From the IMG/VR virus record IMGVR_UViG_3300045988_026856, positions 1 through 44,632 of that record: 44,632 nucleotides of DNA. One strand, written 5' to 3'. This document shows, one piece after another, positions 1-44,632 of the stretch (positions are counted from its first letter, which is position 1; every line of letters starts with the position of its first letter). The notes under the pieces were generated by a model. It made no database searches. It was not told the origin of the DNA and saw only the letters and a program-made list of their open reading frames with translations. The stretch is from a virus. Taxonomy: Duplodnaviria > Heunggongvirae > Uroviricota > Caudoviricetes. Both the position numbers and the translations under genes were made by a program.

Positions 1-55
1 GCGTCGTACTCTTCCTTAGTCCACGACGGGTCTACGGACAAACGCTTCGATGTAT
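1..55. repeat. 55-bp sequence identical to 44578..44632 (window ends overlap; circular or terminally redundant genome)
   Basis: Direct comparison of the first and last 55 nt of the window: identical. Confidence 0.9.
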
Positions 56-149
56 CGCAGACATACTCTACGAACTGCTCCAGCGGCATTTCACGAGCTA
101 CAGGGTTTTTATCGAACGTGTTGCGCAGCGTTGCAAAAACAATATTCAT
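56..149 (-). CDS. DNA primase/helicase, 5' end (about 36 N-terminal codons) continuing across the window junction into 42504..44632
   Basis: Reading frame of the 42504..44618 ORF stays open through the junction to an ATG at 147..149 preceded by GGAG (rc of 158..161); in-frame stop further upstream at 225..227. Confidence 0.5.
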
Positions 150-274
150 TTCTTTTTCTCCGCACGTTCTAAGGCTTCCTGCATACGGCGCATTGCGCGG
201 TTCATCTTTACCGGTGCGAAGAAGTCAGCGCCGTGTTTCTGACGGCGTAGCTGTGGAACTATTAACTTCGTCAT
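146..274 (-). CDS. hypothetical small protein (42 aa, MTKLIVPQLRRQKHGADFF...)
   Basis: ATG at 274 with AAGGA RBS; stop TGA overlaps the helicase ATG (ATGA coupling). Below the 60-aa ORF-track cutoff. Confidence 0.4.
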   Translation of the reverse strand: MTKLIVPQLRRQKHGADFFAPVKMNRAMRRMQEALERAEKKK

Positions 275-343
275 TGTATAATCCTTGTGCTTACTTTGAT
301 AATTTGTGCTTTGGCCCCGACGTTCTTGCGTTGGGGTTTCTTT

Positions 344-634
344 TTACCGTTTAGCCAACCCTTCCAGCAAATTTTTATACTCTTCAAAATATTCCTCGAC
401 CAAATCATCGCCGAAATAGAAGTCGATATACTCGAGATTATCTCTTACGTTAAGCGATGCCGACATTGTGCTTAGTTGGCGTAAGCTAATTAGCTTCATT
501 TCTGTTTCTACGCAGAAAGGCCGGTAGGTATCAAGGTGGCAGGAGATGTTGAAGCATAAAGCGAACTCTCCGACCACGGAGTAGACCATATACACTTCGT
601 TTTCTGCCTTATTGTGGAAAATTACACCTTTCAT
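344..634 (-). CDS. hypothetical protein (96 aa)
   Basis: ORF track; AAGGAG RBS; start overlaps stop of upstream gene (ATGA). Confidence 0.55.
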   Translation of the reverse strand: MKGVIFHNKAENEVYMVYSVVGEFALCFNISCHLDTYRPFCVETEMKLISLRQLSTMSASLNVRDNLEYIDFYFGDDLVEEYFEEYKNLLEGLAKR

Positions 635-813
635 TTCACGTTCTCCTTAATCCATGCTTCAACTTTATTACGGTCAAATGTTCCTGGTAAACGGCGACCC
701 ATAACTTTAATACAGCAGTCAGGGAATTTGCCGCTGCGTAACCAGTTATTAATTGTCTGACGTGTCACCCCGATACGCTCGGCTACCTCATTCTGTGTCA
801 TGTAATGTTGCAT
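631..813 (-). CDS. AlpA/excisionase-like (MerR-type) HTH DNA-binding protein, 60 aa
   Basis: Start refined to internal Met (MQHYMTQNEVAERIGVTRQTINNWLRSGKFP...) with AGGAGA RBS; HTH_17/AlpA-like signature. Confidence 0.65.
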   Translation of the reverse strand: MQHYMTQNEVAERIGVTRQTINNWLRSGKFPDCCIKVMGRRLPGTFDRNKVEAWIKENVK

Positions 814-844
814 TTTTATATCTCCTGTTTGTTTAGTGAAACCG

Positions 845-873
845 AGTATAGGATAGCGGGAATGTAAAAGCAA
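845..873 (-). promoter_or_regulatory. sigma70-like promoter (TTGCTT-N17-TATACT) for the leftward operon
   Basis: -35/-10 hexamers on minus strand with 17-nt spacer, about 30 nt upstream of the AlpA-like gene. Confidence 0.35.
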
Positions 874-910
874 CCAATCCCTGCAATATTTAATCTTTAC
901 AAAAAAGTTA

Positions 911-940
911 TTGAAAGTTCTTGACATGTGTTTGTATAAT
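911..940 (+). promoter_or_regulatory. sigma70-like promoter (TTGAAA-N18-TATAAT)
   Basis: Near-consensus hexamers; about 350 bp upstream of the first early ORF. Confidence 0.45.
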
Positions 941-967
941 GGTTTTGGGACTTGTATATATTACGGA

Positions 968-999
968 GTTGACGAACCCTCCCCGAGGGATTCGTCAAC
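968..999 (+). promoter_or_regulatory. long imperfect inverted repeat (GTTGACGAACCCTC...GAGGGATTCGTCAAC) just downstream of the 911..940 promoter
   Basis: About 14-bp stem with one bulge, read directly from sequence. Confidence 0.4.
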
Positions 1000-1139
1000 C
1001 CCTCCCAGACAGCTGAGATGCTTGCCCAACGGTTTAAGGATAAGTGTATCTAAATCTCATTTAAAGAAGTAACCAGCTGAAATATCTACTGTTTCTTAAT
1101 GTGCCGTAGATTCGCAACCGTAAAAATGTAACGATTATC

Positions 1140-1168
1140 GGGCGGGCCTTAAGGCCTGCCCTTTAGTT
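1140..1168 (+). terminator. putative intrinsic terminator (GGGCGGGCC-TTAA-GGCCTGCCC + TTTAGTT)
   Basis: 9-bp GC-rich stem (one G-U) followed by a U-rich tract, plus strand only. Confidence 0.45.
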
Positions 1169-1233
1169 ACCAAGTAATAAGAATAAAGGCACAACCCTAC
1201 CTGAAGAATCACAACGGCAACGTAACTATTCTC

Positions 1234-1262
1234 TTGCGCACCCCAACATAATAGGTTACTAT
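1234..1262 (+). promoter_or_regulatory. early promoter TTGCGC-N17-TACTAT with AATAG-N4-CTATT inverted repeat over the -10
   Basis: Near-identical copy at 21655..21683 (minus) and related copy at 2714..2742. Confidence 0.45.
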
Positions 1263-1296
1263 TCACTTATCGGAACGAAACAGAGGAGTGAGGGTT

Positions 1297-1476
1297 ATGT
1301 TTAAACGTGGTCAAATCGCACGAGATAACAACGGTTCTATTTATTCTATCCGTAGCATGGAGATTTTTAACGGGTTCTATCGTGTGCAGGATGTTGTTTC
1401 AGGTAAGGTGCTTGTACGCCATGCTTCCAATTTAAAGCTCATCGGCAACAATTTTAAATTCAAAGGGGTGGAGTGA
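1297..1476 (+). CDS. hypothetical early protein (59 aa)
   Basis: ORF track; start refined to ATG after GAGGAG RBS. Confidence 0.5.
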   Translation: MFKRGQIARDNNGSIYSIRSMEIFNGFYRVQDVVSGKVLVRHASNLKLIGNNFKFKGVE

Positions 1477-1679
1477 TGATTAAGCTAGAGATTAAATCGA
1501 AAGAGACAAAACAAACTGTAGCCAGTAAAGAATTCAACGGTAAATCTGAAATAGGTCCTTGGCTAAAACAGTACGTACATTTACAGACGGTTTACATCCT
1601 TCTGACTAGCGACAGCGGTATAACTACCGAACTAACGGCATTGGATAAAGAGGGGCGAAGTGATGGAAGAATTATTTGA
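1476..1679 (+). CDS. hypothetical early protein (67 aa)
   Basis: ORF track; GGGGTGGAG RBS; start overlaps upstream stop. Confidence 0.5.
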   Translation: MIKLEIKSKETKQTVASKEFNGKSEIGPWLKQYVHLQTVYILLTSDSGITTELTALDKEGRSDGRII

Positions 1680-1866
1680 AGAACTGAAACATCATAGACT
1701 GGAGAAAGTGCATTTCCAGGTAAACAGATACGAAGTTGTTTTATTAGACGGCCCAACTATTTCTTCCGGGGTATGCGAAGACTTGCTAAAAGTTTTACGT
1801 GCGCTACGAACGGCATCGAATCATGATGCTCGTGCCGAAGACTCTGAGGGAGGTTGCCGTGAATAA
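1663..1866 (+). CDS. hypothetical early protein (67 aa)
   Basis: ORF track; GAGGGG RBS. Confidence 0.5.
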   Translation: MEELFEELKHHRLEKVHFQVNRYEVVLLDGPTISSGVCEDLLKVLRALRTASNHDARAEDSEGGCRE

Positions 1867-1926
1867 TTACCCGTTTATTTTAATTGTCAGCGCAGTTTAT
1901 GTGGTGCACGCGTTATGGGGGTTGGT

Positions 1927-2082
1927 ATGAGAATCCGTATAACTGACCGCAGGCTTATAGATTTCGGTATCTCGGTAGGTGATGTTTTTCTGGCGTTCAG
2001 CAGCAACCATTATGGTTTTATGATTGAGTACAAAGGGTCGTTATTGTTCGTGTATCGGGATGAATGCGAGGTTCTGGTATGA
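1927..2082 (+). CDS. hypothetical small protein (51 aa)
   Basis: ATG with G-rich RBS; stop overlaps next ATG; below ORF-track cutoff. Confidence 0.3.
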   Translation: MRIRITDRRLIDFGISVGDVFLAFSSNHYGFMIEYKGSLLFVYRDECEVLV

Positions 2083-2222
2083 GAGAAGCATTCGAACGGT
2101 GGGCCGTCGTCGAGGGTCTGCCGGTAAACAAGGGTTCAAAGAAAGAGTACCTGAACGCTAAGACACGTCTCGCGTGGCGGGCGTGGAAAGCTGGTGTGCA
2201 AACTGTGATGAATAGGGGGTGA
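2079..2222 (+). CDS. hypothetical small protein (47 aa)
   Basis: ATGA overlap with upstream ORF; tight packing. Confidence 0.3.
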   Translation: MREAFERWAVVEGLPVNKGSKKEYLNAKTRLAWRAWKAGVQTVMNRG

Positions 2223-2225
2223 GAT

Positions 2226-2411
2226 ATGGGTGAGTGGATTAAGTGTAGTGAGCGGATACCGGAGCCTTATGAATACGTTCTTGTAACTGATTGTTTTGTT
2301 GGCTGTGAGGTTATGCGTGTTAATTCAGATGGCTACTGGGGGCCTGCAAAGAGTTTATATCACGGTGATATAACGCACTGGATGCCATTACCGGGGCCGC
2401 CAGAAGTGTGA
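2226..2411 (+). CDS. DUF551-like phage protein (61 aa)
   Basis: W..C..R.PE....VLV...........W.......ITHWMPLPGPP pattern typical of DUF551 (from memory). Confidence 0.6.
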   Translation: MGEWIKCSERIPEPYEYVLVTDCFVGCEVMRVNSDGYWGPAKSLYHGDITHWMPLPGPPEV

Positions 2412-2713
2412 TGTTCAATAGTTTGGGATTTTACTGAGTGACTTACGCTGCTACACAGCAGCGTATCATTTTTCTCATTTTTGTTCTATTTCACCAAACG
2501 CAACAATCGAAGCGACTATTGCAGGAGATGCAACAATGAAACTGAATGACATCGTGACCTGGACCGGTAGAAACGGAGAAAAGCGATTCGGGCTTATTGT
2601 TGAGTCAGACGGCAACAAGTACCGTGTTATGCGATGGCGTCAGTGAGCACGCCGCCCGAGGTACTACTGGATTCGTGGCGAACGATTATCTTTAAAACAC
2701 CAATAAAATTTAC

Positions 2714-2742
2714 TTGCACACTGGGATAGAATAGGCTACTAT
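2714..2742 (+). promoter_or_regulatory. promoter TTGCAC-N17-TACTAT (same family as 1234..1262)
   Basis: Hexamers plus AATAGGCTACTATT inverted repeat; about 30 nt upstream of ORF at 2773. Confidence 0.4.
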
Positions 2743-2772
2743 TCATTTACACAAACGAGAGGAGAGACAGAG

Positions 2773-2940
2773 ATGAAAGCAGTAACTAAAGATGAGTTTT
2801 TCAGCACAGTAGAAGGTCTTATGTATAACATGGTTATTAATGCGGGTACGCCAGAGTCTATCTACATAGATAGCGGTAATAATCTTGTCGCTAAAGCAAC
2901 ATGGAGTTACCCGGAAACCGTGTATGAGGTTGCGCAATGA
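2773..2940 (+). CDS. hypothetical small protein (55 aa)
   Basis: GAGAGGAGAG RBS; stop overlaps next start (ATGA). Confidence 0.4.
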   Translation: MKAVTKDEFFSTVEGLMYNMVINAGTPESIYIDSGNNLVAKATWSYPETVYEVAQ

Positions 2941-3164
2941 CCCCCGCAAAAGCACGTGCGCTGTTACGCCGCAATGGGATTCTTGATGAGGTGGACATCC
3001 TTGTAGAGAAATACGGCATACACATGATAGGTCGCCAGCCGAAAGGCGATATGCGTTGGATGGCGGGGGTCCCCGGTACGCCAGGCGTGTCATACGGCGA
3101 CACATTAACCCATGCGGTCCATACTTACATTATTGAGTCGGTACTAGGAGAAACCAATGAGTAA
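2937..3164 (+). CDS. hypothetical protein (75 aa)
   Basis: ORF track; translational coupling. Confidence 0.5.
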   Translation: MTPAKARALLRRNGILDEVDILVEKYGIHMIGRQPKGDMRWMAGVPGTPGVSYGDTLTHAVHTYIIESVLGETNE

Positions 3165-3609
3165 CAAAAACGAAGTATTCGAGTACCTGATTGGCCAGTT
3201 ACGGCAGCAGGTAAATTGCAACCAGTGTGAAGACCTGGCGCACGAGGTGCAGTCACTTAAGAATCAGTTACGTGATATGTCGGAGCTGGTGGATGAGCTA
3301 CTGGGGACAATAACGTTAATGAACGGGAAATCTAGTCGCCGTAAGGAAGATACTCAGTACAACGCCTGGAGGCCGCATTATGGTGCACGACAACCTGTGC
3401 CGGATGGGACTATGGTATTTATCCGGTATCGCAACGGGGAGGAGCCGAAACACAGTGTAGCAGCAGAAAAGCGGTCGTGGATTTGGGATGGAACATACGC
3501 AGACATAGTGGAATACAAGATTGACACACAGGAATGTGAACATGACTATCGTTTGGTTCTGTGGTGTAGCGACTTACAGCAGTGCTCTAAATGCGGGGTG
3601 ATCAAATGA
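3157..3609 (+). CDS. hypothetical protein (150 aa)
   Basis: ORF track; AGGAG RBS. Confidence 0.55.
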   Translation: MSNKNEVFEYLIGQLRQQVNCNQCEDLAHEVQSLKNQLRDMSELVDELLGTITLMNGKSSRRKEDTQYNAWRPHYGARQPVPDGTMVFIRYRNGEEPKHSVAAEKRSWIWDGTYADIVEYKIDTQECEHDYRLVLWCSDLQQCSKCGVIK

Positions 3610-3809
3610 CCAGCATATTATTTATCTGGGTACTGTCCGCGGGCCAGATGCAACTAGCGGCAGCAGAAACGTTTTATTCGATGGAGGCGTGCCAGTCCGC
3701 GGCACGCGCCGCAGAGAACGCGCACTTCCTGTTTCAGGGCGACAAGCCAAACGATTCAGAGGTACGCGCTATCTGCTCACCTAAGCGACTTGGTAAACAG
3801 GAGAAGTGA
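3606..3809 (+). CDS. hypothetical protein with N-terminal hydrophobic segment (67 aa)
   Basis: ORF track, start refined to ATG at 3606; 3' end lies in the 46-bp repeat. Confidence 0.5.
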   Translation: MTSILFIWVLSAGQMQLAAAETFYSMEACQSAARAAENAHFLFQGDKPNDSEVRAICSPKRLGKQEK

Positions 3810-3814
3810 TTATG
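3769..3814 (+). repeat. 46-bp direct repeat, copy A (CTATCTGCTCACCTAAGCGACTTGGTAAACAGGAGAAGTGATTATG)
   Basis: 44/46 identical to 4182..4227; spans a gene 3' end, the RBS and the next start codon. Confidence 0.8.
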
Positions 3815-4117
3815 AGCGCCGAAGCGATGAAGAAAAAGGTTTTGAACGCTTTGCAAGAAGCAGTGAACTGTGGTGCCATTAAAACATTCACAGAAAGGCA
3901 CGTCGGTGAAGTGACAGTTCACTGCTTTAATAGTAACAAAAACGGAATTGTGGTCATCATGCTTTTAAGGAATAGCGATGATACAGCCATCCTTTACGCT
4001 GGCGGATATGAGCTTATCGTTGATGATTTATTCATCACTTGCGCTGACGGCCTTGACCCAATGTTAACGTTCGAGCGGCGCGGCATCCGTGTTGCAACGT
4101 TTGGAGGGAAGTTATGA
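3812..4117 (+). CDS. hypothetical protein (101 aa)
   Basis: ORF track; start refined to ATG after AGGAGAAG RBS. Confidence 0.5.
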   Translation: MSAEAMKKKVLNALQEAVNCGAIKTFTERHVGEVTVHCFNSNKNGIVVIMLLRNSDDTAILYAGGYELIVDDLFITCADGLDPMLTFERRGIRVATFGGKL

Positions 4118-4209
4118 CATCAAATCTTAAAGCCCGTTTATTACCCATAAAGCCTCACGTGCTGTATAAGATGGACCAGCTCTATCTGCTCACCCAAGCG
4201 ACTTGGTAA
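4114..4209 (+). CDS. hypothetical small protein (31 aa)
   Basis: GGAGGG RBS; overlaps upstream stop; 3' end lies in repeat copy B. Confidence 0.25.
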   Translation: MTSNLKARLLPIKPHVLYKMDQLYLLTQATW

Positions 4210-4227
4210 ACAGGAGAAATGATTATG
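4182..4227 (+). repeat. 46-bp direct repeat, copy B
   Basis: See 3769..3814. Confidence 0.8.
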
Positions 4228-4407
4228 GTACAGAGATATACCTACGACCAGATATTCGGGTTTACTCCCGATGTTGAGGGCGTGTTAGTGCTTTACGAAG
4301 ATTACGCGAAACTCGAAGCTGAGTTACAGAAATACAAAGACCAGTTCCCGGATTACGTCGAGTGCGCGAACTGTGGGTCAGTTACGCATGTGGAAGGGGT
4401 GGAGTGA
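4225..4407 (+). CDS. hypothetical protein (60 aa); paralog of 4407..4601
   Basis: Shared MVQRY...DY.KLEA.L motif with the next gene. Confidence 0.45.
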   Translation: MVQRYTYDQIFGFTPDVEGVLVLYEDYAKLEAELQKYKDQFPDYVECANCGSVTHVEGVE

Positions 4408-4601
4408 TGGTGCAGAGATATGAGGTAAAAGCGTGGGGCCTGCCAGAGCCTGAGATGGCTGAGTACGCATATGGCGATTATGTAGAATACGACGCTTATC
4501 TGAAACTTGAAGCAAAGTTACGTGAATTCGCTGAACAGGTAATGTACGAACCTTGTTCGAAAGTTACAGAAGAAATGGCCCGCGAGATTCTCGGAATATG
4601 A
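4407..4601 (+). CDS. hypothetical protein (64 aa); paralog of 4225..4407
   Basis: Start refined to internal ATG with GGGGTGGAG RBS. Confidence 0.45.
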   Translation: MVQRYEVKAWGLPEPEMAEYAYGDYVEYDAYLKLEAKLREFAEQVMYEPCSKVTEEMAREILGI

Positions 4602-4891
4602 GCCTTGCAACTGACATCCTGAAACGAAGCGGCCTTGCGCCGCTGTCACCGAGAGCTAAAACACAGATATACAAGCGTCGCCGTAACGCGCTGTACCCGG
4701 AGATTCAGGCCAGACGTAAAGCGGTCCGCGCCTGTGGATTCCAGAACGGGAAGGCCGTGAATCTCGGTGAGTTTAAAACACAAGAACGCGCCGCAATCGC
4801 TAATCGACTATTTAATTACTGGAAATCGCTGGGGTACGATGATATTCCGACGAAACCCCAGAGACGACAATACATCTGGAGACACAAATAA
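4598..4891 (+). CDS. hypothetical basic protein (97 aa), possible AP2-like DNA-binding fold
   Basis: Start refined to ATG overlapping upstream stop; NGKAVNLGEFKTQERAAIA segment weakly AP2-like. Confidence 0.45.
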   Translation: MSLATDILKRSGLAPLSPRAKTQIYKRRRNALYPEIQARRKAVRACGFQNGKAVNLGEFKTQERAAIANRLFNYWKSLGYDDIPTKPQRRQYIWRHK

Positions 4892-4966
4892 ACAACTATT
4901 AGGATAATTCCTACCCGTGGTATCCTCCAGTTACTGCATACTTAATACGCACCTGGAGGATTCATC

Positions 4967-5275
4967 TTGGATAAATTTACTGAAACAGTGACAGGCTGGC
5001 TTCTCGCTGCCGCGCTAGCCGGAGGGGTCATCGGACTACGACAACATAAGTCCGTTATTTCTGGACCCATCGACGGCTTATTCTTTATTGTAACCGGCTT
5101 CGCTTGCGCCGTATTCGGTGCGCCTCTCGCTGCCCAATGGTTCGGCATTACCGGGGAGCGTGAAATCGCTGGTCTGGGTTTCATCATCGCTATTCTCTGG
5201 ATGCCTATCTATTCCCGCCTCTCCGGTATCGTCGCCGGGGAATACATCTCACGTCGAGGAGGCCCGGATGAATGA
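4967..5275 (+). CDS. holin (3 predicted TM segments, charged C-terminus)
   Basis: TTG start after GGAGGA RBS; three hydrophobic helices; directly upstream of endolysin. Confidence 0.6.
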   Translation: MDKFTETVTGWLLAAALAGGVIGLRQHKSVISGPIDGLFFIVTGFACAVFGAPLAAQWFGITGEREIAGLGFIIAILWMPIYSRLSGIVAGEYISRRGGPDE

Positions 5276-5540
5276 GTTATTCTGGTTCGGCGGTATGCTG
5301 GCAATCGGGGGTACATCGCTGTTTAATGTGTACCATCCCAGCGTTGATGACGGGTTATTCGGTCGGGTGCTCTATATCCTGACTGCTATCGTCTGCGCCG
5401 CCGGATGTATCCACCTGTTACAGGGCAGCGTGTCACCAACGCTGCCTGAGACATTAATCACATTAGTTGCGCTGCGCCAGATTCGTCAGGCGTGGCTGTC
5501 ATACGGAGGACATAAGCGTGTCTCGAAATATTTCAGATAA
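5268..5540 (+). CDS. second holin-like / antiholin-like membrane protein (2 TM, 90 aa)
   Basis: ATG after GAGGAGG RBS, overlaps holin stop; two hydrophobic helices. Confidence 0.5.
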   Translation: MNELFWFGGMLAIGGTSLFNVYHPSVDDGLFGRVLYILTAIVCAAGCIHLLQGSVSPTLPETLITLVALRQIRQAWLSYGGHKRVSKYFR

Positions 5541-6003
5541 TGGACTGCATTTCACCGCCGCGTTCGAGGGGTTCCGTGGTACTGCATATCGTGCTACGCC
5601 AAATGAGAAGTACCTTACTATTGGATATGGGCATTACGGGCCGGACATAACACCGGGTAAGACCATCACGCCGGGACAGGGCCTTCTGTTACTGAATCGC
5701 GATATGGCTAAGGCCGTAGCCGCGGTTGACGCAGCGGCGCATCATTCATTGACACAGGCGCAGTTCGACGCCGTGTGCGACCTGGTCTATAACGCAGGTG
5801 CGGGTGTTATCGCGGCTACTACCGGCACCGGTAAGGCACTGCGCTCCGGTGATACCGCGACGCTGCGCGCTAAGCTGGCGCTGTTCATCAACCAGAACGG
5901 CAAACCATTACTCGGCTTGCGCCGCCGTACTGCGGGTCGTCTGGCGCTGTTCGACGGCAAACCGTGGCAAGAGGCTGAGGCTATCGGGAGGGCGGTTAAA
6001 TGA
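5518..6003 (+). CDS. endolysin, lysozyme-like (GH24-type)
   Basis: FEGFRGTAY...TIGYGH motif resembling phage lysozymes; probable GTG start after GGAGGA. Confidence 0.7.
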   Translation: MSRNISDNGLHFTAAFEGFRGTAYRATPNEKYLTIGYGHYGPDITPGKTITPGQGLLLLNRDMAKAVAAVDAAAHHSLTQAQFDAVCDLVYNAGAGVIAATTGTGKALRSGDTATLRAKLALFINQNGKPLLGLRRRTAGRLALFDGKPWQEAEAIGRAVK

Positions 6004-6092
6004 CAGAGATTGACTTCATTCTGTTGTCTATCGGAGTTGGTGCGGTAGTTGGCGCTTTCTGGGGTGCTATTGATGCGTTTCGCAAAGGTTGA
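6000..6092 (+). CDS. small hydrophobic peptide (30 aa)
   Basis: ATG overlapping endolysin stop; single TM-like segment. Confidence 0.3.
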   Translation: MTEIDFILLSIGVGAVVGAFWGAIDAFRKG

Positions 6093-6156
6093 CACCTGAG
6101 ACTAATCCGACGATACTTAAATCACCTCCTGTTCCATCCCTCTGCTCTCCAGTTTT

Positions 6157-6188
6157 ATCCCGGCCCTGACCCAGCCGGGATTTTTTTA
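6157..6188 (+). terminator. intrinsic terminator (ATCCCGGC-loop-GCCGGGAT + T7)
   Basis: Perfect 8-bp stem followed by TTTTTTT. Confidence 0.65.
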
Positions 6189-6209
6189 TCTATTTTCTGT
6201 AATGACTAG

Positions 6210-6238
6210 TTGACTATTACCTTAGACCCTATTATATT
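6210..6238 (+). promoter_or_regulatory. sigma70-like promoter TTGACT-N17-TATATT
   Basis: Hexamers with 17-nt spacer just after the terminator. Confidence 0.45.
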
Positions 6239-6271
6239 TACTCCATCGACAACGAGAACGGAGTAGAGAAG

Positions 6272-6397
6272 ATGAAATGCTTTGTTATTACAATTAACCC
6301 CTACGCCAAATATGGACCATTTAAAGACCAGATATCGGCTATTAAATACGGAAACTCTCTTAAGACGCGTTATAAAATAGTGTGGAAGGACTACTAA
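6272..6397 (+). CDS. hypothetical small protein (41 aa)
   Basis: GGAG RBS; coupled to next ORF. Confidence 0.3.
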   Translation: MKCFVITINPYAKYGPFKDQISAIKYGNSLKTRYKIVWKDY

Positions 6398-6546
6398 TGA
6401 AAATCACAGATATCGAGGCATTCAAAGACGCACAACTGATGGCCCGCATCGCCGTTAGTAAACTGAGCAACAGCATTCCAGCGTCCGCGTTCTGGTTCGC
6501 TGCGATGCAGACACTGAAAGCAGCTTATGCCGGAGAGAAGAAATGA
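6397..6546 (+). CDS. hypothetical small protein (49 aa)
   Basis: TAATG overlap; coupled chain. Confidence 0.3.
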   Translation: MKITDIEAFKDAQLMARIAVSKLSNSIPASAFWFAAMQTLKAAYAGEKK

Positions 6547-6701
6547 GCGAACAAGGTCAAGTAAGCCAACCGTTACGAGTAGGCCGTAAAGTCAGTCACA
6601 CCCCGTTCCCGACACGCGAGGAGCTGATGAAACGTAACAGTTTCCCGGGGCCGGACAAGAACAAGTATCTCAATCGCATGTGGGGAGAGCGTAAAGAATG
6701 A
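6543..6701 (+). CDS. hypothetical small protein (52 aa)
   Basis: ATGA overlaps on both sides. Confidence 0.3.
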   Translation: MSEQGQVSQPLRVGRKVSHTPFPTREELMKRNSFPGPDKNKYLNRMWGERKE

Positions 6702-6934
6702 CTGACCGTGAATACGAAAAGATGATGGTAGAGGCCGTTAACGGCGGCGTAGACGTAAGCCACGTGATGCACGTCCTGAATACTAAAATCGCAGTAGCGG
6801 AGCAAATGGTAGAGTCGCTTTACGAGACTCGCCGTGAACTGATTAACCGCTTCAACCTGAACAAGGGGTGCGCTATTTCTGACGATTTCGATGGGGATTA
6901 CCGAAATGGAGATTTTTATGAGGGGGCCGAATAA
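6698..6934 (+). CDS. hypothetical protein (78 aa)
   Basis: ORF track. Confidence 0.5.
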   Translation: MTDREYEKMMVEAVNGGVDVSHVMHVLNTKIAVAEQMVESLYETRRELINRFNLNKGCAISDDFDGDYRNGDFYEGAE

Positions 6935-7173
6935 TGCCTAAAATCACAATCGCATCGCTCGAGCGCCGTATTATGGTGCTTGAGTCAGAGAAACAGACGC
7001 TAGGCGGGCAACTGTCAATTAACGGTGAGTTTCAACTGGAGGCATTTAAGTTGTTGCTTGATAAGTTGAAAGAGGGTGAAAAGCCTTGTGCGCATGACTA
7101 CTACTTACATGTGGTTGGCGGGTTACATCGAGCCACGTGCATTAAATGTGGTGAAGCGTATGGAGTCGCCTAA
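6934..7173 (+). CDS. hypothetical protein (79 aa) with C..H...C..C motif
   Basis: ORF track. Confidence 0.5.
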   Translation: MPKITIASLERRIMVLESEKQTLGGQLSINGEFQLEAFKLLLDKLKEGEKPCAHDYYLHVVGGLHRATCIKCGEAYGVA

Positions 7174-7342
7174 GCCAGTAGTAATTGATGGCGTCCTGTG
7201 GAAACCCTACTCGGTTAACCACATCGACGCCGACGGGAAGAAGTTTAGCTTCTACATTTTTGCAATTAGCCGTGAGCACGCCGCTTGTGTGGTCGATGAT
7301 ATACGAGAAACGGCGTGGCTTGGCGATGAGGTAGTGGGGTGA
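7160..7342 (+). CDS. hypothetical protein (60 aa)
   Basis: Internal ATG of ORF 7076..7342. Confidence 0.4.
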   Translation: MESPKPVVIDGVLWKPYSVNHIDADGKKFSFYIFAISREHAACVVDDIRETAWLGDEVVG

Positions 7343-7344
7343 TT

Positions 7345-7515
7345 ATGTTCAGTGACATCAACGCGGCAATCGAAGAAGCAATATGGCGGCGCTATAACGG
7401 CGAGCAACAGCGGCACTTTTGCCTCGTGCAACGCGGTAACATGATTGCCGTAGTGCAGGACCGGGATAACAAATATCCGAATGCGATGTGGACAACGAGG
7501 AATTTCTTAGGATGA
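7345..7515 (+). CDS. hypothetical protein (56 aa)
   Basis: ATG after GGGGTGA; stop overlaps next start. Confidence 0.35.
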   Translation: MFSDINAAIEEAIWRRYNGEQQRHFCLVQRGNMIAVVQDRDNKYPNAMWTTRNFLG

Positions 7516-7754
7516 TTACCAGCATCCCAAACCTGATTAAAGAATTCGGCACGATGGCCGAGACATGCCGACAAACCGGCATCAACGAAATGACTATTGC
7601 CAAGTACAGCAAAGACGTGAACTGCGAGCGCCACGTAATTTATAACAACCGTCTTATGACGCACGTTAAAACAAGCCCGGTGTTATTCACGCGCCGGGGT
7701 ATCACTAAAACTGAGCAACGTATTGCCAGAGGGGAGAACGAATGCGGCTACTAA
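7512..7754 (+). CDS. small HTH-like protein (80 aa), possible transcriptional regulator upstream of the terminase
   Basis: ORF track, start refined to ATG; IKEFGTMAETCRQTGINEMTIAKYS HTH-like segment. Confidence 0.45.
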   Translation: MITSIPNLIKEFGTMAETCRQTGINEMTIAKYSKDVNCERHVIYNNRLMTHVKTSPVLFTRRGITKTEQRIARGENECGY

Positions 7755-7847
7755 TCATCCCTAACGTCTGGGCTATCGCTGTAGCTAACAACCATTACGG
7801 CGGCGATGGTAAAAGAGCACCACGCAACGGCTTATATAACTGATACC

Positions 7848-7870
7848 AGCCCTCTACGGAGGGCTTTTCT
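7848..7870 (+). terminator. putative intrinsic terminator (AGCCCTC-TACG-GAGGGCT + TTT)
   Basis: 7-bp stem, short U tract. Confidence 0.45.
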
Positions 7871-7964
7871 GTACATCCCGCCCAATCCCCTTATATAATC
7901 CATTTAGACGCGTAGGGCGCGTCTAATGCGATCTGATGGTCAGACGCATATGCAAGGGGATTCT

Positions 7965-8510
7965 ATGAAGCTGAAACTCAAGCAGCCATCGCCAGAGGTG
8001 GTGCAAGCTGCACATGAAGAAGCTGTTAGCGCAAACCGTCGCCGTAAACGACCGCGCGGTAAACAGAGCCTTTATCAATCATCCCGTAATTCCGCCGCGT
8101 TGTGGGACCCGGACTATTGCGACGAATTGATTCGTTTCTTCGACCGCACGTCGTGGGAGCTTGTGCCTACCCCCAAAGGCGACGAACGCCCGCTGATTCA
8201 GGACAAACCGCCGTCACTGGCCCGCTTTGCCTTACGCATCGGCGTCACTATCCCGATTATTAAGCTGTGGCTGCGCGAGATTCCCGCATTCGCAGAAGCA
8301 TGGGAGACAGCGCAGGCATTGGAAGAGGCATACTTCACTGAGACAGGGGCCGCAGGTATCTCTGCTACGTTTGCCGCTGCGAAACTTGGCCTTGGCAAAG
8401 AGAAACCAGTTGAATCCGCCGAAGAAACGGCACCGACTGAGATTATTTTCAGTGTTGCGGAGCCTGTAGGTAAAATTGTAACAACGAACATGGGTGAGGT
8501 AGAGGAATGA
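7965..8510 (+). CDS. putative terminase small subunit
   Basis: Immediately upstream of and overlapping the terminase large subunit; basic N-terminus; AAGGGG RBS. Confidence 0.5.
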   Translation: MKLKLKQPSPEVVQAAHEEAVSANRRRKRPRGKQSLYQSSRNSAALWDPDYCDELIRFFDRTSWELVPTPKGDERPLIQDKPPSLARFALRIGVTIPIIKLWLREIPAFAEAWETAQALEEAYFTETGAAGISATFAAAKLGLGKEKPVESAEETAPTEIIFSVAEPVGKIVTTNMGEVEE

Positions 8511-9757
8511 GTATTCAGCTATCCGCGCCGCAGGCACTGTTCCTGAATTGTGACAACAAATACAAGGCCTACGTAGGCGGCTTCGGTAGTGGCAAGACGT
8601 TTGTCGGCTGCCTTGACCTGCTTACGTTTATGCTCAAGCACCCCGGCACGCGCCTGGGCTACTTCGGCCCGACCTATCCCGCCATCCGTGACATCTTCTA
8701 CCCAACATTCGAGGAAGCGGCTAACCTGCTCGGCCTTGATGTGCTGGTTAAATCCGGAGACAAAGAGGTTGTGGTTACTCGCGGTAAGACGGTGCTCGGA
8801 ACGGTTATCTGCCGATCTATGGATAACCCCGGCTCGATTGTGGGTTTCAAAATCGCCGCAGCATGCGTGGATGAGCTCGATGTATTGAGCCGAGAAAAAG
8901 CTGAACTGGCATGGAACAAAATCGTCGCCCGTATGCGTCTGGTTATCCCTGGTGTAACCAACCACATCTCCGTCACCACGACGCCGGAAGGGTTCAAGTT
9001 CGTCTACGCCAAGTTCAAAGAGAACCCGACACCGAGTTACTCAATGGTGCAGGCTTCCACCCACGAGAACGCGCGATTCCTGCCGCCTGACTACATTAGC
9101 TCGCTGACCGAGACTTACCCAGCGCAACTGATTAACGCGTACCTGAATGGGGAGTTCGTTAACCTGACATCCGGCAGCGTCTACTACGCCTACGACCGAC
9201 GTAAGCATCGCAGCAAAGAGACAATCCAACCGGGCGACACGCTGTACATCGGGCAGGACTTCAACGTTACGAAGAACGCCAGCGCCGTGTATGTGCAACG
9301 TAAAGACGGCTGGCACGCGGTAGCAGAACTGAAGGGCCTGTTCGATACGCCAGATACCGTGCGTGTGATTACCGAGAAGTGGAAGTCGCAAGGCCACCGC
9401 ATCGTCGTTTACCCGGACGCCAGCGGCAAGAACCGCAAAACCAACTCGGCGTCAATCTCCGATATCGCCTTACTACAGCAGGCCGGTTTTGATGTTCGCG
9501 CTAAATCCGCCAACCCACCGGTTAAAGACCGTGTTTTAGCCGTGAATACCGCGCTGGAAAAAGGTAAGCTGTGGGTTAACGACCACTTATGCCCTGAGAT
9601 AGCGAAGACGCTGGAGCAGCAGGCATATGATGATAACGGAGAGCCTGCTAAAGACGGCGTCATTGACCATATGGCGGATGCTCTCGGCTATCCTGTAGTT
9701 TATGAGATGCCGGTGGTTAAACCAGTAATCAACATCCCGGTGACTTTCGCACTTTAA
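8507..9757 (+). CDS. terminase large subunit
   Basis: Walker A-like GGFGSGKT near the N-terminus, size and position typical. Confidence 0.85.
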   Translation: MSIQLSAPQALFLNCDNKYKAYVGGFGSGKTFVGCLDLLTFMLKHPGTRLGYFGPTYPAIRDIFYPTFEEAANLLGLDVLVKSGDKEVVVTRGKTVLGTVICRSMDNPGSIVGFKIAAACVDELDVLSREKAELAWNKIVARMRLVIPGVTNHISVTTTPEGFKFVYAKFKENPTPSYSMVQASTHENARFLPPDYISSLTETYPAQLINAYLNGEFVNLTSGSVYYAYDRRKHRSKETIQPGDTLYIGQDFNVTKNASAVYVQRKDGWHAVAELKGLFDTPDTVRVITEKWKSQGHRIVVYPDASGKNRKTNSASISDIALLQQAGFDVRAKSANPPVKDRVLAVNTALEKGKLWVNDHLCPEIAKTLEQQAYDDNGEPAKDGVIDHMADALGYPVVYEMPVVKPVINIPVTFAL

Positions 9758-9769
9758 GAGGATTATTCA

Positions 9770-11251
9770 ATGTTAACTATGAACGGTCAGAATCAGGGTG
9801 TTAAGACAAAACACCGGGAATGGCTGCATCACTTCAATAAATGGCAGAAGGTGCGCCACGCGCTGGAAGGCGACCTCATCCGTTACCTGCGCAATGTCGG
9901 GAAGAACGAGCCTGACCTGACCTATGCGGCACAGCGCCAGGAAGAATACGAGAACGGCGCTATCTGTTACAACTTCACTAAACGTACCCTGGCGGGGATG
10001 GTCGGCAGTGTCATGCGCAAAGACCCTGAACAGATTATCCCGCCTGAGCTTGAGTATCTGTTACGTAACGCCGACGGTTCCGGTGTCGGTCTGTGGCAGC
10101 ACGCGCAGGATACGCTGATGGAGATTGACTCGGTGGGGCGTGGCGGGTTGCTGGTGGACGCCCCAGAGACAGCCGCGGCGACGGCAGCCGAACAGAACGC
10201 TGGATTATTAAATCCGGTCATCGCATTCTATACCGCAGAGAACATCATCAACTGGCGACTGACTCGCGTCGGTTCAGTGAACCGCGTAACGATGGTCGTG
10301 CTGCGTGAGGTATGGGAATACTCTGAACCGGGAGCAGAGTTCGAAACAAAGTTCGGTGAGCAGTACCGTGTTCTCGATTTGATTGACGGGCGCTACCGCC
10401 AGCGCATTTACCGCTTCGATTCCGAAGGTGGCGCTCAGGGTGACGTAATCGAAATCTTCCCGGAACTCGGTGAACAGTTACGCGGCAAAATCCCGTTCAC
10501 GTTCATCGGGGCAAGCAACAACGACGCGACCATAGATGACGCGCCTTTGCTGCCGTTAGCCGAGCTTAATATCGGGCATTTCCGTAACAGCGCGGACAAT
10601 GAGGAATCCAGCTTCGTTGTAGGGCAGCCTACTCTGTTCATTGCACCTGGTGAGAACATGAGCATGGAGCAGTGGAAGGAAGCCAACCCTCACGGCGTGC
10701 ACATGGGGTCACGTTCAGGTCATAACATTGGTTACGGTGGCAATGCATTTCTTGTTCAGGCAGGAGAGAACAACCTCGCCAAACAGAATATGCTGGATAA
10801 AGAGAATCAGGCCATTCAGATTGGCGCGCAGCTTATCACCCCGACGCAGCAAATCACCGCCGAATCCGCCCGCCTGCAACGTGGCGCTGATACGTCTGTT
10901 ATGGCGACGATTGCACGGAACGTAAGCATGGCGTATACCGATGCGTTGCGCTGGGTAGCTGCGATGCTTGGGCTACGTGAAGGCACAGAGATTGAGTTCA
11001 AACTTAACATGGAATTCTTCCTGCAGCCGATGACAGCGCAGGACCGCGCACAGTGGATGGCGGATATTAACGCAGGCCTGTTACCGGCGACCGCTTACTA
11101 CGCCGCGTTGCGTAAGGCCGGTGTAACCGACTGGACAGACGAGGATATTCAGAACGCTATTGAGGACGCACCGCTGCCGTTGGGTGCGGTTGCTCAGGTA
11201 GCAGGAGAAATTCCGCAGTCCGCGCAGCAACAAGACGCCATTCAGCAGTAA
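9770..11251 (+). CDS. portal protein
   Basis: 493 aa, directly after the terminase. Confidence 0.7.
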   Translation: MLTMNGQNQGVKTKHREWLHHFNKWQKVRHALEGDLIRYLRNVGKNEPDLTYAAQRQEEYENGAICYNFTKRTLAGMVGSVMRKDPEQIIPPELEYLLRNADGSGVGLWQHAQDTLMEIDSVGRGGLLVDAPETAAATAAEQNAGLLNPVIAFYTAENIINWRLTRVGSVNRVTMVVLREVWEYSEPGAEFETKFGEQYRVLDLIDGRYRQRIYRFDSEGGAQGDVIEIFPELGEQLRGKIPFTFIGASNNDATIDDAPLLPLAELNIGHFRNSADNEESSFVVGQPTLFIAPGENMSMEQWKEANPHGVHMGSRSGHNIGYGGNAFLVQAGENNLAKQNMLDKENQAIQIGAQLITPTQQITAESARLQRGADTSVMATIARNVSMAYTDALRWVAAMLGLREGTEIEFKLNMEFFLQPMTAQDRAQWMADINAGLLPATAYYAALRKAGVTDWTDEDIQNAIEDAPLPLGAVAQVAGEIPQSAQQQDAIQQ

Positions 11252-11261
11252 GTTCATCTAT

Positions 11262-11283
11262 AGCCCCGAAAGGGGCTTTCTTA
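11262..11283 (+). terminator. hairpin AGCCCC-GAAA-GGGGCT + TTCTTAT (possible attenuator)
   Basis: GC stem with weak U tract. Confidence 0.3.
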
Positions 11284-11287
11284 TAGT

Positions 11288-12364
11288 ATGCTATTAACTT
11301 TAGCGCCACAGGGTTTATCTATGAGCTTACTTACATCTCTAATCAGCCATCAGATATGGCTGCAACGCGCCGCATCCGGTGAAGTGAAAGACCTCGCACC
11401 GTTCATCAAGGAAATGCGTGACGAAATCAAACGGCAGGTGCTGTTATTTGGTGACGACGGGCGAAGCACCGCGCGACTGAATAAATTGTTACGCGACCTC
11501 GAAGACGCACTGGCGGGTATTACGGGTGACTGGCAAACAAAGCTGACAGAAGACCTTAAGGAACTGGCGGCGTATGAGGCGGAGTGGAACGTAAAGACAC
11601 TGACCGCCAACGTAAACGCGGAATTTGTCACACCTACTGCCGAACAGGTGTGGTCCGCTGCCGAGTTTCAACCCTTATCATTAAGCGACAAGCCTGTTGA
11701 TTTCACTAAGCTGATGTCGGGATGGGGTGAAACCGAAGTAGCACGTCTCGTAACCGGCGTTAAGATGGGCTTTGTACAAGGCCAGACAACACGGCAGATT
11801 GTTAAGAATGTCGTAGGCGCTGGTGGGCTGACGGACATCTCTGAGCGTAACTCGGCTACCGTAATTCGCACCGCGCTGTCTCACGTATCCAACGAAGCGC
11901 GTAACGAGACGTACCGCCAGAACGACGACATCATCGAGAAGTACGAGTGGGTGTCGACGCTGGACAGCCGTACCAGCACGATTTGCAGAGCCAGAGACGG
12001 AATGACGTGGGAAATTGGTAAAGGGCCAATGCCCCCCGCCCATCCGAATTGCCGGTCGTGCACGGCTCCGGTAATCAGTTCAGAGTTCGACTTCCTGGAT
12101 AAAGGCGCAAAACGCGCGGCTAAGGGCGCAGATGGCGGTACTCAGGTAAGCGCGGACACCACCTATTACGAGTTCCTGAAACAACAACCGGCGTGGTTTC
12201 AGGATGAAGCGCTTGGTCCTGTTCGCGGTAAGATTTTCCGTAACAGCGGTATATCGCCGGAAGAGTTTCGCGTAATATCTGTAGATGGTTTCGGGAATCC
12301 GCTTACGCTTAAGCAGATGGCGGAACTCGATAAACGTGTTGCTGATTATCTGAAAGGGGAATAA
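11288..12364 (+). CDS. minor head protein, Mu F-like (head morphogenesis)
   Basis: EWVSTLDSRTSTICRARDGM motif typical of the Phage_Mu_F domain; alternative start at 11321. Confidence 0.75.
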   Translation: MLLTLAPQGLSMSLLTSLISHQIWLQRAASGEVKDLAPFIKEMRDEIKRQVLLFGDDGRSTARLNKLLRDLEDALAGITGDWQTKLTEDLKELAAYEAEWNVKTLTANVNAEFVTPTAEQVWSAAEFQPLSLSDKPVDFTKLMSGWGETEVARLVTGVKMGFVQGQTTRQIVKNVVGAGGLTDISERNSATVIRTALSHVSNEARNETYRQNDDIIEKYEWVSTLDSRTSTICRARDGMTWEIGKGPMPPAHPNCRSCTAPVISSEFDFLDKGAKRAAKGADGGTQVSADTTYYEFLKQQPAWFQDEALGPVRGKIFRNSGISPEEFRVISVDGFGNPLTLKQMAELDKRVADYLKGE

Positions 12365-12825
12365 TGATGGGCTTTTTCAAAGTAACTGATGTACCGTCAC
12401 GCCGCGTAGTCCAGTACGCCCGCGTGTCTGGCTCCGGTGAGAACGTGGTATTTATTGAAGATGAAAGTGTACTCGGTATACCGGTAGATGATATGCCGTT
12501 TGCTGATAAAACCGGTATTGCACTACCTGCGGCGGGCATGCTTTATGAAATTCCGTATCTGGCGGACGCGGGAGACGTGTATTTCTCTGTGCAACCGAAA
12601 GACACCGAACTGGCGGATGGCAGTGCAACTATCACCGTCGAAGTTAAGGCCGGTAAAGCACCATACGCGCTGACCTGGTACAAAGACGGGAAGGAAGTAG
12701 TAAACGCACCCGAAGAGGCTTTGTCTCTGATGGTTAATGCGGTAGGTGAATACTTCGTTAAAGTCACCGATGCCGGTGGAGTGGAGGCTGTGAGTAAAGC
12801 GGCGAAGGTCACTAAGCCAGAATGA
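12364..12825 (+). CDS. Ig-like domain protein (153 aa)
   Basis: C-terminal SATITVEVKAGKAPYALTWYKDGKEV...GEYFVKVTDAGG Ig-like pattern. Confidence 0.55.
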   Translation: MMGFFKVTDVPSRRVVQYARVSGSGENVVFIEDESVLGIPVDDMPFADKTGIALPAAGMLYEIPYLADAGDVYFSVQPKDTELADGSATITVEVKAGKAPYALTWYKDGKEVVNAPEEALSLMVNAVGEYFVKVTDAGGVEAVSKAAKVTKPE

Positions 12826-12829
12826 TAAG

Positions 12830-12851
12830 AGGCCCCGAAAGGGGCTTTTTT
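12830..12851 (+). terminator. intrinsic terminator (GGCCCC-GAAA-GGGGCT + T6)
   Basis: GC stem then TTTTTT. Confidence 0.65.
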
Positions 12852-13168
12852 AATGTCTGTTATTATTCCAGTTATTCCGCTCAATTGTAAATGTTGGAAT
12901 AAACTATTCGAATAGTTGACTTTTCACTAAAAATATGATAAGCTCCACCTGAGCTTGTGAAGTATGAACAAGCGACCGCGGCGCGGGCAGGTAACGGAGC
13001 GGGACGTAAGTCCTGAGTGTAGTTACGCTGACGCGTTCGGAAGGGCCATATTCTATTGCTTGTGTAAAAAGTAACTGGTTTACTGAGATTACGCCGTTTC
13101 TATGTTTAAATGATAAGGACTAGCGCCCCGCTTTAAGGCGGGGCTTTACTTATCAAGAAAGGGGAAAC

Positions 13169-13555
13169 ATGAATCTTAAAGCAACTGTCGTAGCGGGGGC
13201 ATGTTTCATCGTCCTGGCTTACGCACATGGCATCTACCAGTACCACAGCGGCTGGAACGAAGGCCGGGCGAATCTCATTTCGCAGCAACAGCAGAAAGCA
13301 CAGGCTGAGTTAGTGAAGAAAACACAACGGCAGCAGCAGGACGAATCAAAGGCCGCAGCCGCTGACAACGAAGGCAAGACGAAATCAGAGGTGATTACCC
13401 GTGAAGTCGTTAAGTACATTAAAACGCCTGGTCGCAGCGTGTGCACTTTTGACACTGAGCGCGTGCAACTCAAGTCCCGCGCCGTCACCAACGCCAATTC
13501 CATCCCCGGATACGACAATGATGCAGCCGCCGTGCAAACTGGCCGCGCCAAGTAG
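13169..13555 (+). CDS. i-spanin (Rz-like): N-terminal TM, Q/K/E-rich periplasmic domain
   Basis: MNLKATVVAGACFIVLAYAHGIY TM segment followed by charged coiled-coil-like region; o-spanin overlaps its 3' part. Confidence 0.7.
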   Translation: MNLKATVVAGACFIVLAYAHGIYQYHSGWNEGRANLISQQQQKAQAELVKKTQRQQQDESKAAAADNEGKTKSEVITREVVKYIKTPGRSVCTFDTERVQLKSRAVTNANSIPGYDNDAAAVQTGRAK

Positions 13556-13664
13556 CGATGCCGACGAGGATTTGGCTATCGACGTCCAGAACGCCGAATG
13601 TGTACGGCAACTGAGGCTGAAAGTGTTCATGTTGCAGGATTACGTGAGGAATATTCTGGAATAG
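13401..13664 (+). CDS. o-spanin (Rz1-like lipoprotein), overlapping Rz in the +1 frame
   Basis: Signal peptide with lipobox LTLSAC, then proline-rich mature region; GTG start after GAGGTG. Confidence 0.65.
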   Translation: MKSLSTLKRLVAACALLTLSACNSSPAPSPTPIPSPDTTMMQPPCKLAAPSSDADEDLAIDVQNAECVRQLRLKVFMLQDYVRNILE

Positions 13665-13746
13665 TTGCCTTGCATGTTGGAATAATTTATTCTTGACATG
13701 TAAATCCGGGCGGCCCGGGTTCCAACGTCCAGGGGACATACTGACT

Positions 13747-14448
13747 ATGAATCGTTTTTTACGTTATCCGTTCCAGGAAGAAGCTGGGGCAGAAGATAAA
13801 GCCGGTGGTGGAGACGCGCCGAAAATGTTCACCGCTGAAGAAGTTCAGGCGCTGATTGAGAAAGAAGTCGCCGGGCTTAAGGCCAATCAGGAAGCGTTGC
13901 TGGCGGAGAAGAAAGAAGCCGCCCGTAAAGCAAAAGAGGCCGAAGAAGAACGTCAGCGCGCACACCAGGAGGCGTTAAAAGCCGCTGGTAAGATGGACGA
14001 GTTCGAAAAGACGATTCGTAGCCAGTATGACCCGGTGTTAGCCGAGAAAGATGGTCGCATCTCCAAAATGGCAGAGCGCATCCTCGGTAGCGAACGTAAA
14101 GCGGTGCTAGGCTCTTTCGCGGGTGACTTTATTACCCCGGAAGCAGTGGACATTCTTGCACCGTTCGTTAAGACTGAGTTCGAAGGCGATGACGTGGTTA
14201 CTAAGTTTGTCGGCGCAGATGGTAACGTAATCACGACTGACCCGGAACAGTTCCGTAAATATCTGCGTGAACACAAAGCGTTTTCGCATTTGATTAAAGC
14301 GAATGCAGCTTCCGGCGGCGGGGCTTCCGGTAGCAAAGGCGGCGGGGCCGCACAAGCGTTTAAAGACATGAGTGAAGCGGAGCGTTTAGCTCTGTACAAA
14401 TCGAACCCTGCCGAATTTGAACGGCAACTTAAAGCCCTGAGGAAATAA
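13747..14448 (+). CDS. scaffolding protein
   Basis: A/E/K-rich coiled-coil-like protein immediately upstream of the capsid gene; start refined to internal ATG. Confidence 0.55.
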   Translation: MNRFLRYPFQEEAGAEDKAGGGDAPKMFTAEEVQALIEKEVAGLKANQEALLAEKKEAARKAKEAEEERQRAHQEALKAAGKMDEFEKTIRSQYDPVLAEKDGRISKMAERILGSERKAVLGSFAGDFITPEAVDILAPFVKTEFEGDDVVTKFVGADGNVITTDPEQFRKYLREHKAFSHLIKANAASGGGASGSKGGGAAQAFKDMSEAERLALYKSNPAEFERQLKALRK

Positions 14449-14450
14449 TA

Positions 14451-15500
14451 ATGGCAATTACCACTATCGGTGACATCGTAACTGGCAACGTACCCGTCCT
14501 TCTGTCTTACATGACCGAGGACCCGGTAGAGAAAACTGCGTTCTTCCAGTCTGGTATTCTGACCCCGACTCCATACGCTGCCGAGATTGCCCGCGGCCCG
14601 TCCAACGTCGCTAATATTCCTTTCTGGAAAGCGATTGATACTTCTATCGAGCCTAACTACTCGAACGACGTATACCAGGACATCGCCACCCCGCGTAACG
14701 TGCAGACCGGCGAGATGATGGCGCGCGTTGCATACCTGAACGAAGGCTTTGGGCAGGCTGACCTGACTGTTGAACTGACCAGCCAGAACCCGCTGCAATC
14801 CGTAGCGTCGCGTCTGGACAACTTCTGGCAGCGCCAGGCGCAACGCCGTCTTATTGCTACCGCGCTCGGTTTGTACAACGACAACGTAGCCGCTACCGAC
14901 GCGTACCACGAGCAGAACGACATGGTAATCGACGTGTCCTCTACTCTGGGCTTCGATGCAGGTGCGTTCATCGACGCTACCCAGACTATGGGCGATGCGC
15001 TGATGGGCAACGGCGGTGAAGTGCTGGGTGCTATCGCGATGCACAGCTTCGTTTATGCGCAGGCCCGTAAGCAGCAGCTTATTGACTTCATCAAAGACGC
15101 CGACAACGACACACTGTTCGCCACCTACCAGGGTTACCGCGTGATTGTTGACGACAGCATGACCGTAGTCGGCACCGGCTCTAGCCGTAAGTTCATCTCC
15201 ATTATCTTCGGTAACGGCGCTATCGGTTACGGTGAAGGTTCTCCGTCCAACCCGTTGGAATACGAGCGCGAAGCGTCTCGCGGCAACGGCGGTGGGGTAG
15301 AAACCCTGTGGACCCGTAAGACCTGGTTGCTGCACCCACTGGGCTACAGCTTTACCAGCGCAGTAATCACCGGTAACGGCACCGAAACCGTCGCACGTTC
15401 TGCTTCCTGGCAGGACCTGGCGAACGCTTCCAACTGGAACCGTGTGGTTGACCGTAAGCATGTACCGATTGCCTTCCTGGTAACTGGTGTCGGTGCTTAA
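14451..15500 (+). CDS. major capsid protein
   Basis: 349 aa, position after scaffold, followed by a strong terminator. Confidence 0.65.
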   Translation: MAITTIGDIVTGNVPVLLSYMTEDPVEKTAFFQSGILTPTPYAAEIARGPSNVANIPFWKAIDTSIEPNYSNDVYQDIATPRNVQTGEMMARVAYLNEGFGQADLTVELTSQNPLQSVASRLDNFWQRQAQRRLIATALGLYNDNVAATDAYHEQNDMVIDVSSTLGFDAGAFIDATQTMGDALMGNGGEVLGAIAMHSFVYAQARKQQLIDFIKDADNDTLFATYQGYRVIVDDSMTVVGTGSSRKFISIIFGNGAIGYGEGSPSNPLEYEREASRGNGGGVETLWTRKTWLLHPLGYSFTSAVITGNGTETVARSASWQDLANASNWNRVVDRKHVPIAFLVTGVGA

Positions 15501-15516
15501 GGTTAAGATATAATCG

Positions 15517-15541
15517 AGAGGGACTTCGGTCCCTCTTTTCA
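15517..15541 (+). terminator. intrinsic terminator (AGAGGGAC-TTCG-GTCCCTCT + TTTC)
   Basis: 8-bp stem directly after the capsid stop. Confidence 0.55.
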
Positions 15542-15559
15542 TTTACTAAGAGGTAAATT

Positions 15560-15859
15560 ATGGCCAAGACCGGAAAAGGCTTGCCGCGCAGCCTTCAGAA
15601 TGTCGATTTCGGCGACTTTGATATCCCTGTCGCACCTGCTACTACCAGCGTAGTTGGTGGGGTTAAAAAGTCAGCTACTGTGGATGCACCTGCGGCCGTT
15701 ACCGCAGCCGCAAGGGAGCAGTCCGCTGCTGAACCGACTAAAGCCGAGTTCGACGCGCTTGTAGCGGAGTACAACAAACTCCTAACCGATGTTACCGCGC
15801 TGCGCACTACCGTAGCGAACCTGTTAACCGCGCTTAAAAACGCAGGAACTGTAAGCTAA
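15560..15859 (+). CDS. hypothetical structural protein (99 aa)
   Basis: ORF track; AAGAGG RBS. Confidence 0.5.
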   Translation: MAKTGKGLPRSLQNVDFGDFDIPVAPATTSVVGGVKKSATVDAPAAVTAAAREQSAAEPTKAEFDALVAEYNKLLTDVTALRTTVANLLTALKNAGTVS

Positions 15860-15871
15860 AGGAGATTAAAA

Positions 15872-16219
15872 ATGGTTGATGTAATTAAACGTCGTATTAC
15901 CGGTGTTTCTGATGAAGACTCTGACGGTCAGGTTGAAATCGACATGGCAAACATCTCTCCAGCGTCTTTTTCTATCGCACCGAGCGCCACCACAGCAGTT
16001 ACAGCCGGGTAGACTATGACACTGACCGTAGTTGTTACTGGTGGTCTGGAGCCGTATTCCTACCAGTGGTACAAGAACAACAACGCTATCGCCGGGGCAA
16101 ACGCGGCTTCCTATGCGAAGGCGTCCACCACTACCGCCGATTCAGGTACGTATAAAGTGGTTGTTCACGATGTGTATGGTAATATTATCTCCAGCAGCAC
16201 TGTCGCAACTGTGTCTTAA
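15872..16219 (+). CDS. Ig-like domain protein interrupted by an in-frame TAG at 16010..16012
   Basis: ATG 15872 with AGGAG RBS; TAG-ACT-ATG in frame; the Ig-like pattern (SIAPSATTAVTAG / TMTLTVVVTGGLEPYSYQWYK...SGTYKVVVHD) spans the stop. Confidence 0.5.
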
Positions 16220-16255
16220 TACAACGGCCCTTCGGGGCCGTAATAAGGAAAGGTC

Positions 16256-16435
16256 ATGGCAGATAATTATGTAATCCGCGAAAAGTACACACACGTTGAC
16301 GTTGTTGATGGCCAGGTGATGCCTGTTCGCGGTGTGGTAGAAGCGGATGAACTGGTTGCAACGCAACCGGACAACGAAGAAGCGCGCAACAACGGCGGTG
16401 GTACTAAGCGTCGTCGCCGTAAGTCAGAGGAATAA
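16256..16435 (+). CDS. hypothetical basic protein (59 aa)
   Basis: ATG after AGGAAAGG RBS; below ORF-track cutoff. Confidence 0.35.
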   Translation: MADNYVIREKYTHVDVVDGQVMPVRGVVEADELVATQPDNEEARNNGGGTKRRRRKSEE

Positions 16436-16438
16436 TTT

Positions 16439-16951
16439 ATGCCGCTAATCGTGGAAACTGGGGCAATCGTCCCGAATGCCGACAGTTACATTAGTCTGGC
16501 TGACGCCCGCGCGCTAGCGGCTAATTATGGCCTTGAGCTGCCAGAAGACGATACCGCTGCGGAAGTAGCCCTGCGCAACGGCGCTACTTATGTCGGGCTT
16601 GCAGAACCGCAGATGTGCGGTAGACGTGTATCCGCTGAACAGTCGCTGGCGTACCCGCGTACAGGAACAACACTAAACGGCTTCACCGTAGCTGATAATG
16701 TTATTCCGTCGCAGTTAATCCGTGCGCAAGTAATCGCCGCGGTTACATATGGCGCAGGCACTGATGTTCGGGCTAACTCCGATGGACGTTCCGTGCAGAC
16801 TGAGCGTGTAGAGGGTGCGGTAACAGTGACCTACTTCAACAACGGCAGCAGTGGTGCTACGACCGCGATTACCGCTGCGGACGACGCCTTACGCCCGTTA
16901 CTGTGCGGTGGTCTTAACAATGGCTTCTCGTTTAATGTGTACCGGGGTTAA
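16439..16951 (+). CDS. putative head-tail connector/adaptor protein
   Basis: YISLADARALAANYGL...AEVALRNGATYV resembles gp6-like connector N-termini; position. Confidence 0.45.
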   Translation: MPLIVETGAIVPNADSYISLADARALAANYGLELPEDDTAAEVALRNGATYVGLAEPQMCGRRVSAEQSLAYPRTGTTLNGFTVADNVIPSQLIRAQVIAAVTYGAGTDVRANSDGRSVQTERVEGAVTVTYFNNGSSGATTAITAADDALRPLLCGGLNNGFSFNVYRG

Positions 16952-16953
16952 AA

Positions 16954-17568
16954 ATGGCGAAGACTAAATCTGAGATATTCACCCTTATAGGGCAGGAGTT
17001 ACCCGACAACACGACGGGGCTTATCACTCCGGCCAAGCTGCGCGGTGTTCTTACGCAGATGGCTGACTCACCTATTTACGCCACTCCTGGCGTTAAAGAG
17101 GTTGAAGTTCTCCGTGCCGCGTATACCGTAACACAAGCGCCTACCGCGGTAGATACGGCATTGCAGTTAACTTTCGGTCCCGCGCAGGGTAGCGCATCTG
17201 ACCCGGTAATGATTAATGCAGCGGGTCTGGTTACGTTCAACACTGCGGGCAACTACGCCGTTCGCATCAAGTTACAGGCGGGGCGCACTGGAGCGAGCGG
17301 GACGTCCGTCCTGTTATCGCGCATTCTTCTTAACGGCGCACAGTACGGCTCGCCAGCAGCTACTAAACTGGTAAGTGCTGATACTACAATCCCGATTGAA
17401 TCTCGCGTCGTTATTAACACAACCGCAGGCCAGACGTTTGCCGTTCAGATTATGCGGGATAGTGCCGGGACCAACTTCGGCGGCGTATATCCGCAAGTTG
17501 CTACCGTAACCGCATGGGGTACAGCACCATCCGCATTACTGGTTATTTCGAGACTGGAGGCCGCCTGA
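16954..17568 (+). CDS. hypothetical structural protein (204 aa)
   Basis: ORF track; position in neck region. Confidence 0.5.
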   Translation: MAKTKSEIFTLIGQELPDNTTGLITPAKLRGVLTQMADSPIYATPGVKEVEVLRAAYTVTQAPTAVDTALQLTFGPAQGSASDPVMINAAGLVTFNTAGNYAVRIKLQAGRTGASGTSVLLSRILLNGAQYGSPAATKLVSADTTIPIESRVVINTTAGQTFAVQIMRDSAGTNFGGVYPQVATVTAWGTAPSALLVISRLEAA

Positions 17569-17662
17569 TGAATAAGTTCACATGTGGTGTAGTTTTTGGT
17601 TTTCTTACCGCGGTAGTCTTGCACAGTTACGGTGTTCTTTTGACGCTGCAAGAGGTGCTAAA

Positions 17663-18022
17663 ATGAGCACCGCTTTCAGTAAACGTATGCAAGGCGTCGG
17701 TACACGCCTGCTAACCAAATTCGGTAGCACGGTATCTCTTGTTCGCGCTGGCTCGAAAGTGTGGGATGAAGTTCTCGGTGAGTATGTCCGGTCCGCGGAT
17801 GAAGTGCTGCCGTTGAAAGCTGTTCCGGTTCCGGTAAACGCAAGCCTGGTAAACGGTACGACGATTCAGGCGGGCGACATGATTGTTAAAGCCGATTGCA
17901 GCGTCGTTCCGAAGATGGAAGACAAGGTACAATTCGGCGGCGAGCAATGGTCTGTCGTAGGTATCGAGAAGAAGATGGTTAACGATGATGTCGTGGCGTA
18001 TTTTATTCAGGTGAGAAAATGA
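17663..18022 (+). CDS. hypothetical neck protein (119 aa)
   Basis: Start refined to ATG after AAGAGGTG. Confidence 0.5.
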   Translation: MSTAFSKRMQGVGTRLLTKFGSTVSLVRAGSKVWDEVLGEYVRSADEVLPLKAVPVPVNASLVNGTTIQAGDMIVKADCSVVPKMEDKVQFGGEQWSVVGIEKKMVNDDVVAYFIQVRK

Positions 18023-18414
18023 GTTTCGCGCTTGATGTCTCTAAGTTCGTGGAAAAGGCGAAGAAGAATCCTGAGAAGGTGATGCGTCAGGTGTCTATTA
18101 AGCTGTTTTCCGCTATCATAAAGGCGAGTCCGGTAGATACAGGCCGCTTTCGTATGAACTGGATGGCATCTGGCGGTACTCCTGCTTCCGGGGTTACAGA
18201 TGCTACGGATAAATCAGGAAACACGGCAACCGGAAACGCTACGAGTTTCATACTGAAAGCCGCCGACTGGCGCGAGTTCACGCTGACAAATAACCTGCCG
18301 TATGCACAACGGCTGGAGTATGGCTGGTCACAACAGGCTCCCGCCGGGATGGTCAGGACTAACGTGTCTCGCTTCCAGCAACTAATTAACGAAGAAGCCA
18401 ACAAGGTGAAATGA
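18019..18414 (+). CDS. HK97 gp10-like tail-component (neck) protein
   Basis: SPVDTGRFRMNW motif. Confidence 0.65.
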   Translation: MSFALDVSKFVEKAKKNPEKVMRQVSIKLFSAIIKASPVDTGRFRMNWMASGGTPASGVTDATDKSGNTATGNATSFILKAADWREFTLTNNLPYAQRLEYGWSQQAPAGMVRTNVSRFQQLINEEANKVK

Positions 18415-18827
18415 TGGGCTACTTTGAGGACTTAACAAAAGCGTTCGACGTGCCGCTGGTAGCCTTCGGAACCGCCAACGGCATCAAGGTTGCGCTTGAA
18501 AACATCGACGCGCCGACGTCAACTGATACGCCGTATCTGGCAAGTTACATGTTACTTGCGGATACAGAACAGGCGGATTTGTTCTTCACAGAACAACGCT
18601 CAGGTGTTTATCAGGTCGACATTAACTACGCATCGGTGAAAGGTAGCGCGCCAATCAATAAAATGGCAGACTTACTTAACACAGCGTTTAAAGCAGGTAA
18701 GTCATTTTCACGTAACGACATCTGCGCCGAGGTTCAATCGGTTAGCCTGGGGCCGCTGATTGTAGAAAACGGATGGGCCAAAAGACCATTGTCAATTAAC
18801 TTTATTGCATTCACCAAGAGGCTGTGA
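18411..18827 (+). CDS. putative tail terminator / tail completion protein
   Basis: Size and position between neck and major tail gene. Confidence 0.45.
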   Translation: MMGYFEDLTKAFDVPLVAFGTANGIKVALENIDAPTSTDTPYLASYMLLADTEQADLFFTEQRSGVYQVDINYASVKGSAPINKMADLLNTAFKAGKSFSRNDICAEVQSVSLGPLIVENGWAKRPLSINFIAFTKRL

Positions 18828-19996
18828 ATATGGCTACAACTCCTTTTAAGGGCGCGAATACCGCGCAATTCTATGTGGCGGAAACTACCCCGGGCGTAAC
18901 ACCTACTAACCCGGTCTGGTCGCCGTTGCGTAACACGGGCGGTGTTCCGGCTGTAACCCGCGATGCGCTGACTTCCAACGAACTCGACGGCAGCCGTGAA
19001 ACTACATCCATTCGCACCGGTAACAAGCAGGTTAGCGGGGAGTATGCCATCGAACTTAGCTCACGTAGCCAGGATGACTTCCTTGCGGGGGCGATGACTT
19101 CTACGTGGCAAGCTGGGGTAGAGATTACGGGCGCCGAAATTACGGTCGCCCCCGCGGGTAAAACATTCACCCGCGCTGCCGGTAGCTTCATTACTGACGG
19201 TGTAGAAGTTGGTGACCTGATCGCGTTCACCGACTTAACCGGCGACAACGCAAAACCGTTTATCGTGACCGCGGTTTCTGCTCTTGTAGTAACAGGCGCG
19301 GGCATTCAGCACACGCTGACAGCAGAGACAGTAACCACTGACGCAAAAACTGGCGACAAACTGGAAACCGGTAACGCATGTAAGACGTTCTCCATCCTGA
19401 CGTGGTTCAAAGGCCAGTGCGGCAACCCTGACGCATACATGCTGACCAAAGGTGTGGAAATCTCCGGTTTCACCATTGAACAGGCCGTAAACGCGATGGT
19501 GACAGGCAGCTTCCCGTTCATCGGCCTGAGTCAGGAGATTCTTTCCAGGCCGCCGGCAGGTTCCGACTTCTCTCAGGTCACATTCACTGACGAGCCGTTC
19601 TCATCCGTAGATGTGTCTGTGTTCGACGGTTCTACGCCGTTGCGTTGCGATACTCTGACCATCACCAACGACAACGGTGCTTCCGCGCAGTTTGAACTTG
19701 GCAACAGTAGCGTCGCGTTCGTGGAACGCGGCCGCGCAGCTAACACATTCTCCATCTCCGGCAAGCTGTATGACATGGCGATGATTCAGAAGTTTATCAA
19801 CGAGCAGCAGGTAGAGATTAACTCTATTCTGGCGGGGGTAAACGGGGCTATGTCTTTCAGTTTGAAACGTGCAGAGCTTACGGCGGTTACACCTGAGATT
19901 GGTGGGCCTGAGTCAATCACTCAGTCCATTGAAGGCCAGGCTACCGGCAATCAGTACCAGTCGTCTATCGTAATTCAACGTATCACCTACGCATAA
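18824..19996 (+). CDS. major tail protein
   Basis: 390 aa, upstream of chaperone/tape-measure genes, followed by terminator. Confidence 0.6.
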   Translation: MNMATTPFKGANTAQFYVAETTPGVTPTNPVWSPLRNTGGVPAVTRDALTSNELDGSRETTSIRTGNKQVSGEYAIELSSRSQDDFLAGAMTSTWQAGVEITGAEITVAPAGKTFTRAAGSFITDGVEVGDLIAFTDLTGDNAKPFIVTAVSALVVTGAGIQHTLTAETVTTDAKTGDKLETGNACKTFSILTWFKGQCGNPDAYMLTKGVEISGFTIEQAVNAMVTGSFPFIGLSQEILSRPPAGSDFSQVTFTDEPFSSVDVSVFDGSTPLRCDTLTITNDNGASAQFELGNSSVAFVERGRAANTFSISGKLYDMAMIQKFINEQQVEINSILAGVNGAMSFSLKRAELTAVTPEIGGPESITQSIEGQATGNQYQSSIVIQRITYA

Positions 19997-20024
19997 AACT
20001 AAGGCCCCTTTCGGGGCCTTTTTC
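19997..20024. terminator. bidirectional terminator (AAGGCCCC-TTTC-GGGGCCTT, A-rich before, T-rich after)
   Basis: Perfect 8-bp stem between convergent genes. Confidence 0.65.
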
Positions 20025-20255
20025 TTACTCATCAATATTACTTCGGTACTCCCGTAACTTCTCCAGACTTTCAATTGCTTCCGCTAAGTCTGTTCCGGTG
20101 TCCTTGTGCCCGCGAAGGCCCATACACAATAGCTTCTTCAATGCGTGTTGTAACGCCGGGTCGCGGATATCGAAGGCACGTAGCACATCATAAACGTCTA
20201 CTGTCATAGTGCTGCCGTGGGTGTTTGTCATTGTGCGGTTGTATTTTGAAGTCAT
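20025..20255 (-). CDS. small hypothetical protein (76 aa), possibly DUF3310-like
   Basis: VDVYDVLRAF...HALKKLLCMGLRGHKD...DLAEAI pattern (tentative, from memory); ATGA-coupled to upstream gene. Confidence 0.5.
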   Translation of the reverse strand: MTSKYNRTMTNTHGSTMTVDVYDVLRAFDIRDPALQHALKKLLCMGLRGHKDTGTDLAEAIESLEKLREYRSNIDE

Positions 20256-21382
20256 CCCAGCATCTCCGGTGAAATAGTTAAACGTGCGACCTCGCCATAT
20301 TCGGCGCTATAAGTAATTACGTTTGCACTACGGCCTGACATCCATCCGCCGCGAGAGGCGTAGGCGTCTTTAGCCGCCAGGGTGCGGTGCTGCTCAACAA
20401 TCATGTTACGGCTTTCCACAATCTTCTGGTGGTGCAGGTGGCCTACGTGGGCGTAGCTGTAAACACTCTCGCCGAACGCTTTGCGGAACTTGGCAATCAT
20501 AACCGGCTCGATAGCGTCGAATCGTGCTTTATGCCCGTGGTGAAAGAACAACGTCGTTTTTCCGTGTTGCACCATCTTGTAAACATCCGGCGACGTATCG
20601 ACAATCACTCGGCTGTCGTTTGAGTATAAAACCGTGAACATTTCAGCCAGCCATACGGAGCCGACGGGGTCGTGGTTACCTTGAACGATTAAAAGTTTGA
20701 CTGTGTGATGCTTAACGAGAGCCATATCAACGACACGGCGCACCATACGAATCATGTAGCGAACTAGTTTCTGATAGCGAGTATCGGCGTCTAACACATG
20801 ACGCGACTCGGGGGTAACGGCATCAAGACTATCGAAGTGCGCGAAGTCTCCAAGCAGGTTAATAACTCCTGTTCCTGCATCTGGTGCTTTCTGAAACGCC
20901 GCGTCGAACCATCGAGAGAACAGGTCCTCTGCAATCTTCATGTCCCAGTCGTCTCCGCTCTCGTCGGCCCATGCAAGCATACCGAGATGGAAATCAGACA
21001 CAGTGTAAAGATTGAGTAATTTATCGTCGCGTTTGGTGCGAACAGCTTTAACAGGTGCAACGGGGGTAATCTCTGACTTCATGCCTTCAATTACAGCTTT
21101 CATCAACTCGACCTGACGTTCAGCATCGGTGTCAGTCTTAACCCATTGCAACTTAGTGTTGCCGAACTCGTCCACAAGTGACGATGTGCCTTTAATCTTG
21201 TAGCCATCCGGCACAAGGTGGCTAACGTCGCGCCCGTGTCCTATGCCTTTCTTTGCCAGCTTCGCTTTACGGATGCGAATAACGCGGTCTGAGATGCCGT
21301 ATTTACGGGCGATGTCTACATTCTTCATCCCGGCGTTCAATTCTTCCCGTAACTGTTCGTCGGTTATTTTCTTATGAGCCAT
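20252..21382 (-). CDS. N-terminal HTH fused to SbcD/Mre11-like metallophosphoesterase
   Basis: HTH (NVDIARKYGISDRVIRIRKAK); phosphoesterase motifs SDFHLG, GDFAHFD, GNHD, HHGH, GHLHH in canonical order; GAGGAAG RBS. Confidence 0.75.
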   Translation of the reverse strand: MAHKKITDEQLREELNAGMKNVDIARKYGISDRVIRIRKAKLAKKGIGHGRDVSHLVPDGYKIKGTSSLVDEFGNTKLQWVKTDTDAERQVELMKAVIEGMKSEITPVAPVKAVRTKRDDKLLNLYTVSDFHLGMLAWADESGDDWDMKIAEDLFSRWFDAAFQKAPDAGTGVINLLGDFAHFDSLDAVTPESRHVLDADTRYQKLVRYMIRMVRRVVDMALVKHHTVKLLIVQGNHDPVGSVWLAEMFTVLYSNDSRVIVDTSPDVYKMVQHGKTTLFFHHGHKARFDAIEPVMIAKFRKAFGESVYSYAHVGHLHHQKIVESRNMIVEQHRTLAAKDAYASRGGWMSGRSANVITYSAEYGEVARLTISPEMLG

Positions 21383-21421
21383 GCTTTACTTCCTCGTGTT
21401 TAGGATTTGTCCTATACTAGC

Positions 21422-21613
21422 TCACTTCTCTTTGACATTCGAGTTGCACGCCCAGATTAAAATAAATACCCACGGCAGCAGAACCCAACCGAGAAACAGA
21501 TTAGCCATGAATATCGCTAATTTAGCTTTATGGTTGCGCATATGCGCCACGAGAAATGGGATAAAATAAACTAAAACGATAATGATTAAGAAGAACATAG
21601 TAATACCTGTCAT
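21422..21613 (-). CDS. small 2-TM membrane protein resembling superinfection-immunity (Imm-like) family
   Basis: FIPFLVAHMRNHKAKLAIFMANLFLGWVLLPWVFILIWA pattern; AGGAG RBS. Confidence 0.55.
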   Translation of the reverse strand: MTGITMFFLIIIVLVYFIPFLVAHMRNHKAKLAIFMANLFLGWVLLPWVFILIWACNSNVKEK

Positions 21614-21654
21614 GGGGTAGCTCCTGTTTGAGTTAACATTGTTGGTGTAAGTGA

Positions 21655-21683
21655 ATAGTATCCTATTATGTTGGGGTGTGCAA
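21655..21683 (-). promoter_or_regulatory. promoter TTGCAC-N17-TACTAT driving the minus-strand insert; near-identical to 1234..1262
   Basis: About 35-bp element shared with the early promoter at 1234..1262. Confidence 0.45.
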
Positions 21684-21790
21684 GTAATGTGTTAGAATTA
21701 TTTTGCGCCTAGTGTCGCACACGAAAAGCGGGTGGTTCCCGTCTGGCGCATTAACCTTAACCAGTAACCTCTTAACCAAAGGATTAAAGA

Positions 21791-22207
21791 ATGAAACTTT
21801 CTGATTTTTATTACGAAGCTGAGGCAGAAAAAGGCGCCCGTATGCCAATACCACTGAAAGACGGCACCGATTCAGGGGAGTGGCTGAACGTTGTTTCACC
21901 GGAGGCAGACGTTGCTGTTAAAGCTATGAGGGCGTTTACACTTGCGTACCGCGCGGCATTAGGTAAATTGAAACCGCTTCGTGATAAATGCGAGGAACTG
22001 AAAGATTTCTCGGAATACAATATTAAGATGGAAGACGCCGCGACGGACCTTAACCGCCAGTTAGCACTTGAACTGGTTAACGGTTGGAGTCTCGACGATG
22101 AATTTAATAAAGAGAACCTGAACACTCTTTTCTCACAATATAAACGCCTCGCTGAACACGTTGTTGTTTTCCACAACGAACAGCTTCACCAATTGCAGGA
22201 AAAGTAG
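21791..22207 (+). CDS. tail assembly chaperone
   Basis: 138 aa directly upstream of the tape measure gene. Confidence 0.55.
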   Translation: MKLSDFYYEAEAEKGARMPIPLKDGTDSGEWLNVVSPEADVAVKAMRAFTLAYRAALGKLKPLRDKCEELKDFSEYNIKMEDAATDLNRQLALELVNGWSLDDEFNKENLNTLFSQYKRLAEHVVVFHNEQLHQLQEK

Positions 22208-22212
22208 ACGCG

Positions 22213-22572
22213 TTGCTCCAGTTTGCCCGTTGGAACTTCATAACCCGCCACAAACGGCGGGAGTTTGACAGCATTGCCGACGGACATAAAGCCGCGCTAA
22301 TTGCTATGGGGGTTATGCAAGACGCGCCGGAAGCAACGCAGGATACCGGGCCAGAATGCCCCCCTGAGCTATTAACCACCTTCGAGAAGTACCGGGAAAT
22401 CAAATTTACCCGCCGAGTGGATGACGACGGCATCAAGATGTACCCGCGCGAACAGTTAAGATGGTCGGATTTAGTGGCATACAGCACCGTTTCGGGCCAG
22501 AATATAGACATGTTTGAATCTGACATCATCATGAGCTTAGACGCTATTTTCGAGGGCAGAAACGATGGCTGA
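22213..22572 (+). CDS. possible -1 frameshift extension of the tail assembly chaperone
   Basis: Frame open from about 22156, overlaps the chaperone 3' end in the -1 frame, no clear RBS; slippery site not identified. Confidence 0.35.
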   Translation: MLQFARWNFITRHKRREFDSIADGHKAALIAMGVMQDAPEATQDTGPECPPELLTTFEKYREIKFTRRVDDDGIKMYPREQLRWSDLVAYSTVSGQNIDMFESDIIMSLDAIFEGRNDG

Positions 22573-24904
22573 TGTAGCTAGTTTAGTTGTAAAAGTATCA
22601 GAGCAAGGCGCGAAAGCTACCTCAGACCGTCTTGATAACCTTTCCAAGTCCGCAAAGGTAGCCGGGGCCGCGGTAGCGGGCCTCGCTTCCATCGTCGCTG
22701 CTACCGCGTACAAGGCCGCACAGGAACTGGTAGACTCCCAACGGCAACTGGATAAGATGTCCGCCAGCCTGAAAACACTAACCGGAAGCACGCAGGGGGC
22801 AAGACAGGCATTAAGCATCCTGCAAGACTTCGCGCGCGACACTCCGTATGGTCTTGAACAGGCAGTAGAGGGATTCCGTAAACTTGTGGCGCTTGGTCTT
22901 ACACCATCAGAAGAAGCGTTGCGCTCCTATGGCAACACTGCCGCTGCTATGGGTAAAGACCTAAATCAGATGATTGAGGCCGTTGCGGACGCCAGTACGT
23001 TTGAATTTGAGCGCCTTAAAGAATTCGGCATCAAGGCTAAGCAGAACAAAGACGATGTTGAATTTACATTCCAGGGCACTACTACGGTGGTTAAGAAGAG
23101 CGCTGCCGATATCGAGCAATACCTGCTCAACATTGGTAACGTAAACTTCGCTGGGGCTATGGCGGACCAGGCTAACACACTTAACGGGGCCATAGCCAGT
23201 GCCAGCGACTCATGGTCGCAGTTAAAAATGACACTGGCTACCAGTCTTTATGTTGGTGCGCTCGCCGAACCTATCCGATACATCGATGATTTAATCCAGG
23301 AACTTAACGCACAGGTTGCATCCGGTGAACTTGCCGCAGAGATGCGTATGTGGGGTGACATCGCGTCGGAAGTAGGAAGCGCGATAGAGATGTCGTTCGA
23401 CGCGGCATTTGGTTTTGTAGGTGACGCGATAAATGGACTGAATGAACTTTGGGATTTTAGCAGTAAAAGTATCACCGACAGCGGCGAACAAACGGCGACA
23501 ACCATCGCGGAATCAGCAGCCGATGCGCTCGATTTCATCGCGGAAGAATTTACCGCGATGGAGCGCTTCTTTGAAGATATGGTTAAAGGGGCGCAGGACG
23601 CTGGCCGGTTGGTGAAAGCAGCCTTCACACCAGGGGAATCTGTAGACGTAGCAAAAAACATTAACTTCCAGCTAGGGATGGCACTGGATACTCAGCGCGA
23701 TGTTGCGGACCTGACCCGTAAAAGTTTCCGCGAACAGGTGGAGGCTCAGCAAAATATCGTCGCGCTTAAACGCGCGGCATATGACATCGACAAAGAAGCC
23801 GCTAAGGAAGAAGGGCTTAGTAAATTTAAGGTAACTGGTACTGGTGGCGGGTCCGAAGATGATAATGCTGGTGCAAAAGCCGCCAAGAAAGCTGCGGACG
23901 CGTTCGAGCGCCAGAAGAAAGCGGCGGAAGACTTCTACTATCAGTCAATCCATCTTAATGATGACGTATTTCAGAAAATAGAAGCTAACCAGGAAGAGCA
24001 ACTATCTAAGTTGCAGGATTTCTATAGCAATAAGCTTCTTAGCGACCAGCAATACGAAAACGCCAAGACGCAGATTATGCTCTCTGCCGAACAGGCCCGC
24101 CAGGAAGAACTGGATAAGAAAAGGAAGGAGGCCCAGGAGAAGCAACAGAAAGGTGATGATTTCATGGCTCAGATTATGGGCCAGAACGCCACCGAGCTTG
24201 AGCTTCTGGATATTCAGGAACAGCAGAAACTGGCGGTAGCTGATAAGTACCGTGAGCAGGGTCTGATTAGCGAGAAGCAGTATCAGGCTGCGCTTAACGC
24301 CATCAACGAGCAGTACGCCACAAAGCGTGCCGGCGCAACGGCAACTGCCTTTGGTAACATGGCTTCAAACATCGGGTCTGCGTTGGGCGAGGCTTCTGGT
24401 GCGTACAAGGCATTCGCTATCGTACAGGCCACTATAGCCACGTACACCGCCGCCATTGAAGCGTATAAGTCAACGGCGGCTATCCCGGTTGTTGGACCAT
24501 TCCTTGCACCAGTAGCTGCTGCCGCTGCCGTTGGGGCGGGTATGGCTCAGGTTTCCGCTATCAGGTCAGCACGTGAACAGGGCGGTCAGTTATCAGCGGG
24601 ACAGGCTTCCACCATCGCCGAGCGCGGAAAACCAGAAGTTATCATGCCTGCGGGTGCATCGCGTGTGCGCACCGCGCAGCAGATGAAAGAAATTATGGGG
24701 CAAAACGGCGGCAGTACCGGACCAGCCAATATCAGCATTATAAATAACACCAGTGCACAAATTGGCAACACCAGCGTTGAACAGGACGAAGAAGGCCGCC
24801 TACGTATCATCATCGAAGAACAGGTAGCCGCCTCTTTGCAGAATAGCAACAGCAAAATATCGAAAGCGAGGAAGGCTACAAGAAACGCACCGGGCTTTAA
24901 GTAG
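22565..24904 (+). CDS. tail tape measure protein
   Basis: 779 aa, coiled-coil-rich, position after chaperones. Confidence 0.8.
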   Translation: MADVASLVVKVSEQGAKATSDRLDNLSKSAKVAGAAVAGLASIVAATAYKAAQELVDSQRQLDKMSASLKTLTGSTQGARQALSILQDFARDTPYGLEQAVEGFRKLVALGLTPSEEALRSYGNTAAAMGKDLNQMIEAVADASTFEFERLKEFGIKAKQNKDDVEFTFQGTTTVVKKSAADIEQYLLNIGNVNFAGAMADQANTLNGAIASASDSWSQLKMTLATSLYVGALAEPIRYIDDLIQELNAQVASGELAAEMRMWGDIASEVGSAIEMSFDAAFGFVGDAINGLNELWDFSSKSITDSGEQTATTIAESAADALDFIAEEFTAMERFFEDMVKGAQDAGRLVKAAFTPGESVDVAKNINFQLGMALDTQRDVADLTRKSFREQVEAQQNIVALKRAAYDIDKEAAKEEGLSKFKVTGTGGGSEDDNAGAKAAKKAADAFERQKKAAEDFYYQSIHLNDDVFQKIEANQEEQLSKLQDFYSNKLLSDQQYENAKTQIMLSAEQARQEELDKKRKEAQEKQQKGDDFMAQIMGQNATELELLDIQEQQKLAVADKYREQGLISEKQYQAALNAINEQYATKRAGATATAFGNMASNIGSALGEASGAYKAFAIVQATIATYTAAIEAYKSTAAIPVVGPFLAPVAAAAAVGAGMAQVSAIRSAREQGGQLSAGQASTIAERGKPEVIMPAGASRVRTAQQMKEIMGQNGGSTGPANISIINNTSAQIGNTSVEQDEEGRLRIIIEEQVAASLQNSNSKISKARKATRNAPGFK

Positions 24905-24940
24905 TAACAAAAAAAATAAGGCCCGAAAGGGCCTTATTTA
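24905..24940. terminator. bidirectional terminator (A8-TAAGGCCC-GAAA-GGGCCTTA-TTT)
   Basis: Stem-loop flanked by A-run and T-run between convergent genes. Confidence 0.65.
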
Positions 24941-25893
24941 TGCGGAACTTTAGGCTTCACTCCGTCCCTACAAAGGGCCAAAATCTCTGGAATTATCTTA
25001 GGGTCTGAGGTTAGCATCCACTCCGTGGATCCGTCGAAGCTGCCATAGCCCCACTCATTCGACGCTATTTTGTAAGTGTTATGGAAATACACTTCTAGCA
25101 TTCGTATTTTTGCGCCGTTATCGTCGCGATGAATGCCAAGCACTTCGAAACCAAAGGGGGTAGCGTTACGCAGGTGACGTATCCGCTGTTTAGGCCTGTT
25201 TGATAACCCTATCTTCACGAATCGGCCGCATTCACTAAGTAACGCATAGAGGAACCCAGTTTTATTAGGGTCGTACCCGCTAGAGGCACATCCAGGACAT
25301 CCTTGATTCTGATGAATGATATCTGCTATTCGCTGGCTAAACTCACCATGGATATCGCAAAGCCGCACCGCTTTGCTATACTGATTCTTATACCCTCCTT
25401 CGAAGCGCAAGAACTTCCACTTATCACTCACGGCGTAAATCTGCGAGATGCGTTCCTCCTCTGAGTATGAAGGTCTTCCCGCGCAACTAGGACACCCATG
25501 TTCCTTACTAATTGCGTTAGCTATCAAAGTGTCGAACTCCCCGTGTTCGGGACAGAGCCTACGTACCTTAGAATAGGCGTTTCGATAGCCGTTAGGAAAT
25601 CCTACAAAACTGTATTGCGGGGCTACCTTAGCTAGTTCCTCTACTACATTGCTCTCAGGTTTTCGCTGTTTGCTTGATGAAGATTCTTTTCCACACCTAG
25701 GGCACCCAATACCTTTTTTAATACTAGCGGCCGTTGCCGAGAAAGCCCCATGTTCGCGGCAAAATAGGGTTATCTTACTAAACGCACCTGTATACCCCGC
25801 ACCATCGTCCAACAACTCGTATTTACCGCCGTGGTTGGCTAAATCAGCTAATATCCTCTCGCGGCGCTCAGGCCATAGTATTTTCCGGCACAT
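24934..25893 (-). CDS. three zinc-ribbon repeats fused to a C-terminal GIY-YIG-like (T5orf172-type) domain
   Basis: Three repeats of YSK..LC..HGEF...(7-9)...GCP.C; C-terminal GFLYAL...VKIGLSNRPKQRIRHL...GSTEWM; start refined to ATG at 25893 with GAGGT RBS. Confidence 0.7.
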   Translation of the reverse strand: MCRKILWPERRERILADLANHGGKYELLDDGAGYTGAFSKITLFCREHGAFSATAASIKKGIGCPRCGKESSSSKQRKPESNVVEELAKVAPQYSFVGFPNGYRNAYSKVRRLCPEHGEFDTLIANAISKEHGCPSCAGRPSYSEEERISQIYAVSDKWKFLRFEGGYKNQYSKAVRLCDIHGEFSQRIADIIHQNQGCPGCASSGYDPNKTGFLYALLSECGRFVKIGLSNRPKQRIRHLRNATPFGFEVLGIHRDDNGAKIRMLEVYFHNTYKIASNEWGYGSFDGSTEWMLTSDPKIIPEILALCRDGVKPKVPHK

Positions 25894-25923
25894 AATCAAC
25901 CTCAATAAAGAGTATTAACTAGT

Positions 25924-25952
25924 ATACTATTCAACCATGGGGCCCGGGTCAA
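25924..25952 (-). promoter_or_regulatory. sigma70-like promoter TTGACC-N17-TAGTAT for the 24934..25893 gene
   Basis: Hexamers on minus strand about 30 nt upstream of the start. Confidence 0.4.
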
Positions 25953-26038
25953 CATAAACGTCGTGATGTTACGCCCCCTCCATGGTAGCATTGGCTTAAA
26001 GTTATTGCGATGGTATCCAATCTACCGGGGTTTAAATA

Positions 26039-27436
26039 ATGAGCGACTTATACTTTCCACGTAGCCTTAAGCCGGTGGTATCAAAAGGCTACTCAATGAC
26101 CAGACGTAACAACGTCTGGAGTGTAGATTTAGCCGGTGGCGGGGTGCGTCAGGGCCGTGACACATATTACGACGTGTTCCCTGTTAGCGTAACCCTCATT
26201 ACATCCGCAATGGGGCGACAGGCGTTTCTGTCGTTCCTCGAAAAAGTAGACGGCGGTGCGTCAAGTTTCTGGATGGCGCACGACTTCGGCATGGGTATTG
26301 AGGACTACCAGGTAACCATCACGTCAACCATCGCGGAATCCACCGAAGACGGCATTAACTGGACGATTACCTTCACGGCAACCGCCGAGAAATCGCCGTT
26401 CCAGGACCTTGAGAACCAGTGCCTGATTAACAATCTGCCAGATTTGTACGGTTGTTACGGGGATTGTCTGGGTAGTTTCCTGAAAATATACGCGAACTAC
26501 GAAACTACGTTCCCGCGCATCTGGAGCAATGAAGGGCCTGCCGGGTATCCACCGATTAACCTTCTGGCGTCGACTCTTGATAGCCGCATTGTTTACGATG
26601 GGCCACAGGTTTACTACATCAACCGAAATGGCAATCTTGTGCAGTCCGCCGCCAATGAATGGCCTCTTACGTTCATTGATGGTGTTGCGGTCGGGCGTGT
26701 GCCGCCAGAATCCACATCCAGCAATATCCTGATTAAATCGTCGAAATTATCTGACGCATCGTGGGTTAAAACTAGAGCAACAGTGTCGGACGCAGTTGAC
26801 GGATTTCTAAACGGCGGTACGTTCTCACTAGTCCCGACCCAGACAAACGACAGCCATCTCGTATATCAATCGGTGTCTTCCGCTTTTGCGGAGGGTGATG
26901 TATACACTCTCAGTTACGTTGCTAAGGCATATGGTTATAATTATGCGAGACTTCGCGCCGCTGATGATGCTGGGTTTATCGCGGATTGTGTTGCTAACTT
27001 ATCGACAGGGGTTATTTACGCGGGCGCCCCCGGCAGCGATATAGCAGAGCTTGGCGATGGTTGGTATCGATTTACAGAAACGGTAGCTATACGCCAGGGC
27101 GGCGCATCTTCTCTGCTTTTAGCGTCATGGGTGTACAACAACTCCGCCGTTGGTTCATTTGTCGGTGACGGGGTTAGTGGGATATTAGTGTGCGCGATGC
27201 AAATAGAAAAATCACCTTTTGCCACGTCGCCAATAGTAACCGAATCGTCACCGGTAACCCGAACGACGGCATCAGCAAAAGTAACCATGAATGGCGCGAC
27301 AAGCATTGACATTACCTACTCCGACGGCTCCGTGATAAACGTTCCGTCTGTAGATGATTACGCGGCTATCCCTCAAGCGGATTCGGCGTGGGGTAGTAAA
27401 TACATCACTCGTATTGATTTTAATGTGGACGGTTAA
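26039..27436 (+). CDS. minor tail protein, gpM-like N-terminal domain with long C-terminal extension
   Basis: N-terminal about 110 aa resemble lambda gpM (YYDVFPVSVTL...FLSFLEKVDGGASSFWM). Confidence 0.5.
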   Translation: MSDLYFPRSLKPVVSKGYSMTRRNNVWSVDLAGGGVRQGRDTYYDVFPVSVTLITSAMGRQAFLSFLEKVDGGASSFWMAHDFGMGIEDYQVTITSTIAESTEDGINWTITFTATAEKSPFQDLENQCLINNLPDLYGCYGDCLGSFLKIYANYETTFPRIWSNEGPAGYPPINLLASTLDSRIVYDGPQVYYINRNGNLVQSAANEWPLTFIDGVAVGRVPPESTSSNILIKSSKLSDASWVKTRATVSDAVDGFLNGGTFSLVPTQTNDSHLVYQSVSSAFAEGDVYTLSYVAKAYGYNYARLRAADDAGFIADCVANLSTGVIYAGAPGSDIAELGDGWYRFTETVAIRQGGASSLLLASWVYNNSAVGSFVGDGVSGILVCAMQIEKSPFATSPIVTESSPVTRTTASAKVTMNGATSIDITYSDGSVINVPSVDDYAAIPQADSAWGSKYITRIDFNVDG

Positions 27437-27439
27437 TTT

Positions 27440-27955
27440 ATGAGCCAGGAATCTGTAGAAGCCGCCTATCGCCGTAAGCTGGCCTCAAACCCCGACGGCG
27501 AGATGGACTACATCACGTTGCAAATCAGCCACCCGTTGCTGTCAAAGACGTACTATCTTGTGCGCGGGCTACAGGAACTTACGGCAACACTGGAGACAGG
27601 CGAAACAATAACATTCGAGCCAACCCCGATGGAGGCGTCGGGAGCGGCTAACAACAGTGATATGGACCAGACTACGACGTTTACTTTACCGGATATCCTC
27701 AATCAACTGGATGATGAGATGGATAAAATCCCGATGAGCAATACTGAGTTGCCTAAGTTCGTCTTCCGTCGTTATGTCAGCACCGACCTGTCTTACCCGG
27801 CTGACGGCCCTGTCGTGTACGAGTTACAGGCCATCAACCAGGAGAAGGGCGAGTTCTCCGCGGATGTCGGTACACCTATGCTGAACCAACGAAGCACTGG
27901 TATACTGATGACACCTAAAGAGATACCGTTATTACGCGGCCTGTTGACAACATGA
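27440..27955 (+). CDS. minor tail protein (171 aa)
   Basis: Position between gpM-like and gpK-like genes. Confidence 0.45.
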   Translation: MSQESVEAAYRRKLASNPDGEMDYITLQISHPLLSKTYYLVRGLQELTATLETGETITFEPTPMEASGAANNSDMDQTTTFTLPDILNQLDDEMDKIPMSNTELPKFVFRRYVSTDLSYPADGPVVYELQAINQEKGEFSADVGTPMLNQRSTGILMTPKEIPLLRGLLTT

Positions 27956-28317
27956 ATATTAACGACTACACGGGCATACCTTACGACTTTCGCAAGCGCA
28001 ATTGCTGGCATCATGTGCGAATTGTGCGGGCGGATGCCGGGTTAGAAACCCCGGCGTTCGACGTCACAAGCCCAACGGCAATTAATGAAGCGTTCGACGA
28101 AGGACATCGCAACACGAAGGGGCTTACGAAAATAGATAAGCCTGAAAACTTCTGTGCGGTGCTTATGGGGTATCGCCGTGGTGGTCGTATCGTGTGGCAC
28201 GCAGGAGTTTACTTCGACGGGATGGTTAGCCATTGCGAGCTTGCTTCTCGTCAGGTACGGCTTGACAGGCTGGCGGACCTCAGAGACACGTACACGGAGA
28301 TTGAATTTTGGCGATAA
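27952..28317 (+). CDS. NlpC/P60-family tail assembly protein (gpK-like)
   Basis: NCWHHVRIV ... HAGVYFDGMVSHCE Cys/His arrangement. Confidence 0.6.
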   Translation: MNINDYTGIPYDFRKRNCWHHVRIVRADAGLETPAFDVTSPTAINEAFDEGHRNTKGLTKIDKPENFCAVLMGYRRGGRIVWHAGVYFDGMVSHCELASRQVRLDRLADLRDTYTEIEFWR

Positions 28318-30863
28318 TCCTGCACTACACGCGAAACGCTGATGGCGCTTTCGACCGTACAAAACACGTCGGGATGCCGATGGAGTTTGTCGTTAACCGT
28401 ATCCCGGACGGCGTGCCGGTGCGCGTCTACCTCGGCGAAATTGGTGATGATACCGACGTAACTGACGACTTCGACGCACTCAAAGACGAAGACGCCGTGT
28501 ACCACATTATAGAGGGTGCTGGTAGCGGGGCGCTTGGTGCCGTTAGTAAGGTGTTTGGTTTTATCCTTAAGCCAATCGCTAAGTTGTTTGGTCTGAACAT
28601 GTCCGCAAACGCCAACTATACGGCGACTAACAACCAGACAACATCACCAAATAACAGCCTCGCAGACCGCTCAAACAAACCACGCCCTTACGAGCGCTCC
28701 TATGACATCTGCGGGACCGTGCAGACGATCCCTAATGACCTGATGCAGACGTATAAGGCGTTCAACTCCACTGGTGCTTTGCTGGAATATTCGTACTATG
28801 ACGCAGGGCGCGGACATCTGCATATTGAGGCTGATGGCGTCACAGAGGGCGACACCCTGATAAGCGACATCACAGGTTCCTCTGTTGCCATATATGCACC
28901 GTATACGTCACCGAACAACACCACATCGCCGCAACTACAAATCGGCGACGTCATTGACCAGAAACTCTATGCGACATACTCCAACGACGACGTTGACGGT
29001 ATTGTACTGAAAGCACCAAACGACATCGGGGCCAACCCAAGCTCCGGTGGAACCGCCAAACGTATTTCGACCACCGGCTACCTATATGACCCGTCGGGTG
29101 ATTCTGCTTTTTCTGAGTTTCTTAGTGTTGGTGATGTCGCAGTGTTGAGCAATTTCGACGTTAAGGACGTCACTAACCTAAACGGCTCGTTTGAAGTTTT
29201 ATACGTCGACGACTTTGAGGTTCGGTTGTACGTCGGGGATATAGGTAACTGGGGCAATCTTAATAACGGAGAGACTTACGCACTTACAGAGCGTTCTGAC
29301 ACGTTTATCGCCCCGAGCAACACCTATGACGTATCTCTTACGGACTGGTATTACATGGTGCGCGGAGAGGTTGACCGGGTGCTTGCTAACGTTGCCGGGC
29401 AGAACGGCCTCTACAAATACGACGGGGGCTATAACCGCACCAGTGTAACGGTGGAACTCCAGTACCAGATGATTGACTCCCAACGCAACCCTTTGAGCGA
29501 CATTTACACGGTACAGGCTACAATTACAGGCAACAGTACGGATTACGTCGGTACGTCTATCTACGGGCAGTTGCCGACCGCGTCTCGTTTCCGCGCCCGC
29601 ATGCGCCGTATAACTAATTTCGACAAGGACTACGACGGTACAGTAAGCGACGAGATAACGTTCATCAACCTGTACGGTCAGTCACTGGACACTACCCCGC
29701 ACTACGGCAACCGAACTACAGTACATTGCACCCGTAAACAGACACCACGCGCCGCCAGTATCGATAACCCTGAACTGCGCATGATTGCTACAGAGATGTG
29801 CTACAAATACCTCGGCAATGGGGTATTCGATACAGTAATGTCGCCAAACACTCAGGCCGTGCAGTCGCTAATCAGACTGGCTCGCGACCCGGCGGTGGGC
29901 AATCTGGAACTGACAACGGCAAACATGGATAAGTTGCTTGCCGTGCAGGAAGAAATTGAGTCCTATTTTGGCAGTGAATTAGCCGGACAATTCTGCTACA
30001 CGTTCGACGACTACGATACCACGATGCAGGACATAGTTCAGACCATAGCGGAAGCCGTATTCTGTACTGCGTACCGCAAAGGTGCAGATATTATGCTGCG
30101 ATTCGACCGTCCGGTTGCGGGGCCTGAAATGGTGTTCACCCACCGCAGTAAGACGACCGGTACGGAGAAATGGACACGCACGTTCAATGATTCGACAACC
30201 TACGATAGCTTGTCGTTCTCGTACATCGACCCGGATACTAACGTACAGGAAACGATTTATATCCCGGAAGAACTCGGCGCAAACACCGAGGAATACGAAT
30301 CGAAGGGCGTACGTAACTATCAGCAGGCGTATTGGCTGGCGTGGCGGCGCTACCAACGCAATGCGTTAAGTAAAGTTGTCGTAGAGTTCGAAGCTACCGA
30401 AGAAGGCGCTCTAGCTACTCCCGGCGGCGTAATCAGCGTGGTTAAAGGCTCCCGCATCGCGCCGCAGGATGGTTATGTTGTCGCCGTTAATGGGCTTGCG
30501 CTTACGCTGTCGCAGCCGGTTACGTTTACTCCAGGGGATGACCACTCCATCATTCTTAAGAAGCGAGACGGTTCGGTGCAGAGTATCTCTGTTATCAAAG
30601 GAAGCCATGACCGCGAGGTGATTATGCTCTCTGCGCCGGAGGAAGCCATCTACACAGGGAATAGTGCGCTAAAAACTGAGTTTTCATTCGGCAACGAAGC
30701 AAGGCATAATGCTCAGAAGATAGTTGTTTCTTCAATCGACCCCGGCGACGACCGCACGGTCAAGATTACTGGCTACAACTATGACGACGGATTCTATAAA
30801 TACGACGGCGTCGCGCCATACGGCAGCGGTTTCTCCGACGGATTCAGCAATGGTTTTAATTAA
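28308..30863 (+). CDS. tail tip / host-specificity protein (gpJ-like), 851 aa
   Basis: Large protein after M/L/K-like genes. Confidence 0.5.
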   Translation: MAIILHYTRNADGAFDRTKHVGMPMEFVVNRIPDGVPVRVYLGEIGDDTDVTDDFDALKDEDAVYHIIEGAGSGALGAVSKVFGFILKPIAKLFGLNMSANANYTATNNQTTSPNNSLADRSNKPRPYERSYDICGTVQTIPNDLMQTYKAFNSTGALLEYSYYDAGRGHLHIEADGVTEGDTLISDITGSSVAIYAPYTSPNNTTSPQLQIGDVIDQKLYATYSNDDVDGIVLKAPNDIGANPSSGGTAKRISTTGYLYDPSGDSAFSEFLSVGDVAVLSNFDVKDVTNLNGSFEVLYVDDFEVRLYVGDIGNWGNLNNGETYALTERSDTFIAPSNTYDVSLTDWYYMVRGEVDRVLANVAGQNGLYKYDGGYNRTSVTVELQYQMIDSQRNPLSDIYTVQATITGNSTDYVGTSIYGQLPTASRFRARMRRITNFDKDYDGTVSDEITFINLYGQSLDTTPHYGNRTTVHCTRKQTPRAASIDNPELRMIATEMCYKYLGNGVFDTVMSPNTQAVQSLIRLARDPAVGNLELTTANMDKLLAVQEEIESYFGSELAGQFCYTFDDYDTTMQDIVQTIAEAVFCTAYRKGADIMLRFDRPVAGPEMVFTHRSKTTGTEKWTRTFNDSTTYDSLSFSYIDPDTNVQETIYIPEELGANTEEYESKGVRNYQQAYWLAWRRYQRNALSKVVVEFEATEEGALATPGGVISVVKGSRIAPQDGYVVAVNGLALTLSQPVTFTPGDDHSIILKKRDGSVQSISVIKGSHDREVIMLSAPEEAIYTGNSALKTEFSFGNEARHNAQKIVVSSIDPGDDRTVKITGYNYDDGFYKYDGVAPYGSGFSDGFSNGFN

Positions 30864-30875
30864 CGAGGACTCTAT

Positions 30876-33113
30876 ATGTCAAGCGGATGCGGTGACGTTT
30901 TAAGCCTGGCGGATTTACAAACCGCCAAGAAACACCAGATTTTCGAAGCTGAGGTTATCACCGGTAAATCCGGCGGTGTTGCTACGGGTGCTGATATCGA
31001 TTACGCGACAAATCAGGTTACTGGGCAGACACAGAAGACGTTACCCGCCGTGTTGCGTGATGCTGGTTTTTCTCCTGTATCGTGGGATTTCTCCTCTGGC
31101 GGCACGCTAACCGTTAACGACCGGGACAAAGTTGTCTATGACCCTGTAAGTAAAGCATGGTACTCGTACGGGGGCGCACTGCCAGTTACGGTTCCTGCTG
31201 GTTTTAGCCCAGTCGGAAACGCGGATTGGGCGCCGCAGACAGACCCTGACTTAAGGGCGGAGTTATCCATCATTGAAAACATAGCTGAGCTTATGTCTAA
31301 AACGCCAAACCCAGAACTCACGTACACCGTGAAAGGCTATGCCCCCGGTACCACTTTCGGCGGGGGCATTTTCTACTGGGACGCCACCCTCCCTAAGTCA
31401 CAACACAACGGCATCACTGTATTTAGTCCAACGGTGCCATGGGACGGGACCTACACCACTCTCGCGACCTTCTTAGCTGGCACAGGGGAAACCACCCCAT
31501 CCGGCAGCGGATGCTGGGTCCGTATGCAGAACAGCCGCGACATGCTCGTTTCTTGGGGCGGCGTTGACATCACAGGGACGAACGTTGCGGACGCCGCTGT
31601 AACCGCTGTTATTAAGTATGCTAATACGGTCAAGCGTTCTGTTAGATTTGACTCTGGTGCAAATATTAAATGGGGCTTCTCTACCCTTGTCCAGCACTTT
31701 GACAAGTTTAATCTTAATGTGCAATGTTCTGTTGTTCTGGAGAATATCAGCGGGATTAAGGTTTACGCGGAGAATGACGTTGAGTTCAACACTGACCACC
31801 CTACTTATGCGGAGCGTGTTGTCTTTCGCCTTAAAAACTGTAGCGAAGTGGAATTCTCTGGATTCAACTTCAACTCCAATTTCGCCGACTATTCGACGAC
31901 GACATCGGACACTACGTACAAGCCCCAAGAATGGTGGCAGGGCTTCACAGCCGAAGGTTGTTCTAATCTAGAAATCACTAAGCATCACGTTAATGCGTGC
32001 CAAGTATTTGTAAGGGCTGATTGTACAAACTTAGCAGCAAACCTTCATAACATAGATATTCATGTTACAGATAACATGTTTAAGTATGTAACGAATTACT
32101 GCGTTATTTCCAGAAACATAAATCTGGTTGAATTCAGCCGCAACAAGGTTTCATTTAATGGGCGTAACTGGCACACATTCGGAGAGGCGTTCGCCCCTAC
32201 GACAGGCTCCCTTAATATAATTGCCAAAGATAACATTTTTACTAACCAAATTGCGCAGCAGTCGTGTATTACGCTAACTCTGGGCGCTTTATCTGTAACT
32301 ATTCAGGGTAACTATTGCCGCCGGCAGTATGGTATTTTTGTTGAACTCGGTAGTTCAAGCAATGTGTTAATTTCTGGTAATACATCGATAAGTACCGGTG
32401 AGCGCGCTGATACAACACACATTCTTTTGACTGGGGCGGTAGATGGCAATCCGGCAGGTGGGCTTTCAAACGTAAACATTACCGCAAACTATTTTCAAGG
32501 CGGTGGTTTTGCCATTCAAGAATACAATACCGGAAACGCATTGCGCACTGGGTTCAGTATAACTAATAATCATATGATTGACTGCAAATTACCAGCCATC
32601 ACTAACCAATCTTACATTGGTGTTGTAGTTCGCGGTAACTATATGGAAGCACCCACTAACTTTCCTGATTTAGCTATCGCAGGACAGAGGCCTGTTATAG
32701 ACGGTAACATGTTTGTTGGTGTTAGGGTGCGTGCAAGAGATTTAGGGTATAGCGTAATAGCTCCTAAGGTAACCAACAATGTATGGAGAGCAAACTCCCT
32801 GGGGGAATCATATCCAGCACTTATCGACTATACCGAATTCACCGCATTAGTGGCGGATGGCAACGACTCAACAGCAGCGGCGTACACGGACTTCATTGTC
32901 CACCCTTCAAATTGTAATAATGTAGGGTTCCGCAAGGTAGGACCAACTGAAGGGTTTACTGTCAGTCCTACCGCAAGATTCGCGGCAAAACTAACTGATG
33001 CCAGGGTAGGTGATTTCGTGGCTAATGCGTCTCCTACCGCATCTGGTGCTTATGCGTGGGTATGCGTTAACCAATCAACAAAAGCGTTCAGTTCTATCGC
33101 ATTGAGCGCATAA
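30876..33113 (+). CDS. tailspike / tail fibre with right-handed beta-helix (probable depolymerase)
   Basis: 745 aa; repetitive N/G/T-rich beta-helix-like segments; last gene of the tail module. Confidence 0.6.
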   Translation: MSSGCGDVLSLADLQTAKKHQIFEAEVITGKSGGVATGADIDYATNQVTGQTQKTLPAVLRDAGFSPVSWDFSSGGTLTVNDRDKVVYDPVSKAWYSYGGALPVTVPAGFSPVGNADWAPQTDPDLRAELSIIENIAELMSKTPNPELTYTVKGYAPGTTFGGGIFYWDATLPKSQHNGITVFSPTVPWDGTYTTLATFLAGTGETTPSGSGCWVRMQNSRDMLVSWGGVDITGTNVADAAVTAVIKYANTVKRSVRFDSGANIKWGFSTLVQHFDKFNLNVQCSVVLENISGIKVYAENDVEFNTDHPTYAERVVFRLKNCSEVEFSGFNFNSNFADYSTTTSDTTYKPQEWWQGFTAEGCSNLEITKHHVNACQVFVRADCTNLAANLHNIDIHVTDNMFKYVTNYCVISRNINLVEFSRNKVSFNGRNWHTFGEAFAPTTGSLNIIAKDNIFTNQIAQQSCITLTLGALSVTIQGNYCRRQYGIFVELGSSSNVLISGNTSISTGERADTTHILLTGAVDGNPAGGLSNVNITANYFQGGGFAIQEYNTGNALRTGFSITNNHMIDCKLPAITNQSYIGVVVRGNYMEAPTNFPDLAIAGQRPVIDGNMFVGVRVRARDLGYSVIAPKVTNNVWRANSLGESYPALIDYTEFTALVADGNDSTAAAYTDFIVHPSNCNNVGFRKVGPTEGFTVSPTARFAAKLTDARVGDFVANASPTASGAYAWVCVNQSTKAFSSIALSA

Positions 33114-33141
33114 AACTAAGGCCCCAAACGGGGCCTTTTCT
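33114..33141. terminator. bidirectional terminator (AAGGCCCC-AAAC-GGGGCCTT + TTCTC)
   Basis: 8-bp stem between convergent modules. Confidence 0.65.
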
Positions 33142-33142
33142 C

Positions 33143-33279
33143 TACTCTTCTGATAACTTCTCCAGTACAAACGCCAGTTGCGCATTAGCAGCGTCTCTCT
33201 GCTGCCGTAGTCGTAGAACCTCTTCCTCGAGTTCCTTGATACGTTTTTGCAATGCTGGAATTGGGGCTATGATGTTCAT
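33143..33279 (-). CDS. small coiled-coil protein (45 aa)
   Basis: ATG overlapping upstream stop (ATGA); below ORF-track cutoff. Confidence 0.3.
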
Positions 33280-33461
33280 TTATTACCTTCGCTTTTCTTA
33301 AAACTGCGCTTTATATCCGGCAGCGTGTAGCATCGCGACTTTTCGTATTTACCGTCCGCGCTTACCAAAACAAAGCTGTTGCCGTCTTTTGATATGTACT
33401 CGATGGTGAAAGTATTGAATGAATGTACACTGTATATTTCATCGCCAACATTAAGTTTCAT
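33276..33461 (-). CDS. hypothetical protein (61 aa)
   Basis: ORF track; coupled to helicase gene. Confidence 0.45.
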   Translation of the reverse strand: MKLNVGDEIYSVHSFNTFTIEYISKDGNSFVLVSADGKYEKSRCYTLPDIKRSFKKSEGNK

Positions 33462-34882
33462 TTCTTACCTCGTCTCTTCATGTAATTAAGCAATTCTTCC
33501 TGGACCGATTTCTTCTCGTCAGTACGCGCGGCAACAACCTCGTCCAGCGTGTCTTTAGCAACGATGTGGTAAAGGAATACCGGGCGCTCGTGTCCCGCCT
33601 GTTTCTGGCGTACCGGGCCTATACGCTCAACGACCTGCAAATAGTGCTCAAGGTTCCAGCCTTGTGAAATAAACGCCAGATGATGCCCACCGTCCTGTAA
33701 ATTGAGGCCGTGGCCCGCTGACGCCGGATGTACGCATAAGATTTCGATTTCACCGCGGTTCCACGCTTCCATCTGCTTATTGCCCTTAGCACCTTTTGCA
33801 AACGCCTGGGCTTGAGGGAATCGCTTAAGGATACGTTCCAGTTCGTGCTTGAACTGATAGGCGACCAGTAGCGGTGCGCCCTGTAACTCCTCGACAATGG
33901 ACTCAAGCGCATCCAGTTTCGTATCGTGCACTTTCTCCCAGTCTTTGGTTGCTTCTCCGTCCGGCCCCGACACATACACGGCACCAGATGCAATCTGCAA
34001 ACACTTCGACGTCTTCGCCGCTGCGTTAGCTGCTTCAACTTCTCCGCTCTCCAGTTCTGCAAATAGCTTCTCCTCCATATCTATGTACGCCTGACGCGCT
34101 TTCTTCGGCAGGTCGATTTCAACCGGTACGATAATCGGCGCTTCACAACCGAACCACTCAGCGGCGTCAATCGTGAGACTAATGTCCTTCATCTTCTGGT
34201 GAATCTCAGTATCCGCGCCCGGGCGGGCGTGATACTCTCGTGCCATAGCGGACTTACCCTTCTGTACCGAATTAAACCAGCGGTCGGTGAACGCGGTGTA
34301 TGAAGAACCCAGGCGCTCGCCAGCGTCGATAAACCAGTTCTGGCCCCACAGGTCTTTGAGGCCATTTGGTGATGGCGTACCGGTAAGGTTGATGAAACGC
34401 TTAACCTTACCGAATGCCACTTTACTAAGCGCCTTTGCCCGCTTGCTGCCACCTGAACGGCTACGGAAAGATTTCAGTTTCGTGCTTTCATCGGCAACAA
34501 TAACCGTAAAAGGCCAGTCGTCTTTGCCGTAGTAGTCAATCAGCCACTCGATAACTTCGTAGTTAGTGCACACCACGTTAGCATCTGACTCCAGCGCCGC
34601 GATGCGGCGCTTCTCTGAACCGGTCGCATCTACGACACGCAGACACGGGAAACCCCACTTAGTTTGTTCTGAGGGCCATGTGCCGGACGCAACACGTAAA
34701 GGGGCCAGAATTAACACTCTGTCGCCGTCGTTAAGCTGACCATTACGGAACAGCCTGTTCAACGCCCACAGTACGCTGCCAGTCTTCCCGGCGCCCATGC
34801 TTGCCCAAATATTACAGCGAGGGTGCTGCAACATGAACGAAGTCATGAGCTTTTGGTACTCGCGCCTTTGGAACCTACTCAT
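33458..34882 (-). CDS. SF2 (SNF2/DEAD-like) helicase
   Basis: Walker A GAGKTG and DEST box (VIVADESTKLK). Confidence 0.8.
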   Translation of the reverse strand: MSRFQRREYQKLMTSFMLQHPRCNIWASMGAGKTGSVLWALNRLFRNGQLNDGDRVLILAPLRVASGTWPSEQTKWGFPCLRVVDATGSEKRRIAALESDANVVCTNYEVIEWLIDYYGKDDWPFTVIVADESTKLKSFRSRSGGSKRAKALSKVAFGKVKRFINLTGTPSPNGLKDLWGQNWFIDAGERLGSSYTAFTDRWFNSVQKGKSAMAREYHARPGADTEIHQKMKDISLTIDAAEWFGCEAPIIVPVEIDLPKKARQAYIDMEEKLFAELESGEVEAANAAAKTSKCLQIASGAVYVSGPDGEATKDWEKVHDTKLDALESIVEELQGAPLLVAYQFKHELERILKRFPQAQAFAKGAKGNKQMEAWNRGEIEILCVHPASAGHGLNLQDGGHHLAFISQGWNLEHYLQVVERIGPVRQKQAGHERPVFLYHIVAKDTLDEVVAARTDEKKSVQEELLNYMKRRGKK

Positions 34883-35669
34883 TTACCGCCCCCATGAATG
34901 CCTTTATAAATTCAGCGGCTACTTGCGGGACGATGGCATTGCCGTAACCGCGCAATCGTCCCACTCTGGCGGGTACCCCATTAGCCAGCGGGAATGTGCT
35001 GGGTTCAACTGGCCTGAATTTCCCATCCCGGCATCCGAGCCAGTCAGCATCTGACCAGAACCCGTTAGGCGGATTGGCTGTGCCAGAGATGCCTCTGTTT
35101 GCAGATTGTGGCCCCCGTTCCTGCCCTGATGGCCTGCTCCCGCCGAGTTGTTCGCACACGGTGTTGGCCAGTTGCTGCGCTCCGAAGAACAATCGATTCC
35201 TTTTGTGCGGTGCGCCGACGCTACAAGCTGGGAGTACGGCAAACCCGACGGCGTAGTCTTCTCTTTCCAGGTGAGTTTGTAAATCGCACATCCACGATTT
35301 TGCAATTGCTGCCGCAACCTGCTCCCCAAAGATAACTGGAGGGCGGCACTCGCTGATGAGGTCGAGGAACACAGGTGCGAGGTGTCTCTGGTCGAACTGT
35401 CCGAGTTGCTTTCCTGCCGTGCTAAACGGTTGGCAAGGCGGGCTTCCCGTCCAGAGAGGCGCATCTTCCGGAACTCCAGCAAGTCTGAGCGCGAGAGGCC
35501 AGCCGCCGATACCAGCGAAAAAATGACACTGGGTGAACCCGTCAAGGTCTTCTGGTCTAACTTCGGTAATGCTTCTTTCATCTACAACTCCAAAAGGTAT
35601 GTGACCCTGTTTTATTAATTCACGCAGCCACGCGGCTGCGCCTTTATCCCATTCGTTGTAATAGTTCAT
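34875..35669 (-). CDS. DNA (cytosine-5)-methyltransferase, orphan
   Basis: Motif I FAGIGG, motif IV PCQPFS, HKRNR, C-terminal GNAIVPQV; no restriction partner nearby. Confidence 0.8.
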
Positions 35670-35857
35670 TTTGCCACCAGAACTAACTCTTTACGCCCGA
35701 ACGCTGTAACATTGCCTGTTACATCTTCGATGACCAGTTTACCGTTCGACTCGACGAACACCGTATCAACGGCAACAGGACGACGGGTCTTAACGCTGAA
35801 AATCATGTCGCCCGGTACGATGTCACGTGCTGGCTTGCGGTCATATTCGTGTTTCAT
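35666..35857 (-). CDS. hypothetical protein (63 aa)
   Basis: ORF track; ATGA-coupled. Confidence 0.45.
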   Translation of the reverse strand: MKHEYDRKPARDIVPGDMIFSVKTRRPVAVDTVFVESNGKLVIEDVTGNVTAFGRKELVLVAK

Positions 35858-35887
35858 TTCTCAATTCCTTATATTGTTGGTGTGTGA

Positions 35888-36175
35888 TTAACTATAATAG
35901 CTCGCTATTAGGTCGTCAACCTGTTTAAACGAACCAACGACAAAAACATTTGCACCACGTTTGCTCATCCGCTCGTGCTCTCGTAGCTGATGCGGGTCTG
36001 GCTTCGTGTTTTCGTCTTTCTTAACCTCGACAAACCAGACTATGCCGCCTGGGAGAATTACCAGCAGGTCAGGAGCGCCCGCTCTATTTTCGTAGGAAAG
36101 TTTACGAACGAGGCCGCCAATGGCCTCGAATTGCTCTTTTGCGTATTTCTGCACACGCCCCTCAGGCGTACTCAT
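35888..36175 (-). CDS. VRR-NUC domain nuclease
   Basis: GAPDLLVILPGGIVWFVEVKK...Q motif. Confidence 0.7.
   Translation of the reverse strand: MSTPEGRVQKYAKEQFEAIGGLVRKLSYENRAGAPDLLVILPGGIVWFVEVKKDENTKPDPHQLREHERMSKRGANVFVVGSFKQVDDLIASYYS
35891..35919 (-). promoter_or_regulatory. promoter TTGACG-N17-TATAGT with AATAG-N4-CTATT in spacer
   Basis: Same family as 39845..39873 and 42178..42206. Confidence 0.45.
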
Positions 36176-36256
36176 CTACGCACCCCTCACGTTTCGTATG
36201 CTCAATCCCGCAGCGCGGACAGATTCGGCAGTCTTCTTCGTAGAACCAGTAAATTT

Positions 36257-36388
36257 TCATTCCGGCACCCACAGATAAATTGCGATGAACATACCCAATA
36301 CGGCTACCATCATGCCGTATTGCCCCTCGTGACAGTAGACACCGGCGGCGAATCCCGCCAGTACCGCGATACTTAGTTTACTTAGCAT
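36257..36388 (-). CDS. small membrane protein (43 aa)
   Basis: ATG after GGAGG RBS; hydrophobic. Confidence 0.35.
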   Translation of the reverse strand: MLSKLSIAVLAGFAAGVYCHEGQYGMMVAVLGMFIAIYLWVPE

Positions 36389-36389
36389 T

Positions 36390-36905
36390 CTAACCTCCGT
36401 GATTCTCATGAAAGCCGTAGCGAACAATCGCAGATTTCCGTGCACAAGCCGCGTCAAATATATTGTCATGATGCCCCAGGAATATAAGTTTACCACCAAC
36501 AAATATACATGCTTTCCATTTAGCCGCTCGTGCGTTCCAGTGCACACCTGTGATACCTGACTTGTTATCTTTTCTCCGAGATGCGTTTCTGTTGTTATCA
36601 GTACGGGATACTTTACGAAGGTTGCATGCACGATTATCATCCAGGATGTGATTTATATGGTCTACTTCATCGTCAGGCCCTAAACGGTCATTGTTATGCA
36701 TCTCCCACGCGATGCGATTAGCCCTGTAACTAACCCCTCTGACGACGATACAGATGTAGCCCCTCTTACTTGGGCTACCGGCTTCGTCTCCGGCGTTTAT
36801 ACTGTGCCTCGGGGAATACTTCCATCGTATCTTCCCCGTGTCAGGTTCGTAGTAGAAATGGTCATGCCAATTAATTAAATCTCTCATAAACCACCCCATC
36901 ATCAT
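36390..36905 (-). CDS. HNH homing endonuclease with AP2-like DNA-binding domain
   Basis: VDHINHILDDNRACNLRKVSRTDNN HNH motif; GITGVHWNARAAKWKA...GKLIFLG AP2-like. Confidence 0.8.
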   Translation of the reverse strand: MMMGWFMRDLINWHDHFYYEPDTGKIRWKYSPRHSINAGDEAGSPSKRGYICIVVRGVSYRANRIAWEMHNNDRLGPDDEVDHINHILDDNRACNLRKVSRTDNNRNASRRKDNKSGITGVHWNARAAKWKACIFVGGKLIFLGHHDNIFDAACARKSAIVRYGFHENHGG

Positions 36906-39103
36906 TTAGCATATCTGTACATTTCGCTACCTTCCGCTACAAGAGGGAACCCCTCCGCCCACTCTGGCAACGCACACATTAATTTTTCCAGTTCAGGCAC
37001 CGTGTAATCCGGCGTATCTGGAGTTTCACATACCAGTTCATCGTGTACCGAAAGCACGATGGGATACCCGCCACCCTCAACATTAATCATCGCATATGCG
37101 AGTAAATCACGGCACAGCGCCTGAACAATGTTTTCGCAGGCTTTGCCGCCGTGGGTGTACAGGGTAGTCCATTGGCGGGTTAACTGGTTTTCACCCTGAT
37201 ACTTGATTCGCACATTCGTGTTTACCCGTCCGTCTTCGTCTGTTTCTTTTGTCACGCTAACGCCGATTCCTGGATACGAGAGGATACGGCCCGACGGCAA
37301 CTCCATACACAACCACCAACCGGGAACCTTCCTACCGGATGAATCGGTTTCTACTGTTCTCCAGATTCGGATAGCGCGCTCGCCATTCTTGCGCAGATGC
37401 GCCCCCGCCCAAAATTCACGACCCGGATTTCTTACAGCGGCTAAAATACCGTCTTTGAGGTCGCGCCAGAACGCTACTGTTTCCGGGTGTGACTCGCGCC
37501 ACATACGCTTGATTGCGTCGCAGGTGCGCCACACTTTCTTGTCCAGAATATACGATGGTCGGTCATCCTTCTCACCTGGATGCGGGGGGCGCTTGGCTTC
37601 CTGGATGCGCGCCCATTCATATCCTCTCGCGGTGGCTGACCAGATGTGGTCCGGGAATGTACCGTCCATTGTTTTAGCCATCTCAATAAGGTCGAGGCCT
37701 AAGTTTTTGGCGAACGTAACGAATGCTCCGACGCCTCCCTCGTAGCCGAGGCCCAGTTCGCATGCTTTGCCTATCTGTCTGATTTCCTTAAAGTTTTTCT
37801 TAATATCGTCGGGGTCCATGCCAAACATCTTACCTGCAGTTACGCAATAAATATCCAACCCGGCGCGGAAAGTATCAAGCGCGGTTTCTTCGCCTGCCAA
37901 CCACGCAAGCCCACGACCCTCAACGTTAGAGTAATCGGCAACAACAAACTTATGCCCCACTTCCGGTATGATGCAGCTACGTACCGTCGATGCCGTTAGC
38001 TTGGCTACATCAAAACGGCGGTGTGCCCGGCCTTTAAGTAACGCTGAAATGCCTTTATCCAGTTCATCATCGTGATAGTACCCGCGCGCCAGGTTCTGTG
38101 GTTGGAAGCCTTTACCCGCCCACCGCAAAGTGCGTTTTGCCCCACCGTACTGTAAACAACCCCGGCGGCGGTCGTCCGATGAGCGGCCCAACAGCAGTGG
38201 GTTATATTTCGTTGACGCGGTGGATGCGGCCCCGAGGCGCATTTCGATAATCGTGCGAGCATCGTCCGGTAAATCATCGTCCGCCAGCAGGTCGTTAAGC
38301 GTAGACTTCTGCGCGTTGTGGATGCGGTGCGCAGGGGCCAGTTCACGAAGAATCGGCAGAAAGTCCTTACCAGTAAGCGAGCCGCCGTATTTGCGTTGGG
38401 CTTCCTCCTGTAACTGCGCTTTGTGTTTCTCCACGGCTTCAATAGCGGCTTCCGCCAGTGCAACGTCAACCTTAAACCCGCGGTCGTTGATTAACTGGTC
38501 CAGTTCCAGTACACGGTCTTCGAACTCAGAGTTACCCCAACGCGGCAGCTTATGGAAGACTTCACGCATCGCAGTGATGTCGCTCACGGCGTACTTGATG
38601 AACCGCGCCCACTCGTCCGGGTGTGTTTCTGCGGTGTAGCGGCGGATTTTGTAATTCTTCGGTGTCGGTTTAGAGAAACGCTGAATCAGCGCCTTGCCGC
38701 GTTTATCTTTTGCATTGTCAGCAGACACGCCAAGCACTTCACACAGCGCATCAAGCGAACCCGGCAGCGCGTGACGAAACGCCCAAATCATCGTATCAAT
38801 GGTGTTGCTTACGGGAATATCAAAGCCCCAGCAGTGTTTCATGATGGGCCTATCGAACATTGAGCCGTTGTGCCACACCATCTTAATACGACTGTTTGGC
38901 TTAACCAGCCGGCGCAAGGCGCGGTGCAAATCGCCCGGCATGTCACTGCCGTCGGTGCAGTCCCATGCCTGCACAGGCTCGTCGTCAAAAGCATAGGTAC
39001 AGATAAGCACTTCGGTAGTTGGGTGTTCGGCGTAAGCGTAGGAGCCGACTTTCTTCAAATCGGCTTCGGAGAATGTTTCAAAGTCTAAGAACAGGTAACT
39101 CAT
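36902..39103 (-). CDS. family A DNA polymerase with 3'-5' exonuclease domain
   Basis: N-terminal FLDFETFS exonuclease motif; DYSNVEGR motif A-like. Confidence 0.85.
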   Translation of the reverse strand: MSYLFLDFETFSEADLKKVGSYAYAEHPTTEVLICTYAFDDEPVQAWDCTDGSDMPGDLHRALRRLVKPNSRIKMVWHNGSMFDRPIMKHCWGFDIPVSNTIDTMIWAFRHALPGSLDALCEVLGVSADNAKDKRGKALIQRFSKPTPKNYKIRRYTAETHPDEWARFIKYAVSDITAMREVFHKLPRWGNSEFEDRVLELDQLINDRGFKVDVALAEAAIEAVEKHKAQLQEEAQRKYGGSLTGKDFLPILRELAPAHRIHNAQKSTLNDLLADDDLPDDARTIIEMRLGAASTASTKYNPLLLGRSSDDRRRGCLQYGGAKRTLRWAGKGFQPQNLARGYYHDDELDKGISALLKGRAHRRFDVAKLTASTVRSCIIPEVGHKFVVADYSNVEGRGLAWLAGEETALDTFRAGLDIYCVTAGKMFGMDPDDIKKNFKEIRQIGKACELGLGYEGGVGAFVTFAKNLGLDLIEMAKTMDGTFPDHIWSATARGYEWARIQEAKRPPHPGEKDDRPSYILDKKVWRTCDAIKRMWRESHPETVAFWRDLKDGILAAVRNPGREFWAGAHLRKNGERAIRIWRTVETDSSGRKVPGWWLCMELPSGRILSYPGIGVSVTKETDEDGRVNTNVRIKYQGENQLTRQWTTLYTHGGKACENIVQALCRDLLAYAMINVEGGGYPIVLSVHDELVCETPDTPDYTVPELEKLMCALPEWAEGFPLVAEGSEMYRYAK

Positions 39104-39162
39104 TATTTTCGACCCTTAGTAAAAAGGCCCAATGAAGGGCCTTAGTTAAATTGATTCAGATA

Positions 39163-39789
39163 TTAGCGACGGCGACGTTCGCGGCGTGGTGCTTCATCTT
39201 CTTCGTCATCCTCAAGGTCATTGACGCTTGCAGCGACTTTAGAACCACCGAACGCTTTACCTTCGCCTACGTATTTAATCGCCAGCAGGTTAACCCCGAG
39301 AACTTTATATTTCTGGCTGAACCAGATTTCGACGCTTACGTTAGCGACGCAGCCGCTGTAAACTTGTTCACCTTCAATCTGTTCGCCGTCTACATTGAAG
39401 TCCTGCTCTACCTGAGTCTCACCTTTTTTAGAGGTAACAATCAGCGGCTGTTTCTGTGCCTTCGCTTTGAAGTAGAAGCCCTCCGGGAAGTCTTCAAACG
39501 GATTGTCACGCTCAGCAATGTCTTTAATCGCACATTTATCCATGTGCTTACCTTCGCCGTAGTTAGACTTCATCCACTTCTCAGCGGCGGCTGCACCTAA
39601 CGCTTCTTCAACTACAGCGTAAACGGTGTCGTAGAGCGCGTCGATTTGCGCGTGGTCGGACGGCAGGATAATAGTCGCGCTGTACTGACCTTTAGTGATT
39701 GAACCATCATCATTTTCACGGTCTTTTTCGCGTTCGAATACGTTAACCCAAGCAGTGTTTACTTTACGCAGATTTAATTTCAGCCCCAT
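39163..39789 (-). CDS. DUF2815-like protein (putative ssDNA-binding)
   Basis: Position between Pol A and DUF2800-like nuclease; GAGGAA RBS. Confidence 0.55.
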   Translation of the reverse strand: MGLKLNLRKVNTAWVNVFEREKDRENDDGSITKGQYSATIILPSDHAQIDALYDTVYAVVEEALGAAAAEKWMKSNYGEGKHMDKCAIKDIAERDNPFEDFPEGFYFKAKAQKQPLIVTSKKGETQVEQDFNVDGEQIEGEQVYSGCVANVSVEIWFSQKYKVLGVNLLAIKYVGEGKAFGGSKVAASVNDLEDDEEDEAPRRERRRR

Positions 39790-39844
39790 TTCTCGATTCC
39801 TCAGTTTTCAGTTTACTCCGGGAGCTGCCCGGCCAGTGATTAGA

Positions 39845-39873
39845 ACTATAATAGCTAACTATTCAGGTGTCAA
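39845..39873 (-). promoter_or_regulatory. promoter TTGACA-N17-TATAGT with AATAG-N4-CTATT
   Basis: Consensus -35, 17-nt spacer. Confidence 0.45.
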
Positions 39874-39877
39874 CACT

Positions 39878-41140
39878 TTATTCCAAATCTTCTTCACTAA
39901 CCTGATTCCACTCAGGCCGTTTGTCGTCTGCCGTTGTGATGCATGGGGCACCTGGCTTACGTGTGATGAAGTCTTTCAGTTCTTCTTCCGGTATCACTTT
40001 AACAGCTTCGGTTGGCGTCATGAGCACTTCTTTAGTCAGCTTGTCGCCGTAGAGTTCTGTTACTTTCTCCGCGTCTTTCCACGCACGATTGCCCATCTTA
40101 CCTTCAACCAGCTTGTACCCAGGAACTTTCTTACCGGAATGCAACGCGGCAGCCATAGCTTTCTCAACCTTATCGATGTGCTGGCGCAACAGCGGCAGCT
40201 TCTCATACTCAGCTACGAGTTGCTCCGGCGTAAGTTCCAGTGCAAAGTCGTCTTCCAGTTCTTCCGCCAGTACAGAATTAACCGTCTTTGTGCGCGCTGC
40301 GCACTGTTCAGAGAACCGGCACCACTGACAACCATCTACGGACGGCTTGAAGTCAGACGCTTTCAGGTTCTTCTTGCCGCGGTAATACGCATCAAGGGCC
40401 AACAGTGCACGTTTCTGTGCGAACTTAGCGAACAGTTCCAAACCTTCAACCGAGATGTCCCACTCCGACGCACCCCCGGCATACGGCTGGAAGATTACCA
40501 GGCGCACGACTGTGATGTTATACCGTCTCTTGAGCCGGCGATAAACACCGAGAGCGTAAAGCATAAGCTGCTTGTTTTCTTTCGCTTCTACACGATGCCG
40601 TCCTGTTTTCAGGTCGCCAATGATTAGCATATGCTCATCGGTGTTAGCCAGTTCCTGAACGGCAACAAGGTCGGCGGTTCCGAACGTCTCAACGCCTTCG
40701 TAACCAGGATGCAACACCTCAGTAAGATTTACCCGCATCTCGAGCTTGGCATAAGTCGCTACGTCTATAATCGCTTTGCAGTAGTCGGTGTACTTGCGCA
40801 CCTGCTCAATCATGTCCGCCGTGATTAGTACAGCGCCTTTCATCGGACTAATTAGCGCCTTAATCTGGCCTTTACCCTCGTCCAGCACGTAAGCGCCGAC
40901 TTCACGCTCTAGCGGCAGTGCATTGCCGCGGATATAGGCGTTGAGATGTACCTCAGCTATGGTGTGCATAGCCGTGCCTAATACCGCGGCTTTACCGGAC
41001 GTGTTGGGGATATCTTTCTCACAGGCCAGTGATGCGGCGCAGCTTAGCCACTTTTTAGCCCCGGACGGCGATAGTAAAGCGTGTACGTCGTTATTGCCAC
41101 CGCGTTCTTTTAGTTTCATGCTCTTAAACTCCCACCCCAT
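39878..41140 (-). CDS. PD-(D/E)xK / Cas4-like nuclease (DUF2800-like) with C-terminal Cys cluster
   Basis: LLSPSGAKKWLSCAASL start region; CQWCRFSEQC; likely true start at 41119 (GGAG RBS). Confidence 0.65.
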   Translation of the reverse strand: MGWEFKSMKLKERGGNNDVHALLSPSGAKKWLSCAASLACEKDIPNTSGKAAVLGTAMHTIAEVHLNAYIRGNALPLEREVGAYVLDEGKGQIKALISPMKGAVLITADMIEQVRKYTDYCKAIIDVATYAKLEMRVNLTEVLHPGYEGVETFGTADLVAVQELANTDEHMLIIGDLKTGRHRVEAKENKQLMLYALGVYRRLKRRYNITVVRLVIFQPYAGGASEWDISVEGLELFAKFAQKRALLALDAYYRGKKNLKASDFKPSVDGCQWCRFSEQCAARTKTVNSVLAEELEDDFALELTPEQLVAEYEKLPLLRQHIDKVEKAMAAALHSGKKVPGYKLVEGKMGNRAWKDAEKVTELYGDKLTKEVLMTPTEAVKVIPEEELKDFITRKPGAPCITTADDKRPEWNQVSEEDLE

Positions 41141-41314
41141 TTAACTTTACGCGTTTTGCGTTTATATGCGCACGTGTCGCCGCTACGGTTGAATATAATC
41201 AGCCAAGTCGAGTTGCTTACTCGAAAAGGCTGGTGGCGTTTAATAAAGAGAAGTCGCGCTTTACGGTTCGTCATTCTGTAAACTCCTAAATCCACGCGAA
41301 ATCAGAATACATAA

Positions 41315-41593
41315 TTACAAACATGCTCTGTTCTCCCACTGGTCAATTAAATGTCTGGTCTGGTGCTGGCAATGCATGGCCCATCCATACATCGACTCGA
41401 AGACATAAAAGTCAGGCTTGGCAAAAGTCGTGCGCTTAATCTGCGACACATGACGGCCTATATCTTTAGCCCGCGGTACTTTGCCTAAGTACGCCATCTC
41501 TTCCATCTGGTGCGCACCTGACGGCGCACGCAACAGCCACAACGCCTCTGTGTTATCCCGCCTGTCAACGGCGCGGTAGAGTTGGTAAATCAT
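41315..41593 (-). CDS. hypothetical protein (92 aa)
   Basis: ORF track; GAGGG RBS. Confidence 0.5.
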   Translation of the reverse strand: MIYQLYRAVDRRDNTEALWLLRAPSGAHQMEEMAYLGKVPRAKDIGRHVSQIKRTTFAKPDFYVFESMYGWAMHCQHQTRHLIDQWENRACL

Positions 41594-41636
41594 AATTACG
41601 ACCCTCAGTTAAAGCGGCCCGAAGGCCGCGAGATAA

Positions 41637-42146
41637 TTATTCTTCTTCGAAATACTTGTTCTTGATTGCTGTCAGGCGTTCCAGGTACTCGGCCAGGTCT
41701 TCGTCTTTAATCGCGGCAATCTTCATCTTCTTACCTGTGAACTCTTCCAGCAGTTCATCAGAATCGTCGCACGCGGCATCGCTCGGACCTTCGTTAATTG
41801 CATCGTCGATAGCCTGAATCTGGTCACGAAGAGACTGGTAATCGACCTCTTCTTTCTCTTCTTCTGGTTCTGGCGTCGACTCCTCTACTTTAGCTTTACG
41901 CTGCTTACGTTTTGGCTTCTCTTCTTCTGCCGGTTTAGTGTCGACGATGTCTTCACCTTCTACCGGGATTTCTTTCCCGATACCAGTGCCTGGGTCGACT
42001 TCAAGTACCTCCCCCGTAACCGATACGTCTACAAGCATTTCACCTACATGCTCAGTTGGGGCCACAGGACGTTTTGCACTGTTCGCAGCAATCAGTTCAT
42101 GTGCAACTACGAAACGTTCCAGTAATACTAAGAATTTCTCTAACAT
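41637..42146 (-). CDS. highly acidic protein (169 aa), first gene of the leftward operon
   Basis: D/E-rich C-terminal half; immediately downstream of tandem promoters. Confidence 0.55.
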   Translation of the reverse strand: MLEKFLVLLERFVVAHELIAANSAKRPVAPTEHVGEMLVDVSVTGEVLEVDPGTGIGKEIPVEGEDIVDTKPAEEEKPKRKQRKAKVEESTPEPEEEKEEVDYQSLRDQIQAIDDAINEGPSDAACDDSDELLEEFTGKKMKIAAIKDEDLAEYLERLTAIKNKYFEEE

Positions 42147-42177
42147 TTGTTTCTCTCCTCTCGTTTGGTATGGGCTA

Positions 42178-42206
42178 ACTATAATAGTGAACTATTCACA
42201 TGTCAA
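42178..42206 (-). promoter_or_regulatory. promoter TTGACA-N17-TATAGT with AATAGTTCACTATT palindrome
   Basis: Consensus -35, 17-nt spacer. Confidence 0.5.
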
Positions 42207-42221
42207 TGGGCTTTTCTAAAA

Positions 42222-42250
42222 TAATTAATATGGTACTATTCACATATCAA
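42222..42250 (-). promoter_or_regulatory. second tandem copy (TTGATA-N17-TAATTA); promoter or operator
   Basis: 16-bp direct repeat of ACTATTCACAT(G/A)TCAA 44 bp from the first copy. Confidence 0.3.
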
Positions 42251-42270
42251 CTGACTAAGGAGTAACTGAC

Positions 42271-42486
42271 ATGCAACCATCTGAATTAGGCATCCGTGTA
42301 GAACAACGCCGTAAAGAACTCGGCATCTCCCAGCGCCGTCTGGCGGTGCTGACCGGGGTTTCCCAGGGCGCAATTAACCAGCTGGCACTTGGGGTAACCC
42401 AGGACGTCCGCCCGGCAACGCTGTTTAAACTGGCGGAAGTGCTGGAGGTAGACGCCAAGTGGCTGGCGCTAGGTGAAGGGGCTTAA
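42271..42486 (+). CDS. XRE-family (Cro/CI-type) HTH regulator
   Basis: LGISQRRLAVLTGVSQGAINQL HTH; AGGAG RBS. Confidence 0.7.
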   Translation: MQPSELGIRVEQRRKELGISQRRLAVLTGVSQGAINQLALGVTQDVRPATLFKLAEVLEVDAKWLALGEGA

Positions 42487-42500
42487 TGCCCCTTTCTTTT
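42478..42500 (+). terminator. intrinsic terminator (GGGGC-TTAAT-GCCCC + TTTCTTTTT)
   Basis: Stem overlapping the XRE stop codon. Confidence 0.45.
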
Positions 42501-42503
42501 TAC

Positions 42504-44632
42504 CTACTCCAAATCCTCTTCTGTCACTATCAGCATCTCATTCGGTTCGTATAGTGTCTTCGGCCTTAATCTATCCCCTATTCTTTCGGGTATACGATAT
42601 GTTCTCGGTACTACTTCGCCGTTAGCATCGCAACCAAGCATTAGTTCTCCATCTTTCAACATTTTATCAAGATGGGTGTTAGTCACAGAGAAGTCACCGG
42701 AACGAGCCACTATCTGCTGCTGAGTAAAACCACGACCTGTATCATCTGACTGTTGCAGGTCTTCCAGTGCCGAAAGTATTGACTCCTTCCTTACCTCATC
42801 CCTGCCGCGTTTAACTTCTTCCTTTACTTTTTGTTTACCTTCGTTAGTTAGCCCTTCTTCCCGCTCTTTCTCCTCGTCAGTTTTGAACGGTTCGAAACCC
42901 CACGGCATCAGCACAAGCGCTTTGTGCGGCTCCGGCAGGTCGAGGTTTACGATTGTGCCATATTCCTCTGTGTTACCCAGGAACTCAACCGCACGGTACT
43001 CTTTCGGCGGCGGGGCTTCACGGAACTGTACAGACTCCAGCACCATGCCAACCGTCTTCTGTTGAGGCCCGTGCTTAAATTTAGAGTGGTATACGTTTAT
43101 CTGACGGTCGGTCGCGCGTTCGATTGTCAGTTCCACGTCGACCCCCGCATACAGAGCGCCACTACCACGGGCTTTCTTTCCGCCCTTCGGCGTATGGTGA
43201 ACAACGCCTACCGCGGCTTTAGTCGCGTCGCGTACTTCTTTCAGGATAGCGATAACTTTGCCCATACCGATTGCCGTTGATGAACTGTTCTCGTCGAACT
43301 TATCAATCGTCAGGGCCAGGGTCTGGTTAAGGGTGTCGAACGCAACCATGCCGATAGGTTCATCGCCCGCAGTTTCGCGCATTAACTTAATCAGGCTTTT
43401 CAGTTTGCCGACTTCACCCATATCAATGACATGTACATAATCTTTACCTTCCACGCCGTATTTAGCCGCGAGTGCATCAATACGGGTGCGCGTAGCAGCA
43501 CCACCTTCGCCATCAATATAGAAATGGTGGCAACGCTGTGTATCAGCCCCTGCGAACCGGTATCCCGCCGCGCTAAGGTACATCATCCCCAGCGTATAGA
43601 ACGATTTGTACGTGCCAGATTCCCCGACAATATCCCATATACAATCCGACGGCATGTACCCTTCAACGACGAAATCAGCCTTTACCGGTTCCGGTAACTC
43701 GTCCTCCTCTGAGTCCTCGTCGTCTTCCAGGTCGTACAGGCTGCAAGTTACAGGATCCTCGTTCTCTGCGCGGTGTAGTTCTTCAATCTCTTCATCCGGT
43801 AAATCAGGCAAAGCAGCACGAATGCTGTTAATGCTAATAGGTTGCTTGTCTACGTTAAGCTCGTCCGGAAGGCCGCACATACGCAGGGCCAAATGTTGTC
43901 GGCGGTTAAGCTCGGTGCAGGCACCGTTGTTCGTATGCTGGCATACAAAGCGCACTTCTTTGCCGTCGAGCATGATGCTGGTGGAGCCTTTGCCGGTGTG
44001 CAGATGCTCATTAGGGCATGGCACTTCATACCCTCGACCGGAAGATAAAGCGTCAAGGCCCAGCTCGGCTTCGCAGAAATGCGCTATATCTGCGTTAAGC
44101 CCGTGCTCATCGGCGGCAAGTGTCTTAGCTTCGCGTTTACGCAGCCCCATCTCTTCTGCTTTCTTGATGTACCGCTCCGCACGTATAACACGCCCTTCTG
44201 TAACAGTTATCTTCGACTCTTTATGTGGCAGGTAGATAAGGCGGTTGCCATCTTCTGTGCAGTGGTCACGCAAGGCCTCGTCTATTTCCAACTCTGCACA
44301 AATAGCACGTTGCACCATCCACGCATCGTTAGAGTTAAACGGCGTGCGAGCCGGAACCAGAACGCGGAATGCGTAATCACCGTTTTTACACGCGTGCTGA
44401 TGCGACGCCGTTGTATGCAGAATATTGAAGAACGGTGCGTTCTTGAATTTGCGTATCAGGTCGCGGTACTGAGTACGGTTGAGATGGTCAAAGTCGAACT
44501 TAACCACACTGTCTTCCAGGATAGCGTTCTTACGGCGACCACCAACAGGCGCAATTGCTTTCTGCTTAATCTTGGCCGCGTCGTACTCTTCCTTAGTCCA
44601 CGACGGGTCTACGGACAAACGCTTCGATGTAT
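42504..44632 (-). CDS. DNA primase/helicase (N-terminal primase-like region with zinc-binding motif plus RecA/DnaB-like ATPase); 5' end continues at 56..149
   Basis: Walker A GESGTYKS, Walker B-like MVAFDTL; C..H...C..H motif; ORF open through the window junction. Confidence 0.75.
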   Translation of the reverse strand, partial: TSKRLSVDPSWTKEEYDAAKIKQKAIAPVGGRRKNAILEDSVVKFDFDHLNRTQYRDLIRKFKNAPFFNILHTTASHQHACKNGDYAFRVLVPARTPFNSNDAWMVQRAICAELEIDEALRDHCTEDGNRLIYLPHKESKITVTEGRVIRAERYIKKAEEMGLRKREAKTLAADEHGLNADIAHFCEAELGLDALSSGRGYEVPCPNEHLHTGKGSTSIMLDGKEVRFVCQHTNNGACTELNRRQHLALRMCGLPDELNVDKQPISINSIRAALPDLPDEEIEELHRAENEDPVTCSLYDLEDDEDSEEDELPEPVKADFVVEGYMPSDCIWDIVGESGTYKSFYTLGMMYLSAAGYRFAGADTQRCHHFYIDGEGGAATRTRIDALAAKYGVEGKDYVHVIDMGEVGKLKSLIKLMRETAGDEPIGMVAFDTLNQTLALTIDKFDENSSSTAIGMGKVIAILKEVRDATKAAVGVVHHTPKGGKKARGSGALYAGVDVELTIERATDRQINVYHSKFKHGPQQKTVGMVLESVQFREAPPPKEYRAVEFLGNTEEYGTIVNLDLPEPHKALVLMPWGFEPFKTDEEKEREEGLTNEGKQKVKEEVKRGRDEVRKESILSALEDLQQSDDTGRGFTQQQIVARSGDFSVTNTHLDKMLKDGELMLGCDANGEVVPRTYRIPERIGDRLRPKTLYEPNEMLIVTEEDLE
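44578..44632. repeat. 55-bp terminal copy identical to 1..55
   Basis: Direct comparison. Confidence 0.9.

What the first reader, a model, noticed from the sequence alone, without database searches (positions are those of the whole stretch)
12856..13168. 310-bp structured noncoding region upstream of the spanins
It contains the 12-bp palindrome CTATTCGAATAG, a TTGACT hexamer with no properly spaced -10, the hairpin AGCTC-CACCT-GAGCT, a GC-rich stretch, and a terminator-like hairpin (GCCCCGC-TTTAAG-GCGGGGC, about 13123..13147). The only ORF is a weak 36-codon one (12964..13074) with no good RBS. It could encode a small RNA or be a regulatory or recombination site.
Basis: seen in the sequence. 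Interest (0 to 1): 0.4.

Follow-up and report, generated by a model that had tools for sequence, protein, structure and literature searches.

The report
Promoter plus conserved structured phage RNA
The gap before the spanin genes of this Kagunavirus-type phage holds a host-type promoter followed by a roughly 200-base folded RNA that is conserved, matches no known RNA family, and probably controls transcription into the late genes.

Summary
TTGACT (12916-12921) does have a correctly spaced extended -10, TGaTAAGCT (12936-12944, 17-bp spacer), and this is conserved in three diverged types of the element.

Transcription should start near 12951. It would give an RNA with three hairpins, P1 to P3 (12953-13030), then an invariant single-stranded CGGAAGGGCC (13038-13047), a variable 3' half, and an extended hairpin (13111-13155) just before the Rz ribosome-binding site.

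- **Structure:** 98% of cells pair and 16 of 25 pairs change on both sides; slid controls pair at 27-44%.
- **Selection:** diversity in the element is 0.035, against 0.14-0.29 at third codon positions of neighbouring genes.
- **Not coding:** the 36-codon ORF is broken or absent in relatives.
- **Not a known family:** no Rfam or tRNA match, and no match in 5,426 E. coli genomes.
- **Second copy:** 43 of 181 related phage records carry the same promoter and core at the start of the early operon.
- **Terminator:** the 3' hairpin looks like a terminator only in the window's type.

Best reading: a portable cassette of promoter plus cis-acting leader RNA. Its mechanism is untested; a put-like effect on elongation or termination is my preferred guess. 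It is a new phage RNA family of moderate interest.

The parts
12830..12851 (+). Strong intrinsic terminator of the upstream Hoc-like head-decoration gene. It marks the left boundary of the unit.
   Evidence: GGCCCC-GAAA-GGGGCC followed by TTTTTT. The terminator discriminant is d = +34.9.
12863..12915 (.). Site A: a cluster of GGAATA/TATTCC half-sites. It comprises TTATTCC at 12863-12869 and at 12872-12878, the palindrome GGAATA-aac-TATTC at 12896-12909, and GAATAG at 12910-12915, which abuts the -35. It is a presumed operator for a dimeric DNA-binding protein.
   Evidence: Clusters of this motif occur only here and at 13645-13692 in the window. The cluster is conserved at about 80% between the K, J and T types. 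It is absent from the paralogous copy at the early operon. That a protein binds it is inferred.
12916..12944 (+). Sigma-70 extended -10 promoter, here called P_K: -35 TTGACT (12916-12921), a 17-nt spacer, TG (12936-12937) and -10 TAAGCT (12939-12944). The predicted start site is G12951 or A12952.
   Evidence: The sequence is. The same architecture is found in the J type (TAGACT-17-TGtTACGCT), the T type (TGGACT-17-TGaTAACCT) and the paralogous copy (TTGACT-17-TGcTAAGCT). Promoter activity and the start site are inferred.
12953..12973 (+). P1, a hairpin at the 5' end of the RNA: GCUUGU-GAAGUAUGA-ACAAGC.
   Evidence: 100% of cells pair, and 4 of 6 pairs change on both sides across types. In the Infernal alignment 5 of 6 pairs do so.
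12976..12986 (+). P2, a short GC hairpin: CCGC-GGC-GCGG.
   Evidence: 98.8% of cells pair, and 2 of 4 pairs change on both sides. The T type has CGCC-GCAA-GGCG.
12988..13030 (+). P3, a long hairpin. The outer stem is CAGGUAAC with GUUAC-G-CUG, the internal loop is GGAG opposite AGUGUA, and the inner stem is CGGGAC-GUAA-GUCCUG with a GNRA-type loop.
   Evidence: In the inner stem all 6 pairs change on both sides; in the outer stem 4 of 9 do. Compensatory changes also occur within the K type in L012, L023, L005 and L011. G-U pairs fit the + strand only.
13038..13047 (+). Invariant single-stranded motif CGGAAGGGCC. In the K type the conserved stretch continues as AUAnnCUAUUG.
   Evidence: Columns 108-114 are invariant in all K, J and T sequences and in the paralogues. 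No partner sequence was found in the window beyond chance.
13048..13110 (+). Type-specific 3' half of the leader. It includes the hairpin AGUAA-CUGGU-UUACU and the segment GAUUACGCCGUUUCU.
   Evidence: It is nearly invariant within the K type (diversity 0.03-0.04) but is replaced in the other types and in the paralogue.
13111..13155 (+). Extended 3' hairpin. The basal stem is UGAUAAG with CUUAUCA, and the apical stem is GCCCCGC-UUUAAG-GCGGGGC (13125-13144) followed by UUUA. It is a moderate intrinsic terminator in this type only.
   Evidence: Searches give d = +14.0. Both stems covary: GCCCUGC/GCAGGGC in L008, GCCCGGC/GCCGGGC and GCCCGAC/GUCGGGC in the J type, and a basal stem UAUACG/CGUAUA in the J type.
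13158..13171 (+). Ribosome-binding site (AAAGGGG) and start codon of the Rz spanin gene, the first gene downstream.
   Evidence: The predicted accessibility of the site is unremarkable: 0.34, against 0.45 +/- 0.11 for other genes.
12964..13074 (+). The 36-codon ORF. It is not a gene.
   Evidence: It is truncated to 9 or 17 codons, frameshifted, or lacks its ATG in some K-type relatives, and is absent from the J and T types. It is annotated as a hypothetical protein in some records.

Best explanation
The region is a self-contained cassette made of three parts:
1. An operator-like cluster of GGAATA repeats.
2. A host sigma-70 extended -10 promoter (-35 at 12916-12921, TG plus -10 at 12936-12944).
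3. The gene for a structured noncoding RNA of about 200 nt that starts near 12951.

The RNA folds as it is made into three hairpins, P1 to P3, and then exposes an invariant CGGAAGGGCC. A type-specific 3' half follows, ending in an extended hairpin directly before the Rz ribosome-binding site.

I read the RNA as a cis-acting, promoter-proximal leader. Polymerases that start at this promoter carry the folded core, and the core decides how many of them continue. To continue they must pass the 3' hairpin (a moderate terminator in this phage) and run on into Rz/Rz1. They would also have to pass the internal terminators of the structural-gene operon. Polymerases that stop at the hairpin would release an RNA of about 195 nt as a by-product.

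Shown by the data:
- The promoter architecture is conserved.
- The structure covaries on the + strand.
- The whole element is under purifying selection.
- It does not code for protein.
- It always lies upstream of Rz.
- A paralogous copy of promoter plus core sits at the head of the early operon in about a quarter of close relatives.

Inferred only:
- The promoter is active and starts at 12951/12952.
- The RNA acts in cis.
- The specific mechanism. I prefer a put-like modification of elongating RNA polymerase, or attenuation, at about 0.2-0.25 on its own.
For: - **Promoter.** TTGACT-17-TGaTAAGCT is. The 17-bp spacer, the TG, and T1/A2/T6 of the -10 are kept in the J and T types and in the paralogue.
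- **Structure.** On the hand-registered alignment of 21 distinct sequences, 98.3% of cells pair and 16 of 25 pairs change on both sides. Covariation is 0.51 against 0.14 in shuffles (0 of 500 reach it), and slid registers give 27-44% pairing. An Infernal alignment that includes the paralogues gives 94.7% pairing and 17 of 25 pairs.
- **One copy per locus.** The covariance model finds one copy per locus, always on the + strand. In the window it lies at 12945-13047, at 69 bits.
- **Selection.** Diversity is 0.035 in the element, against 0.14-0.29 at third codon positions and 0.02-0.055 at first and second positions of the flanking genes. The element is 95-99% identical in 168 of 181 records, while the 4.5-kb neighbourhood is about 92% identical.
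- **Link to downstream genes.** The upstream gene ends in a strong terminator, d = +35. No other promoter-like site lies between that terminator and Rz. Every type sits directly upstream of Rz.
- **Leader rather than terminated small RNA.** The 3' hairpin is terminator-like only in the K type: d = +14, against -3 to -66 elsewhere and -13 and -40 in the paralogues.
- **Tied to the promoter, not to Rz.** 43 of 181 records have a second copy of promoter plus core, about 80% identical with compensated differences. It lies in the divergent intergenic region that heads the rightward early operon, for example KMB36 36991-37095.
- **Terminators to read through.** Terminator-like hairpins lie downstream in the late operon, after the capsid gene (d = +15) and at 20001-20020 (d = +38). 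Promoter-like sites there are fewer than in shuffles, 9 against 19.
- **No protein antiterminator seen.** None is annotated or found among the regulators tested.
Against: - There are no transcript data. Promoter activity, the start site and read-through are all predictions.
- The only Kagunavirus RNA-seq paper found reports gene-level classes only.
- The covariance model gives no similarity to the HK022 immunity region, which holds putL and putR (best 5.9 bits). Any put-like action would therefore be analogy, not homology.
- The window itself has only one copy.
- One sequenced Jerseyvirus (UPWr_S1) lacks P2-P3 through a 46-nt deletion between CCGCG repeats. That part is thus not strictly essential, unless the record is faulty.
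- In the K type the 3' hairpin is a credible terminator, so a discrete trans-acting RNA cannot be excluded.
- Terminators after capsid genes are common in phages and need no dedicated antitermination.
- Part of the covariation comes from a few deep splits (K, J, T), and the first alignment was registered by hand to the structure.
Confidence: 0.4

Rival explanations
1. It is a free-standing, trans-acting phage small RNA gene. The promoter at 12916-12944 and the terminator at 13125-13144 would give an abundant RNA of about 195 nt. Its invariant single-stranded CGGAAGGGCC would act as a seed or protein-binding site against a host or phage target.
For: The window's own type has a promoter plus a hairpin that scores as a terminator, d = +14. 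The unit lies between two terminators. An invariant unpaired motif is typical of small-RNA seeds. The cassette moves between lineages as a unit. A paralogue exists.
Against: The 3' hairpin is not terminator-like in the J, T, U and V types or in either paralogue variant, so in most family members the RNA must continue into the downstream genes. The U-tract is short and is itself paired in a basal stem, unlike typical Hfq-dependent small RNAs. No complementary site in the window exceeds chance. There is no match to any Rfam small-RNA family.
Confidence: 0.2
2. It is an element for mRNA stability or processing. The 5'-terminal hairpin P1 would protect the late transcript from 5'-end-dependent decay. 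The long P3 hairpin with its internal loop would be an RNase III-type processing site, as in T7 mRNAs. The RNA would have no effect on transcription.
For: P1 begins 1-2 nt after the predicted start site in all three types and covaries. P3 has the layout of lower stem, internal loop and upper stem. Being attached to two different operons fits a generic mRNA-fate function.
Against: This does not explain the invariant CGGAAGGGCC or the near-invariance of every loop and linker within a type. P3 has about 14-15 bp, shorter than the roughly two helical turns usual for RNase III substrates (established knowledge, not tested here). A simple stabiliser should not need about 100 conserved nucleotides.
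Confidence: 0.15
3. It is a riboswitch-like attenuator. The conserved core would be a sensor (aptamer) for a metabolite, an ion or a protein. The variable 3' half plus the hairpin would be the expression platform that gates the spanin and late genes.
For: The layout is classic: a conserved 5' structured domain, a variable linker, and a hairpin immediately before the ribosome-binding site. Conservation of unpaired nucleotides is very high.
Against: There is no match to any of the 4,227 Rfam families, even at E up to 10. The terminator is not conserved across types. No conserved terminator/antiterminator alternative was found. Predicted accessibility of the Rz ribosome-binding site is ordinary and varies between types, 0.31-0.62. 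The same core precedes unrelated early genes in the paralogue, with a different 3' platform.
Confidence: 0.1
4. It is a DNA-level element, such as a replication origin, a packaging site or a site-specific recombination site, and the hairpins are incidental.
For: Repeated GGAATA half-sites and an AT-rich promoter spacer resemble iterons plus an unwinding element. The left edge of the cassette is an insertion hot spot, and the cassette is exchanged between lineages.
Against: The covariation includes G-U pairs that would be A-C mismatches on the other strand, which points to RNA. GC skew shows no inflection near 13 kb; it follows the direction of transcription. The paralogue keeps the transcribed core but not the GGAATA cluster.
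Confidence: 0.04
5. It encodes the 36-residue peptide of ORF 12964-13074.
For: The ORF is intact in most K-type relatives, and some pipelines annotate it.
Against: There is no Shine-Dalgarno sequence. The ORF is truncated, frameshifted or lacks its start in some K-type sequences and in all J and T sequences, while the RNA helices are preserved.
Confidence: 0.01

Closest known systems
HK022 put RNAs (putL and putR), cis-acting antiterminator RNAs (PMC9378689)
   Same: Both are structured RNAs encoded immediately downstream of host-type promoters, and putL starts at +3. Both occur as two diverged copies at the heads of two operons; here this holds in 43 of 181 relatives. In both, terminators lie downstream and no phage protein is required in principle.
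   Different: There is no detectable sequence or structure similarity; the model gives at most 5.9 bits on the HK022 immunity region. This RNA has three hairpins plus an invariant single-stranded motif, about 95 nt in all, rather than two long stems of about 70 nt. This is a virulent siphophage, not a lambdoid one. No function has been tested, and the window has only one copy.
Lambda PR'-6S RNA-tR' late leader with Q antitermination
   Same: In both, a sigma-70 promoter makes a terminated leader of about 200 nt directly upstream of lysis genes, followed by head and tail genes. Lambda has S, R, Rz and Rz1 there; this phage has Rz and Rz1.
   Different: No Q-like gene is annotated or found among the regulators tested. 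The lambda leader is not a conserved structured RNA, whereas here the structure is the most conserved feature. The holin, endolysin, terminase and portal genes lie elsewhere.
Riboswitches and transcription attenuators (Rfam cis-regulatory families)
   Same: Both have a conserved structured 5' domain, a variable linker and a hairpin before the first gene.
   Different: There is no Rfam match. The terminator is not conserved. No ligand is known and no alternative pairing was demonstrated.
T7-type RNase III processing hairpins and 5' stabilising stem-loops (for example the ompA 5' UTR)
   Same: Both have a 5'-terminal hairpin at +1 and a long hairpin with an internal loop within a phage mRNA leader.
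   Different: The stems here are shorter, and an extra invariant single-stranded motif is present. Processing has not been tested.

Membership tests
Sigma-70 extended -10 promoter | A TG dinucleotide one base upstream of a -10 hexamer that has A at position 2 and T at position 6, about 17 bp from a -35-like hexamer. | tested here: met
   The window has TTGACT, 17 nt, then TGaTAAGCT at 12916-12944. The same layout occurs in the J and T types and in the paralogue. Activity was not measured.
Structured noncoding RNA (general) | Base pairs maintained by compensatory substitutions on one strand, and no conserved reading frame. | tested here: met
   98.3% and 94.7% of cells pair, and 16-17 of 25 pairs change on both sides; slid controls pair at 27-48%. 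The ORF is not conserved.
Any Rfam 15 family | A score at or above the family's gathering threshold. | tested here: not met
   There are no hits in the window. Only chance-level hits occur at E up to 10 in 12700-13300. None falls in the element of the J, T, U or V loci or of KMB36.
tRNA / tmRNA | A cloverleaf detected by ARAGORN. | tested here: not met
   There are 0 genes in the window. The 'tRNA-Ser' annotated in some Jerseyvirus records lies on the minus strand over the end of the Hoc-like gene, outside the core.
Rho-independent terminator (3' hairpin 13125-13144) | A GC-rich stem followed by a U-tract; a positive d'Aubenton-Carafa discriminant. | tested here: met
   In the window and the K type d = +14.0. 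This is not a family-wide feature: the J type scores -3 to -17, the T, U and V types -30 to -66, and the paralogues -13 and -40.
HK022 put RNA | Sequence and secondary-structure similarity to putL/putR (two long stems, about 70 nt). | tested here: not met
   The covariance model R1, run with filters off on HK022 27600-30600, gives a best score of 5.9 bits at E 0.19. The architecture also differs (compared with PMC9378689).
HK022 put RNA | Copies placed just downstream of the promoters of two separate operons. | tested here: inconclusive
   This is met in 43 of 181 related records, for example KMB36. It is not met in the window, which has one copy.
HK022 put RNA | It makes RNA polymerase resistant to terminators in cis through the beta' zinc-binding domain. 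| not testable with these tools
   This needs in vitro transcription or rpoC mutants.
Lambda-type Q/qut late control | A phage-encoded Q-family antiterminator. | tested here: inconclusive
   None is annotated in Bas76 or KMB36. Nine candidate small proteins scanned against Pfam gave only HTH_17, HTH_3 and a weak NinH match. Not every small ORF was scanned.
Hfq-type trans-acting small RNA | A terminator hairpin with a long free 3' U-tail, plus a seed with conserved targets. | tested here: not met
   The tail is UUUACUUAUC, and it is paired in a basal stem. No complementary site exceeds chance in the window. Host targets could not be tested.
Small protein gene | A reading frame conserved among relatives. 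| tested here: not met

The most novel reading that the evidence does not exclude
Guernseyvirinae phages may use a protein-independent antiterminator or anti-pausing RNA that acts in cis. It would be functionally like HK022 put but unrelated in sequence and fold. It would be fused to a dedicated sigma-70 promoter as a portable cassette. That cassette heads the Rz/structural-gene operon and, in many relatives, the early operon as well. If so, this would be the second known class of RNA that reprograms E. coli RNA polymerase by itself, and the first in virulent phages.
Probability: 0.2. Interest if true: 0.8.

Novelty: new variant of a known kind. Interest (0 to 1): 0.55.

Why it matters
Kagunavirus and Jerseyvirus phages are widely isolated for therapy and biocontrol of E. 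coli and Salmonella. Their transcription programme is nevertheless essentially uncharted, and this region is either left unannotated or mis-annotated as a hypothetical protein.

The analysis defines a new RNA family supported by covariation, together with its promoter. It is under selection as strong as that on protein sequence. It is exchanged between lineages as a cassette, and in many genomes it is duplicated at the head of the early operon.

This gives a concrete and cheap experimental handle on how these phages gate late and lysis genes: a leader of about 100 nt, one promoter and one terminator. If the RNA acts on RNA polymerase, it would broaden a mechanism known so far only from HK022. 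Even if it is only a leader or stabiliser, annotators should stop calling the 36-codon ORF.

Tried and rejected
- **Known RNA families.** Rfam at gathering threshold and at E up to 10, and ARAGORN, found nothing.
- **Automatic alignment.** MAFFT followed by RNAalifold on unregistered sequences gave no structure, because P1 was misaligned. A first N-padded alignment was shifted by MAFFT and discarded.
- **CRISPR-repeat mimic (my own lead).** The terminator stem CCCCGC/GCGGGG equals the E. coli type I-E repeat stem. I rejected this because the J and T types have other stems and the flanks do not match.
- **Leader peptide or boxA/ops-like sites.** I read these by eye only. Matches were weak and not conserved across types, so I make no claim.
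- **Masking of the Rz ribosome-binding site.** Predicted accessibility is ordinary: 0.34 against 0.45 +/- 0.11, rank 5 of 29, and 0.31-0.62 in other types.
- **A target for the invariant motif.** Complementary sites in the window are no more frequent than chance.
- **Replication origin.** GC skew shows no inflection near the region.
- **Host origin or prophage copies.** There is no match in 5,426 complete E. coli genomes.
- **Wider distribution.** The 14-base motif gave many chance hits in bacterial and viral collections. The model rejected all 172 non-Guernseyvirinae stretches tested: they scored 15-23 bits from the motif alone, against 25.7-75 bits for true members. The remaining 20 genome stretches were not run.
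- **Homology to put.** Rejected.
- **Literature.** Searches found no description of the element. The Kagunavirus RNA-seq paper has no coverage-level data.
- **A fourth hairpin, P4 (GCCAUA-nnC-UAUUGC).** The paralogue and the U type do not keep the pairing, so I treat that stretch as conserved sequence, not as a helix.

Full report
**Context.** The window is a complete or near-complete Kagunavirus-like siphophage genome of the subfamily Guernseyvirinae. The 4.5 kb around the finding is about 92% identical to many Escherichia Kagunavirus records and 80-90% identical to Salmonella Jerseyvirus records. The gene order is terminase, portal, head-morphogenesis protein, Hoc-like decoration protein (12364-12825), the noncoding region, Rz (13169-13555) with Rz1 embedded (13401-13664), scaffold, and major capsid.

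**Checking the observation.** Two points need correction.

- TTGACT (12916-12921) is followed, after exactly 17 nt, by TAAGCT (12939-12944), with TG at 12936-12937. This is an extended -10 promoter. The consensus scan missed it because TAAGCT matches only 3 of 6 positions. Those three are T1, A2 and T6, which established sigma-70 knowledge ranks as the positions that matter most.
- The AGCTC/GAGCT repeat (12941-12955) straddles the -10 and the predicted start site, and it is not an inverted repeat in other types. I treat it as incidental.

**Relatives and element types.** The 345 bp are 95-99% identical in 168 of 181 phage records. I fetched 74 IMG/VR loci through the neighbouring head-morphogenesis protein. 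Reading the sequence upstream of Rz in those loci shows discrete types.

| Type | Where found | Relation to the window's element |
|---|---|---|
| K | the window and Kagunaviruses | reference type |
| J | Jerseyviruses, 269 records | same promoter design and core, diverged sequence |
| T | phiEap-2, 'pink' and Cornellvirus FSL SP-031 | same promoter design and core, diverged sequence |
| U | L042, L057, L072 | different promoter and 5' half; shares its 3' half with T |
| V | L047, L049, L050, L052, L056 | more distant; shares some 3' motifs with T |

K, J and T share four things:
- the upstream GGAATA cluster;
- the promoter design (17-bp spacer, TGn, TAnnnT);
- three hairpins at equivalent positions but with different sequences;
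- an invariant CGGAAGGGYC.

**The element is exchanged as a cassette.** L031 and L066 have Jerseyvirus-like flanks, 53-86% identical per 100-bp bin upstream of about 12400 and 62-91% downstream of about 13200. Yet they carry a K-type element that is 96-97% identical. Many relatives have 0.3-1.3-kb insertions exactly between the upstream terminator and position 12863.

**Structure.** I segmented the reference sequence of each type into helices and loops, carried the segmentation through within-type alignments, and merged the types. The N-padded rows stayed in register through MAFFT, giving alignment A2.

- On 21 distinct sequences, 98.3% of 463 cells form standard pairs.
- 16 of 25 pairs change on both sides.
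- The covariation score is 0.51, against 0.14 in shuffles (0 of 500 reach it).
- Sliding the 3' partners by 1-3 columns drops pairing to 27-44%, with 1-3 covarying pairs.

Because that alignment was fitted by hand, I built a covariance model from it and let Infernal align all hits, including the paralogues found later. This gave 94.7% pairing and 17 of 25 pairs with double changes.

Unambiguous compensatory changes also occur within types:
- L012 and L023 change two pairs of the inner P3 stem.
- L005 and L011 turn a G-U pair into C-G.
- L012 turns U-A into G-C in the outer P3 stem.
- J-type variants turn C-G into U-A.
- T1 and T2 differ by A-U against G-C.

Several pairs are G-U, which fits the + strand only. 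The 206-nt transcript folds somewhat better than shuffles, with z = -2.05.

**Selection and coding.** Among 24 K-type loci plus the window, nucleotide diversity is 0.035 across the element. That equals first and second codon positions of the flanking genes (0.02-0.055) and is 4-8 times lower than third positions (0.14-0.29). The low diversity covers the promoter, the core, the 3' half and the hairpin alike. The 36-codon ORF loses its ATG, is cut to 9 or 17 codons, or is frameshifted in some K-type sequences, and does not exist in J or T.

**The 3' hairpin.** It is an extended hairpin. The apical GC stem (13125-13144) is followed by UUUA, and the next bases (CUUAUCA) pair with UGAUAAG (13111-13117). 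Both stems covary within K and between K and J. I applied one terminator discriminant to all types.

| Site | Discriminant d |
|---|---|
| K-type 3' hairpin (window) | +14 |
| Terminator of the Hoc-like gene | +35 |
| J-type 3' hairpin | -3 to -17 |
| T, U and V types | -30 to -66 |

So the conserved property is a hairpin next to the Rz ribosome-binding site, not termination. In most members the RNA must be a 5' leader. Predicted masking of the ribosome-binding site is not unusual, so I cannot support translational control.

**A paralogue at the early operon.** I scanned viral contigs for the motif and compared the hits. This revealed second copies, about 80% identical to window 12916-13058, which spans the promoter, the core and the motif.

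- The second copy keeps TTGACT-17-TGcTAAGCT, P1 to P3 (with compensated differences, mostly in P3) and UUCGGAAGGGCC.
- It lacks the GGAATA cluster and has a different 3' half.
- It lies in the divergent intergenic region between a leftward helix-turn-helix gene and the first gene of the rightward early operon, syntenic with window 877-1204.
- In KMB36 the model finds both copies, at 5335-5437 and 36991-37095.
- 43 of 181 records have two places.

The window has a different cassette at that locus: a near-consensus promoter (911-940), a long hairpin (about 968-1000) and a terminator-like extended hairpin (1140-1161, d = +18.7). That extended hairpin has the same basal-stem, UUUA and apical-stem design as the one at 13111-13155. 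Promoter-plus-leader cassettes are therefore interchangeable modules at two operon heads.

**What it is not.**
- It matches no Rfam family in any type.
- It is not a tRNA.
- It has no match in 5,426 E. coli genomes.
- The HK022 put region shows no similarity.
- There is no GC-skew signal of a replication origin.
- I tested 172 motif-containing stretches: 100 of the 120 from bacterial genomes and the 72 non-Guernseyvirinae viral ones. None scores as a member.
- The accessible literature does not describe the element.

**Mechanism.** The following is shown:
- a conserved promoter design;
- a conserved, covarying RNA on the + strand that begins at the promoter;
- a constant position upstream of Rz;
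- linkage of the core to the promoter rather than to Rz, shown by the paralogue.

The following is inferred. The RNA acts in cis on transcripts or polymerases that start at this promoter. I favour control of elongation or termination, for four reasons:
- The core is promoter-proximal and duplicated at two operon heads, like putL and putR.
- A terminator-like hairpin follows it in this phage.
- Further terminators lie inside the late operon with few promoter-like sites.
- No protein antiterminator is evident.

This is analogy, not membership. The rivals remain open: a trans-acting small RNA, a stabilising or processing element, and a ligand-sensing attenuator. The GGAATA cluster abutting the -35, repeated before the scaffold gene, suggests that a phage DNA-binding protein times this promoter. 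That too is inference.

**Verdict.** This is a real, functional and previously undescribed phage RNA element with its own promoter. Its class, a structured leader or noncoding RNA cassette, is familiar, but the family and its modular, two-locus deployment are new. Interest is 0.55.

Noticed in passing
window 911-1170: A second cassette of promoter, structured RNA and hairpin heads the rightward early operon. It has TTGAAA-18-TATAAT (911-940), a long near-perfect hairpin GUUGACGAACCCUC...GGGAUUCGUCAAC (about 968-1000), and a terminator-like extended hairpin (1140-1161, d = +18.7). That hairpin is built like the one at 13111-13155. In 43 of 181 relatives this slot holds a paralogue of the K-type promoter plus core instead. 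The promoter resembles the one used upstream of Rz in U-type phages.
   Followed up: partly
window 13645-13749: Site B lies between Rz1 and the scaffold gene. It holds GGAATA half-sites and the palindrome GGAATA-att-TATTC (13679-13692). Two small hairpins follow: AUCCGGG-CGG-CCCGGGU, which covaries between types, and GUCC-AGG-GGAC. Then comes the scaffold ATG (13747), which has no obvious Shine-Dalgarno sequence. The 12-mer ATGTTGGAATAA is shared exactly with site A (12891 and 13674).
   Followed up: partly
window 12852-12891, minus strand: A promoter-like site on the minus strand, TTTACA-18-AATAAT with TG (12891 to 12862), points into the terminator. Relatives carry 0.3-1.3-kb insertions exactly at 12852-12863, such as a small minus-strand ORF (Bas76_0006) or genes annotated as a RusA-like resolvase. 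This junction is an insertion hot spot.
   Followed up: partly
L317 (Jerseyvirus jersey UPWr_S1) 38259-38301: This record has a natural deletion of about 46 nt that removes part of P2 and all of P3. It lies between two CCGCG repeats and leaves P1 joined to ...AACGCAUUCGGAAGGGCC. Either P2-P3 is dispensable in that phage, or the record carries an assembly error.
   Followed up: no
L036 4976-5054 (minus strand); NC_073202.1 12662-12739: ARAGORN and some GenBank records call a 'tRNA-Ser' on the minus strand, over the 3' end of the Hoc-like gene and its terminator. It is found in only some Jerseyviruses and overlaps a coding sequence, so it is probably a false positive.
   Followed up: partly
L031, L066, L054 compared with window 11300-15500: These loci are sharply mosaic. 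L054 has a head-morphogenesis protein only 66% identical to the window's, but the Hoc-like gene, the element, Rz and the scaffold gene are 91-99% identical. L031 and L066 are Jerseyvirus-like apart from a K-type tract at about 12300-13250.
   Followed up: partly
L321 (X87092.1, Salmonella phage MB78) 2252-2258; homologous to the window's scaffold gene, about 14350-14370: This 1990s record annotates ribosomal frameshifting in the scaffold-gene homologue (p26/p28). I did not check whether the window keeps the slippery site.
   Followed up: no
L047 3358-3424 (minus strand): There is an Rfam int-alpA RNA hit just above threshold (36.5 bits against a gathering score of 35.8) in a distant relative, upstream of its head-morphogenesis gene.
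   Followed up: no
window 631-927 (minus strand), 42271-42486 (+), 7488-7754 (+): The first encodes an HTH_17 (excisionase-like) protein and the second a Cro/CI-type HTH_3 protein. The third gives a weak NinH-like match. The first two are the only evident candidates to bind the GGAATA palindromes.
   Followed up: partly

What the first reader, a model, noticed from the sequence alone, without database searches (positions are those of the whole stretch)
15872..16219. In-frame amber codon inside an Ig-like domain coding region
An ORF with a good RBS (ATG 15872) runs 46 codons into TAG (16010..16012); the frame continues in-phase through ACT-ATG into the 16016..16219 ORF. The Ig-like sequence pattern (SIAPSATTAVTAG | TMTLTVVVTGGLEPYSYQWYK...SGTYKVVVHD) spans the stop, so the domain is only complete if the TAG is read through. 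Possible explanations: programmed stop-codon readthrough giving two isoforms, an amber mutation carried in a suppressor host, a recent pseudogenising mutation, or a sequencing error.
Basis: seen in the sequence. Interest (0 to 1): 0.6.

Follow-up and report, generated by a model that had tools for sequence, protein, structure and literature searches.

The report
Amber-truncated phage capsid decoration gene
A real single-base change (CAG to TAG) cuts short the small, probably dispensable antibody-like decoration protein of an E. coli phage; it is an ordinary nonsense allele, except that the same codon has been hit independently in at least five related phage lineages.

Summary
ATG 15872 opens a frame that meets TAG at 16010-16012 and continues in phase to TAA 16217-16219. 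The Ig-like domain (about residues 31-115) spans the stop.

The window is a metagenome-assembled Kagunavirus genome (Guernseyvirinae). The gene is its 115-aa Hoc/pb10-like capsid decoration protein, two genes downstream of the major capsid gene. Every intact relative has one uninterrupted ORF of 113-118 codons, usually with CAG (Gln) at this site. The window differs by one C-to-T transition.

It is not a sequencing error: the same split gene occurs in six or more separately named assemblies of the same clone.

Programmed readthrough is not supported:
- The stop is absent from all 64 other full-length homologous loci examined and from a family of 496 protein clusters whose listed members are intact.
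- No RNA structure follows the stop.
- TAG ends 8 of the 68 genes checked.
- The genome encodes no tRNA.

Best reading: a young natural amber allele of a non-essential gene. It yields mainly a 46-aa N-terminal peptide, with any full-length product depending on rare Gln insertion or a suppressor host.

Unexpectedly, TAG at this same codon arose independently in at least five lineages that are 88-92% identical to the window in the flanking DNA. The cause is unresolved.

The parts
15860..15864 (+). Shine-Dalgarno AGGAG, 7 nt upstream of the start codon
   Evidence: Read directly from the sequence. Conserved in relatives.
15872..16009 (+). Codons 1-46 of the decoration gene. Residues 1-13 (MVDVIKRRITGVS) are the most conserved part of the family and are the presumed capsid anchor. 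Residues ~31-46 form the first strand region of the Ig-like domain.
   Evidence: Conservation 92% for residues 1-13. Model: residues 1-28 disordered when free. The anchor role is inferred by analogy with pb10 (PMC5292684).
16010..16012 (+). In-frame amber codon TAG replacing CAG (Gln47) of relatives; a single C-to-T transition at 16010
   Evidence: Alignment with phages Ivi, KMB36, SHAK7693 and UTEC10. Codon survey of the full-length matches, which carry Gln, Ala, Glu, Asn, Lys or Gly and never a stop.
16013..16219 (+). Codons 48-115 (strands B to G of the Ig-like domain) plus the natural TAA stop at 16217-16219. The frame is still open and is identical in protein to intact relatives.
   Evidence: All 4 differences from phage Ivi downstream of the TAG are synonymous.
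16016..16018 (+). Met49 ATG, 3 nt after the TAG. It is a possible re-initiation start for a 67-aa C-terminal fragment that lacks the first Ig strand region and the N-terminal region.
   Evidence: Gene callers split the gene here. It is not universal: TAG lineage L196 has ATT here. Re-initiation is inferred, not shown.
16226..16239 (+). GGCCC-TTCG-GGGCC stem-loop just after the gene, with no T-run
   Evidence: Sequence. Conserved in relatives. Stop-loss alleles translate through it.
14451..15500 (+). Major capsid protein gene, followed by a terminator-like hairpin at 15516-15537. This is context showing that the gene sits in the head module.
   Evidence: 98.9% identical to the Ivi major capsid protein. 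Hairpin.
15560..15859 (+). 99-aa 'head fiber / virion structural protein' gene immediately upstream
   Evidence: Only a weak Pfam head-fibre hit.

Best explanation
The window is a Kagunavirus genome whose small capsid decoration gene carries a genuine, naturally occurring amber nonsense allele: CAG (Gln47) changed to TAG by one C-to-T transition at 16010. The protein has a conserved N-terminal segment plus one exposed Ig-like domain, the architecture of T5 pb10 and, more loosely, T4 Hoc.

In an ordinary host, release factor 1 terminates at this codon. The main product is then a 46-residue peptide that keeps the conserved N-terminus but lacks almost the whole Ig sandwich. A 67-residue C-terminal fragment may be made by re-initiation at the ATG three bases downstream, but it lacks both the N-terminal segment and the first Ig strand region.

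Full-length protein would appear only through rare near-cognate insertion of Gln at UAG, which would restore the ancestral residue, or efficiently in a host with a Gln-inserting amber suppressor (the supE type).

The phage tolerates this because such decoration proteins are accessory. The allele is young and not part of a conserved recoding programme.

Shown here: the mutation, its reality, its absence from relatives, its recency and its recurrence. Inferred: dispensability, the N-terminal anchor role, and any readthrough or re-initiation.
For: - Single-base difference: four close relatives at 91.5-97.2% identity have CAG and one ORF of 115-123 codons.
- Survey of homologous loci: the 64 full-length homologues found in GenBank and IMG/VR loci all carry a sense codon here. 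In those loci the only disruption is a frameshift in L068.
- Family: 496 clusters at 90% identity, and every member listed is 113-132 aa.
- Real, not an error: exact 46-aa and 67-aa products lie on 14-15 contigs. The named assemblies are at least 99.96% identical to the window over 1.4-15 kb.
- Recent origin: the nearest gene-level neighbour of each TAG allele is an intact allele. L195 differs from L009 by only the C-to-T change. The differences downstream of the stop that separate window from Ivi, and L197 from L013, are all synonymous.
- Only one gene is affected: of the Ivi genes shared with the window, only this one is interrupted, apart from a dubious 38-aa ORF.
- No recoding machinery: TAG ends 8 of 68 genes and there is no tRNA gene.
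- Accessory nature: other relatives carry frameshifts or an in-frame deletion in the same gene, e.g. the 75-aa fBC-Eco01 protein from a cultured phage.
- Homology: profile hits to pb10 (5lxk, 8zvi), the N4 and Moo19 decoration proteins, and Hoc.
- Literature: pb10 is dispensable and its N-terminal domain binds the capsid (PMC5292684). Gln is inserted at UAG in suppressor-free E. coli (PMC8954436, citing Nilsson and Ryden-Aulin 2003).
Against: - TAG at exactly this codon recurs in at least five independent lineages. No nonsense allele was seen at other codons among 44-76-aa N-terminal fragments. Pure neutral decay does not predict this concentration.
- The downstream frame is perfectly intact in all five lineages. 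Recency would explain that, but so would continued use.
- Dispensability has not been shown for any Kagunavirus.
- The named samples carrying the window clone may belong to only a few studies, so its spread in nature is uncertain.
Confidence: 0.72

Rival explanations
1. Convergent adaptive loss of the Ig domain. Losing the exposed Ig-like domain while keeping the conserved N-terminal peptide would be repeatedly favoured in some environments, for example to avoid antibody or glycan binding, or to save cost. CAG47 to TAG would be the cleanest one-step route because it sits at the start of the domain. This refines rather than replaces the nonsense-allele reading: it says the allele is selected, not merely tolerated.
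For: - At least five independent TAG origins at one codon, on backgrounds 25-74 nt apart within the gene, plus two further 47-aa products seen only as protein.
- Several frameshifts and a 5-nt deletion cluster at codons 45-48.
- All truncated alleles seen keep residues 1-33.
- The CAGAC context is not generally C/T-hypervariable between window and Ivi: 3 of 71 sites against a 5.2% baseline. That argues against a simple motif-driven mutational hotspot.
Against: - Ascertainment bias: the search used the 46-aa peptide, so it could only find products of about 44-76 aa with an intact N-terminus.
- TAG alleles are rare: none in the GenBank and IMG/VR loci first surveyed, and none found by the pattern scans of IMG/VR, JGI metagenomes and GTDB genomes.
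- They are tip variants with no sign of long persistence.
- No phenotype data exist.
- Codon 47 is simply one of the more variable positions, with 5 residue types.
Confidence: 0.2
2. Suppressor-host allele. The phage replicates in E. coli carrying a Gln-inserting amber suppressor, so TAG47 is read as the ancestral Gln and the allele is nearly silent.
For: A CAG-to-TAG change is exactly the kind that a supE-type suppressor restores to wild type. Amber suppressors are frequent in K-12 laboratory strains and can be efficient (PMC8954436). The downstream frame is intact.
Against: - The sequences come from metagenome and isolate-contaminant assemblies of unknown hosts.
- The phage encodes no suppressor tRNA.
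- Only one gene carries an in-frame TAG, and a permissive host might be expected to allow more.
- The host genotype cannot be read from this window.
Confidence: 0.07
3. Programmed stop-codon readthrough producing a short and a long isoform in a fixed ratio, in the manner of the Qbeta A1 protein.
For: The stop sits at a domain boundary and the frame continues for 68 codons. Gln is the residue that natural UAG readthrough inserts (PMC8954436). From my own knowledge, not checked in a paper here: Ig-like domains of phage structural proteins are sometimes appended by recoding, namely programmed frameshifts (Fraser et al. 2006, J Mol Biol).
Against: - The stop is not conserved. Orthologues have sense codons, and each TAG allele is a recent derivative of an intact gene.
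- The 111 nt spanning the stop (16000-16110) fold no better than shuffles, z = -0.27.
- TAG is used as a genuine terminator for 8 genes.
Confidence: 0.05
4. Sequencing or assembly error at 16010.
For: One source assembly has low coverage (NODE_170, cov 6.6).
Against: The identical TAG is present in at least six separately named assemblies. The same change also occurs in four other, diverged lineages from unrelated accessions.
Confidence: 0.02

Closest known systems
Phage T5 decoration protein pb10 (PDB 5lxk, 8zvi)
   Same: A small monomeric accessory head protein with an N-terminal region followed by one solvent-exposed C-terminal Ig-like domain. The family profile aligns residues 34-112 to the pb10 Ig domain (E 1.2e-14), with 38% identity in the fold match. 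pb10 is dispensable in the laboratory and its N-terminal domain binds the capsid (PMC5292684).
   Different: The N-terminal part here is only about 30 residues and is predicted to be disordered when free. It is not the 75-residue five-helix domain of pb10, and no sequence similarity exists outside the Ig domain. Binding site and copy number on the Kagunavirus capsid are unknown.
T4/RB49 Hoc (PDB 3shs), and the Ig-like decoration proteins of N4 (9e99) and Moo19 (9d7z)
   Same: Ig-like capsid decoration proteins. They gave weak profile hits and the best fold matches. Relatives of the window's gene are annotated 'Hoc-like head decoration protein'. Hoc is dispensable (Ishii and Yanagida 1977, as cited in PMC7602432).
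   Different: Hoc has three Ig domains and a C-terminal capsid-binding domain (PMC10385173). Here there is one Ig domain, and the conserved non-Ig part is N-terminal.
Classical amber mutants of phage structural genes
   Same: A single-base change of a Gln codon to UAG, with the remaining frame intact. In principle it is suppressible to wild type by a Gln-inserting suppressor.
   Different: It arose in nature, not by mutagenesis and selection on a suppressor host. It is in an accessory rather than an essential gene, and it recurs at one codon in several wild lineages.
Programmed readthrough, e.g. the Qbeta A1 protein (own knowledge)
   Same: An in-frame stop followed by an open extension that would add a domain.
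   Different: In Qbeta the stop is conserved and the extended protein is essential. Here the stop is sporadic and derived.

Membership tests
Ig-like phage capsid decoration proteins (pb10 / Hoc type) | Contains an immunoglobulin-like domain detectable by profile | tested here: met
   Pfam Ig_3 34.8 bits (cut-off 30), Ig_2 29.3 (27), I-set 23.9 (23.7) on the Gln-substituted product. PDB profile hits to pb10 at E 1.2e-14 and 2.5e-15. Fold matches to the N4, Moo19, pb10 and Hoc decoration proteins, from a model with pLDDT of only 65.
Ig-like phage capsid decoration proteins (pb10 / Hoc type) | Encoded in the head morphogenesis module | tested here: met
   Gene order: scaffold, major capsid, 99-aa head protein, this gene, 59-aa ORF, head-tail adaptor.
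Ig-like phage capsid decoration proteins (pb10 / Hoc type) | Physically bound to the outside of the mature capsid | not testable with these tools
   No Kagunavirus capsid structure or proteome was found. Papers only annotate the gene by similarity.
Ig-like phage capsid decoration proteins (pb10 / Hoc type) | Dispensable for plaque formation | tested here: inconclusive
   Natural nonsense, frameshift and deletion alleles occur on near-complete phage contigs, and one is in a cultured phage (fBC-Eco01, 75 aa). This is suggestive but is not an experiment.
Programmed stop-codon readthrough | The stop codon is conserved at the site among orthologues | tested here: not met
   Sense codons (Gln, Ala, Glu, Asn, Lys, Gly) in all 64 other full-length homologous loci. 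The family members listed are intact. TAG alleles are single-step derivatives of CAG.
Programmed stop-codon readthrough | A stimulatory downstream RNA structure or special context | tested here: not met
   16000-16110 folds at -32.8 kcal/mol against a shuffle mean of -31.7, z = -0.27. No notable repeats. The effect of the context UAG-A was not measured.
Programmed stop-codon readthrough | Both short and extended products are made | not testable with these tools
   Needs proteomics or a reporter assay.
Genome-wide TAG reassignment (recoded phages) | TAG is avoided as a terminator and is frequent in-frame in many genes | tested here: not met
   8 of 68 genes end in TAG. Only this gene has an in-frame TAG relative to phage Ivi.
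Genome-wide TAG reassignment (recoded phages) | The phage encodes a suppressor tRNA | tested here: not met
   ARAGORN finds no tRNA in the 44.6-kb window.
Amber nonsense allele | A single-base derivative of a sense codon in close relatives, with the rest of the frame collinear | tested here: met
   CAG to TAG at 16010. The window differs from Ivi by 8 nt across the gene.
Amber nonsense allele | Present in the real DNA population, not an assembly artefact | tested here: met
   Six named assemblies of the clone carry it. Read-level allele frequency was not testable.

The most novel reading that the evidence does not exclude
Codon 47 of the Kagunavirus decoration gene acts as a recurrent natural on/off or dimmer switch for display of the Ig-like domain. 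Independent lineages repeatedly acquire CAG-to-TAG at the boundary between the conserved N-terminal segment and the Ig domain. This sheds the exposed domain, or reduces it to a trace through Gln readthrough or to host-dependent levels in suppressor strains. It keeps the N-terminal peptide and remains reversible by one transition. That would be convergent, selected modulation of capsid surface display in gut phages.
Probability: 0.12. Interest if true: 0.7.

Novelty: new member of a known kind. Interest (0 to 1): 0.35.

Why it matters
For annotation, the two small ORFs (46 aa and 67 aa, deposited as 'hypothetical protein' and 'major tail protein') are one disrupted Hoc/pb10-like decoration gene. 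They are neither two genes nor a recoding site.

Biologically, near-isogenic natural pairs exist; L195 and L009 differ by the single C-to-T within this gene. They offer ready-made knock-outs for testing what Ig-like capsid domains do for gut coliphages: mucus adherence, immunogenicity, stability.

If the repeated hit on one codon turns out to be selected, it would be a compact example of convergent loss or modulation of a phage surface domain. If it reflects ascertainment, or tolerance at a variable position, the finding is routine.

Tried and rejected
- Exact and degenerate DNA pattern scans for TAG alleles in IMG/VR, JGI metagenomes and GTDB genomes returned nothing or only chance matches, as checked by tblastn. 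These collections hold no TAG allele.
- A 63-nt query centred on the TAG found no GenBank phage with the allele; the best hit was 98.4% identical, which corresponds to one mismatch in 63 bases.
- Genome-wide recoding or a phage suppressor tRNA was rejected.
- A downstream readthrough-stimulating RNA structure was rejected. Local repeats or quasi-palindromes that could template the change: none convincing.
- CRISPR-spacer or other matches in 5,426 complete E. coli genomes: none.
- A methylation or deamination hotspot tied to the shared CAGAC context: no excess of C/T differences at CAGAC between window and Ivi. This is a weak test. The specificity of the phage's own cytosine methyltransferase (Ivi ECPH5_57 homologue, window 34878-35669) was not determined.
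- A third protein search with a 77-aa query, meant to reveal nonsense alleles at Gln65 or Trp66, listed only full-length proteins and was uninformative.
P0187 and P0188 could not be examined at DNA level.
- A literature search for the run accessions found nothing, so the independence of the samples carrying the window clone is unknown.
- The AlphaFold model reached only pLDDT 65 and was used only for domain limits.

Full report
**1. What is there.**
The sequence is as described. AGGAG lies at 15860-15864 and the ATG at 15872. After 46 sense codons comes TAG at 16010-16012. The same frame continues ACT-ATG (16016) and runs to TAA at 16217-16219.

With Gln in place of the stop, the 115-aa product passes Pfam's gathering thresholds for Ig_3 (residues 33-98), Ig_2 and I-set. 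A profile of the family aligns residues 34-112 to the solved Ig-like domain of the T5 decoration protein pb10 (5lxk, E 1.2e-14; 8zvi, E 2.5e-15). It also matches, more weakly, the decoration proteins of N4 and Moo19, and Hoc.

An AlphaFold model of a 96%-identical intact relative has modest confidence (pLDDT 65). It shows residues 1-28 disordered and a beta sandwich from about residue 31, with strand B at 48-52. Its best solved-structure matches are phage decoration proteins and eukaryotic Ig domains.

The TAG therefore falls between the first strand region and strand B, inside the domain.

**2. Genomic setting.**
The window is a Kagunavirus (Guernseyvirinae) genome. Its closest GenBank relatives are about 90% identical overall and up to 97% identical locally.

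The gene order is: scaffold, major capsid (14451-15500), 99-aa head protein (15560-15859), this gene, a 59-aa ORF, and the head-tail adaptor.

Depositors call the orthologue 'Hoc-like head decoration protein', 'capsid decoration protein' and, less aptly, 'neck whiskers' or 'fibritin'.

The exact 46-aa and 67-aa products exist in NCBI nr as DAQ25611.1 and DAQ25550.1, 'MAG TPA ... Caudoviricetes sp.', the latter named 'major tail protein'. An ENA contig of exactly 44,632 bp (ERZ653375 NODE_170, coverage 6.6) differs from the window by 1 base in 14,988.

**3. Comparison with relatives.**
Phages Ivi, KMB36, SHAK7693 and UTEC10 each have one uninterrupted ORF with CAG where the window has TAG.

Over the GenBank and IMG/VR loci, every full-length match carries a sense codon at this position: Gln in 46 of the 64 (CAG 40, CAA 6), otherwise Ala, Glu, Asn, Lys or Gly. 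The only disruption in those loci is a frameshift in L068.

The large protein collection holds 496 clusters of this family at 90% identity. All members listed are 113-132 aa. The intact single gene is therefore the rule, and the window differs by a single C-to-T transition at 16010.

**4. Not an error.**
The identical split gene is found on 14-15 contigs. The named assemblies are SRR5165953, SRR6054435, SRR6054468, SRR6054472, ERZ653375 and ERZ1026913. All are at least 99.96% identical to the window over 1.4-15 kb.

I could not establish whether these samples are epidemiologically independent.

**5. Not recoding.**
- The window encodes no tRNA.
- TAG terminates 8 of 68 genes.
- Against phage Ivi's annotated genes, this is the only real gene with an in-frame stop. 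The other hit is a 38-aa low-complexity ORF of doubtful reality.
- The 111 nt spanning the stop (16000-16110) fold no better than shuffled sequence, z = -0.27. There are no notable repeats.
- Position 47 is among the more variable positions in the family, so any inserted residue would probably be tolerated. Variability is not evidence of a programme.

**6. An unexpected recurrence.**
Searching with the 46-aa peptide returned a set of short N-terminal products. Most are frameshifts. Several start right after ISPASF, which corresponds to the T5 run GCGTCTTTTTCT. Others lie at codons 45-48, and there is one in-frame deletion (the 75-aa fBC-Eco01 protein).

Several products end exactly before the Gln codon. 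At DNA level, five lineages carry TAG there with different neighbouring codons:

| Lineage | Source | Sequence around the stop |
|---|---|---|
| Window clone | ERZ653375 and others | GCC GGG TAG ACT ATG |
| L195 | SRR26665416 | GCC AGT TAG ACT ATG |
| L196 | SRR25571863 | GCA GGA TAG ACC ATT |
| L197 | E. coli assembly GCA_052600315.1, 43-kb contig | ACG GGG TAG ACG ATG |
| L208 | ERZ15185862 | GCA GGG TAG ACT ATG ACT CTT |

Two more 47-aa products (P0187, P0188) end at the same place, but I could see them only as protein.

The other four lineages are 88-92% identical to the window in the flanking DNA. Within the gene the five lineages differ from one another by 25-74 nt. For the three with a close relative in the set (window, L195, L197), the nearest neighbour is an intact CAG allele:
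- L195 differs from IMG/VR locus L009 by a single base, the C-to-T itself.
- L197 differs from L013 by 6 bases, and the four downstream of the stop are synonymous.
- The window differs from Ivi by 8 bases, and the four downstream of the stop are synonymous.

These are therefore at least five independent and young origins.

Among the 44-76-aa N-terminal fragments, no nonsense allele was seen at any other codon, although collinear fragments of 53-76 aa were detectable as contig-end partials (P0052, P0054, P0057). CAG65 and TGG66 offer three further one-transition routes to a stop. On that rough reckoning the concentration at codon 47 is more than chance.

The sampling was biased by the query, though, and a third search meant to close this gap was uninformative.

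**7. Why this codon?**
- A motif-driven mutational hotspot is not supported. The shared context is only C-AGAC, and CAGAC sites are not unusually C/T-variable between window and Ivi: 3 of 71 against a 5.2% baseline.
- Kagunaviruses encode a cytosine methyltransferase. Its specificity is unknown and I did not pursue it.
- No E. coli CRISPR spacer or other genomic match covers the site.

What remains is tolerance or selection. A stop at codon 47 removes the Ig sandwich cleanly while keeping the N-terminal 13 residues, which are the best-conserved part of the protein across Escherichia and Salmonella phages (92%). By analogy with pb10 (PMC5292684), these residues are the likely capsid anchor.

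Stops in mid-domain might be more harmful. Alternatively, loss of the exposed domain might sometimes be favoured. This is inference.

**8. Mechanism proposed.**
In a normal host, termination at UAG yields a 46-aa peptide.

The ATG three bases downstream, preceded by a weak GGGT Shine-Dalgarno-like element, could allow re-initiation of a 67-aa fragment. That fragment lacks both the N-terminal segment and the first Ig strand region. This ATG is also absent in lineage L196 (ATT).

Rare natural readthrough of UAG in E. coli inserts Gln (PMC8954436, citing Nilsson and Ryden-Aulin 2003), which would recreate the ancestral protein at trace level. A supE-type host would do so efficiently.

None of this was measured.

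**9. Verdict.**
Sequencing error is excluded, and programmed readthrough is not supported.

In kind, this is an ordinary nonsense allele of an accessory phage gene and an annotation trap.

The repeated independent hit on the same codon is the one feature worth following up. It is cheap to test with a census of public assemblies and with read mapping.

Noticed in passing
L207 (ERR14116869) 40-50; proteins P0186, P0189, P0049, P0062: Besides TAG, the same codon region carries other lesions in other lineages. These are GGGCAGAC to GGGGGAGAC (C to GG, but only 52 nt from a contig end), a 1-nt deletion inside CAG (product ending ...KSTGRR), and a 5-nt deletion of CGGGC or CCGGG (product ending ...TVTADYDS...). 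They may be real or may be assembly noise.
   Followed up: partly
L003 (SHAK7693) about 1018-1044; proteins P0119, P0136, P0116: Stop-loss alleles of the same gene. The natural TAA becomes CAA or CGA, which extends the protein by 8 or more residues (QYNGPSGP) through the GGCCC-TTCG-GGGCC hairpin. Both ends of this small gene therefore vary by stop/sense changes.
   Followed up: no
L002 (KMB36) 361-659, homologous to window 15560-15859: The upstream 99-aa 'head fiber / virion structural' gene is annotated as two ORFs (93 nt and 180 nt) in phage KMB36. A second small head accessory gene is therefore also found disrupted in a cultured relative.
   Followed up: no
window 24900-26040: About 1.1 kb between the tape-measure gene and the next tail gene has no counterpart in phage Ivi. 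It carries a minus-strand 319-aa ORF with weak DUF723, DUF4379 and CapR hits, possibly an inserted homing-endonuclease-like or other mobile gene.
   Followed up: no
window 34878-35669 (minus strand): A homologue (69.7% identity) of Ivi's 'putative cytosine-specific DNA methyltransferase'. It is much more diverged than the flanking helicase (98%), and its target site is unknown.
   Followed up: no
window 15516-15537: A strong terminator-like hairpin with a T-run lies right after the major capsid gene, upstream of the two small head accessory genes. It might lower their expression relative to the capsid protein.
   Followed up: no
L003 record OR594180.1; proteins P0195, P0001: Annotation oddities. 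SHAK7693 is filed under Autographiviridae/Kayfunavirus although it is collinear with Kagunavirus. One family member is labelled Cutibacterium avidum MAG. The window's 67-aa fragment is named 'major tail protein' in nr.
   Followed up: no
window 12364-12819: A second Ig-domain protein (about 152 aa; the Ivi ECPH5_24 homologue, 91% identical) is encoded just after the minor capsid (Mu F-like) gene. The virion may therefore display Ig-like domains from two genes.
   Followed up: no

What the first reader, a model, noticed from the sequence alone, without database searches (positions are those of the whole stretch)
19997..21688. Minus-strand three-gene insert in the tail module: Imm-like membrane protein + HTH-SbcD/Mre11-like phosphoesterase + small protein
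Three genes (21613..21422, 21382..20252, 20255..20025) run antiparallel to the surrounding structural genes. They have their own promoter (21655..21683, a near copy of the early promoter at 1234..1262) and end at a bidirectional terminator, so the unit looks like an independently expressed accessory cassette. The phosphoesterase carries the five metallophosphoesterase motifs in SbcD/Mre11-like form but has an N-terminal HTH and no SbcC/Rad50 partner. Paired with a small 2-TM protein resembling superinfection-immunity proteins, this could be a superinfection-exclusion or other host/competitor-directed nuclease system; I do not recognise this gene combination as a described system.
Basis: partly seen in the sequence, partly recalled or inferred. 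Interest (0 to 1): 0.75.

Follow-up and report, generated by a model that had tools for sequence, protein, structure and literature searches.

The report
Conserved Kagunavirus Imm–phosphoesterase operon
The backwards-facing three-gene block in the tail region of this Kagunavirus-type E. coli phage is real and has its own promoter, but it is a conserved, already annotated feature of the phage subfamily: a widespread, untested DNA-binding metallophosphoesterase flanked by a membrane 'immunity' gene and a small gene that are interchangeable passengers, not parts of one new machine.

Summary
All the described features are present: three minus-strand genes, a promoter that copies the one at 1234, a hairpin terminator, intact metallophosphoesterase (MPE) motifs behind an N-terminal HTH, a Pfam-significant Imm-family 2-TM protein, and no Rad50/SbcC.

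The window is a near-complete Kagunavirus genome (Guernseyvirinae). The block lies at the same place, between tail tube and tail chaperone genes, in about 450 GenBank phages. It is annotated there as 'superinfection immunity protein / DNA repair exonuclease / hypothetical'.

The HTH-MPE is the only constant gene. Full-length homologues occur in 2,042 phage records and 4,560 50%-identity clusters. Elsewhere it sits in DNA and nucleotide-metabolism regions, without Imm or the 76-aa gene.

Among 17 close relatives only 5 carry the full trio. The upstream slot holds Imm or a signal-peptide protein. The downstream slot holds the 76-aa gene, a phosphatase plus dNMP kinase, HNH or an antirepressor.

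My best reading is an early/middle operon with a core DNA-directed Mre11/PolD-DP1-like phosphodiesterase and two accessory slots. The enzyme is probably a nuclease for host-DNA breakdown or end processing, analogous to T5 A1. Its function is inferred, not shown. The 'new three-gene system' reading is not supported.

The parts
21655..21683 (-). Sigma-70-like promoter of the operon: TTGCAC (21683-21678), 17-nt spacer, TACTAT (21660-21655). It overlaps the palindrome AATAGTATCCTATT (21654-21667).
   Evidence: The 33-nt element has 2 copies in the window against 0 expected. A third promoter of the class lies at about 2714-2745. The element is conserved upstream of the operon in 12 of 12 Kagunavirus-type loci, whichever first gene follows. 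No transcription start site has been mapped.
21633..21661 (+). Divergent promoter-like site TTAACA-17-TAGTAT facing the tail chaperone genes. It shares the palindrome with the minus-strand promoter.
   Evidence: Consensus scan only. The region gave no more such sites than shuffled sequence.
21422..21613 (-). Imm-family small inner-membrane protein (63 aa, two hydrophobic helices). It occupies the swappable upstream slot.
   Evidence: Pfam PF14373 at E=7.7e-14, above the gathering score. phrog_1039 'immunity to superinfection' at 2.5e-23. Two hydrophobic segments in near-identical homologues. Replaced by a 108-aa signal-peptide protein in L009, L014, L016 and L020.
20252..21382 (-). HTH-metallophosphoesterase (376 aa), the constant core gene. 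The HTH is about 21251-21361, a beta-hairpin/helix linker follows, and the MPE catalytic domain is about 20255-21028.
   Evidence: phrog_704 at E=1.9e-161. Invariant catalytic residues. AF2 pLDDT 93.5. Foldseek top hits are Mre11 and PolD DP1 exonuclease at E about 3e-8. 2,042 phage records and 4,560 50%-identity clusters.
20025..20255 (-). 76-aa protein of a widespread phage domain family of unknown function (beta-hairpin plus three helices). It occupies the swappable downstream slot and overlaps the MPE stop codon in ATGA.
   Evidence: phrog_2452 at 2.4e-36. 782 phage records and at least 5,453 90%-identity clusters, none with a Pfam domain. AF2 pLDDT 86.6 with no PDB fold match. Replaced by HAD_PNKP plus dNMP kinase, HNH or ANT/Rha genes in relatives.
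20001..20020 (.). GC-rich hairpin AAGGCCCC-TTTC-GGGGCCTT between the convergent tail-tube gene (ends 19996) and the operon. It is terminator-like on both strands.
   Evidence: plus the sequence.

Best explanation
This is a conserved, separately transcribed operon of Guernseyvirinae phages, lying antiparallel between the tail-tube and tail-chaperone genes. It is driven by one member of a genome-wide class of sigma-70-type promoters that carry the palindrome AATAG-N4-CTATT. The same class drives the small early genes and the replication genes.

The only constant gene is the HTH-metallophosphoesterase. I infer that it binds DNA through its N-terminal HTH and hydrolyses phosphodiester bonds with a two-metal Mre11/PolD-DP1-like active site, without a Rad50/SbcC partner. 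Its most likely role is DNA breakdown or end processing that feeds phage DNA metabolism. That would mean host-chromosome degradation and dNMP salvage, as proposed for the unrelated-in-sequence MPE-like T5 A1.

The first position is a slot for an envelope protein. Here it is an Imm-family 2-TM protein, expected to block DNA entry of superinfecting phage as T4 Imm does. The last position is a slot for variable small accessory genes, here a 76-aa domain of unknown function. The three genes are co-expressed, but they are not an obligate functional system.

What is shown: the anatomy, conservation, slot swapping, intact catalytic motifs, fold and genomic contexts. What is inferred: DNA as the substrate, the nuclease role, the Imm mechanism and the expression timing. 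The confidence of 0.6 combines about 0.85 for the architecture (a core gene plus two swappable slots, not a system) with about 0.5 for the DNA-nuclease function.
For: Synteny and ubiquity:
- The region matches 446 phage records, with the same gene order in Bas74, SHAK7693 and Jerseyvirus 4FS1.
- The MPE has full-length homologues in 2,042 phage records and 4,560 50%-identity clusters.

Core gene versus passengers:
- Only 5 of 17 loci with MPE at least 79% identical carry the trio.
- The upstream gene is Imm or a 108-aa signal-peptide protein.
- The downstream gene is the 76-aa protein, HAD_PNKP plus dNMP kinase, HNH or ANT/Rha, and always starts at the same ATGA junction.
- All 63 loci with MPE at most 75% identical lack Imm. 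Only two of them (L041, L053) have a weak 76-aa-family match, about 1 kb upstream.
- The 75%-identical Dhillonvirus copy sits between lysis and terminase genes.

Active enzyme: nine catalytic-motif residues are invariant and the model is confident.

Nuclease-type fold: the best PDB matches are T. maritima and M. jannaschii Mre11 and the PolD DP1 proofreading exonuclease.

DNA context:
- The protein carries an N-terminal HTH.
- In Drexlerviridae the gene follows helicase, VRR-NUC and Dam and precedes PNK/dNMP kinase and holin.
- In Vibrio phage it follows SSB and an endonuclease.
- Over 80 IMG/VR loci the recurrent neighbours are dNMP kinase (13 loci), HAD_PNKP phosphatase (13), RusA, NinB and dGTP diphosphohydrolase.

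T5 analogy:
- T5 A1 is reported as necessary and sufficient for host DNA degradation and is predicted to be a metallophosphatase resembling DSB-repair and proofreading nucleases (bioRxiv 10.64898/2026.04.02.716235).
- A1 homologues with N-terminal HTH domains exist.
- The T5 gene order A2 (DNA-binding), 2-TM protein, A1, then dmp (5'-dNMPase) parallels this operon.

Regulation: the promoter class is shared with early and replication genes and is conserved in 12 of 12 Kagunavirus loci.

Imm: Pfam-significant, with weak tblastn links to Imm of T4-like phages.
Against: - No member of this MPE family has been tested biochemically or genetically, as far as the searched literature shows.
- Foldseek E-values for the cyclic-nucleotide phosphodiesterase Rv0805, YfcE, GpdQ and LpxH are within one to two orders of magnitude of the Mre11/DP1 hits. 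All TM-scores are only 0.3-0.45 at 12-15% identity, so the fold alone does not show a nuclease.
- Sequence-profile similarity to T5 A1 is weak. It is confined to motif III and a few downstream columns (P=8.6e-4, probability 23%).
- The phage already encodes a PD-(D/E)XK exonuclease and an ssDNA-annealing protein, so no gap in its recombination pathway demands this enzyme.
- The one Kagunavirus RNA-seq study classes imm as 'late' together with the DNA polymerase, though with a coarse multi-cycle design.
- No transcription start or termination has been mapped.
- Imm function has never been tested in these phages.
Confidence: 0.6

Rival explanations
1. One reading: the three proteins act together as one superinfection-exclusion or competitor-directed system. 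The Imm-like membrane protein senses or blocks incoming DNA and the HTH-nuclease destroys it, with the small protein acting as regulator or inhibitor.
For: - The genes are co-transcribed from one promoter to one terminator, and the MPE and 76-aa genes overlap in ATGA.
- In the Guernseyvirinae clade the gene directly upstream of the MPE is always an envelope-targeted protein, either Imm or a signal-peptide protein.
- T5 also has a 2-TM gene directly upstream of A1.
Against: - Only 5 of 17 close relatives have the trio, and 4 have neither partner.
- The partners are replaced by unrelated genes at the same junctions.
- Drexlerviridae, Dhillonvirus, Vibrio and 60 environmental loci carry the MPE without Imm.
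- The 76-aa domain occurs in 782 phage records, mostly away from any MPE or fused to other N-terminal domains.
- T5.005 is not an Imm-family protein.
- There are no PADLOC hits.
Confidence: 0.08
2. The MPE is not a DNase. It is a nucleotide or nucleic-acid-end phosphoesterase, such as a 2',3'-cyclic or 3'-phosphodiesterase working with the PNKP-type phosphatase and kinase seen next to it in relatives (end healing after defence nucleases). Alternatively it is a cyclic-nucleotide phosphodiesterase that destroys immune signals.
For: - Rv0805 (a cNMP phosphodiesterase), YfcE and GpdQ score almost as well as Mre11.
- HAD_PNKP phosphatase (PF25109, E=1e-19) plus a P-loop kinase lie directly downstream in 13 of 80 loci, spanning 51-97% MPE identity, and also in Webervirus.
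- From general knowledge, Clostridium thermocellum Pnkp uses an MPE domain for end healing.
Against: - The conserved N-terminal HTH argues for duplex-DNA binding.
- The adjacent kinase matches dNMP kinase families (phrog_139, PF21448), not polynucleotide kinase.
- No RNA or DNA ligase is seen in the window.
- The known phage anti-signal enzymes that I recall (Acb1, Apyc1) have other folds.
Confidence: 0.2
3. The protein is a lambda NinI-like Ser/Thr protein phosphatase, as some GenBank records annotate it.
For: - In distant relatives it lies in a nin-like region (NinB, RusA, then lysis genes), where lambda carries NinI.
- One record annotates it as 'serine/threonine protein phosphatase'.
Against: - The motifs are DFHLG, GDFAHFD and GNHD, not the PPP signatures GDxHG, GDxVDRG and GNHE (sequence).
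- No PPP-family phosphatase appears among the top 50 PDB matches.
- An HTH fusion is unexplained by this reading.
Confidence: 0.04
4. The HTH-MPE is mainly a transcription factor that binds the AATAG-N4-CTATT palindromes and switches the early/middle promoters, including its own. The MPE domain would be accessory or a sensor.
For: - The N-terminal HTH is of the GerE/sigma-70 region-4 type, with a weak hit to phrog_836 'late transcriptional activator'.
- Six exact palindromes overlap promoters, against 0.05 expected.
- T5 A1 is annotated as required for shut-off of pre-early genes.
Against: - Dhillonvirus Opt212 has a 75%-identical HTH-MPE but no such palindrome, even allowing one mismatch.
- The catalytic residues are invariant across thousands of homologues.
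- Other HTH regulators are annotated in these genomes.
Confidence: 0.07

Closest known systems
Orthologous loci already annotated in Guernseyvirinae phages (for example Bas74_0021-0023, SHAK7693_0024-0026, fBC-Eco01 Gp27c/Gp28c, Jerseyvirus imm)
   Same: Same three genes, same order, same position between the tail tube and tail chaperone genes, at 85-98% protein identity. [quoted passage not shown]
   Different: Nothing material. Those annotations are computational, mutually inconsistent ('DNA repair exonuclease', 'DNA polymerase II small subunit', 'Ser/Thr phosphatase', 'wHTH protein') and untested.
Mre11/SbcD nucleases and the PolD DP1 proofreading exonuclease (MPE-fold nucleases)
   Same: Two-metal MPE fold with all five motifs in the nuclease-like form (DxH, GDxxH, GNHD, H, GHxH). 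These are the best PDB structural matches.
   Different: Identity is 12-15% and TM-scores about 0.4. There is no Rad50/SbcC or DP2 partner and no DP1-type OB fold. The protein has an N-terminal HTH instead. Pfam Metallophos scores fall below the gathering cut-offs.
Bacteriophage T5 A1 (phrog_1745), the pre-early host-DNA-degradation factor
   Same: A stand-alone phage MPE-like protein whose reported structural neighbours are the same two nuclease groups. Family members carry an N-terminal HTH. The operon also holds a 2-TM protein and a nucleotide phosphatase. It shares an 'xSNHD..xRWL'-like extension of motif III.
   Different: There is no significant sequence homology beyond motif III (probability 23%). 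A1 is 555 aa and lies in a different PHROG. T5's A2 is a separate protein. T5.005 is not Imm-family. A1's own nuclease activity is still unproven.
T4 Imm / Pfam PF14373 superinfection immunity proteins
   Same: The 63-aa protein matches the full Pfam model above threshold and has two hydrophobic helices. There are weak tblastn hits to Imm of T4-like phages.
   Different: It sits in a small siphovirus as the first gene of an operon with an MPE. Exclusion has never been tested for this clade. It is interchangeable with a non-homologous secreted protein.
Lambda nin region / NinI phosphatase
   Same: In distant relatives the MPE lies among NinB, RusA and dNMP-metabolism genes, just upstream of the lysis genes.
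   Different: The motif set is different (not PPP type), the protein has an HTH fusion, and it is larger. No homology was detected.

Membership tests
Pfam PF14373 Imm_superinfect (63-aa protein) | HMM score above the curated gathering threshold over the whole model | tested here: met
   51.8 bits against a 27.9 cut-off, E=7.7e-14, model positions 1-42 of 42. phrog_1039 at 2.5e-23.
Pfam PF14373 Imm_superinfect (63-aa protein) | Small protein with two transmembrane helices | tested here: met
   Two Kyte-Doolittle hydrophobic segments in near-identical homologues (L013, L018). The sequence shows residues about 5-23 and 32-54 separated by HMRNHKAK.
Pfam PF14373 Imm_superinfect (63-aa protein) | Blocks DNA entry of superinfecting phage | not testable with these tools
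   Needs expression and challenge assays. The literature calls the role in Jerseyvirus unknown.
Calcineurin-like metallophosphoesterase superfamily (376-aa protein) | Five metal-binding and catalytic motifs (DxH, GD, GNH[D/E], H, GHxH) | tested here: met
   D130, H132, G178, D179, N236, H237, H282, G314 and H317 are invariant in 87 homologues.
Calcineurin-like metallophosphoesterase superfamily (376-aa protein) | Pfam Metallophos or Metallophos_2 score above the gathering threshold | tested here: not met
   22.1 bits against 27 and 17.2 against 21.5. The family is too divergent for the Pfam models, so membership rests on motifs and fold.
Calcineurin-like metallophosphoesterase superfamily (376-aa protein) | MPE beta-sandwich fold | tested here: met
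   AF2 pLDDT 93.5. 129 PDB matches with E<=1e-3; every match shown is an MPE-fold protein.
Mre11/SbcD nuclease family | Works with a Rad50/SbcC SMC-like ATPase encoded by the same genome | tested here: not met
   None among the large ORFs scanned or in the annotation of a 93%-identical relative.
Mre11/SbcD nuclease family | Closer in sequence or structure to Mre11/SbcD than to other MPE families | tested here: inconclusive
   Mre11 is the top Foldseek hit (E=2.9e-8), but DP1, Rv0805 and YfcE are within about tenfold. Profile-to-PDB sequence hits to Mre11/SbcD are at E=0.14-0.4 only.
Mre11/SbcD nuclease family | Mn2+-dependent exo- or endonuclease activity on DNA | not testable with these tools
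   Needs a biochemical assay.
PHROG 704 ('DNA repair exonuclease') | Full-length match to the family profile | tested here: met
   E=1.9e-161, residues 4-375 on profile positions 2-389 of 390. The family name is an untested annotation.
T5 A1 family (phrog_1745) | Detectable sequence homology to A1 | tested here: not met
   No phrog_1745 hit. hhalign probability is 20-23%, with only motif III aligned in the Viterbi path.
PPP Ser/Thr phosphatases (lambda NinI type) | Signature motifs GDxHG, GDxVDRG and GNHE | tested here: not met
   The sequence has SDFHLG, GDFAHFD and GNHD. No PPP-family phosphatase appears among the top 50 fold matches.
DUF3310 (PF11753; considered for the 76-aa protein) | HMM or profile similarity | tested here: not met
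   0 of 39 family members hit PF11753. hhalign against a true DUF3310 protein gives probability 0.15%.
Known anti-phage defence systems (PADLOC) | Any of the three proteins matches a defence-system model | tested here: not met
   No hits at E<=1.

The most novel reading that the evidence does not exclude
The HTH-MPE family (phrog_704; at least 4,500 50%-identity clusters; present in T1-like, Dhillonvirus, Guernseyvirinae, Vibrio, Rhodobacter and Campylobacter phages) is a Rad50-independent, HTH-guided Mre11-like DNase. On this reading it is the small-siphovirus counterpart of T5 A1. It would dismantle the host chromosome, and perhaps superinfecting DNA, and feed dNMPs to the neighbouring dNMP kinase. 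It would then be the so far unidentified host-DNA-degradation factor of these very common phages, and a predicted trigger of m6dAMP-sensing defences such as Metis/PUA-Cal-HAD.
Probability: 0.25. Interest if true: 0.6.

Novelty: new member of a known kind. Interest (0 to 1): 0.3.

Why it matters
As a 'new three-gene system' the finding does not hold, so its direct importance is low. What remains useful is narrower.

1. One of the most widespread uncharacterised enzymes of small virulent siphoviruses, including therapeutic Salmonella and E. coli phages, is an intact HTH-fused Mre11/DP1-like metallophosphoesterase. Its GenBank annotations conflict. If it proves to be the host-DNA-degrading nuclease, that would explain nucleotide salvage in T1-like and Kagunavirus phages. 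It would also predict their sensitivity to defences that sense host-DNA breakdown.

2. The operon is a clear example of exact-junction gene swapping around a fixed core gene. This is handy for phage engineering, because the two slots look tolerant to cargo.

3. The shared palindromic promoter/operator defines a Kagunavirus regulon that includes the antiparallel islands inside the structural module.

Tried and rejected
- **DUF3310/SaV-like identity of the 76-aa protein.** This was a lead from memory of the motif. None of 39 family members hit PF11753, and hhalign against a verified DUF3310 neighbour gave probability 0.15%.
- **Solved-structure relatives of the 76-aa protein.** The profile search found only spurious TPR matches. 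Foldseek found nothing at E<=1e-3.
- **True homology between the HTH-MPE and T5 A1.** hhalign with a 33-sequence A1 alignment aligned only motif III with confidence. I kept this as an analogy only.
- **T5.005 (2-TM) as an Imm homologue.** There was no Pfam Imm hit, and BLASTP gave E=0.058.
- **A membrane protein as a universal upstream partner of the MPE.** It holds only in the Guernseyvirinae clade. The crude hydropathy screen flagged 27 of 80 loci, and in loci with MPE at most 60% identical the upstream genes are mostly RusA, RuvC-like, dNMP kinase, DUF3310 and similar.
- **The HTH-MPE as binder of the AATAG-N4-CTATT palindrome.** Dhillonvirus has a 75%-identical protein but no palindrome.
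- **Defence-system models (PADLOC) and NCBIfam.** No informative hits.
- **Sequence search of the PDB with the single protein and with the profile.** Only sub-threshold GerE, Mre11 and 'Nuclease MPE' hits.
- **Literature searches for any experimental work on this MPE family** in T1-like, Jerseyvirus or Kagunavirus phages. Nothing found.
- **Compositional evidence for recent acquisition.** The MPE gene has the same GC content as its flanks.
Full report
**What is in the sequence**

The three minus-strand ORFs exist exactly as described: 21613..21422 (63 aa), 21382..20252 (376 aa) and 20255..20025 (76 aa). Each has a Shine-Dalgarno-like site. The stop codon of the 376-aa gene overlaps the start of the 76-aa gene in ATGA (sequence).

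Upstream, the minus strand of 21651-21683 is a 33-nt near-copy of 1234-1266. There are two matches against none in 100 shuffles. It reads TTGCAC, 17 nt, TACTAT.

Downstream, an 8-bp stem GC-rich hairpin at 20001-20020 separates the operon from the convergent tail-tube gene. It scores as terminator-like on both strands.

**Where the window comes from**

The window is a near-complete Kagunavirus genome (Guernseyvirinae). It is 90-93% identical over 20 kb to E. coli phages such as SHAK7693 and KMB36.

The 1.9-kb region matches 446 phage records, mostly Salmonella Jerseyvirus and E. coli Kagunavirus. In annotated relatives the same genes lie in the same place, between the tail-tube gene (annotated 'minor tail protein' or 'tail tube protein') and the tail assembly chaperones. 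They are labelled 'superinfection immunity protein', 'DNA repair exonuclease / metallophosphoesterase / DNA polymerase II small subunit / Ser-Thr phosphatase' and 'hypothetical protein'.

Genome papers mention them in passing. GC content of the phosphoesterase gene equals that of its flanks. So this is a conserved feature of the subfamily, not an insert.

**The 63-aa protein**

It matches Pfam PF14373 (Imm_superinfect) over the whole model, above the curated threshold (51.8 against 27.9 bits, E=7.7e-14). It also matches phrog_1039 'immunity to superinfection'. It has two hydrophobic helices.

tblastn finds it in 401 phage records, 350 of them at 60% identity or more. Weak links reach the Imm genes of T4-like phages. 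Family membership is met, but the function in these phages is untested.

**The 376-aa protein**

It belongs to phrog_704 (E=1.9e-161). Pfam Metallophos models score below threshold. However, nine catalytic-motif residues are invariant in an alignment of 87 homologues that are only 33-49% identical to it.

An AlphaFold2 model built on that alignment is confident (pLDDT 93.5). It shows a three-helix HTH (residues 8-44), a beta-hairpin/helix linker and an MPE core (119-376).

Foldseek against the PDB ranks T. maritima Mre11 and the PolD DP1 proofreading exonuclease first (E about 3e-8). Rv0805, YfcE, purple acid phosphatase, LpxH and GpdQ follow closely. All have TM-scores of 0.3-0.45 at 12-15% identity. 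Sequence-level PDB hits are only sub-threshold: GerE for the HTH, and Mre11/SbcD and 'Nuclease MPE' for the core.

The scan of ten large ORFs found no Rad50/SbcC-like protein. It found SNF2 helicase, C5 methylase, PolA, a PD-(D/E)XK exonuclease, an Enc34-type SSB and a primase-helicase.

**How widespread the enzyme is, and in what company**

Full-length homologues, HTH included, occur in 2,042 phage records. These include Drexlerviridae (T1-like, Webervirus), Dhillonvirus, and Vibrio, Rhodobacter and Campylobacter phages. They fall into 4,560 50%-identity clusters. BFVD holds dozens of structural relatives, none with a tested function.

- In T1-like phages the gene closes the replication module: helicase, VRR-NUC, Dam, small ORFs, MPE, then PNK/dNMP kinase or directly holin.
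- In a Vibrio phage it follows SSB and an endonuclease.
- In Dhillonvirus a 75%-identical copy lies between the lysis and terminase genes.
- Clustering the neighbours in 80 IMG/VR loci gave recurrent same-strand neighbours over 48-97% MPE identity. These were HAD_PNKP phosphatase (13 loci), dNMP kinase (13 loci), the 76-aa domain (15 loci), NinB, a TraR/DksA zinc finger and holin; upstream genes in individual loci also included RusA, DUF3310 and dGTP diphosphohydrolase.

This is a nin-like region of DNA and nucleotide metabolism.

**Are the three genes a system?**

No. I ran tblastn with Imm and the 76-aa protein against the 80 loci. Among the 17 loci whose MPE is at least 79% identical:

| Content | Loci |
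|---|---|
| Imm present | 11 |
| 76-aa gene present | 7 |
| Both (full trio) | 5 |
| Neither | 4 |

All 63 more distant loci lack Imm. Only two of them (L041, L053) have a weak 76-aa-family match, about 1 kb upstream.

Reading the loci shows two swappable slots around a fixed MPE. The upstream slot holds Imm or a non-homologous 108-aa signal-peptide protein (phrog_14165). The downstream slot holds one of the following:

- the 76-aa gene;
- HAD_PNKP phosphatase plus dNMP kinase;
- an HNH endonuclease;
- an ANT/Rha antirepressor-like gene.

In the loci read, the downstream gene usually begins at the same ATGA overlap with the MPE stop.

The 76-aa domain is itself very widespread: 782 phage records and at least 5,453 90%-identity clusters. 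It usually lies far from any MPE, or forms the C-terminal domain of 170-270-aa proteins. It has no Pfam family. Its confident small fold, a beta-hairpin plus three helices (pLDDT 86.6), matches no solved structure.

**Regulation**

The promoter element contains the palindrome AATAG-N4-CTATT. The window has six exact copies against 0.05 expected.

- Three copies lie in TTGCRC-17-TACTAT promoters. Two of these drive strings of small plus-strand genes at about 1290-2400 and 2770-3800, and the third drives this operon.
- At least two of the others lie in the spacer of near-consensus TTGACA-17-TATAGT promoters of minus-strand replication genes (39848, 42181).

A published PHIRE analysis of fBC-Eco01 found the same motif seven times and called it a 'phage promoter'. 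In SHAK7693 other antiparallel islands inside the structural module, such as RusA, also carry it. The element precedes the operon in 12 of 12 Kagunavirus-type loci, whichever first gene follows.

The operon therefore belongs to the early/replication promoter class, not the structural class. The only RNA-seq study groups imm with the DNA polymerase as 'late', but its design is coarse.

I tested whether the HTH of the MPE could be the operator binder. The Dhillonvirus genome, with a 75%-identical protein, has no such palindrome, so there is no support.

**Likely mechanism**

The invariant two-metal site shows that the protein is a working phosphoesterase. Three things point to DNA as the substrate and to a nuclease or end-processing role:

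- the fused HTH;
- the DNA and nucleotide-metabolism neighbourhoods, especially dNMP kinase;
- the nearest structural neighbours, Mre11 and DP1.

The best functional analogue is T5 A1. It is reported as necessary and sufficient for host DNA degradation. It is predicted to be a metallophosphatase resembling the same two nuclease groups.

A1 homologues exist with N-terminal HTH domains. The T5 operon order is A2 (DNA-binding), a 2-TM protein, A1, then dmp, which mirrors this one.

Sequence homology to A1 is not demonstrable, however, and T5.005 is not Imm-family. This is 'works like', not 'is a member of'.

The rival readings are a cyclic-nucleotide or end-healing phosphodiesterase, a protein phosphatase, and a transcription factor. 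They are listed with their tests. The first of these remains a real possibility, because the fold search does not separate nuclease from phosphodiesterase MPEs.

**Verdict**

The interpretation as a novel three-component exclusion or nuclease system is not supported. The locus is an already annotated, conserved operon with one widespread core enzyme of unknown but probably DNA-directed function and two cargo slots.

Novelty is low: it is a new member of known families. The residual interest lies in the uncharacterised HTH-MPE family.

Noticed in passing
window 1250, 2730, 21654, 35896, 39850, 42183 (14-nt cores): The palindrome AATAG-N4-CTATT occurs six times exactly, against 0.05 expected. 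It overlaps two classes of sigma-70-like promoters, TTGCRC-17-TACTAT and TTGACA-17-TATAGT. It looks like the operator of a Kagunavirus-wide early/replication regulon. The binding protein is unknown. The motif was called a 'phage promoter' in the fBC-Eco01 paper, although no phage RNA polymerase is evident.
   Followed up: partly
window 21633-21683: Two promoter-like sites on opposite strands share the same palindrome. Their -10 hexamers overlap (TAGTAT on the + strand, TACTAT on the - strand). One operator could therefore control the operon and the tail chaperone/tape-measure genes together.
   Followed up: no
window 24934..25905 (-): This is another antiparallel island inside the tail module. 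It is a 323-aa ORF with a CapR-homology/zinc-ribbon region and a weak MUG113 (T5orf172) match, so it looks like a homing endonuclease. SHAK7693 has an HNH endonuclease at the equivalent place.
   Followed up: partly
window 20252-20255; L009, L011, L013, L014, L016, L019, L020 at about 5128-5131: Whatever gene follows the MPE (the 76-aa gene or the HAD_PNKP phosphatase) starts at the same ATGA overlap with the MPE stop codon. This suggests gene exchange at an exact junction.
   Followed up: partly
L009 5128-6167; L003 5160-6226; L033, L035, L036: A HAD_PNKP-type phosphatase plus a dNMP kinase lies next to the MPE in phages whose MPEs are only 51-97% identical. T5 likewise has the 5'-dNMPase dmp near A1. 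Recent preprints show that bacterial defences sense m6dAMP from host-DNA breakdown and that a HAD phosphatase removes it. A phage HAD next to a DNase could therefore blunt that signal. This is speculative.
   Followed up: no
window 21666..21899 (-); Bas74_0024, SHAK7693_0027: A short ORF upstream of the operon promoter is annotated as a 'hypothetical protein' (30-37 aa) in relatives. It lies upstream of the promoter, its 3' end overlaps it, and it is conserved as DNA. It is probably regulatory sequence rather than a gene.
   Followed up: no
L090 (Jerseyvirus 4FS1) and rows H53-H58: Salmonella Jerseyviruses carry two very different MPE alleles, about 85% and about 54% identical to this one, at the same locus with the same flanking genes. 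This points to allelic replacement of the core gene as well.
   Followed up: partly
H65 (phage JK06); fragments (KpV79, Salmonella phage 36): In some phage records the MPE gene is annotated in two or more pieces or as short fragments. These could be sequencing errors, or a sign that the gene is dispensable in the laboratory.
   Followed up: no
L008 record header (OR594180.1): The closest GenBank relative, SHAK7693, is filed under Autographiviridae/Kayfunavirus and named vB_EcoM. Its genome is plainly a Kagunavirus-type siphovirus, so the taxonomy line in the record appears to be wrong.
   Followed up: no

What the first reader, a model, noticed from the sequence alone, without database searches (positions are those of the whole stretch)
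24905..25952. Minus-strand single-gene insert between tape measure and tail-tip genes: triple zinc-ribbon + GIY-YIG-like (T5orf172-type) protein
A 319-aa protein (25893..24934) has three tandem repeats of about 50 aa, each with a C..HGEF...GCP.C zinc-ribbon-like motif, followed by a C-terminal GIY-YIG-like domain ending in TEW. It has its own promoter (TTGACC-N17-TAGTAT) and abuts a bidirectional terminator. The domain order is not that of classic GIY-YIG homing endonucleases (catalytic domain N-terminal), so it may be a selfish nuclease or a defence/anti-defence effector.
Basis: partly seen in the sequence, partly recalled or inferred. Interest (0 to 1): 0.65.

Follow-up and report, generated by a model that had tools for sequence, protein, structure and literature searches.

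The report
Free-standing T5orf172 homing endonuclease gene
This is a selfish "homing" nuclease gene of an already described phage family, wedged backwards between the tape-measure gene and the next tail gene of an E. coli Kagunavirus-like phage; it is an ordinary case, though several unrelated selfish nuclease genes take turns at this same site.

Summary
A 319-aa minus-strand ORF (24934..25893) sits in a 1.1-kb insert between the tape measure gene (TMP, stop at 24904) and the next tail gene (ATG at 26039). In the closest relatives those two genes overlap (TAATG).

The protein has three CapR/DUF723-type Cys-His-Cys-Cys zinc modules and a C-terminal T5orf172/MUG113 domain:
- PHROG 681 "endonuclease", E = 1e-67.
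- The family-invariant Tyr, Arg and Glu-x3-His are present.

This domain order is the published norm for T5orf172 homing endonucleases (Barth et al. 2023), so it is not unusual. PADLOC gives no defence hit, and Rfam finds no intron.

The site is a hot spot. About 22 related loci are empty. Others carry a 94% identical copy, two other T5orf172 variants (38-42% identity), two HNH+AP2 endonucleases, or only a 45-nt spacer.

The last 18 TMP codons next to the insert differ from empty-site phages at 13 codons, all synonymous. This "allele B" tail was never seen with a virgin empty site. Both edges of the insert coincide with recombination breakpoints.

Verdict: a free-standing homing endonuclease gene, a new member of a known kind. 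Cleavage, target site and homing are inferred, not shown.

The parts
22565..24904 (+). Tape measure protein gene (779 aa), the left flank of the insert
   Evidence: ORF. Annotated as tape measure in relatives. PF20155 TMP_3 on the homolog in L005.
24851..24904 (+). Last 18 codons of TMP, 'allele B'. It encodes the same amino acids (..SKISKARKATRNAPGFK*) as in empty-site phages but has 16 nucleotide differences in 13 codons, all synonymous. This is a candidate recoded or protected target, or a co-conversion tract.
   Evidence: 13 synonymous-difference codons is the maximum over 763 sliding windows, where the mean is 3.9; the tract stays 91-100% identical to the window even where upstream TMP is about 50% identical; allele B was found only with endonuclease inserts or the 45-nt spacer.
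24914..24939 (.). Hairpin with an 11-bp stem. It is the intrinsic terminator of the endonuclease gene (minus strand, followed by U8) and overlaps the gene's stop codon. The same hairpin is the left border shared with the HNH cassettes.
   Evidence: The sequence is identical in SHAK7693, which carries a different endonuclease.
24934..25893 (-). Homing endonuclease gene, 319 aa plus stop
   Evidence: PHROG 681 'endonuclease', E = 1.2e-67. dN/dS = 0.21 against the 94% identical copy in L005.
25687..25860 (-). Zinc module 1 (aa 12-69; ligands C45, H48, C64, C67)
25474..25650 (-). Zinc module 2 (aa 82-140; ligands C114, H117, C134, C137). This is the best CapR/DUF723/DUF4379 match.
25279..25452 (-). 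Zinc module 3 (aa 148-205; ligands C179, H182, C199, C202)
24964..25278 (-). T5orf172/MUG113-type GIY-YIG nuclease domain (aa 206-310). Family-invariant residues: Y216, K227, G229, R237, E267, F286, G288, T290, E291, W292; H271 is nearly invariant.
25900..25903 (-). Shine-Dalgarno GAGG, 6 nt upstream of the ATG at 25893
   Evidence: Read from the sequence
25924..25952 (-). Sigma-70-like promoter TTGACC-N17-TAGTAT
   Evidence: consensus match only. The hexamers are conserved in L005 and L060.
25915..26038 (.). Promoter 'platform'. It is about 90% identical in a contig (L060) whose T5orf172 protein is only 38% identical. Similarity starts at the palindrome over the -10 element (25915-25934).
26025..26041 (+). 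A second, empty-site-type copy of the TMP 3' end (CCGGGGTTTAAATA) followed by the ATG. It supplies the ribosome-binding region of the downstream gene. It forms a 15-nt imperfect direct repeat with 24890..24904.
26039..27436 (+). Downstream tail or virion structural gene (465 aa), the right flank
   Evidence: phrog_384 'virion structural protein', phrog_5939 'tail protein'

Best explanation
This is a free-standing homing endonuclease gene of the T5orf172 branch of the GIY-YIG superfamily. It lies antisense in the tail-gene module of a Kagunavirus-like E. coli siphophage.

Proposed mechanism (inferred):
- The gene is transcribed from its own sigma-70-type promoter and stopped by its own terminator.
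- The three CapR-type Cys-His-Cys-Cys zinc modules act as a string of DNA-reading units that bind an extended target.
- The tethered C-terminal nuclease domain cuts nearby.
- In a mixed infection the target would be the endonuclease-free form of the TMP/downstream-gene junction in a related phage.
- Repair of the break from the gene-carrying genome copies in the gene, together with its flanks: the recoded TMP tail on the left, and the promoter platform plus a duplicated ribosome-binding segment on the right.
- The carrier would be protected because the insertion splits the junction and because the last 18 TMP codons are synonymously recoded.

What is shown: the anatomy, family membership, fold, conserved catalytic residues, purifying selection, a sporadic distribution with a precise empty site, several unrelated endonuclease genes at the same site, and mosaic breakpoints at both edges.

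What is inferred: nuclease activity, target identity, protection by recoding, and homing itself.
For: Insert and empty site: the window has 1134 nt between the TMP stop and the next ATG. In vB_EcoS-22664BS2 and about 22 IMG/VR loci the two genes overlap as TAATG.

Family:
- PHROG 681 'endonuclease', E = 1.2e-67.
- CapR PF21817, 47 bits against a cut-off of 24.2.
- 64 of 68 and 59 of 68 aligned homologs match MUG113 and T5orf172.
- The 42% identical homolog at the same site passes the Pfam cut-offs for MUG113, T5orf172 and CapR.

Catalytic motifs: Y216, R237 and E267 are invariant and H271 is nearly invariant across 68 homologs. The E-x3-H motif matches E180-x3-H184 of ICP1 Odn. The E180A change abolishes Odn cleavage in vitro (PMC8263062).

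Selection: dN/dS is 0.21 overall and 0.15 in the nuclease domain, against the 94% identical copy at the same site in another phage contig.

Hot spot: the same site also holds two other T5orf172 variants (42% and 38% identity), two HNH+AP2 endonucleases, or a 45-nt spacer.

Mosaic edges:
- Left: the TMP tail and terminator are 100% identical to SHAK7693, which carries an HNH gene instead.
- Right: similarity to empty-site phages resumes at 26025.
- The promoter platform from 25915 is shared with a 38% identical endonuclease gene.

Recoding: 13 of the last 18 TMP codons differ synonymously and none non-synonymously. This is the densest such cluster in the gene.

Architecture and behaviour match the published description of T5orf172 homing endonuclease genes (PMC10448857).
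Against: - No cleavage, target site or homing event can be shown here. Even for the ICP1 T5orf172 genes, homing 'has not been experimentally verified' (PMC10448857).
- The protein itself scores just below the Pfam cut-offs for T5orf172 (19.1 against 20) and MUG113 (20.6 against 22.3).
- The promoter match is no better than chance in shuffled sequence.
- The recoded TMP tail (allele B) is shared by three unrelated endonuclease types and by spacer-only loci. The DUEC01-type T5orf172 variant sits beside the unrecoded allele A. Allele B may therefore be a hitch-hiking lineage marker rather than protection specific to this enzyme.
- The census loci are not phylogenetically independent.
Confidence: 0.8

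Rival explanations
1. A homing-endonuclease-derived nuclease recruited as a weapon, as ICP1 Odn was. It would cut the genome of a competing phage, satellite or other mobile element, rather than promote its own spread.
For: Odn has the same general plan: an N-terminal DNA-binding domain plus a C-terminal T5orf172 domain. It is a proven sequence-specific nuclease used against the PLE satellite (PMC8263062). The catalytic residues are intact and under purifying selection here. Cutting empty-site co-infecting phages would also act as competition, so this reading overlaps with homing.
Against: The DNA-binding modules are the ordinary CapR type found across the family, not a domain captured from a target element. 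The gene is rare and sporadic at a site where it is interchangeable with unrelated endonuclease genes. That is the pattern of selfish turnover, not of a retained useful function.
Confidence: 0.08
2. A decaying or domesticated endonuclease that now acts only as a DNA-binding regulator (like the PLE protein CapR). It might, for example, tune expression of the tail genes around it.
For: CapR is a domesticated relative that represses transcription (PMC8096241). The gene lies antisense inside the late tail operon, and its hairpin directly follows the TMP stop. An imperfect palindrome overlaps its own -10 element.
Against: CapR lacks the nuclease domain. Here that domain is complete, keeps all family-invariant residues, and has dN/dS = 0.15. 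The palindrome is not strictly conserved in L005, and the promoter region has no similarity to the empty-site junction. Most relatives do without the gene.
Confidence: 0.05
3. A defence or anti-defence effector carried as a moron.
For: GIY-YIG domains do occur in defence proteins; the PD-T4-3 structure is among the fold matches. The gene has its own promoter and terminator, as morons do.
Against: PADLOC gives no match. There are no partner genes. The family is annotated and described as homing endonucleases (PMC10448857). The site alternates with HNH+AP2 homing endonucleases.
Confidence: 0.03
4. A conserved structural or assembly component of the tail.
For: Only its position between the TMP gene and the distal tail genes.
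Against: It is absent from the nearest relatives, which have an exact empty site. It is on the opposite strand and is a nuclease-family protein.
Confidence: 0.01

Closest known systems
T5orf172 homing endonuclease genes of ICP1 and other phages (Barth, Dunham and Seed 2023, PMC10448857)
   Same: The architecture is the same: one to several N-terminal CapR/DUF723/DUF4379 zinc-finger modules followed by a C-terminal T5orf172 nuclease domain. The genes are free-standing, sit next to essential or structural genes including TMP, vary in presence between close relatives, co-occur with HNH+AP2 ('IPA-HNH') endonucleases, and lie at boundaries of genetic exchange.
   Different: The host clade differs (an E. 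coli Kagunavirus-like phage of the Guernseyvirinae). The best GenBank phage protein is only 42.5% identical. This particular hot spot (the TMP stop / next-gene start junction), with its recoded TMP tail and shared promoter platform, did not come up in the papers I read. I did not search the literature for it specifically.
ICP1 Odn (Gp88), an origin-directed T5orf172 nuclease (PMC8263062)
   Same: It has a C-terminal T5orf172 domain with the same Y / K-I/V-G / R / E-x3-H motifs. It is the only relative cited here with nuclease activity demonstrated in vitro, and that activity depends on the Glu that aligns with E267 here.
   Different: Odn has a RepA_N DNA-binding domain captured from its target satellite, and it serves as an anti-satellite weapon. 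The pairwise similarity to this protein is weak (E = 0.05).
CapR of the V. cholerae PLE satellites (PMC8096241)
   Same: The zinc-finger DNA-binding module is homologous (Pfam PF21817 is named after it).
   Different: CapR is a repressor without a nuclease domain. Here there are three modules plus an intact nuclease domain.
Classic GIY-YIG homing endonucleases (I-TevI and the T4 Seg proteins)
   Different: The domain order is reversed: in these enzymes the nuclease is N-terminal. The second motif is K-I-G rather than Y-I-G. The DNA-binding modules are different.

Membership tests
T5orf172 / MUG113 (GIY-YIG superfamily) | Match to the Pfam T5orf172 (PF10544) or MUG113 (PF13455) model at the curated cut-off | tested here: inconclusive
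   The protein itself scores 19.1 bits against a cut-off of 20, and 20.6 against 22.3. Of 68 aligned homologs, 59 match T5orf172 and 64 match MUG113 at E <= 1e-3. The 42% identical homolog at the same site passes both cut-offs. PHROG 681 matches at E = 1e-67.
T5orf172 / MUG113 (GIY-YIG superfamily) | GIY-YIG fold (three-stranded sheet with flanking helices) | tested here: met
T5orf172 / MUG113 (GIY-YIG superfamily) | Catalytic residues: the Tyr of motif 1, Arg, and Glu | tested here: met
   Y216, R237 and E267 are invariant in 68 homologs. E267-x3-H271 corresponds by motif to Odn E180-x3-H184 (PMC8263062).
T5orf172 / MUG113 (GIY-YIG superfamily) | Endonuclease activity | not testable with these tools
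   Requires purified protein and DNA substrates.
CapR-homology / DUF723 / DUF4379 zinc-finger DNA-binding modules | Profile match and four zinc ligands per module | tested here: met
   PF21817 scores 47 bits (cut-off 24.2) over three stretches. DUF723 scores 35.6 (cut-off 20.9) and DUF4379 25.7 (cut-off 24.5). Each of the three repeats has C-x2-H...C-x2-C, and the Cys columns are invariant or nearly so.
Free-standing homing endonuclease gene | Sporadic presence among close relatives with a precise empty site | tested here: met
   About 22 related loci have the empty TAATG junction. This gene is found only in the window and in one SRA-derived contig. No GenBank phage protein exceeds 42.5% identity.
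Free-standing homing endonuclease gene | Not inside an intron or intein, and with its own expression signals | tested here: met
   TMP ends at its own stop and the next gene has its own ATG. Rfam finds no intron. A promoter-like site, a Shine-Dalgarno sequence and a terminator are present, but these are consensus matches only.
Free-standing homing endonuclease gene | Sequence differences at or near the insertion site between carrier and non-carrier genomes, and co-converted flanks | tested here: met
   Allele B has 13 synonymous codon changes in the last 18 TMP codons. The tract moves independently of the rest of TMP. There are breakpoints at both edges. Whether these differences actually protect against cutting is untested.
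Free-standing homing endonuclease gene | Cleavage of the gene-less allele and super-Mendelian inheritance in mixed infection | not testable with these tools
   Requires in vitro cleavage mapping and phage crosses.
Known anti-phage defence systems (PADLOC) | Match to any PADLOC model | tested here: not met
   No families match at E <= 1.

The most novel reading that the evidence does not exclude
The TMP/next-gene junction of Kagunaviruses may work as a reusable 'landing pad' for selfish nucleases. In this reading, a fixed expression platform takes unrelated endonuclease reading frames (at least three T5orf172 lineages and two HNH+AP2 lineages) that are swapped in and out by recombination. The platform would consist of a shared terminator hairpin on one side, and a shared promoter plus a duplicated ribosome-binding segment on the other. 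The synonymously recoded TMP tail (allele B) would act as general protection against several of these enzymes. The site would then record direct competition between endonuclease families for one target.
Probability: 0.2. Interest if true: 0.5.

Novelty: new member of a known kind. Interest (0 to 1): 0.3.

Why it matters
In itself it matters little. It adds one more T5orf172 homing endonuclease gene, in a phage genus much used in coliphage collections, and it corrects the impression that its domain order is unusual.

Its practical value is as a compact natural test case. It offers five or more occupant types, a virgin empty site, a spacer-only state and two TMP-tail alleles, all in easily grown E. 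coli phages. Homing has not been verified experimentally even for the ICP1 T5orf172 genes (PMC10448857). With this material, homing, target recognition by strings of CapR-type zinc modules, and endonuclease turnover could all be tested directly.

It is also a reminder for annotation: relatives label these genes 'hypothetical protein' or 'HNH endonuclease'.

Tried and rejected
- A word-indexed protein search with the C-terminal domain alone found nothing. The exhaustive HMMER search was used instead.
- A profile search against PDB sequences found no solved relative, only E > 0.1 hits to zinc-ribbon proteins. The fold comparison was needed.
- Intron-encoded endonuclease: rejected. Rfam gave only a sub-threshold sRNA hit at E = 0.04, and both flanking genes are complete.
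- Autoregulation through an operator that mimics the target, as in I-TevI: no support. The best local alignment between the promoter region and the empty-site junction scores 9, against a shuffle mean of 8.7.
- A plus-strand promoter that would restart tail-gene transcription downstream of the insert: none found.
- DNA-level repeats that would reflect recent duplication of the zinc modules: none.
- A second copy or paralog elsewhere in the window: none.
- Defence system membership: none.
- Pairwise BLAST to Odn placed E180 five residues off. The E-x3-H motif was used to register it, so this equivalence rests on a motif, not on a significant alignment.

Full report
**1. The observation**

The ORF exists as described. 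It runs from 25893 to 24934 on the minus strand and encodes 319 aa from an ATG. A GAGG lies 6 nt upstream of that ATG. The ORF listing gives a TTG four codons upstream as the first possible start, but that codon overlaps the Shine-Dalgarno sequence.

The ORF lies between the tape measure gene (TMP, 22565..24904, plus strand) and a 465-aa tail gene starting at 26039.

The three repeats are real. Residues 12-69, 82-140 and 148-205 align with the invariant pattern G-Y, S-K, C-x2-H-G-x-F, A, I, G-C-P-x-C. Pfam CapR homology domain PF21817 matches three stretches (47 bits against a cut-off of 24.2), with overlapping DUF723 and DUF4379 'treble clef' matches. The repeats are old: nothing repeats at the DNA level.

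The promoter-like TTGACC-N17-TAGTAT is at 25952..25924 (minus strand). One such match in 1.7 kb is no more than shuffled sequence gives.

The hairpin at 24914..24939 has an 11-bp stem (about -18 kcal/mol on either strand, z = -3.6 and -4.4). On the minus strand eight U follow it, which makes a textbook terminator. On the plus strand the U-rich stretch lies within the stem, so termination in that direction is only plausible.

**2. What the protein is**

Sequence family:
- PHROG 681 'endonuclease' matches at E = 1.2e-67.
- The C-terminal 121 residues find 511 cluster representatives (E <= 1e-3) among 1.84 billion proteins. In nearly all of the 150 hits listed, this domain is at the C-terminus of a 230-450-aa protein.
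- In an alignment of 68 of these, 64 match Pfam MUG113, 59 match T5orf172 and 57 match CapR.
- The query itself falls just under the T5orf172 and MUG113 cut-offs (19.1 against 20; 20.6 against 22.3).

Conserved residues:
- Invariant columns are Y216, K227, G229, R237, L241, G260, E267, F286, G288, T290, E291 and W292. H271 is nearly invariant.
- In GIY-YIG terms, Y216 is the Tyr of the first motif. K-I-G is the T5orf172 version of the second motif. R237 is the catalytic Arg.
- E267-x3-H271 corresponds by motif to E180-x3-H184 of ICP1 Odn. The E180A change abolishes Odn cleavage in vitro (PMC8263062).

Structure:
- An AlphaFold model built on the alignment has mean pLDDT 91.
- No solved structure is detectable by sequence alone.
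- Foldseek against predicted viral structures gives 252 hits at E <= 1e-3. They are named CapR homology domain protein, T5 Orf172 domain protein, GIY-YIG nuclease or homing endonuclease.

PADLOC has no match.

**3. The architecture is already described**

Barth, Dunham and Seed (PMC10448857) report that 200 of 229 T5orf172 homing endonucleases carry one or more CapR, DUF723 or DUF4379 zinc-finger modules. These are often repeated, and the nuclease domain is at the other end of the protein.

The same paper notes several further points that apply here:
- These genes sit next to essential and structural genes, including TMP.
- They vary between close relatives.
- They co-occur with HNH+AP2 endonucleases.
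- They mark boundaries of genetic exchange.
- Homing itself has not been verified experimentally for them.

**4. Context and presence/absence**

The window is a Kagunavirus-like E. coli siphophage. The nearest GenBank records are Guernseyvirinae, genus Kagunavirus, at about 90-92% identity.

In vB_EcoS-22664BS2 the TMP stop and the next gene's ATG overlap as TAATG. BLAST alignment places the borders of the extra DNA in the window at 24903 and 26025.

No GenBank phage record in the collection encodes a protein more than 42.5% identical. One SRA-derived contig (L005) carries a 94% identical, equally long copy at the same site. Between the two copies dN/dS is 0.21 overall and 0.15 in the nuclease domain. 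This is a single pair with 51 differences.

**5. The site is a hot spot**

I surveyed the junction in the GenBank examples, 46 IMG/VR loci, 4 metagenome contigs and 2 SRA contigs. It takes the following forms:

| Form of the junction | Where seen |
|---|---|
| (a) Virgin TAATG overlap | about 22 E. coli-phage loci |
| (b) This gene | the window and L005 |
| (c) 318-aa three-module T5orf172 protein, 38% identical | L060 |
| (d) 248-aa two-module T5orf172 protein, 42% identical | DUEC01, fFiEco02, L025 |
| (e) 216-aa HNH+AP2 endonuclease | SHAK7693, XY1, VIPECOTH07, L057, L059 (family assignment) |
| (f) Second HNH+AP2 protein, 39% identical to the first | L023 |
| (g) 45-nt spacer only | L047, L048, L058 |

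All occupants are on the minus strand. In the Salmonella-type relatives surveyed, the two genes abut with a gap of 1-3 nt and no insert.

By contrast, the other minus-strand gene in the structural module (20252..21382, PHROG 704 'DNA repair exonuclease') is present in every locus that reaches that far. Being on the minus strand is therefore not what marks the insert as foreign.

**6. Flanks**

*Left flank.* The last 18 TMP codons encode the same peptide in the window as in empty-site phages. They differ at 16 nucleotides in 13 codons, including AGC to TCG (Ser) and CGC to AGG (Arg), with no amino-acid change. Thirteen synonymous-difference codons is the maximum over all 763 18-codon windows of the gene, where the mean is 3.9.

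This 'allele B' tail is 91-100% identical to the window in loci whose upstream TMP is only about 50-60% identical. It therefore moves as a module.

Allele B was found only with occupants (b), (e), (f) or (g), and never with the virgin junction. Allele A goes with the virgin junction and with occupant (d). L060 has a third variant of the tail.

The terminator hairpin and the last roughly 130 nt of TMP are 100% identical between the window and SHAK7693, which carries the HNH gene. The two sequences diverge immediately after the stem.

*Right flank.* A 14-nt copy of the allele-A TMP end (CCGGGGTTTAAATA) precedes the downstream ATG. It preserves that gene's ribosome-binding region, and similarity to empty-site phages resumes exactly there.

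The 124 nt from 25915 to 26038 include the promoter hexamers. This stretch is about 90% identical in L060, although the two endonuclease coding sequences are unrelated at the DNA level. The breakpoint falls on an imperfect palindrome over the -10 element.

The spacer-only loci join the DUEC01-type left and right borders. They are either deletion footprints or the ancestral spacer into which the genes inserted. I cannot tell which.

**7. Most likely mechanism**

The best-supported reading is a free-standing homing endonuclease gene. The proposed steps are these:
- The zinc modules bind an extended site in endonuclease-free relatives, at or near the TMP/next-gene junction.
- The GIY-YIG-type domain cuts.
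- Recombinational repair from the carrier genome copies in the cassette with its flanks.
- The carrier escapes cutting because the junction is split and perhaps because the TMP tail is recoded.

The anatomy, family, fold, conserved catalytic residues, selection, distribution and mosaic edges are shown. The cutting, the target, the protective role of allele B and the homing are inferred.

One caveat needs stating. Allele B is shared by three unrelated endonuclease types, and occupant (d) lives beside allele A. The recoding may therefore be a hitch-hiking co-conversion tract rather than protection specific to this enzyme. The sampled loci are also not independent.

**8. Rivals**

- A weaponised nuclease like Odn remains possible and partly overlaps with homing, but nothing suggests a captured specificity domain.
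- A CapR-like regulator is unlikely, given the intact and constrained nuclease domain.
- The defence-effector and structural-component readings have no support.

**9. Verdict**

The identification as a zinc-ribbon plus T5orf172 protein is right, and the 'selfish nuclease' reading is supported. The suggestion that the architecture is unusual is not supported.

This is a new member of a known kind. The modest added interest lies in the locus: a compact, multi-family endonuclease hot spot with a recoded gene end and shared expression signals, in phages that are easy to cross.

Noticed in passing
window 20252..21382 (-): A second minus-strand gene lies inside the structural module, between the tail tube gene (18824..19996) and the tail assembly chaperone gene. 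It encodes 376 aa and matches PHROG 704 'DNA repair exonuclease' at E = 2e-161, with a weak Metallophos_2 hit. Unlike the endonuclease gene, it is present in every related locus that reaches that far, including the Salmonella-type ones, so it is a core gene.
   Followed up: partly
window 25915..25934; L060 (reverse complement) about 1283..1302: An imperfect palindrome (TTAACTAGTATACTATTCAA) overlaps the -10 element of the endonuclease promoter. It is exactly where similarity to the L060 cassette begins. In L060 it extends to what I read by eye as a perfect 18-nt palindrome (ATACTAGTTAACTAGTAT). In L005 one position differs. It could be an operator or a recombination site. It has no similarity to the empty-site junction.
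   Followed up: partly
L047 383..429, L048 4414..4460, L058 11477..11526: Three contigs have the recoded TMP tail (allele B) followed by only a 45-nt spacer (TAATATGGGTGTTAGGTTAACATCCAATCTATCGAGGTTCAAATA). The spacer joins the left and right borders of the DUEC01-type cassette. It is either a deletion footprint of a lost endonuclease gene or the ancestral spacer.
   Followed up: partly
window 24914..24939 versus L005: The terminator stem is the same in the window and L005, but the loop is inverted (GAAA in the window and SHAK7693, TTTC in L005 and DUEC01). BLAST also aligns the two hairpins at 100% in reverse orientation. This suggests flipping or recombination within the palindromic stem.
   Followed up: no
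window 26039..27436 (+): The downstream tail gene is modular. Its first ~160 aa (PHROG 384) are conserved, but the C-terminal ~300 aa (PHROG 11600) vary. L005 has a 166-aa gene instead. In SHAK7693 and XY1 the first codons also differ (MSSLKFPAS against MSDLYFPRS).
   Followed up: partly
window 22565..24904, TMP codons ~505-525 and ~715-735: Two internal TMP segments are hypervariable against close relatives, with up to 23 nucleotide differences per 18 codons and about 7 non-synonymous codons. The 60-180 nt before the stop drop to 60-80% identity. TMP is itself a mosaic.
   Followed up: no
L002 (GenBank OR594180.1, vB_EcoM_SHAK7693): The record is classified as Autographiviridae, Kayfunavirus and named vB_EcoM. 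Over the tail module, however, it is about 88-97% identical to this Kagunavirus-like siphophage. The record's taxonomy and name look wrong.
   Followed up: no
window 34875..35669 (-) and 33458..34882 (-): A C-5 cytosine DNA methylase homolog (PF00145, E = 2e-16) lies next to an SNF2/DEAD-type helicase gene in the replication module.
   Followed up: no
window 4688..4792 (+), inside ORF 4553..4891: There is weak tblastn similarity (E = 0.01, 40% over 35 aa) to the AP2 region of the HNH+AP2 endonuclease of SHAK7693. This may be a small AP2-type DNA-binding protein or a remnant.
   Followed up: no

Follow-up and report, generated by a model that had tools for sequence, protein, structure and literature searches.

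A conserved reading frame nested within a Kagunavirus cytosine-5 methyltransferase gene and its possible role as a separate subunit

The methyltransferase gene and its catalytic frame

The window, by which we mean the whole 44,632-nucleotide stretch of DNA that was analyzed, comes from a Kagunavirus (99% identity to phage fTaEco03 in this region), and the carrier of the gene described here is an E. coli phage. The gene is an ATG-started open reading frame (ORF) of 264 amino acids at 34875..35669, exactly as delimited in an initial annotation of the same DNA, and lies on the minus strand, which that annotation left unsaid. Its assignment there as a C5 cytosine methyltransferase gene is borne out for the protein read from this frame (alpha, frame A) by Pfam PF00145 (E=1.9e-16; 60.9 bits against a cut-off of 22), by phrog_363 over the full length (E=1e-83), and by hhalign alignment of the alpha family profile to motifs I to VIII of M.HhaI (E=7.7e-13). 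The AlphaFold model of alpha (pLDDT 73.8) has a confident core, and Foldseek matches it to solved C5 methyltransferases, including HhaI, HaeIII, and DNMT2, at E values of about 1e-7. Alpha is a predicted C5 cytosine methyltransferase catalytic protein, with matches far above chance.

The annotated neighbors are a helicase, a small ORF without known function, a VRR-NUC nuclease, an HNH-AP2 endonuclease, and a DNA polymerase, with no restriction endonuclease among them; a location in the replication module without a cognate restriction enzyme, as first proposed, is supported. The gene was also correctly placed between an SF2 helicase and a small ORF. Its 5' end shares an ATGA overlap with the upstream 63-amino-acid ORF (35666..35857), and its 3' end overlaps by 8 nt (AATGAGTAG) with the start of the SNF2 helicase gene at 34882. 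The overlaps at both ends suggest translational coupling. Frame A contains the following features.

34875..35669, minus strand: alpha, in the order II/III-like unit, motifs I, IV, VI, and VIII, spacer, hairpin block, motif X
35535..35669, minus strand: II/III-like beta-alpha-beta unit (MNYYNEWDK...), alpha residues 1 to 45, ahead of motif I
35502..35519, minus strand: motif I, FAGIGG, AdoMet binding, alpha residues 51 to 56
35430..35441, minus strand: motif IV, PPCQ, with the catalytic Cys79, alpha residues 77 to 80
35316..35330, minus strand: motif VI, FGEQV, the ENV equivalent
35193..35216, minus strand: motif VIII, GAPHKRNR, the QxRxR equivalent, alpha residues 152 to 159
35070..35177, minus strand: low-complexity spacer, alpha residues 165 to 200, at the usual position of the target recognition domain
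34920..34943, minus strand: motif X, GNAIVPQV, alpha residues 243 to 250, followed by the C-terminal helix

The four motif strings quoted in the initial annotation (FAGIGG, PPCQ, GAPHKRNR, and GNAIVPQV) all occur in the alpha translation. Motif I aligns with FAGLGG of M.HhaI and is invariant across 68 alpha homologues, as are P78, C79, and Q80 of motif IV, which lies within PPCQPFS (residues 77 to 83). Motif VI is aligned to FMENV of M.HhaI and motif VIII to GIPQKRER, and the C-terminal helix (residues 248 to 263) is modeled with confidence. The statement that all key motifs are present holds for motifs I, IV, VI, VIII, and X; motif IX and the recognition domain are missing from alpha, and motifs II and III are displaced to the N terminus.

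The collinear order I-II-III-IV is not found in alpha. In the hhalign alignment, a 35-residue gap in alpha falls exactly at residues 34 to 68 of M.HhaI, i.e., at motifs II and III. Phmmer pairs YYNEWDK of alpha with YSNEWDK of HhaI, and the first alpha residue aligned to TIGR00675 is residue 3, against profile position 25. In the model, a strand (residues 2 to 5), a helix (9 to 20), and a second strand (27 to 30) all precede the motif I strand (47 to 50). Since the segment resembling motifs II and III is N-terminal and the gap coincides with their position in HhaI, alpha is predicted to be circularly permuted.

The spacer is neutral in its evolution, with a frame A dN/dS (omega_A) of 0.90 (CI, 0.66 to 1.19), and its predicted structure is disordered (pLDDT of <50 for alpha residues 171 to 208). 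Only 1 frame A stop codon was observed in it across 142 loci, against 328 expected. The spacer is arbitrary sequence, neutral yet held free of stops.

The nested frame and its product

Wholly inside alpha, in the +1 frame, lies a 220-amino-acid ORF (beta, frame B) that the initial annotation missed. Its parts are as follows.

34919..35581, minus strand: beta, 220 codons
35588..35591, minus strand: GGAG, a Shine-Dalgarno-like site 6 nt upstream of the beta ATG (35579..35581)
35363..35581, minus strand: Ser/Ala/Gly-rich leader, beta residues 1 to 73, overlapping alpha motifs I to VI
35204..35356, minus strand: TWK block, a helix followed by a beta-hairpin, beta residues 76 to 126, dual coded with alpha motifs VI to VIII
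35078..35170, minus strand: WPTP module, a variable cassette, present as a single copy in the beta of this phage
34958..35008, minus strand: motif IX (compare M.HhaI LHPRECARVMGYPDSYK)

Beta matches phrog_1008 (E=2e-52), and beta-type proteins form 18,877 database clusters. It is annotated in phages K1ind1 and fTaEco03, and GenBank names its relatives "putative Mte8-like protein" or "putative methyltransferase"; the origin of the name "Mte8" was sought and not traced. Searches of Pfam, NCBIfam, and the PDB, by sequence and by profile, gave no significant match, and the only family matches were to PHROGs made from nested ORFs of the same kind. The AlphaFold model of beta alone is poor (pLDDT 52.7), with much predicted disorder. 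Long database members were considered as alpha-beta fusions and rejected, being beta proteins with extra modules, and hits in Rhodobacter and Tunturiibacter phages that were considered as single-frame versions proved to have the nested layout, the annotator having chosen the beta frame.

Across the family, a strong Shine-Dalgarno sequence precedes the first beta ATG in 46% of loci, compared with 6% of control windows, and the position of this ATG is conserved, at a median of 102 amino acids ahead of the TWK motif. On the basis of this positional conservation and Shine-Dalgarno enrichment, beta appears to initiate on its own start. The leader that follows (pLDDT of <50) is nearly unconstrained in sequence, with a frame B dN/dS (omega_B) of 0.83, and is kept open. 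The TWK block is modeled at a pLDDT of 71 to 86, with a helix at residues 76 to 95 and strands at 101 to 109 and 115 to 123.

The modules that come next in beta are tandem and exchangeable in the family and lie between motifs VIII and IX. Among 300 proteins, 0 to 7 modules with the W.TP pattern were counted per protein (mode, 2; median length, 40 amino acids), and longer family members have up to about 9. Module content varies between closely related Kagunavirus phages; in comparison with a Golestan-like phage, the segment 35078..35159 is swapped for 217 nt. Phage fTaEco03, like the phage described here, has 1 module, Golestan has a larger cassette, and other relatives have 3 or 4 modules.

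The C-terminal block of beta carries the pattern LxPxExxxLMG(F/Y)P, which is common to beta and to motif IX of monomeric C5 methyltransferases. The beta family profile aligns with motif IX (E=0.006), and residues 234 to 256 of the alpha family profile align with motif X (E=0.022), of a canonical IX-X profile; both alignments are short and of modest significance, the reference being a small alignment compiled by hand. The beta profile also aligns with residues 272 to 290 of M.HhaI. When the alpha C terminus, the beta C terminus, and a chimera of beta motif IX and alpha motif X were scanned with PF00145, neither C terminus was recognized, and a full alpha-beta-alpha chimera scored 63 bits, no better than alpha alone. 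Because Pfam is blind to these C-terminal parts, it cannot place motif IX, and the hhalign comparison with the IX-X alignment was used instead. The alignments assign motifs I to VIII and X to alpha and motif IX to beta, so that the recognition domain and motif IX are not found in the same predicted polypeptide as the catalytic motifs.

Conservation of the layout and selection in both frames

Beta lies in the +1 frame of alpha in 245 of 245 related loci, of which 165 were retrieved with frame B patterns and 80 with frame A motifs I and IV only, and it was never found apart from alpha in this set. At the 80 loci retrieved with frame A, the median open length is 271 codons in the +1 frame and 61 in the +2 frame. 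By alpha residue, +1 stops are frequent at 0 to 35, absent from 70 to 229, and back from about 230, mostly after 250. Expected numbers of +1 stops were obtained by synonymous resampling of alpha in 79 genes. Seven stops were observed against 52 expected at alpha residues 41 to 100, and none was observed at residues 101 to 165 (121 expected), in the spacer (59 expected), or at residues 201 to 235 (36 expected). For the gene in this window alone, an open +1 frame of 220 codons was reached in 4 of 3,000 resamples.

Overlap-aware dN/dS was estimated from 74 independent pairs, by region, as follows.

N region (alpha motifs I to VI): omega_A 0.12, omega_B 0.83
TWK block: omega_A 0.27, omega_B 0.46, both frames constrained
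WPTP modules: omega_A 0.90, omega_B 0.09
Motif IX block: omega_A 0.47, omega_B 0.30
Tail: omega_A 0.13, omega_B 0.65

Selection switches between the frames segment by segment. The first codon-position profile was made from loci retrieved with frame B peptide patterns, which inflates conservation at those sites; because of this circularity, the profile was redone on loci retrieved with frame A motifs I and IV, with the same result. In that set, conservation extends to the third codon positions of alpha in the TWK and motif IX blocks, and at alpha residues 223 to 235 they are conserved as much as the first positions or more. Taken from these substitution and stop codon patterns, both frames are shown to code for protein and to be held by purifying selection, each in segments that complement those of the other, and the layout is family wide.

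The notion of a self-contained orphan enzyme is contradicted by these results: the stretch between motifs VIII and X of alpha is neutral and predicted to be disordered, and the modules and motif IX lie in the nested ORF.

A two-subunit model, its alternatives, and its relatives

We consider it likely that a single stretch of DNA, read in two frames, specifies both subunits of a DNA cytosine-5 methyltransferase. Alpha would be the AdoMet-binding catalytic domain, its C-terminal hairpin and motif X being tethered to motif VIII by the spacer. Beta, translated from its own Shine-Dalgarno sequence and ATG, would consist of a disordered leader, the TWK block, at least one WPTP module of ∼40 amino acids, and motif IX. 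By analogy with the subunits of M.EcoHK31I, the two proteins may associate, with beta as the small domain for DNA recognition and alpha as the large catalytic one. In such a complex, the TWK hairpin and motif IX of beta would dock on alpha, and the WPTP module would face the major groove. The enzyme would methylate phage DNA as it replicates, modules gained, lost, or exchanged in beta would shift the sequences recognized, and the payoff would be protection against some host restriction enzymes.

An anti-restriction role is plausible. BASEL Kagunavirus isolates, whose methyltransferase gene is 97% identical to this one, are reported to be highly sensitive to the tested restriction-modification systems (PMC11990801), so that the role is unproven and any protection must be narrow. 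The initial proposal of self-methylation to evade restriction is therefore unsupported as stated, and such a function is something that we infer.

The conventional reading, that of an ordinary orphan methyltransferase on a single polypeptide with the +1 ORF as a nonfunctional shadow of base composition or of constraint on frame A, draws on the facts that frame A is a full-length member of phrog_363 with a confident methyltransferase core, that some frame B conservation is forced by frame A (e.g., LANLS.RQAK under CPCQPFSAAGK), and that omega_B is near 1 in the N-terminal third. It is extremely improbable, however, given that the modules combine an omega_B of 0.09 with an omega_A of 0.90 over exactly the same stretch, that no +1 stop occurs over about 160 codons in 79 genes (216 expected), and that loci picked blind to frame B still show conserved third positions of frame A in the TWK and motif IX blocks. 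The enrichment of Shine-Dalgarno sequences at a positionally conserved ATG is also left unexplained, as is a frame A with a disordered spacer at the recognition domain position and without motif IX. Programmed frameshifting would retain a single chain by passing from alpha to beta after motif VIII and back to alpha before motif X; the stitched frames do give the canonical order VIII, recognition domain, IX, X, and frame B motif IX ends within about 7 codons of the start of the frame A motif X alignment. Such a product would need two ordered shifts, yet both frames are constrained over the same DNA where alpha motifs VI to VIII meet the TWK block of beta, and both readings must therefore be made there. 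Moreover, some 100 codons of frame B ahead of any useful shift site are kept open, back to a conserved ATG with a Shine-Dalgarno sequence before it, and the spacer is kept open in frame A over its full length, for which a frameshifted product would have no use. We regard this mechanism as very unlikely.

Beta could instead be a real protein that arose by overprinting and is unrelated to methylation by alpha, e.g., an anti-defense or DNA-binding factor. It has no significant match to a known domain or structure and much predicted disorder, its repeats reach about 9, beyond the number of recognition domains in known multispecific methyltransferases, and in Edwardsiella phage eiAU-183 the beta frame continues into a Dam-like gene. 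Against this, the conserved C-terminal block of beta aligns to C5 motif IX, the one motif that alpha lacks, the selected modules sit exactly over the neutral spacer of alpha, beta is never seen without alpha in the 245 loci, and the experimentally characterized EcoHK31I pair has the same layout. An unrelated function thus appears unlikely, if less so than the two preceding explanations. Finally, the enzyme might add another C5 group, e.g., carboxymethyl, making the outcome hypermodification rather than methylation: the alpha model has its top structural match in a DNA cytosine C5-carboxymethyltransferase (8yf3; E=1.5e-7). M.HaeIII, M.HhaI, and DNMT2 score practically equally, however, the identity to 8yf3 is only 16%, and no cofactor synthesis gene was found among the annotated ORFs, which cover the replication module and a few other sites. 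This is the least credible of the readings considered.

The heterodimer that we favor has a precedent in M.EcoHK31I of E. coli HK31 (Lee, Kam & Shaw 1995; PMID 7870574), as far as it is described in PMC2836561 and PMC3404938. There, beta lies wholly inside the alpha gene in another frame and bears motif IX (PMC2836561), activity needs both proteins, and the N terminus of beta aids association (PMC2836561, PMC3404938). On those published descriptions, the likeness extends to a two-polypeptide C5 methyltransferase, to a beta ORF nested in the alpha gene, to a poorly defined N-terminal part of beta, and to the use of internal start codons. The systems differ in that the recognition domain is assigned to alpha in M.EcoHK31I, whereas here the alpha spacer is neutral and the beta modules are under selection; in that alpha is predicted to be circularly permuted here, with II/III before I, and beta has a variable number of ∼40-amino-acid WPTP repeats; and in that M.EcoHK31I is a member of a restriction-modification system, unlike the phage orphan. 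M.AquI of Agmenellum quadruplicatum (Karreman & de Waard 1990), as far as PMC3404938 describes it, is likewise a naturally split C5 methyltransferase whose polypeptides must associate and whose break falls in the variable region. According to that description, its split is serial and beta does not lie nested along the entire gene; motif X goes with beta in AquI but with alpha here. A 2012 paper treats M.EcoHK31I and M.AquI as exceptions, other characterized C5 methyltransferases working as monomers (PMC3404938).

The phage enzyme shares its catalytic fold and motifs I, IV, VI, VIII, and X with M.HhaI, M.HaeIII, and Dcm, each of which, in contrast, has all motifs from I to X collinear in one polypeptide, together with a folded recognition domain read in that frame. 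The orphan multispecific C5 methyltransferases of the Bacillus phages SPR, phi3T, and rho11s are single-chain enzymes read in one frame. Their tandem modules of ∼40 to 50 amino acids, situated between motifs VIII and IX, each have one target specificity and can be added, lost, or exchanged. The present enzyme resembles them as a phage-encoded orphan with tandem modules between motifs VIII and IX and differs in that its modules are read +1 to the catalytic motifs rather than in one polypeptide with them; the SPR-type modules are not known to share the WPTP motif.

Judged from sequence comparisons, a two-in-one layout known from one bacterial enzyme is common to a very large phage methyltransferase family. 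M.EcoHK31I has been treated as a curiosity; should our reading hold, phages commonly use its nested-gene design, and standard annotation, which bars nested same-strand genes, drops half of each enzyme or names the halves inconsistently. GenBank records call either one frame or the other. A further reading, offered tentatively and somewhat against the odds, is that the nested layout is obligatory and ancient in a "Dcm-like" phage and prophage class of at least 19,000 beta-type clusters, with the WPTP repeats as exchangeable recognition cassettes. Most genes annotated as single orphan methyltransferases would then encode alpha/beta heterodimers, and module shuffling in one frame would reprogram or multiply specificity while the other frame reads through as spacer. 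The class so conceived takes in enzymes of permuted as well as canonical motif order, from phages that infect Gram-negative or Gram-positive bacteria.

Phages with distantly related hosts have widely retained this long overlap, which spans about 220 codons here and over 300 elsewhere. As a clean natural example, the locus should be a useful test of methods for detecting overlapping genes. Kagunavirus genomes have been described as attractive for synthetic biology (PMC11990801), and any expression, deletion, or recoding of this gene, or prediction of its methylation specificity, will have to respect both frames. Near-identical phages with different module content offer a direct route to what sets the target sequence.

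Two variants were noted among the related sequences. The distant canonical relatives at loci L314 to L329 have a different, three-frame arrangement. A hybrid protein (P0113) has a beta start and an alpha end and is most likely a frameshifted assembly or a variant.

The alpha gene and the frame nested within it

The initial annotation described an orphan C5 cytosine methyltransferase, and the gene is where it was placed: a 264-aa ORF with an ATG start spans exactly 34875..35669, and every motif string quoted for it was found, with its coordinates verified. The orphan designation stands for this ORF, but a second ORF nested inside it had been overlooked.

34875..35669, minus strand: alpha (frame A), the 264-aa C5 cytosine methyltransferase ORF
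34919..35581, minus strand, +1 relative to alpha: beta (frame B), a 220-aa entry in the ORF list, wholly within alpha

The identity of alpha is solid by homology to Pfam (PF00145, E=1.9e-16, covering residues 71-163 only), PHROG (phrog_363, E=1e-83, full length), and the monomeric reference enzyme M.HhaI (E=5.7e-8 by phmmer and 7.7e-13 against the alpha family profile), and the top PDB matches of its AlphaFold model (pLDDT 73.8) are all C5 methyltransferases. The proposed translational coupling agrees with overlaps at both ends: ATGA joins the alpha start to the stop codon of a 63-aa ORF, and 8 nt are shared by the end of alpha and the beginning of the SNF2 helicase gene. Neighboring genes encode the helicase, a VRR-NUC nuclease, an HNH-AP2 endonuclease, and a family A DNA polymerase, and, as had been claimed, no restriction endonuclease is among them. 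Escherichia phage vB_EcoS_fTaEco03 is 99.2% identical to the region, and many other Kagunavirus (Guernseyvirinae) phages are 93-98% identical.

The second half of beta is protein-like and matches phrog_1008 (E=2e-52). Its database homologues number in the thousands and, by an exhaustive search, form 18,877 clusters at 50% identity; +1 nesting also occurs in phages of Burkholderia, Xanthomonas, Pseudomonas, Edwardsiella, Rhodobacter, Tunturiibacter, and Lacticaseibacillus. A nested +1 beta was present in 165/165 loci from viral and bacterial collections, but these had been retrieved by frame-B patterns, which is circular for frame B; 80 viral loci were therefore also retrieved with frame-A motifs I and IV alone. 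All 80 carry a frame-B homologue in the +1 frame, whose median open length is 271 codons; the +2 frame reaches 61. All evidence for beta comes from evolutionary analysis and structure prediction, and on it frame B is almost certainly a genuine, selected coding sequence.

Database records reflect the overlap unevenly. Beta is a “putative Mte8-like protein” in K1ind1 and a “putative methyltransferase” in fTaEco03. GenBank calls vary by frame (FoX4 and Tunturi_1 [L004 and L249] versus BcepC6B, eiAU-183, and R9.1 [L003, L006, and L007]), and annotators or gene callers label either frame “DNA methyltransferase,” depending on the genome; two unrelated protein families therefore share one database name. 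The Rhodobacter and Tunturiibacter phages, tried as candidate exceptions and rejected, have the same +1 nested relationship as elsewhere. In Edwardsiella phage eiAU-183 (KF772234, 1264..2688), the usual stop of the beta frame is missing, and the frame reads on, in register, through the next gene, an annotated N-6-adenine methyltransferase. The resulting stop-to-stop frame of 475 codons may represent a naturally occurring beta-Dam fusion or reflect merely a missing stop. A 286-aa database protein (P0113) from a 42-kb Kagunavirus-like contig begins in the beta frame and ends as the alpha C terminus; it arose either from a natural frameshift or from misassembly.

Constraint and translation of the two frames

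In 79 of the genes retrieved by frame A, alpha residues 0-35 contain many +1 stops and residues 70-229 none; these stops are present again from ~230, mostly after 250, whereas +2 stops are spread throughout. To obtain expected numbers of +1 stops, frame A was resampled synonymously under the codon usage of the individual gene; in the window gene alone, the +1 frame stayed open for at least 220 codons in 4 of 3000 resamples.

Table. Stops in the +1 frame, by alpha region
Residues 41-100: 7 observed, 52 expected
Residues 101-165: 0 observed, 121 expected
Spacer (between motif VIII and the hairpin/motif X): 0 observed, 59 expected
Residues 201-235: 0 observed, 36 expected

A codon position profile of 64 sequences of <70% identity from the unbiased, frame-A-retrieved set gave degenerate frame-A third positions at residues 1-100 (0.2-0.8 bits). 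At alpha 121-135 and 223-235, which underlie “Y.LTWK” and “LNP..S.WLMG.P” of frame B, third positions are at least as conserved as first positions. Overlap-aware dN/dS was estimated by an OLGenie-like method (A, dNN/dSN; B, dNN/dNS; bootstrap intervals) from 74 phylogenetically independent pairs, with a home-made implementation run on ungapped HSPs; some loci had been retrieved by frame-B patterns, which touches two short sites and not the modules.

Table. Overlap-aware dN/dS of frames A and B, by region
N-terminal region: omega_A 0.12; omega_B 0.83
TWK block: omega_A 0.27; omega_B 0.46
WPTP modules: omega_A 0.90 (0.66-1.19); omega_B 0.09 (0.07-0.12)
Motif IX block: omega_A 0.47; omega_B 0.30
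Tail: omega_A 0.13; omega_B 0.65

Constraint therefore alternates between the frames: over motifs I-VI and motif X only frame A is constrained, from motif VIII to the C-terminal block only frame B is, and in the two junction blocks both are. The neutral stretch of frame A nevertheless stays free of stops, with 1 seen in the spacer of 142 loci against 328 expected by synonymous resampling of frame B (mean chance of remaining open, 0.11 per locus), and the alpha C terminus therefore has to be translated continuously with its N terminus.

Programmed frameshifting that stitched A-B-A into one chain is not needed and would leave unexplained the dual constraint over the same DNA, the 100 open frame-B codons that precede any useful shift site, and the openness of frame A across the entire spacer. 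Beta is probably translated instead from its own internal ATG and Shine-Dalgarno site within alpha. The first beta ATG has a conserved position (median, 102 aa before TWK; IQR, 96-104), and a strong Shine-Dalgarno sequence precedes it in 46% of 179 loci, compared with 6% of control windows. In the window, this ATG lies inside the conserved V-D-E-R-S motif of alpha (GAT GAA yields ATG), with GGAG 6 nt upstream.

Permutation of alpha and modules of beta

By hhalign, alpha 40-182 covers M.HhaI 7-179 with a 35-residue gap exactly at HhaI 34-68 (motifs II-III), and alpha begins with 39 residues (YYNEWDK...) that resemble the missing segment (YSNEWDK...GDITQV). The NCBIfam dcm model aligns from alpha residue 3 at profile position 25, the alpha model places a strand-helix-strand unit ahead of the motif I strand, and in a Lacticaseibacillus phage relative of canonical order, the II/III-like segment is at the usual place. 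Together, these alignments and the model indicate a circularly permuted N terminus, with the order II/III-I-IV-VI-VIII-spacer-X. Canonical-order relatives, mostly Firmicutes-type phage contigs, mostly also have a long +1 ORF bearing the motif IX pattern (at least 150 open +1 codons in 62/80 loci), and the nested layout is therefore not tied to permutation. In the model, the alpha spacer (171-208) and residues 225-241 have pLDDT of <50, and the helix of motif X (248-263) is modeled with confidence.

Features of beta in its AlphaFold model
1-73: predicted disordered
76-123: helix and beta-hairpin, pLDDT 71-86
WPTP module: low confidence
194-200 and 205-210: short helices

The beta family profile aligned to M.HhaI at a single place, motif IX at residues 272-290 (RKLHPRECARVMGYPDSYK). 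Against a canonical IX-X reference, a hand-compiled alignment of five sequences (HhaI, HaeIII, Dcm, DNMT2, and DNMT3A), beta aligned to motif IX (E=0.006) and alpha to motif X (E=0.022), and neither beta to motif X nor alpha to motif IX aligned. These alignments are short and just modestly significant, yet mutually exclusive and placed as expected.

The count of “W.TP” modules per protein ranges over 0-7 in 300 beta proteins (mode, 2; median module length, 40 aa), most of them one homologous repeat family, and database members have up to ~9. Nearly related Kagunavirus phages vary in module identity and number (beta of 220-342 aa): relative to a Golestan-like phage, window 35078..35159 is swapped for 217 nt between flanks of 90-92% identity. 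The beta of the window phage is of the minimal kind and carries a single module. Target specificity could be set by the modules, an assignment that we make tentatively.

Relation to known enzymes and other features of the window

According to a 2012 paper, nearly all characterized C5 methyltransferases function as monomers, with M.AquI and M.EcoHK31I as two-polypeptide exceptions (PMC3404938). In M.EcoHK31I of E. coli, in which beta is likewise nested in the alpha gene, the two chains must associate, and N-terminal deletions of beta weaken association (PMC2836561). The window locus has the EcoHK31I-type architecture, and alpha and beta are likely to form a similar heterodimeric methyltransferase. 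Unlike in M.EcoHK31I, alpha is permuted, the selected variable region is in beta rather than alpha, and repeat modules are present. The nested ORF itself is already recorded, in GenBank since the K1 phage genomes and also in PHROGs; a literature search found no paper on the nested layout in phage methyltransferases. Distant canonical relatives in IMG/VR contigs (L314-L329, e.g., L315 1150..2500) differ from this layout: motifs I-VIII are in one frame, the first ORF ends after ~195 codons, and the recognition domain and motifs IX and X follow in the +2 frame. These may be AquI-like serial splits or pseudogenes.

Phage orphan methyltransferases usually methylate phage DNA against restriction. 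Such protection, proposed in the initial annotation, is plausible in this phage, and we regard an anti-restriction role as an even call; no methylome data were found. The Kagunavirus isolates of the BASEL study are reported to be highly sensitive to the restriction-modification systems tested (PMC11990801), and five of these isolates (Bas70, 72, 73, and 74 among them) have ~97% identity to the alpha gene. Any protection would therefore be specific to sites or systems outside that panel.

Further ORFs were observed in the window.

36390..36905, minus strand: HNH-AP2 endonuclease, 171 aa, between the VRR-NUC and DNA polymerase genes
36257..36640, minus strand: 127-aa ORF overlapping the 3' part of the HNH-AP2 gene
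24934..25905, minus strand: second HNH-type endonuclease ORF, 323 aa (phrog_681/559), opposite to the surrounding long plus-strand ORFs
13953..15542, minus strand: ATG-started ORF, 529 aa, antisense to the head scaffolding (13693..14448, plus) and major head (14451..15500, plus) genes

The HNH-AP2 gene looks like a homing endonuclease insertion; the 99%-identical fTaEco03 has just three tiny ORFs at this site. Only the last 43 residues of the 127-aa ORF match phrog_10404 (E=3e-28), and the real gene there is probably the short C-terminal part. The 529-aa ORF has no PHROG match and is therefore probably a shadow ORF, though unusually long.
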